A DNA stretch of 32,000 nt from Promethearchaeia archaeon (GTDB lineage: Archaea; Asgardarchaeota; Lokiarchaeia; Sigyniarchaeales; SOKP01), in assembly GCA_046497275.1 (NCBI GenBank), contig JAWOFX010000078.1, positions 1 to 32,000 on the forward strand. Reading direction: 5' to 3'. Positions 1-32,000 of this stretch are shown in pieces. Position numbers and translations under genes: made by a program. The notes under the pieces are model-generated. The model ran no database searches. It was not told where the DNA came from and saw only the letters and a program-made list of their open reading frames with translations. Position 1 is the stretch's first letter; every line of letters starts with the position of its first letter.

Positions 1-995
1 GCCTCGAAATCATTTATCCCGCAATTCGAGCCGAAAGCTCCCAGAGTTTCATATTCAGGTCCTCCATAAGTAGAATCATACTCCCACTTATCATCAATAG
101 TGACAAGTTTTTTGCATCGTAGCGGACATGCATAACATCCTTCTTTTTTCAATTCAACTTCATTATGAACATTTCGAGGATCTAATCCCTCTGCATCAAA
201 AACTCCATCTCTAAAATTTCTAATTGGTAGATTCCCCGCATTTACAAAATCCTGCATGGTTCCACTTATAGGGGTGCCATATTCAAAAATGTTGGAAAAT
301 GGTTTTAACAATGTCTGATTGAAAAACTTCCGAATTTCACTGAGTTTTTCTTTCGAATTTACTTCTAACTTTTGCGTTCCTCTAACGGCAATCGCTTTTA
401 AATGTTTAGAACCCATTACTGCACCTAATCCTGTTCTCCCTGCCGCATCTCTTAAATCATTAATAATACAAGAATATGGAATGAGTTTTTCCCCACCTGG
501 TCCAATTTGAGCAACTCGAAGCAATTTTTCATCGTTTTGTTTCTTCAAGGAATTTTGTACCTCTCCAGTAACCTTTCCCCAAAGATGACTTGCTTCCCTT
601 AGTTCCACATCTCCATCATTTATCCAGAGATAAAGAGGTTCCTTTGCTTTTCCTTCTATAATTATACAATCAAATCCTGCTTTCTTAAGTTCTGTCCCCC
701 AAAAACCTCCGACCTCACCCTGTCCATATCCTCCTGTTAGAGGGGATTTAGCCCCTATTGCATGTCTTCCAGCTCCCGCAATTGGAATTCCAGTAATAGG
801 ACCTGCTGCAAAGATTAATTTATTTTTCGGACCAAGAGGATCGATACCTCTTTCCACTTCTCTTAATAAATAATACGAGATAAACCCCTGTCCACCAAAA
901 TAACGTCTATAAAAAATATGATCGGGTTTTTCCACAGAAATTTTTTCATTCGATAAATTAACCCGTAAAATGTTAGAAGTAATACTTGACCCCAT
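1..995 (-). CDS. aor: Aldehyde:ferredoxin oxidoreductase (tungsten AOR family), N-terminal part; runs off the left edge. Missing from the ORF track.
   Basis: Manual minus-strand translation from ATG at 995 (an in-frame TTG exists at 1010): MGSSITSNILRVNLS...RRYFGGQG...DPLGPKNKLIF...KSPLTGG...GGFWGTELKKAGFD...GRTGLGAVMGSKHLKAIAV...GNLP...CYACPLRC...GGPEYETLGAFG, all typical AOR motifs. Confidence 0.95.
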   Translation of the reverse strand, partial: MGSSITSNILRVNLSNEKISVEKPDHIFYRRYFGGQGFISYYLLREVERGIDPLGPKNKLIFAAGPITGIPIAGAGRHAIGAKSPLTGGYGQGEVGGFWGTELKKAGFDCIIIEGKAKEPLYLWINDGDVELREASHLWGKVTGEVQNSLKKQNDEKLLRVAQIGPGGEKLIPYSCIINDLRDAAGRTGLGAVMGSKHLKAIAVRGTQKLEVNSKEKLSEIRKFFNQTLLKPFSNIFEYGTPISGTMQDFVNAGNLPIRNFRDGVFDAEGLDPRNVHNEVELKKEGCYACPLRCKKLVTIDDKWEYDSTYGGPEYETLGAFGSNCGINDFE

Positions 996-1264
996 ATATA
1001 GGATCGTCAACTAATGTTTTAAAATTTTGATATTTGTGACTATAAGAAATCTAAATTTTTTTCTATAACAAGTTTAAATTAATTAAAATGATTATCAATT
1101 ACTTATTAACCATACCCCATTCTTTTTAAAATGATGAAAATAAAAACTATATAGATTCTAATGATTTGTTTTTAATACAATAGTACGTTAAAATATGTAA
1201 GTAAGTGAGAGACCCAACCTAATAATCGGGATTAATACAATAATATTAAAAATTTCGAAATAAA

Positions 1265-1975
1265 ATGATTAAAAATAAAATTTGGCAAAGTTCTGAATGG
1301 ACACAGAGAGCATATCAACTTTTAGAAGGTTTAGAACAATTTCCCAAAGATAAAAAAATTACTATGGTAATACGACATTCCCATCGATATGATTCAAATA
1401 ATATACGTGAACATGCAAAAGATAATTTAACTCCCCTAGGTCATAAAGTTGCGAAAGAATTTGGACAACATCTTCCTTTTGAACGACCAATACGATTATT
1501 CCATAGTCAGATACAAAGATGCCAGGAAACAGCAGAAAATATTTATAATGGATACAATCATAACGGAACTAGTTCAGATTTGGTGGGACCTTTAAGTGTT
1601 TTATATGATATAAGAATTTCTCCGGATGATTTTTATAGAGAGGCTACTAAATATCCACTCGATCGTTTACTTTACCGGTGGAGTGCTGGACTTTATCCAG
1701 AAGATATGGTTATTCCATTTAATGAATATGCACGAAATGCAGCAAAGGTGATTTGGAATATGTCGCATGAACCTCCTAAAAATGGAATAGATATTCATGT
1801 GACTCATGATTTTATTTTGATGTGTTTAAGACTCGGATGGTTTGGATTATATACTGGAAAAGTTTTACCTACTTTTCTTAGTGGTTTTGCGTTTACTTTC
1901 ATGGAAAATGAGATCTTAATATTCGATTATGACCATTTTAAGACCATTGAAATCCCTTTTTGGTGGGGAAAATAG
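1265..1975 (+). CDS. Histidine phosphatase (phosphoglycerate mutase-like) family protein
   Basis: RHS catalytic motif (VIRHSHR), LTPLG, SQIQRCQETA and a second His in VTHD. Confidence 0.8.
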   Translation: MIKNKIWQSSEWTQRAYQLLEGLEQFPKDKKITMVIRHSHRYDSNNIREHAKDNLTPLGHKVAKEFGQHLPFERPIRLFHSQIQRCQETAENIYNGYNHNGTSSDLVGPLSVLYDIRISPDDFYREATKYPLDRLLYRWSAGLYPEDMVIPFNEYARNAAKVIWNMSHEPPKNGIDIHVTHDFILMCLRLGWFGLYTGKVLPTFLSGFAFTFMENEILIFDYDHFKTIEIPFWWGK

Positions 1976-2196
1976 ATCTTCTTTTTTTAGATTTTACTTA
2001 AGTACGCTTTTAATCATTAATGAGCCTTTAATGAAGATATTTTTAATATTTCGATTTTTAACAAACAAATGATTTATAAATCTATTTATCTTTTTCATAT
2101 TCTGAATATAGGGTATAAGAATAGAATAAATTGTAAAATTTTCTCTAGATTACGGAATTTATAATTTAAATTTGAGATTTTCGGATAGGGAAATGA

Positions 2197-2784
2197 TTGA
2201 TGAATTTAGTTAAAGAGAATATTAGGGGTGTGAGGCCTGTTAATTCAGAGGCAGAATTGGCATATAAGATTTGTTTATTTGGAGAATCTGGAGTAGGAAA
2301 GACATCTTTAGTCAGACGATTTATTACAAAAAAGTTTGATGAGGATACAAAATCCACCCTTGGAGCTGCAATCCATATAAAAAATCTTGAGATGGATAGG
2401 TTTAAATTAAAGCTTCAAATTTGGGATTTTGGTGGTGAAGATAAATTTCGATTTCTGTTACCTGCCTATGCAGCGGGATCGTTTGGAGGAATATTTATGT
2501 ATGATATCACTCGTAAAAATACTTTAAAAAAGTATGACGACTGGGTGTCCGTATTTAAAAAAAGCTTATCAGATGAGCGGGATAAGATTCCTATCTTACT
2601 TGTCGGGGGAAAATCGGATCTTAAGAATATTCGGGAATGTAAAGACGAACATATTAATGCGGTCTATAATTCTAATTATTTTTTTGATAAAGTAGAATGT
2701 TCATCGAAAATTGATGAAAACGTAGAATTTGTTTTTAAGAAACTAATTGATGAGATTTTTAGACGATTTGGAGTGCCATATTAA
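2197..2784 (+). CDS. Rab-like small GTPase (Asgard type)
   Basis: G1 GESGVGKTS, G2 STLG, G3 WDFGGE, Rab-family segments KLQIW / KFRFL / MYDIT, G4 variant GKSD, G5 variant CSSK. No C-terminal Cys. Confidence 0.92.
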   Translation: MMNLVKENIRGVRPVNSEAELAYKICLFGESGVGKTSLVRRFITKKFDEDTKSTLGAAIHIKNLEMDRFKLKLQIWDFGGEDKFRFLLPAYAAGSFGGIFMYDITRKNTLKKYDDWVSVFKKSLSDERDKIPILLVGGKSDLKNIRECKDEHINAVYNSNYFFDKVECSSKIDENVEFVFKKLIDEIFRRFGVPY

Positions 2785-2817
2785 ATAAATGGATAAATAA
2801 TAGAGAGAACATAGAAC

Positions 2818-2850
2818 TAACTAATAATTTAGTTAAACCATACTTTTTTT
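2818..2850 (+). terminator. Possible terminator after the GTPase gene
   Basis: TAACTAA-taat-TTAGTTA inverted repeat (2818-2835) followed by a T7 run (2844-2850). Confidence 0.3.
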
Positions 2851-2997
2851 GAATTTCTACAGATAAAGGTATTTTTATTACAAATGAATAGATTTTTAAC
2901 CCAATATTTTTTTTAAATATTCAATAGGAATATGGATATATATTTTAAATAATATAATTACACTTAATTATACTTAAATCACCAAATTGCTTTTAAC

Positions 2998-4134
2998 ATG
3001 AGTCTGGATATTAACACTATAGTAAATATTTTAATTGGAAGTTTTTTTACGATATTATTTGTGCTTTTTACGTATCAAACAACCAGAAAGCACCGTTCCG
3101 CACCTTATCTTCTCTTATCTCTATTTTTTGGAGTTCTTGGAGCTTTTTTTGCTCTTGTAGACAGTGCTAATCTTCTCCCAAACTTCACAGCTTTTAACAG
3201 AATCTATTTAATTGTAGAATTGATGTTTTATGGCTTACAATTCTTTTTCTTCTATTTATTTGTACAGGACATTTCGAGATTACATCCGCAATTATGGAGT
3301 TTAATTCTTATGTTCGCATTTTTAATTATTCAGAATATGTCAGTCTGGTTAATGGTATGGTTTTCTTCATTTTCAACCACCGCAGTTGATAATCTCTGGT
3401 TATTAGCTGATATTGGATATAATAACCTAGCTATTTTTGCTTTTTGGATTATAGGTATCCCCACGTATTATAGATTATATGATTATACGAAAGAGAAAAA
3501 AACCTTAGGTTTTATCTTTGGATTGATATTAGTGGGTGGAGGATACGTAGTTGGTTCTTTAATAGATTATATTGGATTTTTCGGTACAGTTCCCAGCTGG
3601 TTGAATGAGATTAGTATCTTAGGAGAGATTTTTCCATTAGTTGGATTATTGATCTTTCTGCTAACCTATATTTTGGATGTAGATTATATTTATAGATTAC
3701 CTCATGACCATTATATGTTGATGGTGACCTATAAAAGTGGAGTTGCTATTCACACCGTAAAATTTGATACTAAACGGGAAGTACAAATCGAGGAGAATCT
3801 TTTTTCTGGCTTCATTTCTAGTTTAACTTTTGTTTTTGATAATATTCTCCAATCTATCTCTCCAATAGAAATAATATCCAGTAAAGATGCTTCCATTCTT
3901 TTACGCTCCGGAGAAAAGATTTTGGTTATTATATTAACCCAACAACCAACCTCAATCTTAGCACGTGCATTGGACAGGTATATAAAAAGATTTGAAGATA
4001 AATTTAAAGATGAATTGAAAAGAGAATCTACTGAAGTAGGAAAATTCCAAGAAGCGGAGGAACTAATTAAACCAATATTTCCCTTCTTGAAAATTAAGGA
4101 TAACTTGGAGAAGAAACCTACCAGAGAAATATAA
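2998..4134 (+). CDS. Seven-TM membrane protein with C-terminal longin/roadblock-like domain
   Basis: Seven hydrophobic segments in about aa 7-226, then a soluble domain LMVTYKSGVAIH...NLFSGFISSL...ASILLRSGEKILVIILT...LDRYIKRFEDKF with the beta-beta-alpha-beta-beta-beta-alpha pattern of Asgard longin-like domains. Confidence 0.7.
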   Translation: MSLDINTIVNILIGSFFTILFVLFTYQTTRKHRSAPYLLLSLFFGVLGAFFALVDSANLLPNFTAFNRIYLIVELMFYGLQFFFFYLFVQDISRLHPQLWSLILMFAFLIIQNMSVWLMVWFSSFSTTAVDNLWLLADIGYNNLAIFAFWIIGIPTYYRLYDYTKEKKTLGFIFGLILVGGGYVVGSLIDYIGFFGTVPSWLNEISILGEIFPLVGLLIFLLTYILDVDYIYRLPHDHYMLMVTYKSGVAIHTVKFDTKREVQIEENLFSGFISSLTFVFDNILQSISPIEIISSKDASILLRSGEKILVIILTQQPTSILARALDRYIKRFEDKFKDELKRESTEVGKFQEAEELIKPIFPFLKIKDNLEKKPTREI

Positions 4135-4352
4135 TAATTGTTGGAAGAAGATTTAGCATTAAATTGATTAATCAGTATAGAGCTTTTCATTGATCCTTTT
4201 TTTATTTCTCTACATAATTTGTGTTTTCTTAACTAATGTTATAGGATTATAACAGCATATTATTTTTTCTAGTAAAAAATCGAAAAAATTAATTAATGAT
4301 TGATCTTATTTACTAAATAGAATGATCAAAGTCAATTACATAGTGTAAGGGG

Positions 4353-4781
4353 ATAAAAATTATAGATGCAATTGATAAAAAAATATTAGAAGAATTGGAA
4401 AAAGACGGACGACAATCGTATAGTGAGATTGGGGATATTGTTGGTCGCACGGAAGCTACGGTGAGACGAAGAGTGAAAAAGATGTTGAAAAAGGATATTA
4501 TTCAGAAATTTACTATTGAATATGAAGTTAATTCTAAACCAAAAGTAAGAGCAACTGTTAAGATTGAGCCGGATTACAAGAAAATCAAGACCATTATGAA
4601 AAGTTTAAAAGAAATTGAGGAGATAACAGATATATGGAGATTATCAGGCGATTGTGGGTTATTTATTCTTGTTGAAATTCCTTCGATAGAAAAATTTAAT
4701 CCATTAATTGAGGGCAAAATCTCTCAAATTGACGGAATAAAGATCATTGAAACTTGTTTTATTACTGATGTCATTAAATAA
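4353..4781 (+). CDS. Lrp/AsnC family transcriptional regulator; true start is upstream of the tracked TTG at 4395
   Basis: The frame is open from 4344 and reads IKIIDAIDKKILEELEKDGRQSYSEIG...VRRRVKKM...GDCGLF. The conserved D-x-x-D-x-x-I-L start lies upstream of 4395, and the only candidate start codons there are ATA/ATT. Confidence 0.88.
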   Translation: MKIIDAIDKKILEELEKDGRQSYSEIGDIVGRTEATVRRRVKKMLKKDIIQKFTIEYEVNSKPKVRATVKIEPDYKKIKTIMKSLKEIEEITDIWRLSGDCGLFILVEIPSIEKFNPLIEGKISQIDGIKIIETCFITDVIK

Positions 4782-4873
4782 GAATAATTCATTTGAAGCA
4801 GAAAAAAGACCCTTTTGATACCAAAAGGAGATTGTTAACTATCTTAATTTTAATACACTTATTCTCACTATTT

Positions 4874-5500
4874 TTAATTTATTCGTTTGAATATATAATC
4901 GTTTGCCGTTTTTGTATAGCCTACTCCGTGATTATGGGCTTCCATATACTTTTCGGTTATTTCAATATTTTTCTTTGGAATAAAATAAGCATCTAAATTC
5001 CGAGTAGAAAGATTGAATTTATTACTTCGCTTATGAATCACAGCAATAAACTCATAGTCAGGCATTATTGATGCCATACTAGCATCCCCATGACTATTAT
5101 TCACTACTAAAATACCACCAATTTTTAAGTACCGTTTGCAAGCTCGGGATACAAACCCTGCGTACTGCGATATTAACAAATCAAAAGTTTTCTCTTCTAA
5201 TGGAAGATTTTTAGTATAATCTCCATATTCATAAGTATAATATGGTTCTTCAGAATAAAACTTTCTTTTATTTATATATTCAAATAAGCCATCTGAATCG
5301 TAAAATGATTCCAACTTCTTATATAAATCATTAAATATTACATATGGAAATACGAAAATTGGCGTAATATGTGCATAACTTCCGGGATATAGCACCTTTT
5401 TAATGGTAAATTCCTCATTAAGCCGCTCGAATAACCCTAGGCGTTCATCATCTTTATCAATATGATTTTTTTTGTAGAGGTTTATATCACTATCTTTCAT
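4874..5500 (-). CDS. Conserved hypothetical protein, possible class I SAM-dependent methyltransferase-like fold
   Basis: 208-aa ORF; KVLYPGS resembles motif I, and FDLLISQYAG and LKIGGILVV resemble later Rossmann-MTase motifs. Confidence 0.5.
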   Translation of the reverse strand: MKDSDINLYKKNHIDKDDERLGLFERLNEEFTIKKVLYPGSYAHITPIFVFPYVIFNDLYKKLESFYDSDGLFEYINKRKFYSEEPYYTYEYGDYTKNLPLEEKTFDLLISQYAGFVSRACKRYLKIGGILVVNNSHGDASMASIMPDYEFIAVIHKRSNKFNLSTRNLDAYFIPKKNIEITEKYMEAHNHGVGYTKTANDYIFKRIN

Positions 5501-5556
5501 TTTCTTAGGTAGAGAATCATGGACTTATTTAAATTTTATAAGTTTTAAAATATAAA

Positions 5557-5577
5557 TTGCGAAGTTCCAACTTGCAA
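5557..5577. promoter_or_regulatory. Palindromic operator candidate between divergent genes
   Basis: TTGC(G)AAGTT-CC-AACTT-GCAA, a near-perfect inverted repeat that is GC-richer than its surroundings. Confidence 0.35.
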
Positions 5578-5632
5578 CATATGATTCTCATATTACACTG
5601 ATTTTTGGATAGAAATTTATTTTTTTAAAACT

Positions 5633-6088
5633 ATGAAGAAAATAGCTAATGTATCAATAAATTCTGAATTTGCTGATAATTATGATTCTTGTGTGTATAT
5701 GTTAAAATGTTATAAAAATAAAAGGGCTTTAGAGGAAAAGAATGGCGATTTTTTATATTATACCGATATGACTGAAGATCCTGAAACACGATTAGAAGAA
5801 CATATTAAAAAGAGAGACATTTACACAAAACGATTTAAGGGAAATATTGAAGTAAGTTACGTAGAGTTATATAAGGATCTTGTGGCTGCACAAAAAAGAA
5901 AGGAACAGCTAAAAAAGTTGAGAAGAGATGAAAAGGGATCATTAGCAAATAAAAAAATTGCTGGAATATGCGATAAGTGTAATGAGGAGATGATAAAGAC
6001 GGTTATGATTGACAATAAGGGAACAAGAAGAGAAATTCTTCAATGTACCGGTTGTAAATTTTGGAAATTCTCCCCTTTTAAGTTTTAA
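5633..6088 (+). CDS. GIY-YIG (UPF0213-like) domain protein with C-terminal Zn ribbon; catalytic motifs degenerate
   Basis: CVYMLKC...YYTDMTEDPETRLEEH...YTKRF...AAQKRKEQLKKL, followed by CDKC...CTGC. Confidence 0.7.
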   Translation: MKKIANVSINSEFADNYDSCVYMLKCYKNKRALEEKNGDFLYYTDMTEDPETRLEEHIKKRDIYTKRFKGNIEVSYVELYKDLVAAQKRKEQLKKLRRDEKGSLANKKIAGICDKCNEEMIKTVMIDNKGTRREILQCTGCKFWKFSPFKF

Positions 6089-6192
6089 TCCTCTTTGAAA
6101 TTGTTGCTTTCTTTTTTCTTTTTCAATAAATAAAATAATCTTTTTAGAAATATCTTAGAAGTTTAAGGAAAAGAGAAAAGAAAAAAATTTAA

Positions 6193-6504
6193 TTATTGAT
6201 TTTCAATTTTAATCATTGGAAGAGTTAATCTCTCTTCATGGCATTTCGGACACTTGGAAGGAATCCGTATTTCTCCGCTATTTAATGAGAATTCATATCC
6301 GCAATTCATACAGACAGGGGGTTTCACATAAATTTTTTTTCCGTTTCGTTTCAAATTTCTTAAGATAAAATTAAAATCTTGGATCAATGAATTAATATCA
6401 GTATATTTCAAGTCTCTCATAATGTCTTTTATATGATACTCTCCTTCTGAATCAATTAAGTGATCGTACAATTTTTCCCGACTGGTTTGCCATTCTTCAG
6501 ACAT
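6193..6504 (-). CDS. Archaeal HTH + Zn-ribbon transcriptional regulator (COG3357-like)
   Basis: N-terminal HTH-like segment, then PPVCMNCGYEF...PSKCPKCHEERL. Confidence 0.85.
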   Translation of the reverse strand: MSEEWQTSREKLYDHLIDSEGEYHIKDIMRDLKYTDINSLIQDFNFILRNLKRNGKKIYVKPPVCMNCGYEFSLNSGEIRIPSKCPKCHEERLTLPMIKIENQ

Positions 6505-6643
6505 TTTTAATATCCCTCCTTATATAGTGAATTTGGATTCTAGGTACGGTCTTAATATATCGATTTAAAATAATAAATCTTGTCCTTACAAAATAAAAGT
6601 GGAAAATAGTAGAATTTCAGTTATTAGGATTTTGCAGAATTCA

Positions 6644-7105
6644 TCAGATTTGGTTCTTTGAATCAGGTTCTAGAATTGATAATAGGAACATCATAAGAGC
6701 TAAAGGAATTGCGATATAATTCCATACAGCACCTGGAGCGATTCCAGTGGTCTCAAATGGTTTGATTAATCCAACAATAATACGCATTATATACTCAGCA
6801 ATAATTAAAATATACATCAATGGTATTAAGTTTTTATAACGAAAGAAAACGATAAGATATATAATCGCCATTAAAAGCTGTGAGCTTCCCCACAAAGCAA
6901 ATATCGAAATAATGATTTCCGCACCCTCAACACCCAAATCTATGGTGGCAATTGAGCCAGCACCACCATCAGGGGCCAAAAAATGAATTAAACTCCTAAT
7001 GATGGTAACAATTGTTAAAATTAAAAAAATGATTTCCGCTACTTTATAGCCTTTATAATCATTTTCTGCTTTTTCAGGAAGGATTTTACTGGTAAGTGTT
7101 GACAT
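6644..7105 (-). CDS. Hypothetical membrane protein (about 4 TM)
   Basis: 153 aa with four hydrophobic segments and an APDGGAGSIA loop. Confidence 0.7.
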   Translation of the reverse strand: MSTLTSKILPEKAENDYKGYKVAEIIFLILTIVTIIRSLIHFLAPDGGAGSIATIDLGVEGAEIIISIFALWGSSQLLMAIIYLIVFFRYKNLIPLMYILIIAEYIMRIIVGLIKPFETTGIAPGAVWNYIAIPLALMMFLLSILEPDSKNQI

Positions 7106-7201
7106 TTTATTTTCTCTTGATACATTTTTTTATGTAACATATTCAATTTCAATTTTCTATGATTTTGATGTACTAGTTTATTGTTTTTTTTGCAGTTAAA
7201 A

Positions 7202-7780
7202 TCATAATTCTCTTTTTTCCATAGGTGGGACATAATATATTATTGGGTTTGTCCCTAAATCTTCTTTTAATCTAAATACTTCTTTTTCCGATATAATTCT
7301 TGACACTTTACTATTAGAATCATTAAAATCTCCGAAATATATTGCTTGTCCTTCGCAACAGATCACACAGAAGGGTTCTAATCCTTGGTCAATACGATGA
7401 GCGCATAAATTGCATTTTTCTGCTAAACTTTCCTTTTCATTAAAATAGATTACACCGTATGGACATGCATCCACACAAGTTCTACAGCCATCACATAGAT
7501 CATCATCAATTATTACAATACCATCCTCTCGTTTATATATCGCGTTAACCGGACACGCTTTAAGGCAAGGAGGATTCTCACAATGATTGCATAGTTTTGG
7601 GATCCACGATATTCGCAAGTTGGGGAAGTTACCGCTTGGGACATCTTTCAAAGCAGAATCAGTTGTATCTACTATAATAAATCCTACATCTGCATTATGT
7701 TCAATCCTACATGCAACAGTACACGCATCACATCCAATGCATCGTTCTTGATCTATTACAAAACCAAATCTTTTACTCAT
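7202..7780 (-). CDS. 4Fe-4S dicluster electron-transfer subunit (DmsB/NrfC-like)
   Basis: CIGCDACTVAC, CNHCENPPCLKACP, CDGCRTCVDACPY, KCNLC...PFCVICC. Overlaps the upstream stop codon (ATGA). Confidence 0.95.
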   Translation of the reverse strand: MSKRFGFVIDQERCIGCDACTVACRIEHNADVGFIIVDTTDSALKDVPSGNFPNLRISWIPKLCNHCENPPCLKACPVNAIYKREDGIVIIDDDLCDGCRTCVDACPYGVIYFNEKESLAEKCNLCAHRIDQGLEPFCVICCEGQAIYFGDFNDSNSKVSRIISEKEVFRLKEDLGTNPIIYYVPPMEKREL

Positions 7781-10038
7781 TTTTCTCCCTCCTCTAATTT
7801 TTGAATACCTACCGCTACATCATTCATATGCATATTTGGCTCATAAATTTTATTTTGTACGGGGTTGATAATATCATGCGTTAGATGATTAACACTCCCT
7901 TCTCGAAATTGATCAAACCACCACCCTTCCATTATATTAATAACTCTAGGACGAACCGCATCAGAAACTTTCGCTTTTAGAACAGTTTTTGCTCGTTCAT
8001 TAAACACTGATACCATATCTCCTGAGGAAATTCCTAGTTGTTTTGCATCGTTGGGATTGATCTCAACTACTGGCTCAGGTTCTATTTTCAGTAGAGAATC
8101 TACATTTGCATAACTGGAATGGGTGCGGAATCTGCTATGTCCTTGTACGAATGTATAGGGATATTTATGTTCTCCTGATTCAATGGGAGCCTCTATTGGG
8201 GGCAAATATACGGGAAGAGCTTGTCCATCTTCTACTAGTTGTTCAGCATAAATTTCAATTTTGCCAGAAGGAGTTCCAAATGTAAGCGGAAATTCACCCC
8301 CTTCTGGAATTTCTCGTAAATACATTGCCTTATCCTTTAAAGCGTCTCTGGAATAATCTTTCAGAGAGGGATGATCCATCATCAAATCAATAAAACCCTC
8401 TTCACCACCCTTAAAATACTCTCCATAACCTAATTTCTGAGCTATGCCTGTGGCAATATCCACATCAGACTTTGACTCATATAATGGTTCGATAACTTTT
8501 TGTTGAAGTTGGACATATGGATATGGATGTGGAAGAAAATCAGAAAATTCTAAAAAACTACAAACTGGTAGAACCAAATCTGCATATTTCGCATTTGGTG
8601 TCATAAATAATTCAGTTTGAACTATAAATTCTAATTGGGGGAAAAATTCATCCCGAATTTTAGTTGAATGCGCACATTGATTTATGAAGTTGATAAACGC
8701 AAATAAGACCGCTTTTATAGGATATGGTTTTTCGTTAATCACTGCATCATAGAGATTTAAAATACCTAATCTATGATAACTTGGCGTCTCTGGATCAGCA
8801 TTTAAAAATGGGTCCCAATTCAGAACAGCAGGTAGATAACCAGAACGGAAGCTCGTAGCGACATTGCCAGTCACACTTGCAACAGTTGCTAATCCACGTA
8901 AAGAGATGTCTCCATGGTAGGTTCTTGTAAAACCCATATACGTAAAGAATGTTACATTCTTCTCTGTACCTATCTTCTTCGCAAGAGTGATTATTTTATC
9001 TTCTGAAAGTCCAGTAAGTTGAACAGTTTTTTCAGGTGTATATTTTTCTGCCTCCTCCATTAAAAGGTGGAATGCTGGTTTACATTCAATTCCATCAATA
9101 TTGTAAGTACCTGTAATAACTGCATCCTTATTCGATCTCCTCACTTTTTTTGCTTGATTTGACTTTTCATTCCATATGATATAGGCGTTCGCTTTCCGCT
9201 CTCCGATATCTTTACCTCGCAAAAATTTATTGTTGTCTAATCTTACTAAATAAGATCCATTTGTATGTTCCTTAATAAAATCTATATCATGTAGATTATT
9301 TTTAAAAATAATATTCAGTAAACCAAGAGCAAGAGCCGGGTCTGTTGCAGGTTTGATGGGAAGAAATTCGTCTGCCTTCGATGCAGTCACAGTGAAACGA
9401 GGATCTATAACGACCAGTTTAGTTCCCTCTTGCTTTGCATCCAGAATTTTTCGCATGGATTGCAATGGTGCTGACTCTCCCGGATTCGTACCCCATACAA
9501 TTAAGAGATTTGGCCATTTTCTTTGCCAAAACTTCCCAAAAAGATAAATATACGGTAAATGACTCCCAAAAATTACACGACTACCGCATGGAAGTCCCGC
9601 ATCACCATAGCCCCAGGCACTCACCCGTGTTGATTGAGTGAGACTTGCAAGCCTTAAATAGGCGCCGAATTTTGTGGTACCTGCTCCCGGACCTCCCAAT
9701 ACCCATCCAATGGATCTCCAGCCATATTTATCCGCTATTTCTCTAAATTTAGTAGCGATAAGATTAAAGGCTTCATCCCAAGAAATCCTTTCAAATTTTC
9801 CTTCACCTCGTTTTCCAATTCGTTTCATAGGATATTTAATTCGATCTGGATGATAGGTAATATCTAAAGTAGAAAGCCCTCGAAGACATATTCGTTTATC
9901 TTTCTCATAAGGAAAATCGGCTGGTTCTAGCTTGATAACTTTTCTATCCTTTACATGGGCTAAAATTCCACAGCAGTCAATACCACAGTGTGCGGGACAG
10001 GCAGTTCTTATGATTTTAATATTCTCTTTTTCATTCAT
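7777..10038 (-). CDS. Molybdopterin oxidoreductase catalytic subunit (DMSO reductase superfamily), cytoplasmic
   Basis: CPAHCGIDCC Fe-S motif, ICLRG, HPDRIKYPMKR, WGTNP, VIDPRFT, YADLVLP and a C-terminal dinucleotide-binding domain (VEINPNDA). No twin-arginine signal. Confidence 0.93.
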   Translation of the reverse strand: MNEKENIKIIRTACPAHCGIDCCGILAHVKDRKVIKLEPADFPYEKDKRICLRGLSTLDITYHPDRIKYPMKRIGKRGEGKFERISWDEAFNLIATKFREIADKYGWRSIGWVLGGPGAGTTKFGAYLRLASLTQSTRVSAWGYGDAGLPCGSRVIFGSHLPYIYLFGKFWQRKWPNLLIVWGTNPGESAPLQSMRKILDAKQEGTKLVVIDPRFTVTASKADEFLPIKPATDPALALGLLNIIFKNNLHDIDFIKEHTNGSYLVRLDNNKFLRGKDIGERKANAYIIWNEKSNQAKKVRRSNKDAVITGTYNIDGIECKPAFHLLMEEAEKYTPEKTVQLTGLSEDKIITLAKKIGTEKNVTFFTYMGFTRTYHGDISLRGLATVASVTGNVATSFRSGYLPAVLNWDPFLNADPETPSYHRLGILNLYDAVINEKPYPIKAVLFAFINFINQCAHSTKIRDEFFPQLEFIVQTELFMTPNAKYADLVLPVCSFLEFSDFLPHPYPYVQLQQKVIEPLYESKSDVDIATGIAQKLGYGEYFKGGEEGFIDLMMDHPSLKDYSRDALKDKAMYLREIPEGGEFPLTFGTPSGKIEIYAEQLVEDGQALPVYLPPIEAPIESGEHKYPYTFVQGHSRFRTHSSYANVDSLLKIEPEPVVEINPNDAKQLGISSGDMVSVFNERAKTVLKAKVSDAVRPRVINIMEGWWFDQFREGSVNHLTHDIINPVQNKIYEPNMHMNDVAVGIQKLEEGEK

Positions 10039-10216
10039 TCTAAATACTCTAGAATTATGATTTAAAACCTATAATAATGGATTGTAAAATAATCTTCAAT
10101 AATTAAATTCTATGATTTAATTTTAATGGGGAGAGTTAAAAATATTTATTGGTTCAATGATAATTAAATGATTTTGTTTATTTATTATAGAATAAGTTCA
10201 TAATGATGTCTTAATC

Positions 10217-10474
10217 TTATTCTTCCGAAGTACGCACTAATTTTTGTCCGTGTAAATCATATGCATCCGATGCCACCGCTTTTAATGCTTCCTCAATCCC
10301 CTCTCCAGTTTTTGCCGATATTTCGAACGCTCCACAAGCACCGATTCTTTTAGCGAGTATTGTTCCCTCTTCTTCTGAATAAACTCTTAATTCACCTAAA
10401 TCGCATTTGTTTCCTATCAGAATGAATAAAATCTCATTACTACTCTTTATAATAAAACAGCTTTTAGAAAACAA
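10217..10474 (-). pseudogene. 5'-truncated Ras/Rab-like GTPase remnant (G4 and G5 only)
   Basis: FILIGNKCDL (G4) and FEISAKTGEGIEE (G5) are present. No G1-G3 is readable upstream on the minus strand. Confidence 0.75.
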
Positions 10475-10566
10475 GAATAATCTTTTTTAATAATAATTAT
10501 CAATTAGTATTCAGTCTTTAATAGAAATGGTTATTGATTATATTTTATAAAATCAATGGTTAAAAA

Positions 10567-10585
10567 TTAAACTAACCTAGTTTAA
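10567..10585. promoter_or_regulatory. 8-3-8 palindrome upstream of katG
   Basis: TTAAACTA-acc-TAGTTTAA, ending 63 bp before the katG ATG. A second inverted repeat ATTGATT-N11-AATCAAT lies at 10533-10557. Confidence 0.4.
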
Positions 10586-10641
10586 CAATAATCAAAATTC
10601 TATTTAGTACTATTTTTAAAAAAACCAAATTTAAAAGATGA

Positions 10642-12837
<2,196 letters not shown>

Positions 12838-12886
12838 TTTAATCTTAAAATTTTTTTTATTTTTAATTAGAAATATTGTAAAAATA

Positions 12887-13330
12887 ATGACGCCTGCAGA
12901 TAAATTGGAAAAGAAGAAAATAGAAGTTTCTTCTAAAGAATCAAAGATATCTAAGAGTAAAGTTAAAAGAGTATTATATTATATAGCAGGAACTTTTTTT
13001 TTATCCTTAGGGATTATCGGCATTATTTTACCCATTCTTCCGACCACACCATTTCTCTTATTATCCGCTGCTTGTTATGTACGAAGTTCAGAAAAAGCCT
13101 ATAATTGGCTAATTCATAATAAAATATTCGGTAAAATTATCCGAGATTATAGAGAAGGAAGGGGATTGCCTACAAAAATTAAGGTAATAACGATTATATT
13201 TTTATGGATAACAATTTTCATTTCAATTCTATTTATCACTATATTTTGGGTTCAAATATTATTAATCATCATTGCGAGTCTCGTCTCAATCCATATAGTT
13301 CTTATAAAACCAAAATCTCAGCAAAAATAA
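12887..13330 (+). CDS. ybaN: YbaN/DUF454 family membrane protein
   Basis: LGIIGIILPILPTTPFLLLSAACYVRSS...WL...FG..I signature. Confidence 0.85.
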   Translation: MTPADKLEKKKIEVSSKESKISKSKVKRVLYYIAGTFFLSLGIIGIILPILPTTPFLLLSAACYVRSSEKAYNWLIHNKIFGKIIRDYREGRGLPTKIKVITIIFLWITIFISILFITIFWVQILLIIIASLVSIHIVLIKPKSQQK

Positions 13331-13673
13331 GAAACTCTTTCTGGAAAAACTATTATTGTATCTTCAATGGTATGCTAAGAATTTCGTGTTATTTATTGTT
13401 TCAGACAAGTAGGATTCCAATATCGAATAATTTTACAATTGTAATAATATTGATATAGACTTTAGTCCTCAAACAATAAAAAAATATTTTTCTTAGAGTG
13501 GTTAAGAGTTTCGAGTTCTTTCTTCAATTAAAGTTTTTACATGCTCTGCAAATCGCTTCTCTATATTTCCGTTCCAAAATTTTTCTTAGTATGGGAATTC
13601 ATGATAAAATGAACTTTATTGATTAAACAGAGAGGGTAGTTTATAAATGAAATTATTTAAAAATGAAATCTAT

Positions 13674-13800
13674 AAAAAAAAATAACACAAGTAGTGAGAA
13701 AATTAGTATTTCTTACCAGACTTATTCTGGTCTGAAAAACCCAATTCAAAACAACTCACTACCCTAAACCCAAATTTATACCAAAAAGGTACAGATTTCT
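13674..13800 (-). ncRNA. Candidate structured ncRNA, copy 1 of a tandem pair (family unknown)
   Basis: Terminal stem GTAGTGAG (13691-13698)/CTCACTAC (13755-13762), hairpin ACCAGA/TCTGGT (13715-13731), 5' hairpin 13772-13798, TATA-like 13828-13838 upstream on the minus strand, and a U9 run (13674-13682) downstream. Confidence 0.45.
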
Positions 13801-14023
13801 GTTATAATAATCGTGAAATTTATCACATTTAAATTTAAGTGATGTAATAGTTTTTAAGAATGAGAAACATGTAGTGAAAATAAAATAGTATTCTTACCAG
13901 ACTTGCTCCGGTCCGAATTACTCAATTCACGGTTAAAACACTACAAAAACCAAAAAATCCGTATCAAAAAATTACACGGATTTACTTATTATTAAAATGT
14001 GATTCAAACCTTTTAAATTTAAA
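13691..14023. repeat. Diverged direct tandem repeat, period about 180-184 bp, two units
   Basis: Shared blocks at matching offsets: GTAGTGA (13691/13871), TAGTATT(T)CTTACCAGACTT (13704/13886), GGTC.GAA, CAATTCA, CACTAC (13757/13939), TTTAAATTTAA (13828/14012). Confidence 0.85.
13860..13986 (-). ncRNA. Candidate structured ncRNA, copy 2 of a tandem pair (family unknown)
   Basis: Terminal stem TGTAGTG (13870-13876)/CACTACA (13939-13945), hairpin 13896-13912, 10-bp hairpin 13955-13983, TATA-like 14012-14022. Confidence 0.45.
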
Positions 14024-14268
14024 CTATATAGATTATAGAAATTTTTATAGTTTACTTTCAGATCTAAAGAATTCTGTAAAATATCCTCATAAAGGTAGAG
14101 GTGAATCCAAATCATCAATTTATGAAGCTTCCTACTTTATGAAATCCAATTGATAGATAAACCAATGACAATATATTCTACTATCAATTTAAGAGCCGGT
14201 TTCTTTCGCCCATTTTTTTGGTCTTACAAAATGGATAATCTAAAAATCAGTTTATAATAAAAAAAATT

Positions 14269-14610
14269 TTATTTAAGCTTTTCAAAAAGCACTTGAAATT
14301 CTTTTTTAGCTTTAGATAATCCTAGTTGATCTAATAATTTTAAGGACTTCTCGTTAAGTTTATAAAAAGATCTATCTTCGGAGCGTTTATAATCATTCTT
14401 TTTTATGTTTTTAATTAAATTATGTTCTTTTAGTATACTGAGATGATAATGAAGAGAATTGTCTTGAATAGATGGTAACAAGGATTTCAATTGACTAAAG
14501 GATAGGGGTTTTTCACTTGCAAAGAGAGTAAGCAAAATCTTATATCGTGTCTTTTCAGATATGAGCTCTAATTCTTTTCTTAAATCTTTGTAATTTTGTG
14601 GGATATTCAT
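14269..14610 (-). CDS. Winged-helix (ArsR-like) transcriptional regulator
   Basis: RYKILLTL...LSFSQL...SLHYHLSILKEHNLI...FYKLNEK. No Cys, so no ArsR-type CxC metal site. Confidence 0.85.
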   Translation of the reverse strand: MNIPQNYKDLRKELELISEKTRYKILLTLFASEKPLSFSQLKSLLPSIQDNSLHYHLSILKEHNLIKNIKKNDYKRSEDRSFYKLNEKSLKLLDQLGLSKAKKEFQVLFEKLK

Positions 14611-14683
14611 ATGCTCACCTTTTTAATTTATTTTTATCGTTTCTTGACATGATATGAAAGTAAAATATCTATTTAAATCTAAC

Positions 14684-14712
14684 TCAAATCTCATTGAGTC
14701 AATGCAATTTGA
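14684..14712. promoter_or_regulatory. 29-bp palindromic operator between divergent TATA boxes
   Basis: TCAAAT-ct-CATTGA-g-TCAATG-ca-ATTTGA (12 of 14 arm pairs), flanked by ATTTAAAT (14671-14678) and TTATAAA (14717-14723). Confidence 0.6.
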
Positions 14713-14765
14713 AACATTATAAATTATAATAAGCTATTGGGTTTTTATTATATTTTTCATACATA

Positions 14766-15272
14766 ATGTATATTATGGAAATTTCTCATGATGATGATAC
14801 GTGGGAAATATTTTTGGATGAATTTATCGAAATATTCTCGATTGAGGGCTTAAGAAAGCAAAAAATTTTCATATGTGGATCCTATTCCAAAGAGAATTTA
14901 ACCACATTGAAAAAAATAAGGGAAGAAATCAATAACGAATCTGAAAAATATTTAGCTTTTCTCGAACTGAGCTTTAAAAAAACTCATAATGAGAATTTCA
15001 TTTTTAAATTTGATTTATTGGCAAGAATATCTGACGAGATTTTCATGGTCATCGAACATGATAAGGGAGGTCATATGATCGAATTGGGAATTATAATTAC
15101 CACAAAGGAGTTTTTAGAAAAAACGAATATATTGGTGTTAAAAGATGCTCCAATGACCCTTATGCTTAGCAGGGGCAGTCTGCTCACACCTTTTTTCATG
15201 GAAGACGAGAATCTATTTTATTTTAAAACAGTTTCAGATATAAAAGAGATAATAAATACACTCTATCCTTAA
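14766..15272 (+). CDS. Nucleoside 2-deoxyribosyltransferase (NDT)-like protein
   Basis: KIFICGS (beta-1), AFLE, LARISDEIFMVIE and GGHMIELG (GxxxELG catalytic-Glu motif). Confidence 0.65.
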   Translation: MYIMEISHDDDTWEIFLDEFIEIFSIEGLRKQKIFICGSYSKENLTTLKKIREEINNESEKYLAFLELSFKKTHNENFIFKFDLLARISDEIFMVIEHDKGGHMIELGIIITTKEFLEKTNILVLKDAPMTLMLSRGSLLTPFFMEDENLFYFKTVSDIKEIINTLYP

Positions 15273-15332
15273 GAGTTCATAAATTATTCTCATATTAATT
15301 TTTGTAAAAAAAATAATAAAAAGTTATAAGTT

Positions 15333-15731
15333 TTAGAAAGGCCATACAAATATTGCGATGCCAACCAATGCTTCTATGATTAAGGCAACAATGATATACA
15401 ACAAGAATGCAACCACCGAGACAGCAATTGCCCCCAGGAATCCTGTATGATGCCTTGCACTGATTAATAGCCAAGTCAATATTAAAACGATGATCCATGC
15501 TACTATACCGGTTAGAAAGATGAATGTTATCGCAAAGATTATTGTTATGATAAAGGAGGTCAAGAATACTTCTCCAAATCGATCATGTCTGGCTTTACTG
15601 AAGAAACTCAGCGCAATTGCTAAAAATATTGTCATAACTACTAGAAAAATCAAGTAGATTATAAGAAACCACATTATATCTTCTAAAGTTTCAAATGTCT
15701 GAGCCCAATCAGGATTAATTATATCATCCAT
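15333..15731 (-). CDS. Hypothetical membrane protein (about 4 TM) with an internal repeat
   Basis: ATG at 15731 (track starts at the TTG at 15743). Hydrophobic, with ARH occurring twice (KARHDRFG / SARHHTGF). Confidence 0.7.
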   Translation of the reverse strand: MDDIINPDWAQTFETLEDIMWFLIIYLIFLVVMTIFLAIALSFFSKARHDRFGEVFLTSFIITIIFAITFIFLTGIVAWIIVLILTWLLISARHHTGFLGAIAVSVVAFLLYIIVALIIEALVGIAIFVWPF

Positions 15732-15824
15732 AATACTATTCAATTCAACCTTATTTTATAAATATCTTCTCTTTTAATTATTAACATTAGAGGGATTAAT
15801 TTAGAAATATTAATTCACGAAAAT

Positions 15825-16433
15825 ATGATTGAATGGATCAATTTTATTTCTTTAATTGCAAGCATTTTTCTCTTCTGTATCTTCTATACCTTTAGCCTTG
15901 AACCAAAAAAAAGGAGCCAAAAGCGAGGGGAGAAGGCTTGGAAAGAATGTGCAATTTTCAGAATTATGGCAGGAATTTTTGAATTCCTAATTTTACTTAA
16001 TATTATTCTGTGGATTTGGTTCCCTCTCCCAAGTATAGACTATCAGATATATTCAAACTACTGGATTGGAATTGGCATAGGTTTAACAATTTTAATTATT
16101 GGTAGTATCATTATGACTAAAGGAATAATTGATGCAGGTTCTGAAACTGCAAAACCATCGGAAAAAACAGAAATGTATGAAGGAATTTACAAATTTATAC
16201 GACACCCACAATCTCTTGGAGAATTCCCAATGTTCATCGCAATGGGATTTTTAGTAAATTCCTGGACGATAGTAATTATCTTAACGCTATTTATAGTTAT
16301 TTACGTGCCTATTATGATTCATTATGAAGAGAAAGATTTAATTAGACGATTTGGAAATAAGTATAAAGAATATCAAAAGACAACAGGTGCACTTATTCCT
16401 AAATTTAGAAATAAATCTGGAAATAAAGGTTAA
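15825..16433 (+). CDS. Isoprenylcysteine carboxyl methyltransferase (ICMT/PEMT) family membrane protein
   Basis: GIYKFIRHPQSLG, EEKDL..RFG..Y.EY and TM helices. Confidence 0.85.
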   Translation: MIEWINFISLIASIFLFCIFYTFSLEPKKRSQKRGEKAWKECAIFRIMAGIFEFLILLNIILWIWFPLPSIDYQIYSNYWIGIGIGLTILIIGSIIMTKGIIDAGSETAKPSEKTEMYEGIYKFIRHPQSLGEFPMFIAMGFLVNSWTIVIILTLFIVIYVPIMIHYEEKDLIRRFGNKYKEYQKTTGALIPKFRNKSGNKG

Positions 16434-16444
16434 AAAAATCTCCA

Positions 16445-17473
16445 CTATCTAATTTCTTCTTGGTTTTGTTTTTTTATATTGGTTGGGCTATTAATTCCAT
16501 CTTGAGTCGATTTATAATTAACCAGTATAATTCCTACGCACACACATAATAGGGCAAATGGATAAATAAAAATACCAAATTGTTCACCTAAAAAAATCGC
16601 AGAGAATAGGACTCCGATTAATGGAACTAATGTTTGAAAAATTGCAGCTCTACTTGCATCTAATCGTTTTACACCTTCTAAATAGAATGTATATCCACCT
16701 ACGGTTGAGATAAAAGCTAAATAGAGAATACCAAGCCATAACCGATTTGGAATCATGAAAAATTGAATCGGATTGATATATTCTGGGTTAATCATTAAAG
16801 CGATGGGTGTTGTAATTATGAAACCAAACACAGAAATCCATGTAATCAACCATAAAGAACTTGGTTGGTATGAATTACTCTCTTTCTTAGTTTTATTCAT
16901 AAAGAATCGAGAGGTCACGGTATAAGTAGCATATGCGAATGCTCCCATTAATATTAAGATATCCCCAAGTATTCTATTTAATACTTCAACATTAGGAGAA
17001 AAACCAACAACCAAGATAACCGCTATAAAAGCTAAAAAAGTACCAATAAGTTTTTTCAATGTAATTTTTTCTGTCTCTATGAAAATTCCAGAAAGAATAA
17101 CAACCCAAACTGCATTCGTAACAATGAGAATGCTAGCGTCACTTGCAGAGGTAAAAATCTCCCCAATAAGATACCCAATTTGATATATTGTTACAGAGGT
17201 TAATCCCATAAATAGTAAATATTTCCAATTTCTTAATGCAAATTTAATCTTCAAAGACCCTTCTTTATATTTTAAGAGAATTAAAAAGCAAACGATTGCC
17301 AAAAAATATCGAATCACTACTATCATTAAGGGGGGAATGGTTTCACCACCTACCTCTTCGGACACCATCCATCGTCCCAGAGGCCACGTACCACCCCAAA
17401 TAAATGCTGTAATTATTAGCAGTATGTAAGCTTCAAATTTACTTTTTTCATTACTGAATATAGTTGATTTCAT
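16445..17473 (-). CDS. EamA/DMT family transporter
   Basis: About 10 TM in two repeats; IWGGTW, R.FLA, EKIT..KLIG, GVKRL.A..AA. Confidence 0.9.
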   Translation of the reverse strand: MKSTIFSNEKSKFEAYILLIITAFIWGGTWPLGRWMVSEEVGGETIPPLMIVVIRYFLAIVCFLILLKYKEGSLKIKFALRNWKYLLFMGLTSVTIYQIGYLIGEIFTSASDASILIVTNAVWVVILSGIFIETEKITLKKLIGTFLAFIAVILVVGFSPNVEVLNRILGDILILMGAFAYATYTVTSRFFMNKTKKESNSYQPSSLWLITWISVFGFIITTPIALMINPEYINPIQFFMIPNRLWLGILYLAFISTVGGYTFYLEGVKRLDASRAAIFQTLVPLIGVLFSAIFLGEQFGIFIYPFALLCVCVGIILVNYKSTQDGINSPTNIKKQNQEEIR

Positions 17474-17518
17474 TTTATTATTAGATCTTTTCCTTTTCCT
17501 TTACAAACAAAAATTTTA

Positions 17519-17680
17519 TTATTTTGAAGAATCCTCATAGAATACAGTGGTTATTAGCAGAGAACCCTTGATTGTTTGGGTAATAAATTTAATATCAATT
17601 TCAGGAATTGTATTTAACCATTTATTAATATTTTCTTCAGCCTTTTTTCCTCTTTCAACTTCTAATACTTTACATTTCAT
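17519..17680 (-). CDS. Small 53-aa protein, below the ORF-track cutoff
   Basis: MKCKVLEVERGKKAEENINKWLNTIPEIDIKFITQTIKGSLLITTVFYEDSSK; fills the gap co-directionally between amzA and the DMT gene. Confidence 0.65.
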   Translation of the reverse strand: MKCKVLEVERGKKAEENINKWLNTIPEIDIKFITQTIKGSLLITTVFYEDSSK

Positions 17681-17782
17681 TTTAAGCTTAGATTATTATA
17701 TATTCAAAATTTTAATTTAAGGAAGATAATATCAAATTCTATAAAAAGTTGTGAATTTGACTTAACTCATGAGATAGATATA

Positions 17783-18379
17783 TTATTTTTTATTATTCAT
17801 ATCATCTATGAACCTAGAAATTTTTGCTGAGCAAGATTTGCAAAATTCTATGGGTTTTTCATCCGTCTGAGCTAAATAATTAGAGAACCGCATGATACAA
17901 TAATTATCACAATGGTTTAAGCCGAGAGTATGACCAAGTTCGTGCACTGCTTCCTTAAGAGTTCTTTCCCTAAATAAATCCTCATCTTTTTTTTTGTTAT
18001 AAAATTCTTCCTTTAATCGACTCACAGATATAATTGAAACTCCAAAATTTCTGGTTGCTTTAGAGTTTGGCGGAGTGGCAATTCCAAAAACAAAATTTAA
18101 TCCGCTTGAATAAATATCAACATCTAAAACACCCAGGGTTCTAAAATATTGTTCCTTTTTTGAATGATTAAATAGGCGAGTTAAAATTTTAGAACCATCG
18201 TATTGTCTTCTTATTTCATTATATTCAGATTCTAGCAATGGTAAAGGTTCTTCAGCAAGAATGATAAATAAGTTAAATTTCTCAAACCTTTTTTTCAACC
18301 CTTTTTCTAAATTTTTTAATGTTTTATTATTGATTTTTCCGATTTCTTGTAAATAGATCTTTTTTTTTGGCTTAATCAT
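17783..18379 (-). CDS. amzA: Archaemetzincin (peptidase M54)
   Basis: KEAVHELGHTLGLNHC..YCIMRFSN...FCKSC (HExxHxxGxxH, Met-turn and Cys4 site), RRQYDG, LNFVFG. Confidence 0.93.
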   Translation of the reverse strand: MIKPKKKIYLQEIGKINNKTLKNLEKGLKKRFEKFNLFIILAEEPLPLLESEYNEIRRQYDGSKILTRLFNHSKKEQYFRTLGVLDVDIYSSGLNFVFGIATPPNSKATRNFGVSIISVSRLKEEFYNKKKDEDLFRERTLKEAVHELGHTLGLNHCDNYCIMRFSNYLAQTDEKPIEFCKSCSAKISRFIDDMNNKK

Positions 18380-18661
18380 TTTAAAGTAAAAGAAATTAGA
18401 AAAAATTTAAATGTACGGTGTAAAAATCATTAATTTATCGTAAGTATATATATTAATAATTAATCAGCTGCTTGTAATAATCTAATTATAATAAAGCTTT
18501 TAAAAAGAAATCATACGAATATAAAGTAAAATCTTGATATAGTTTCAAATATTAACAGAATCTGAAATTTCGGATTATTCTTCTTTAATCTAAGATTTTT
18601 AAGTTAATATATCCTTTCATTAATTGGGTCAAAATAAATTTTAAAAGAGATCCATAATTAG

Positions 18662-18838
18662 GTGAAAATTTTGAATTATTGTCCAGTATGCAACAACTTA
18701 TTAGTTCCAAAAGATGATCATTTATATTGTAGAGTCTGTGATAAGAATTACAAACTCGTTAAAAATCAGGAGGGAGAATATAAAAACGTGACAAAATTAA
18801 ATCCTAAAGAAGAGATTGAGCCCCTTGTTATTGATTAA
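18662..18838 (+). CDS. Zn-ribbon mini-protein resembling the N-terminal domain of TFS/RpoM (RPB9/A12.2/C11), 58 aa; missed by the track
   Basis: GTG start (or TTG at 18671): MKILNYCPVCNNLLVPKDDHLYCRVCDKNYKLVKNQEGEYKNVTKLNPKEEIEPLVID. Confidence 0.65.
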   Translation: MKILNYCPVCNNLLVPKDDHLYCRVCDKNYKLVKNQEGEYKNVTKLNPKEEIEPLVID

Positions 18839-19067
18839 AGAATCATTTTCTCACAGAGAAAGAGAATCGTAGAAGAAAATTAAATCTCAAATTTTTATTT
18901 TTAATTCAAAAGTATCTTTAAGCTACTCATTTTTAATTAATTCCATTTTTTTTTAAGATAAATTAAAGTTTCTTAGAATAATTAGATTATAACGTTAAAA
19001 ATTATAAATTAAATCAGAAGAAGATCAATATAGACTGAGATTAATAATATAATGAAAATGATATGAA

Positions 19068-19700
19068 ATGGTAATATGTAGATATTTAGGGAGATCATGT
19101 GTTGAGGTTATAGCCGATAAGGATCATATTATAATTGATCCAAATTATGTTGAATTTCCAAGGAAAGGAATCAATAAAATCCTTTTAACGCATGAGCATG
19201 ATGATCATCTTTCTCAAGAGAAAATTCAGAGGATATTTAAAGAATTTATTAGAGAAGATCAAGAATTCCAAATTTTTGGTCCCATTTCCACCAAGGAAAA
19301 AATAGCAATAGAAGAACCATTTATAGTTAAAGATGGATCCGTTATTGAGTTAAATGATGGAAGAATTGAAGTTTTTAAAATAGATTGTTGGGGTTCTGAA
19401 GCATGTGTGGCTTATTTGATCTATATTGATGATAAAAGAATATTACATACAGCAGATTCGGCAAATTATTCTGATCGACTCAGAACCATAGAAAAAGCTG
19501 TTGATTGTTGTTTTGTTGCAACATTCGAAGATTATTATGATAATTATTTGCATTTTATTAAAACCATAATGCCAAAATTAACTATCCCTTATCATTTTGG
19601 TCCTGATAAGAAGGAGATTGGAAAGAAAACAGCCGAATTTCTACAAAAAAATGATATTAATGTAAAATATTTAAATCCCGGAGAAGAAATTAATCTTTGA
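19068..19700 (+). CDS. Metallo-beta-lactamase fold hydrolase
   Basis: IIIDP, THEHDDH (HxHxDH), HTADS, PYHF. Confidence 0.88.
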   Translation: MVICRYLGRSCVEVIADKDHIIIDPNYVEFPRKGINKILLTHEHDDHLSQEKIQRIFKEFIREDQEFQIFGPISTKEKIAIEEPFIVKDGSVIELNDGRIEVFKIDCWGSEACVAYLIYIDDKRILHTADSANYSDRLRTIEKAVDCCFVATFEDYYDNYLHFIKTIMPKLTIPYHFGPDKKEIGKKTAEFLQKNDINVKYLNPGEEINL

Positions 19701-19872
19701 GATAAATTTCAAAATCTCTAAAGTCAATTTCTCCGAATTAAATGTTATATACACTTTTTTTAAATAAATACCAATAATAAGTATAAATAAAAACATCATC
19801 AAAATAATTAAAGATATAGAAAAATCTCATAAAATTATGCGAATCAAAATAAAGAGACAATGGTAAATTCTT

Positions 19873-20808
19873 ATGATAAAAGATCTTATTAAAGTTAATA
19901 ATCTTTCGAAAGACTTTGGTGAAGTCTTGGCTGTTGATAAGATAAGATTTAGCGTTGACCAAGGAGAAATATTTGGATTCCTTGGGCCAAACGGAGCGGG
20001 AAAAACAACCACAATCCGTATGATGACCGGAGTGTTGAAACCTACATCAGGTACCATTGAAATTTATGGAAAAAATGTCTGGAAAAATCAGATAATGGTT
20101 AAACAGATCCTTGGGAACGTCCCCGAAATGGCGAATGTGTATATGGATTTAACAGGTTTACAAAATTTAAATTTCTTGGGAGAAGTATACGGAATACCAA
20201 AAAAAGAAAGAATAGATAAAGCTATAACCCTTTTAAAAAAGTTTGAACTATTTGAACGGAAAGATAGTCTTGCAAAAAAATATTCAAAAGGAATGAAGCA
20301 ACGATTATTATTATGTATGGCTTTGATGAGTAATCCGAAAATTCTATTTCTTGACGAGCCAACATCTGGATTAGATGTCCATTCAAGTATAATTATAAAA
20401 AATTTAATAAAAGAATATAATAAAGATGGGATGACAATCTTTCTTACAACACATAATATGGACGTGGCAAATGAAATGTGTCATAGAATCGCTATTATTA
20501 ATAAAGGAAAAATTATAAGATTAGATACTCCAGAAAATTTACGAACAATAGAAAAAGAATTTCAATCAATTGACCTTTATCTTTCTAAAAAAATTGATCT
20601 TTCTGCTTTAGAACAATTAAATGGAATTGAGAACGCAAAACAAATAAAGAATTATTATCACCTCATTGTTAATAATATAGATGAAGCAATTCAGCAAATT
20701 ATCGATTTTACGAGATCTAATGATATTAAGATTAATAAAATCAATACCCCAGAACCCAGCTTAGAAGAAGTATTTATTAATGCGATTAATGGAGGTGAGA
20801 AGAATTAG
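19873..20808 (+). CDS. ABC transporter ATP-binding protein (DrrA/NodI-like exporter)
   Basis: Walker A GPNGAGKTT, signature YSKGMKQR, Walker B LFLDEPT, H-loop TTH. Confidence 0.97.
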   Translation: MIKDLIKVNNLSKDFGEVLAVDKIRFSVDQGEIFGFLGPNGAGKTTTIRMMTGVLKPTSGTIEIYGKNVWKNQIMVKQILGNVPEMANVYMDLTGLQNLNFLGEVYGIPKKERIDKAITLLKKFELFERKDSLAKKYSKGMKQRLLLCMALMSNPKILFLDEPTSGLDVHSSIIIKNLIKEYNKDGMTIFLTTHNMDVANEMCHRIAIINKGKIIRLDTPENLRTIEKEFQSIDLYLSKKIDLSALEQLNGIENAKQIKNYYHLIVNNIDEAIQQIIDFTRSNDIKINKINTPEPSLEEVFINAINGGEKN

Positions 20809-21589
20809 AGAAGAGGTATTTGAGGAAAAATCAAAAGTAAAATTAATAATCGAGCAAATAAGAAGATCATTCGCCATCGCAAAAAAAGATTTAAAGATTT
20901 ATTACAATAAAGGACCCGTGGTGATCCAGGGTATAGCTTTCCCAATTATTTTATTCTTAGCATTCACTATTGGTAGAGAAATTCTTCCCCTTTTTATCAT
21001 TAGTGGTTTAATAACAATGGTACTATTTTTAACATCAACTTCCATCGGCCCCGTGGTTTTTCCATGGGAAACAAGACAGAAAACTCTTGAACGCTTAATA
21101 ACTTGTCCAATCTCTATCAAAACAATCCTTTTAGGAAATGTGTGGAGTTCCTTTCTTTTTGGATGCATATTTTCAATTGTTCCTTTAACATTAGGGATAA
21201 TATTTCTAGAACTTTGGAGAGATATAAACCTCTTGATTTTGATTCCTGGCATTATATTAGCAGCGTTTTCTTTTTCCTCCTTTAGTTTAATTCTCTCGGT
21301 ACCTCCAACTGATACTCCAGCAAATACGATGATTCTTACAATTCTTATTAAATTTCCCTTGATATTCATTAGTCCCTTATTTATGCCTATTAAATTAAAT
21401 CCTTTAATCCTTATCTCTCCATTAACTTACTTCATTGATCTCTTGAATACTGGTCTCAGAGAGGCAAGTGCGTTTGGAGCTTTTGGTTTGATTATTGATT
21501 TTGGATTTCTTTTATTATTTGGGTTCGGATTTCTTTTCCTTGCGTTCATCTTACATGCAATAACACTTCAAAAAAGATTTAAAGGTTGA
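20780..21589 (+). CDS. ABC-2 type permease (start uncertain, 20780-20804)
   Basis: About 6 TM, ETRQKTLERLITCPI, SPLTY; overlaps the ATPase stop codon. Confidence 0.9.
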   Translation: MRLMEVRRIREEVFEEKSKVKLIIEQIRRSFAIAKKDLKIYYNKGPVVIQGIAFPIILFLAFTIGREILPLFIISGLITMVLFLTSTSIGPVVFPWETRQKTLERLITCPISIKTILLGNVWSSFLFGCIFSIVPLTLGIIFLELWRDINLLILIPGIILAAFSFSSFSLILSVPPTDTPANTMILTILIKFPLIFISPLFMPIKLNPLILISPLTYFIDLLNTGLREASAFGAFGLIIDFGFLLLFGFGFLFLAFILHAITLQKRFKG

Positions 21590-21609
21590 AAAATTAACTT
21601 CTGAGAAAA

Positions 21610-21654
21610 TTTTAATAAAAAATTAGAATTTCGTACTATTCTTTTTTATTAAAA
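21610..21654 (+). terminator. Long AT-rich hairpin after the ABC operon
   Basis: TTTTAATAAAAA(ATT)AGAAT - loop TTCGTACT - ATTCT TTTTTATTAAAA. Confidence 0.4.
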
Positions 21655-21788
21655 ATAATGGTTTTTCGTAAAAAAATTATCTAAGCTCATCAAAAAAGAT
21701 AAAAGTTATAATGATTTATATAAAATTGTAGTAGATAATATTATCAGATCTTTAAACACTTTTTATATTTTCAAGGTGCTAAATAAGT

Positions 21789-22427
21789 ATGTCAATGCAA
21801 AAAATTATAACTCAATTACATGACAATAATAAAGAATTTACTACTTCTGAAGAATTAAAGGAATACAGTCAACAATTATATTATAACTATAATAATGTAA
21901 TTAGTTATTTGTTAAAACAAGGATATCTCTTAAGGATTTTTAAGGGGATATATTATGTAAAAAGTAATGAAGAGATTGAAACTAATAAGCTGAAATATTC
22001 CTTGCTTGAGTTAGTGGGAAAGGGTTTAGAACTTAGGGGTATTAGCAATTGGTACTATGGATTATATACTGCTTTAAAATTGAATAATTATCCTGTGGAA
22101 GAAGAGCGGGATTTATTTTTTATAATGAGTGATAGATTATTTAAAACAAAACCAGTAGAGATTGCTGGACATTCATTCAAATTCATTAAATTAAAATATT
22201 CATTATTCGATTTTGGCACAATTAATCAAAAAGTTAAATATTCCAATTTAGAAAAAACAGTTTTAGACTTTATTTACCTATGGAAATACAACGGGATTCA
22301 CGATCAGAAAATAATAGTAGATATCCAAGAATTTATGGAGGGAGTGGAAGGGGAAAGAATTTTAAAATATGCCCAGTATTATCCTAAAAGCAATTTGCGG
22401 ATTCTTCAAGAAGCCTTAAAAAAATAG
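21789..22427 (+). CDS. AbiEi-like (type IV TA antitoxin family) winged-helix protein
   Basis: N-terminal wHTH ending LLRIFKGIYYV, then Y.GLYTAL and C-terminal LEKTVLD. Confidence 0.65.
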   Translation: MSMQKIITQLHDNNKEFTTSEELKEYSQQLYYNYNNVISYLLKQGYLLRIFKGIYYVKSNEEIETNKLKYSLLELVGKGLELRGISNWYYGLYTALKLNNYPVEEERDLFFIMSDRLFKTKPVEIAGHSFKFIKLKYSLFDFGTINQKVKYSNLEKTVLDFIYLWKYNGIHDQKIIVDIQEFMEGVEGERILKYAQYYPKSNLRILQEALKK

Positions 22428-22584
22428 GTAATTTTCTGGAATTTTTTCAAGAAAAACTTCTTCTATTTTCTACTTTCATAATTCTCATTAAATTTCCAAC
22501 TATATCAATACTTTAAAATAGAAATCATTATAAATTATTGTATATATCATTATTTTTAAGAGTAGAAACGAGTTTGAAATTAAA

Positions 22585-23223
22585 ATGGTGAAGATTAGAT
22601 TTTTAGGAAGATCCTGTTTAGAATTGATCACACTTAAAGGGCATTTCATAATTGATCCAAATTATTTACGTCCTCCTACTGAAGGAATAGAGAAGGTTTT
22701 TTTCACTCAAGGGAATATGTATCATTTTGATCCTAGTAAGTTAAAAGAAATTCAAGATAATTACTTTGAGAATGAAAAGGATGAAAAGGAACTAGAAATT
22801 TATGGACCAGATATTTTAAGAGATAAAACAGAGTTCGAAATTAAAAAGATAAAAGATGGAAAGAAAATTACTTTTGAGGATACTGAGATTACAGTATTTG
22901 AAGTGGAATGTGAAAGATCAGAAAAATGTTATTCTTATGTGTTTACAATTGGGGAAGTAAGAGTATTATATACTGCAGATTCCGCCCTTTTTTCTGATAG
23001 ACTAAAAAATTTTCAAGAAAAGATTGATTATTGTTTTATTGCATGTTTTGAGGAGAATTTTGAAGATTATCTATTGTTTTTACAAAAAATAAACCCGAAA
23101 GTTACTTTTCCGTTTCATTTTATTGAAGGTGAGGAGGAAAAGGCTAAAAAATTAGTTGAATATTTAATGAATAACGGTCTTGAATCCTCATTTCTTGATA
23201 TTGGGGATGAGTTTGAATTCTAA
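22585..23223 (+). CDS. MBL-fold paralogue of 19068..19700 with a degenerate metal site
   Basis: Aligns end to end with the 19068 protein; TQGNMYH replaces THEHDDH. Confidence 0.85.
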   Translation: MVKIRFLGRSCLELITLKGHFIIDPNYLRPPTEGIEKVFFTQGNMYHFDPSKLKEIQDNYFENEKDEKELEIYGPDILRDKTEFEIKKIKDGKKITFEDTEITVFEVECERSEKCYSYVFTIGEVRVLYTADSALFSDRLKNFQEKIDYCFIACFEENFEDYLLFLQKINPKVTFPFHFIEGEEEKAKKLVEYLMNNGLESSFLDIGDEFEF

Positions 23224-23249
23224 AATAGCTAAATTTTTTATTTTGTAAG

Positions 23250-23789
23250 ATGGAAGAATGGCTAAATTCGAAAGGAGAAATCATATTAAGAGAAATAGGG
23301 ATAAGGGAGTCCCAAAAAGTTGTGGATTTTGGGTGTGGTGAAGGAGTATATAGTATAATAATATCCAAAATAATTGGCGAGACAGGAAGAGTCATAGCAA
23401 TAGACAAAAATCAAGAGAGATTAGATGAATTGAGAGAAAAAATAGTAGAACACAATATAGATAATATAGAGTTATTGCATCTCCCTGAGGATTCCACTTT
23501 GCCGATAGAAGATACTTCTATTGATGTATTTTTATTATATGATGTTTATCATCTATTAGATAAAAAACAGAGATTGAGAGTTATAGAAGAAGCTGCCAGA
23601 GTTCTACACGAAGATGGATTGCTATCATACCATGCAACTCACTTAGATTCTTATGAAGTAAATCTTAAAGAAGTGAAAAAGCACATGCAAGAGCATAATT
23701 TAGTTTTTAAAAAAAAATATAAAAAACCAATGTTTCATTGGAGTTGGATTGAAGAGGGTGTAATATTAAACTTCTTTAAAAATCTTTAA
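23250..23789 (+). CDS. Class I SAM-dependent methyltransferase (UbiE-like)
   Basis: VVDFGCGEG, VIAIDKN, SIDV, RVL..DG. Confidence 0.88.
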   Translation: MEEWLNSKGEIILREIGIRESQKVVDFGCGEGVYSIIISKIIGETGRVIAIDKNQERLDELREKIVEHNIDNIELLHLPEDSTLPIEDTSIDVFLLYDVYHLLDKKQRLRVIEEAARVLHEDGLLSYHATHLDSYEVNLKEVKKHMQEHNLVFKKKYKKPMFHWSWIEEGVILNFFKNL

Positions 23790-24011
23790 AATCAAAATTT
23801 AGGACTAACTAAATTATTCCTAAAAAATTCTATAAAACAAGTCTTTCTTATCTATTCTTTAAATTTTATTAATAACTATAAATAAATTAGAAATTTCTCT
23901 TACATTAATTAAAGAGATGTTCAAATTTCGTTATGGACTATTAAATTAATATTAAAAAACCTCATTCAACACTAATTAAATGAATTAAAATTAATATAAA
24001 AAGGTGAGAAA

Positions 24012-24365
24012 ATGACAGAAACTATACCGAAAGTTGATGAGGGAAAAGAAGAAGAAAAGAAAAAGGGTCTCCGAAAAAGGATTTTTTCACCAGAGATGTG
24101 CTCATATACAAATGAAGATGCTACGGGATATGTTATTGAAGTGGTTTTACCCGGTGTAGGAAAAGAAACTATAGATCTAAAAATCACAGAGGATAGTGTA
24201 TTTATAACAGGTGAGAGTGAAGCGATCCGATATGTTGGATCTTATGGCCTTTGTTGCCCTATTAATACAGAACATGCAAAAGCAAAGTATAATAATGGAT
24301 TACTTAAGATTGAAGCACCATTCAAGGAAATAAATTTAGAGACTGTTGATATAAACATAGATTAG
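24012..24365 (+). CDS. Small heat-shock protein (Hsp20/alpha-crystallin)
   Basis: VVLPGVGKETIDL and AKYNNGLLKI. Confidence 0.88.
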   Translation: MTETIPKVDEGKEEEKKKGLRKRIFSPEMCSYTNEDATGYVIEVVLPGVGKETIDLKITEDSVFITGESEAIRYVGSYGLCCPINTEHAKAKYNNGLLKIEAPFKEINLETVDINID

Positions 24366-24650
24366 AATACTTCACTTCTTCTTTTTTATTTTTTAACTTT
24401 GTAGAATGAAGAGTTATATTTCTATTATTTTTATTTTAATCGGTTTTATAGAATATTTTTTAATTTCCTAATTAATATATAAATTCTCTAATAAACAGTC
24501 TTTAGTTCATTACTTTAAAATCATATTTTCATATCACTAAATTAAATTTTAGCTTTTTCTAAGAGGGTTTGGTTCCATTTTAAGAGGAAGAAAATCTAAT
24601 ATATGAAGAAGTAGAAAGTATATTAATGTAATAAAATTATACAGAGAAAA

Positions 24651-25655
24651 ATGGATCAAAAAAAAGAGTTTATAATAAAACTCATTCCATCAATTTTATA
24701 TTTTGGATTATGTACTATTATACTTCTACTTGACTTTAATATCTGGATAGAAGGCTCTGAGGAGTATCCAAAATTCTATATCATGCCAATAGTAATCTCA
24801 TTGATATTGTATATTTTTTTAATAGTAGCATTAGAGATTTTCAAAAAAGGAAAGTCATTAGAATCATTGGGAAGCGATGTAGATTTTCAGAAAACGGTCT
24901 ATCTTTTCATAATATATTTGATGGTAATATGGGTTCCCAGACAATTTATGATATGGAAATTTGGAATTACATATGAAAAACTTCCTTTACTTTACTTAAT
25001 AGTGACTCAAATAATTTTAGTTGAGGGATTAATTTTAAAAGATTTCGGTCTCAAAAAGCAGAATCTACTGAAAAATATCATTCTAGGATGTCTTATCGCT
25101 CTGTTAGATATTTCTATTATGACACTTGTAAATATTATAATCCCTCTAGCCTTAGAAGGAAATAATGCTTTTTCAATAATCGAAACCTTCGAAATTATGC
25201 AATTTATAACTCTTGCGTGGCAAATGTTAGCAGTTGGTGTAAGTGAGGAACTATTTTTTAGAGGTTATTTCTTTACTAAAATGCGTAGATCGGGTAAATC
25301 ATTTTGGTATGCCACAATTTTTACTTCTATTGTGTTTATGATTTTTCATATTCCTTGGCTTATCAATGCAGATTTAACTTTAAATCTTAGTATCTCTTAT
25401 GTCATTTGGCGTGTAATTAATACATTTCCTTTTGCGATTGTATGTTGTGTTTTATATGAAAAAACAGGGAGTTTGGCTGCCCCAATAGTATACCATGGAT
25501 TTAGTAATTCCTTAACGTCATTTATTTTTCTTTATGTGAGTCCAAGTTCCTTATTTCTAGCAGAAATTCTTATTTCTTCTATAGCATTTTTCAATTTGTT
25601 CTTTATTGCTCTCATAGCGCCAAAATTAGTGAAAATATTAAAAATAAAGAAATAA
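24651..25655 (+). CDS. CPBP (Abi/Rce1-like) intramembrane metalloprotease
   Basis: EELFFRGY, FMIFH, HGFSN motifs; polytopic membrane protein. Confidence 0.9.
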   Translation: MDQKKEFIIKLIPSILYFGLCTIILLLDFNIWIEGSEEYPKFYIMPIVISLILYIFLIVALEIFKKGKSLESLGSDVDFQKTVYLFIIYLMVIWVPRQFMIWKFGITYEKLPLLYLIVTQIILVEGLILKDFGLKKQNLLKNIILGCLIALLDISIMTLVNIIIPLALEGNNAFSIIETFEIMQFITLAWQMLAVGVSEELFFRGYFFTKMRRSGKSFWYATIFTSIVFMIFHIPWLINADLTLNLSISYVIWRVINTFPFAIVCCVLYEKTGSLAAPIVYHGFSNSLTSFIFLYVSPSSLFLAEILISSIAFFNLFFIALIAPKLVKILKIKK

Positions 25656-25662
25656 AAATTAT

Positions 25663-26559
25663 TTATACTCTATTTTTTTTATCAGTATCTCTAAGATCTA
25701 GATCTAAAGGATCCTCTAAAGGCCCACTTATTCCGATCTTTTTAGCGAATTTCTGGATATAGCGTTTTCTATGTTCATATGTCATATCAATTAAAATGAA
25801 TATGGGAACTATAATCAAAGTAAATATGATTGGAAATAATGGCCACGTTATCAAAAAGATTATGTTCGAGATCTCGACAGATCCTCCACCTAAATTAATG
25901 CTTATAAATACCGCTAAGATTTGATAATATGAAATAATCACTGTTATACCCGCATAACCTTTCAATAAATAATTAAGCCACGAACCCACACCTCTCACTT
26001 CTACTGGGAATGTTTTGTCCTTAACTCTATTTCTATTTGTATAAACTATACCAGCATCCAATAAGAACCATACAGCACTAAATGCTGCTAAGGAAAATCC
26101 AAGCAAAAAGGAAATTAATATATTAAATGTTAATCCTTGTGCAAAATCTGTGGTATATCCGACAAAAAACTCTTGAAGTACAGGATTTTCTGATAGTATT
26201 AAAGCAAAATTGATGGTCATTAATACTGGAAAAAAACCTCGCAAAGAACCTTTAAATTCTTTACTTTGACTCCTCTCTTGGATACCGTATTCCATTTTTA
26301 AACCAATTGTGTATTTATGGACAACTAAAAGGAGCGGAGCTAACACGTATCCCGGTAAGATTCCTCCAATAAGTGCAGATGCCCATGAAATTAGTAGAAT
26401 TAACAAGGAGTCAAATCCCATATTTTCAATGGGTGAGAATGCTATAAATCCACTACCTGATGCAAAAAAGCCTAAAATAAATGTGACGAGTAAAAAAATT
26501 ACAAAAATTATTGTGGTTATAATTAAAGGTTTTTTATATCGTTTGATTGTCATTTTCAA
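25663..26559 (-). CDS. Hypothetical polytopic membrane protein
   Basis: 298 aa with about 6-7 hydrophobic segments; no family recognised. Confidence 0.75.
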   Translation of the reverse strand: MKMTIKRYKKPLIITTIIFVIFLLVTFILGFFASGSGFIAFSPIENMGFDSLLILLISWASALIGGILPGYVLAPLLLVVHKYTIGLKMEYGIQERSQSKEFKGSLRGFFPVLMTINFALILSENPVLQEFFVGYTTDFAQGLTFNILISFLLGFSLAAFSAVWFLLDAGIVYTNRNRVKDKTFPVEVRGVGSWLNYLLKGYAGITVIISYYQILAVFISINLGGGSVEISNIIFLITWPLFPIIFTLIIVPIFILIDMTYEHRKRYIQKFAKKIGISGPLEDPLDLDLRDTDKKNRV

Positions 26560-26710
26560 ATCAAGGAAAATTTTTTATTTAGTATAATTATTAGAATCAA
26601 TTTAATTGAACTAATATAAAAAATTTCTTGTTTTTGCCTAGTTTCGCTAATAGAATAATATTAATTCATTGGAAATCTTTAATAAAGCTCATAAGTATTA
26701 TTATTTAGAT

Positions 26711-27901
26711 ATGGATGCAAAAGAACGAGTATTAAATGCAATAGAACACAAGGAATCAGATAGAATCCCATCATTTGAGCTTTCAATAGATAATTTGAGC
26801 ATTTGTAAGCATTTTGAGGAAGAGTACGTTTTTCAAGGTATCGTGAAAAGCTTTCAACAAACATATAAATTGTGTGAGGGGGATACTGACGCCTTGACAA
26901 AAACGATTTTAATGGCTACTGAAACACGATCGTATCTTAAAAATACATTAAATAGACATCTAAGTCTGTATCAAAAAATTGGGATAGATTTATCTATAGT
27001 TCCTTTTACAGGCTATATTTTATTTCCAAAAAATTGTTTTGAGGATTATTTTATAGATGAGTATGGTCGGATTTTTGATTTAAAAAGAAATCCCTCGGAT
27101 ATGATGGATATTGCATATTATAAAACAGGTTATTTTGAAAATTTCGAAGATTATGAAAATTTCGAAAGACCAAATCCTAAGGAAGCAAGAAGAGAAACAT
27201 ATTTTAAGGCAATGAAAAAAACGGAGAAACAGTATAAAGGTGAGGTATTTGTAATCCCGTCAATGTGGGGGGTATTTGAATCCACATGGCAATCATTTGG
27301 GTTTTCCACATTTAGCAAATTAATGCGAGATCCTCGCAAGATGGAAAATATTTTTAATGAGAGAGGGAACTTTGCATTAGAATTAGCTAAGACTTTCATA
27401 GAATGGGGGGAAGATGGAGCGATTCTAATATATGATGATTATGGATATAAATCAGGTCTATTAATGAACCCTAAAATGTTGCAGAAATATGTTATTCCTT
27501 GGATAGAAAAAATATGCCAAGAAGCTCATAAAAGTGGTGTGAAAATTATTCTTCATAGTTGTGGTGATGTTTATGAAATATTTGATGATCTTGTAAACAC
27601 AGGAATCGATGCTATCCACCCTATCGAACCAACTACAAGTAATCCAAAATATGATATCTTTCAATTGGCTAAAAAATATGGAGAGCGTCTTACATTTATT
27701 GGGAATGTTTCTCCTCAGGATTTAGCTAATAAGGACACAGCATATATTAAAAATTATACTTCCAAATTAATTAAGAAATTAGGACCAAATGGAGGATATA
27801 TTATGAGTTCAGGGCATAGCATTAATCCAGCAGTGAAATTGGAAAACTTTTTGGCTATGTATGAAACTTTAGAAAAGGAAGGGGTATATCCTATAAATTA
27901 A
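26711..27901 (+). CDS. Uroporphyrinogen decarboxylase / MtaA-like methyltransferase family protein
   Basis: Likely start MDAKERV at 26711; DRIP, DDYG, LHSCG, IHPIEP, FIGNVSP, GGYIMSSGH. Confidence 0.88.
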   Translation: MDAKERVLNAIEHKESDRIPSFELSIDNLSICKHFEEEYVFQGIVKSFQQTYKLCEGDTDALTKTILMATETRSYLKNTLNRHLSLYQKIGIDLSIVPFTGYILFPKNCFEDYFIDEYGRIFDLKRNPSDMMDIAYYKTGYFENFEDYENFERPNPKEARRETYFKAMKKTEKQYKGEVFVIPSMWGVFESTWQSFGFSTFSKLMRDPRKMENIFNERGNFALELAKTFIEWGEDGAILIYDDYGYKSGLLMNPKMLQKYVIPWIEKICQEAHKSGVKIILHSCGDVYEIFDDLVNTGIDAIHPIEPTTSNPKYDIFQLAKKYGERLTFIGNVSPQDLANKDTAYIKNYTSKLIKKLGPNGGYIMSSGHSINPAVKLENFLAMYETLEKEGVYPIN

Positions 27902-28085
27902 AATCAAATATTTCTAATTTACTTTTTAAAATAAAAAGCATACTTATACTTCTAAAAATTAGTATCAGTTCAGTTATATTTTATTGATCATTATAAGAAC
28001 TCTTTTGAGGTTTTATCAATCTATACTATCAATAATGAATGATTAAATAATCATAATTGATATTAAAAAACTATAAAAAACGATA

Positions 28086-28694
28086 ATGTCTCAAGTAACC
28101 AAAATTGTTGAGGAAGGCTATAATAAGATTGCTGAATCATATTATAACCATCGTAATTTAGAAAAATTCAATGGAGAGCTCGAAAGTTTTTCATTATTAA
28201 TTCCAGAGAATGCAAAAGTTTTAGATGTTGGATGTGGTGCAGGTATTCCAACTGCTAAATTTCTCGTAAAAAAAGGATTTGATGTTACTGGAATAGATAT
28301 TTCTGAGAGGATGATTGACTTAGCCAGAGAAAATGTTCCCAATGGAAAATTTTTAAAGATGGATATTAATAATTTAGATTTTCCCGAGGAAAGCTTTGAC
28401 GGAATCATCTCTGTTTATACCTTATTTCATATTCCTAAGGAAAATCATTTTAAAATTTTTCAAAACTTTTATTCACTCTTAAAACCAGAAGGTGTGATTA
28501 TGATTAATACCGGAATATCAGAATCAGAAAGTTTCAGTAGGTTTTTTGGAGTTAAAATGTTTTGGAGCAACCATAATCCAGATAAAACTTTAGCATTAGT
28601 AAAAGACGCGGGATTTTCAGTATTGTTTGAGGGAATATTAGTAAGAGGTGGAGAATATCAATATTGGATTTTTGGAAAGAAAGAAAAAAATTAA
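28086..28694 (+). CDS. Class I SAM-dependent methyltransferase
   Basis: VLDVGCGAG, VTGIDIS, SFDGII, LKPEG. Confidence 0.92.
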   Translation: MSQVTKIVEEGYNKIAESYYNHRNLEKFNGELESFSLLIPENAKVLDVGCGAGIPTAKFLVKKGFDVTGIDISERMIDLARENVPNGKFLKMDINNLDFPEESFDGIISVYTLFHIPKENHFKIFQNFYSLLKPEGVIMINTGISESESFSRFFGVKMFWSNHNPDKTLALVKDAGFSVLFEGILVRGGEYQYWIFGKKEKN

Positions 28695-28996
28695 AGAAAT
28701 TTATTATATTTTTAACTTTTTTAATAAATTTTTAAGCAATTTAGAAATAATGCGCTAAGGACTTTATAATCTTTTATCTCTATAGATATATATAATTAAT
28801 CTAAAATCCATTTAATCTTCTTTAAAAAATTCATAAAAACCTTACTTATATTTTTCTTACAAAAAGGTTAAAAAGGCTTTTTTATAAATAAAATTAGGAT
28901 ATATTTTTGAAAGGATCTTCAAAAAAGACCTTATAATTTAATAGGGATTAGGTTTAATGAAAAAAAATTATAAAAATAACTAATATTGGGATAAAA

Positions 28997-30151
28997 TTGT
29001 CTAAGGAAATAAAGAAAGCAACTGAATCAAATCAATTTTTATCAAGTTTATTTAATAACATGGAAGCGGCTGTATTTCTGGTTGATAAAGAAGCCCGTGT
29101 TAAAAATATAAATAAATCCTTCAGCAAACTCTTTCAAAAATCTGAGGAAGAGATCTACAACGAATTATGTGGCAATGCGATCGGATGCATTTTTCCTATA
29201 AGAGAAGAAACGGATTGTGGAAAAACATATAATTGTAATAAATGCACTCTCAGGAAAGCAATAATGAAGTGTTTTAAAGAAAAGGGAGAAGTACAAAGAA
29301 CGATACTTAAAAGAGAATTTTATTTAGGCGACAATTTTTACTTAAAATACTTCTATATTATAGCAAACTATTTTGAATATGAGGAGAATGAATTCGTACT
29401 GATTATAATTAATGATATAACAGAAATAGAATCGGCAAGAGAAAGACTAAAAGAATTGAATAGGATTAGAAATGAATTCTTAGGAATAGCTGCCCACGAC
29501 TTAAAAAGTCCAATCTCTGTTATTTCTATGGCCTCATCTTACTTATTAGAGATTCCAGAGTTAAGGGGAAATAATGAAAATAAGAAATTATTGGAATTAA
29601 TACAAAATTCCAGTAACTATATGATAGAATTAGTGAATAACTTTTTGGATTTGTCAAAAATAGAGGCTGGTGAACTAATTCTTGATAAAATAGAAGTAGA
29701 TTATGTAGAATTCGTGAAAGAGGTTTTAGAATTGAATAAAATTGCTGCTAGAAGTAAGAATATTAATATTGATTTAGATGTAGTAGATAACTATTCTCCT
29801 ATAATAAAGATCGATAAAAGCTATATCCAACAGGTAATAAACAATCTAATTGATAATGCAATTAAATTCTCACATCAAGGTTCCATAATAACTGTTAGAA
29901 TCATGAAAAAAGATACGGACATGGTTTTAACTGAAATTTCTGATCAAGGTCAAGGAATTCCCGAAAAAGATATTGATAATTTATTTAGAAAATATCGAAC
30001 CAGTTCTGTAAAAACTCCGAACGGTGGGAAAAGTAGCGGACTAGGTTTAGCAATTTCTAAAAAAATTGTGAAAAAACATGATGGGAAAATAGGAGTCAGA
30101 AGCAAATTAGGAAAAGGTTCAACATTCTATTTTATACTTCCTCTAAATTAA
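28997..30151 (+). CDS. Cytoplasmic PAS-HisKA-HATPase sensor histidine kinase with a Cys-rich PAS insertion
   Basis: PAS start AVFLVDKEARVKNIN, H-box AAHDLKSP, N-box NLIDNAIKF, G1 DQGQGI, G2 GLGLAI; no TM segment. Confidence 0.93.
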   Translation: MSKEIKKATESNQFLSSLFNNMEAAVFLVDKEARVKNINKSFSKLFQKSEEEIYNELCGNAIGCIFPIREETDCGKTYNCNKCTLRKAIMKCFKEKGEVQRTILKREFYLGDNFYLKYFYIIANYFEYEENEFVLIIINDITEIESARERLKELNRIRNEFLGIAAHDLKSPISVISMASSYLLEIPELRGNNENKKLLELIQNSSNYMIELVNNFLDLSKIEAGELILDKIEVDYVEFVKEVLELNKIAARSKNINIDLDVVDNYSPIIKIDKSYIQQVINNLIDNAIKFSHQGSIITVRIMKKDTDMVLTEISDQGQGIPEKDIDNLFRKYRTSSVKTPNGGKSSGLGLAISKKIVKKHDGKIGVRSKLGKGSTFYFILPLN

Positions 30152-30303
30152 ATAATCTAAGTAAAATATTAATTTTAAGAAATTACTCTATATAATTCTA
30201 TAAATCTATATATTACAAAAGTTTAGATATGTTATTTTTTACTACTTTATTACTATTTTAAACGATATACTAAAAAATAAATATCTAATAACGGATTATT
30301 ACA

Positions 30304-32000
30304 ATGCTCTTTAAAAAAAACAAATCAATATTATTCATTTTACTTTTCATCGGATTAATGCTTCCTTTGAGTTTTCATTTTTTAGTAGGTTTTTCTGAAA
30401 ATCCTTTTACTAAAGAAAATCAGAGTGAATTTATTAACCGCGATTTTGAAATTCCTAAACTAAATTATATCTCAGATTCTTATCCGACGAATGAAAGTGT
30501 TGCGATAATAATTAATTCAACAATATGGTCCGATCCAAATGCAAAAAATGCGATTAATCAATATGAAAATGATTTAAAATCTACAGGGTATAATATTTTG
30601 AAATATAGCGCTAATATTACCAATGCTAAAACTCTTAAAAATCTACTAAAAGGGTATTATGAGAATTATAATTTGAGTGGAGCAGTATTTATCGGGGATT
30701 TACCATATATTTGGTTCGAGGATCCTGCAGAAGATTATAACGAAGTTTTCGAATGTGATATATATTTTATGGATCTTGATGGTGATTGGTATGATACAAA
30801 TGGAGATGGGATTTATGATGTACACAATGCAACTTCAGGAGCAGATGTACATCCGGAGATTTATATAGGAAGGATTGACGCTTCAAATAGAAATCTAGGA
30901 TCTCAAACAAATGCTCAAGATATATATACCCTTCTAAATCGTTTACATTCTTATCGAAAGGGGAATTTAGCCATAGAACACAAAGCTTTAATGTATATAG
31001 ATGATGATTGGCAAGGAGATGCAAATGGCACTTGGAATAACTGGCCAGCATGGATTGAAAATGCTTATGATAACCATGATGATATTCACACTCCAAGTAC
31101 ATGGACAAATAAGACTGATTGGTTAAATCGTCTTTATAGCAGTAATTATGAATTTGCTCATCTAGCAGTACATACATCATCATCTTCTATAGAAGGAAAG
31201 CATTATTTCGGTTCGGGATATGCAGGATCTGAAGGAAATTTAACTGCGACCGAAGTTCATAATAATGGAGGCGGTTTCAGCTTTTATAATTTATTTTGTT
31301 GTTGGGGAGCAGATTATAATACCTCTGATTGCATGGCAAATACATATCTATTTTCTGGAAATAATACTCAAGCAGTACTTGGATCAACAAAATCAGGCGG
31401 TATGCTTAATGGTGCATATTTTTATGACAGTTTAGCGGAGAATAATACCTTTGGTCAAGCTCTTAAAGATTGGTTCCAATCAAATCCAACTTTAGGAGAT
31501 ATTAACAATCAATCATGGTTTTATGGGATGTGTATTTTAGGAGATCCTTTTTCAACCATCCATTATGATTGCTCTGTACCAAAACCAACTATAAATTCAA
31601 TAAAGCATAATGACGATCAATGGAGTCAAATGAGCTCTTTAGTTAGCTTTAATTGGACTTGTGTTTCTGATGTAAACGGACTTGATGGATCTTATTATAT
31701 CTTTGATCAAAATCCTAATACGGTTCCAACCGCGAGCACTGGTATATACACAAAAATAAATGGAACATCCTTTTCGAACGTTGCTGATGGCATTTGGTAT
31801 CTTCATGTTGTCGCAAAAGATAAATTGGGGAATATTGGAGAAATAGGTGATCATTTCAAGTTAAAAATTGATACTACTGGTCCTGCTATAAATCTATTAA
31901 CACCAGTAAATAATTACAACTCATCGAGCAATTCTGTCTTTATTTCTTATGAAGCAATCGATCTTTACAACACATTTATGTTTTCCAGTGTATATGATGT
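30304..32000 (+). CDS. Secreted peptidase C25 (gingipain-like) with Ig-like domains; runs off the right edge. Missing from the ORF track.
   Basis: Manual translation: signal/anchor MLFKKNKSILFILLFIGLMLPLSF, GAVFIGDLP, CDIYFMDLDG.W.D.NGDGIYD, PEIYIGRI, candidate dyad LAVH / LFCCWG, ILGDP, then DGIWYLHVVAKDKLGN...IDTTGP. Confidence 0.85.
   Translation, partial: MLFKKNKSILFILLFIGLMLPLSFHFLVGFSENPFTKENQSEFINRDFEIPKLNYISDSYPTNESVAIIINSTIWSDPNAKNAINQYENDLKSTGYNILKYSANITNAKTLKNLLKGYYENYNLSGAVFIGDLPYIWFEDPAEDYNEVFECDIYFMDLDGDWYDTNGDGIYDVHNATSGADVHPEIYIGRIDASNRNLGSQTNAQDIYTLLNRLHSYRKGNLAIEHKALMYIDDDWQGDANGTWNNWPAWIENAYDNHDDIHTPSTWTNKTDWLNRLYSSNYEFAHLAVHTSSSSIEGKHYFGSGYAGSEGNLTATEVHNNGGGFSFYNLFCCWGADYNTSDCMANTYLFSGNNTQAVLGSTKSGGMLNGAYFYDSLAENNTFGQALKDWFQSNPTLGDINNQSWFYGMCILGDPFSTIHYDCSVPKPTINSIKHNDDQWSQMSSLVSFNWTCVSDVNGLDGSYYIFDQNPNTVPTASTGIYTKINGTSFSNVADGIWYLHVVAKDKLGNIGEIGDHFKLKIDTTGPAINLLTPVNNYNSSSNSVFISYEAIDLYNTFMFSSVYD

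Follow-up and report, generated by a model that had tools for sequence, protein, structure and literature searches.

Two tandem units in a Promethearchaeota genome as putative genes of a genus-restricted structured small RNA

What does a long intergenic region encode when, in place of reading frames, it carries two similar and apparently structured units in tandem? This question is raised by a 32,000-nucleotide stretch of a Promethearchaeia archaeon (hereafter the window), in which the 938-nt gap at positions 13331–14268 is the largest internal region free of ORFs and is flanked by a DUF454 gene (12887–13330, plus strand) and by a winged-helix (wHTH) gene (14269–14610, minus strand). Apart from rRNA, tRNA and snoRNA-like guides, almost nothing is known, to our knowledge, about the non-coding RNA of Asgard archaea. 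A previous inspection of the letters alone, here called the sequence-only reading, had described in this gap a pair of tandem minus-strand units, and all of the sequence features that it listed were found where it had placed them. The two units are spaced by 181 nt from start to start, are about 80% similar to each other and are, according to blastn, the only copies in their own genome (G000). The best explanation, which we consider probable, is that they are two tandem paralogous genes, on the minus strand and with their own promoters, for a structured small RNA of ~115–125 nt. Each gene would be served by its own TATA-box promoter, with a U9 run after copy 1, and in the folded RNA, which presumably acts in trans as a stable RNA, a short 5′ hairpin would be joined by a short U/G-rich linker to a single rod-like hairpin of ~75 nt.

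The same elements follow one another in each unit: a box of the TTTAAATTTAAA type precedes a 5′ hairpin, which a short U/G-rich linker connects to a domain of 72–76 nt closed by GUAGUG/CACUAC. The TTTAAATTTAAA(A/T) boxes end 27–28 nt ahead of each 5′ hairpin, the arms of which are AAAUCCGUGU/AUACGGAUUU and AAAUCUGUACC/GGUAUAAAUUU, and in both units the closed domain contains, besides an apical hairpin (ACC(A/G)GA-loop-UCUGGU), the core AAGUCUGGUAAGAA(A)UACUA, which is near-identical in the two. In copy 2, the TATA-like promoter box TTTAAATTTAAAA is located at 14011–14023 on the minus strand and ends 27 nt before the 5′ hairpin, the predicted start lying near 13985–13987; this type of box recurs ahead of copy 1 and of two of the homologues described below (G006 and L116). 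In the MFE fold of copy 2, a 5′ hairpin of 10 bp with a 9-nt loop (13955–13983, minus strand) precedes the long rod hairpin (13870–13945, minus strand), which is matched by the covariance model R2 with 86.2 bits (E 4e-18). At the base of this rod is the helix P1 (GUAGUG/CACUAC), from which an asymmetric loop leads to a P2/P3 helix interrupted by a bulge of one nucleotide; above them are a 2x2 loop (GG/AA), an apical stem of 6 bp and a GCAAG loop. Copy 1 is organized in the same way on the minus strand, with the TATA-like box TTAAATTTAAAT at 13827–13838, a predicted start near 13800–13803, a 5′ hairpin of 11 positions, including one C-A mismatch, at 13772–13798 and the long rod at 13689–13764 (MFE fold, z = –3.95; R2 80.4 bits, E 9e-17), in which P1 is lengthened to 10 bp (GGGUAGUGAG/CUCACUACUU) and the loop is AUAAG. 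The U9 run, at 13674–13682 on the minus strand, begins 8 nt past the rod of copy 1 and 6 nt past its extended P1; it differs in length by one in a related strain and is probably an archaeal terminator serving both copies. Since only weak U tracts are present after copy 2, before the promoter of copy 1, read-through from copy 2 into copy 1 is likely.

A hint that the units are expressed comes from RNA libraries. Contigs from three metatranscriptomic salt-lake runs, 100% identical to the window, span positions 13543–13959 and 13310–13460; they are single contigs of 151–261 nt, with a depth of 2–11 and no strand information, for which DNA carry-over is possible. Two of these contigs bridge the spacer between the copies, one extends 130 nt beyond the U9 run and one terminates at 13803, at the predicted start of copy 1, which is a weak hint only. 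Between 13960 and 14400 no metatranscriptome contig was found, and this gap is no evidence of silence there. An independently transcribed archaeal sRNA gene should have a TATA box ~25–30 nt ahead of its start, a U-tract terminator and a detectable transcript; here the sequence shows the predicted promoter and the U9 run, and the RNA-library contigs over the units are of low depth, strandless and with read-through.

Is the RNA peculiar to this genome, or does it belong to a family? Five further members were found, all single-copy: three are in Promethearchaeota MAGs of the same genus (G006, G005 and the divergent G001) and two are on metagenome contigs, L116, identified by an exact-pattern scan, and L272, reached by walking from a neighbouring flavodoxin gene. 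The R2 scores over the members range from 59 to 100 bits. The hits of the exact-pattern scans in genome, metagenome and viral collections were mostly 18-mers due to chance, L116 being the sole new member and the viral contigs containing none, and the neighbour-guided search on the contigs of 8 flavodoxin and 4 dehydratase relatives found the RNA on L272 only. The samples from which the family derives are hypersaline and sediment. Overall, the family is present in four of the seven genomes of the genus, and no match was obtained in G002 (93% complete), G004 (97%) and G003 (61%), an absence suggesting that the family is dispensable or fast-evolving. Outside this genus (g1), the covariance models R1 (61 relatives) and R2 (40 relatives) gave no convincing match, and a strict pattern searched in 400 genomes of the phylum recovered the same four genomes together with three chance-like hits, the reversed control producing six. 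Weak matches in G021 and in G006:C5 (~23 bits) were discarded as chance-like, as was a weak match in G004, which sits inside a coding sequence.

Comparison with Rfam 15 revealed no match at the gathering score in the window; at E ≤ 10, the best score inside the units was 18.3 bits and the loci of four other members gave nothing. This Rfam check, recommended by the sequence-only reading, was evaluated as zero matches in any member, even at E ≤ 10. No tRNA or tmRNA was detected in the window. On these searches, the family appears to be confined to one Promethearchaeota (Asgard) genus and to be an orphan, belonging to no described RNA family.

The homologues allow the fold to be examined in some depth. 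The MFE architecture, with each member folded independently, is identical in all seven: the 5′ hairpin is followed by a single long rod with bulges, and within this rod the conserved GAA(A)UACU strand is paired with the upstream (U)GRGUAnUUC. The rod comprises ~28 bp, the cores fold at –21 to –30 kcal/mol and the minus-strand folds in the window score z = –3.2 and –3.9 against dinucleotide shuffles. In the family as a whole, the base of the rod is formed by the invariant closing helix GUAGUG/CACUAC followed by an asymmetric internal loop, the middle by a long helix with one or two single-nucleotide bulges and the tip by an NG/AA 2x2 loop, a 6-bp apical stem and an RYAAG loop; in the divergent G001 the apical part differs, yet a perfect 11-bp helix, UUGAGUAUUUC/GAAAUACUCAA, is kept.

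A different architecture had been proposed from the two copies alone, namely a three-way junction containing a UGAA...UUC hairpin (P2 in that scheme), in which GUAGUG would switch from CACUAC to AUACUA, as expected for an RNA of the ligand-binding or self-cleaving type. In fact, the sequence of copy 2 does allow short GAAUU/AAUUC hairpins, and a GUAGUG-UACUAU pairing of 6 bp is possible in five members, and with UGCUAU in L272. However, the junction-type fold, calculated as the MFE under the constraint that the conserved GAAUACU strand stays unpaired, is 5.4–10.5 kcal/mol worse than the rod in all seven members, and the switch pairing costs 5.7–18 kcal/mol and shrinks to 4 bp in G001. Furthermore, only 62.5% of cells pair in the UGAA...UUC helix, with zero double changes, in the MAFFT alignment A5, whose register is imperfect around this helix, and no Rfam ribozyme or riboswitch matched. 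Because the homologues fold as a rod with GAAUACU paired, neither junction nor switch is supported, and we consider this architecture very unlikely.

The rod and the 5′ hairpin can also be evaluated by pair counts with shuffle and slide controls. In A6, a model-based alignment of all seven members fitted to the covariance model, 92% of cells are standard pairs, versus 25–48% when the partners are slid by 1–3 columns, in a sample of seven close sequences from one genus in which P1 and most of P3 are invariant and thus uninformative on pairing. Four pairs show compensatory double changes, and the covariation score is reached by at most 1 of 500 shuffles, a control that ignores phylogeny and overstates the support for related sequences; the MAFFT alignment gave a similar result. 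The search for homologues advocated by the sequence-only reading has added five members in which the pairing is kept, with four double-change pairs across the family. The upper stems of the 5′ hairpin vary by lineage (CCGUGU, CUGUACC, CUAUAU, CCAUAUAUGG and GAUUUCUAA) and are always paired, and in L272 a U-A pair near the base of this hairpin is replaced by C-G. The parts free to vary are the 5′ hairpin, P2 and a single pair of P4; almost fixed in sequence are both strands of P1 (GUAGUG/CACUAC) and of most of P3 and, among the loop bases, the G and AA at the 2x2 position and the apical AAG. Of the two arms of the rod, the 3′ one is the better conserved; the 5′ arm wobbles, with A-U or G-U at columns 26–67 and with variable bulge bases.

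These data also bear on the strand and on the nature of the element. The claim that G-U wobbles favour the minus strand holds, with 4 and 5 G-U pairs in the minus-strand MFE folds of the two window copies; the seven MFE folds contain 27 G-U pairs in total, equivalent to A-C mismatches on the opposite strand, and in all seven members the sense strand reaches a lower MFE than the antisense strand. A putative TATA-like element is present at the proper distance upstream of every member, being least clear in G001, whose contig begins only ~60 nt upstream, and a U run lies downstream of the RNA in G001 also. The units might alternatively be a duplicated DNA element rather than an RNA gene, for example a MITE or an IS end, a palindrome recognized by a protein or a promoter left behind by a lost gene. 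RNA hairpins are palindromes in DNA, the plus strand of copy 1 folds well too (z = –4.7) and the loci differ between genomes, all of which would suit such an element. Nevertheless, MITEs and IS ends require many dispersed copies, terminal inverted repeats and target-site duplications, whereas here there are two tandem copies in G000 and one elsewhere, with no transposase nearby. In addition, the G-U pairs favour one strand in all members, the stems are kept through compensatory changes and the whole unit, beyond the promoter, is conserved over species and strains. A DNA element is thus improbable, and the MITE/IS end or lost promoter named in the sequence-only reading as a way to overturn its proposal does not agree with one or two copies per genome and a conserved whole unit. 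Its proposal of a novel small-RNA gene family, by contrast, gains from the lack of an Rfam match, from hairpins kept by compensatory changes, from the TATA-like boxes and from the constraint between strains.

This constraint was revealed by the DNA run of a related strain, X2, whose long contig covers copy 2 and part of copy 1 (325 bp within the units). Only 2 differences were found in 13726–14050 versus 36 in 14051–14400 (Fisher p = 8e-9), and 10 of the 36 flank differences fall in 132 coding bases at the 3′ end of the wHTH gene (p = 1e-4). Of the two differences in the units, the one at 13971 is in the loop of the 5′ hairpin of copy 2 and is the sole difference within that hairpin, and the one at 13776 puts a C-G pair in place of the single C-A mismatch in the 5′ hairpin of copy 1. 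As judged from this comparison, the units appear to be under strong purifying selection between strains, which is the best functional evidence for them.

Does the RNA depend on the genes beside it? In the window it lies between the DUF454 and wHTH genes. In G005, L116 and L272, on the other hand, its neighbours are a flavodoxin-domain gene on one side and a 4-hydroxybutyryl-CoA dehydratase gene on the other, both in the opposite orientation; in G006 an amidase gene intervenes, and in G001 the RNA is upstream of an amidase gene. The orthologous dehydratase loci of G000, G002, G003 and G004 contain no RNA. Next to the RNA, neither a toxin gene nor a small ORF is conserved, and no flanking gene is shared between genomes (ORFs of at least 40 aa). 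Since the neighbours differ between genomes, the RNA appears to be a stand-alone gene, which has been moved or duplicated within the genus.

The wHTH gene (113 aa, minus strand) forms with a gene for a 168-aa protein (plus strand) a divergent pair, at 14269–15272, that is kept in G001, G003 and G004. Pfam gave no match for the 168-aa protein, and PADLOC gave a weak one, to NDT_II-A (E 2.5e-4, 18.7 bits). The RNA could be conceived as part of a defence or toxin-antitoxin module with these two genes, either as a retron-like system without reverse transcriptase or as an RNA antitoxin: the units immediately follow the wHTH gene and share its strand, the protein has its weak NDT_II-A match and a short hairpin followed by a long one is loosely reminiscent of retron msr-msd RNA. 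The distribution across genomes contradicts this module, as the pair occurs in G001, G003 and G004 without the family RNA within ~1.5 kb on either flank, and the RNA occurs without the pair in G005, G006, L116 and L272. The likeness to retron ncRNA stops at the order of the hairpins, because there is no adjacent reverse transcriptase, either here or among the flanking genes of the homologous loci, the terminal a1/a2 inverted repeats are absent and the RNA is independent of the NDT-like gene; the RVT_1 genes of G000 are on other contigs only (C81 and C10). The module was rejected as extremely unlikely. The two reverse-transcriptase domains of G000, at C81:1063–1812 and C10:2966–3724, are contained in open frames of ~1025 aa. 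More generally, type I and type III toxin-antitoxin RNAs need a conserved adjacent or overlapping toxin gene, and the flanking genes of the family include none.

If the two units are stand-alone RNA genes, what might the RNA do? The classes suggested by the sequence-only reading, namely antitoxin, guide and ligand-binding RNA, did not find confirmation: no toxin is conserved nearby, and nothing points to a ligand pocket or to a guide segment. As a guide on rRNA, the RNA performs no better than shuffles in duplex energy against the 16S fragment of G000 (its first ~830 nt); the assembled 16S amounts to ~830 nt in G000 and ~650 nt in G006, and 23S is assembled in neither. A likeness to archaeal H/ACA guide sRNAs can be recognized in the irregular hairpins of ~70 nt with internal loops and in the own promoter. 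Unlike in H/ACA sRNAs, however, no ACA box is found directly 3′ of the lower stem (the tails after CACUAC in the seven members are AUG, UUG and, five times, UUA), the K-turn or K-loop is absent, there being no 3-nt bulge followed by tandem G-A pairs, and in place of a two-sided pseudouridylation pocket the lower loop is strongly asymmetric, with 5–9 nt versus 1–5 nt, and the upper loop is a symmetric 2x2 NG/AA. C/D box sRNAs are characterized by RUGAUGA and CUGA boxes with a terminal stem and guides of ~12 nt, and neither box is present in either unit. Outside the units, at 14053–14120 on the minus strand, there is a C/D-box-like stretch (UGAUGA ... UGAGGA ... CUGA), which matches SNORD28 weakly (21 bits, E 1.2, the gathering score being 50); its spacing is unfit for 12-nt guides, it bears ~10 changes in the related strain, with CUGA turned into CCGA, and it is probably due to chance.

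For the putative stand-alone RNA, the pattern of conservation offers an indication of function. Sequence that is near-fixed beyond what pairing requires suggests a helix read by a protein or engaged in a tertiary contact, and a protein-bound RNA is for this reason favoured. The RNA may be the scaffold of a protein-bound particle, or a molecule that titrates a protein, with its sequence-invariant helices and loops read by that protein; we propose this tentatively, as a plausible function rather than a probable one. Y RNAs, which are small RNP scaffold RNAs, are similar in having ~100 nt and sequence-invariant helices and bulges suggestive of protein recognition, but they differ in architecture, no member has an Rfam match to a Y RNA and the TROVE/Ro domain (PF05731) was found in none of the seven genomes of the genus.

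The same conservation can be interpreted in terms of base pairing with other transcripts. Regulatory sRNAs of archaea and bacteria are intergenic, have their own promoter and terminator, are lineage-specific and often occur in paralogous copies. The family resembles them in its intergenic gene of ~120 nt with TATA box, putative U-run terminator and stable hairpins, in the tandem paralogues and in the genus-level distribution, paralogues and narrow distribution being typical of this class. As a trans-acting antisense regulator, the RNA would use the conserved 3′ arm, AAGUCURGUAAGAAUACUA, as a seed opening onto mRNA targets, and the fact that this arm outconserves the wobbling 5′ arm fits such a role. 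The family differs, however, from the regulatory sRNAs in lacking an identifiable seed or target, its best-conserved segment being buried in the stable rod of ~28 bp. In the genome no complementarity longer than 16 nt exists, the long matches being in AT-rich stretches, and the near-matches given by blastn are chance-like. Moreover, this 3′ arm is not itself invariant, as it shows a G-to-A change in P4, an A-to-G change in L272 and changes in G001. An antisense regulator is therefore rather unlikely, although it is the main rival of the protein-bound RNA.

With its imperfect helix of ~28 bp, its small bulges and the greater conservation of its 3′ arm, the rod also recalls RNase III substrates and pre-miRNA-like hairpins, and the RNA could in principle be a dsRNA precursor cut by RNase III into small RNAs in a eukaryote-like pathway. 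The carriage of RNase III is unusual for archaea, and an RNase III-like gene is found in six of the seven genomes of the genus, in comparison with none of four archaeal control genomes. It is of bacterial type and encodes ~245–260 aa (G000:C9:2065–2400 and orthologues). Against such a pathway, no Piwi/Argonaute domain (PF02171) was detected in any of the seven genomes, in a search in which control genomes were matched, and RNase III is also encoded by G002 and G004, which lack the RNA, so that the presence of the enzyme does not track that of the RNA. We regard a precursor of this kind as very improbable. Only marginally less doubtful is the idea that the rod is a dedicated dsRNA substrate of the RNase III of the genus, either processed into small regulatory RNAs or titrating the enzyme; if true, it would represent an Argonaute-independent forerunner of eukaryote-type dsRNA pathways in the Asgard lineage.

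Taken with these comparisons, the tandem genes are best described as a new genus-restricted family within a known kind, the stand-alone structured archaeal sRNA. The family offers a clean and testable case of a lineage-specific structured RNA gene, in which promoter and fold are defined, seven homologues are available and strong purifying selection appears to act, and a concrete target for experimenters working on hypersaline Lokiarchaeia-type enrichments, its narrow distribution limiting the wider impact.

Two further observations regard the related strain X2. Its DNA contigs join 13347/13348 directly to 13637/13638, which corresponds to a strain-level insertion or deletion of 289 bp (13348–13637), and part of this stretch is covered by an RNA-library contig. 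Finally, X2 contig 7 (window positions 13709–13755, depth 38) carries a second copy-1-type variant, with the 3′ arm ACUACCUUCUCACUAC instead of ACUAAUUUUCUCACUAC, suggesting that further alleles or paralogues exist in the population.
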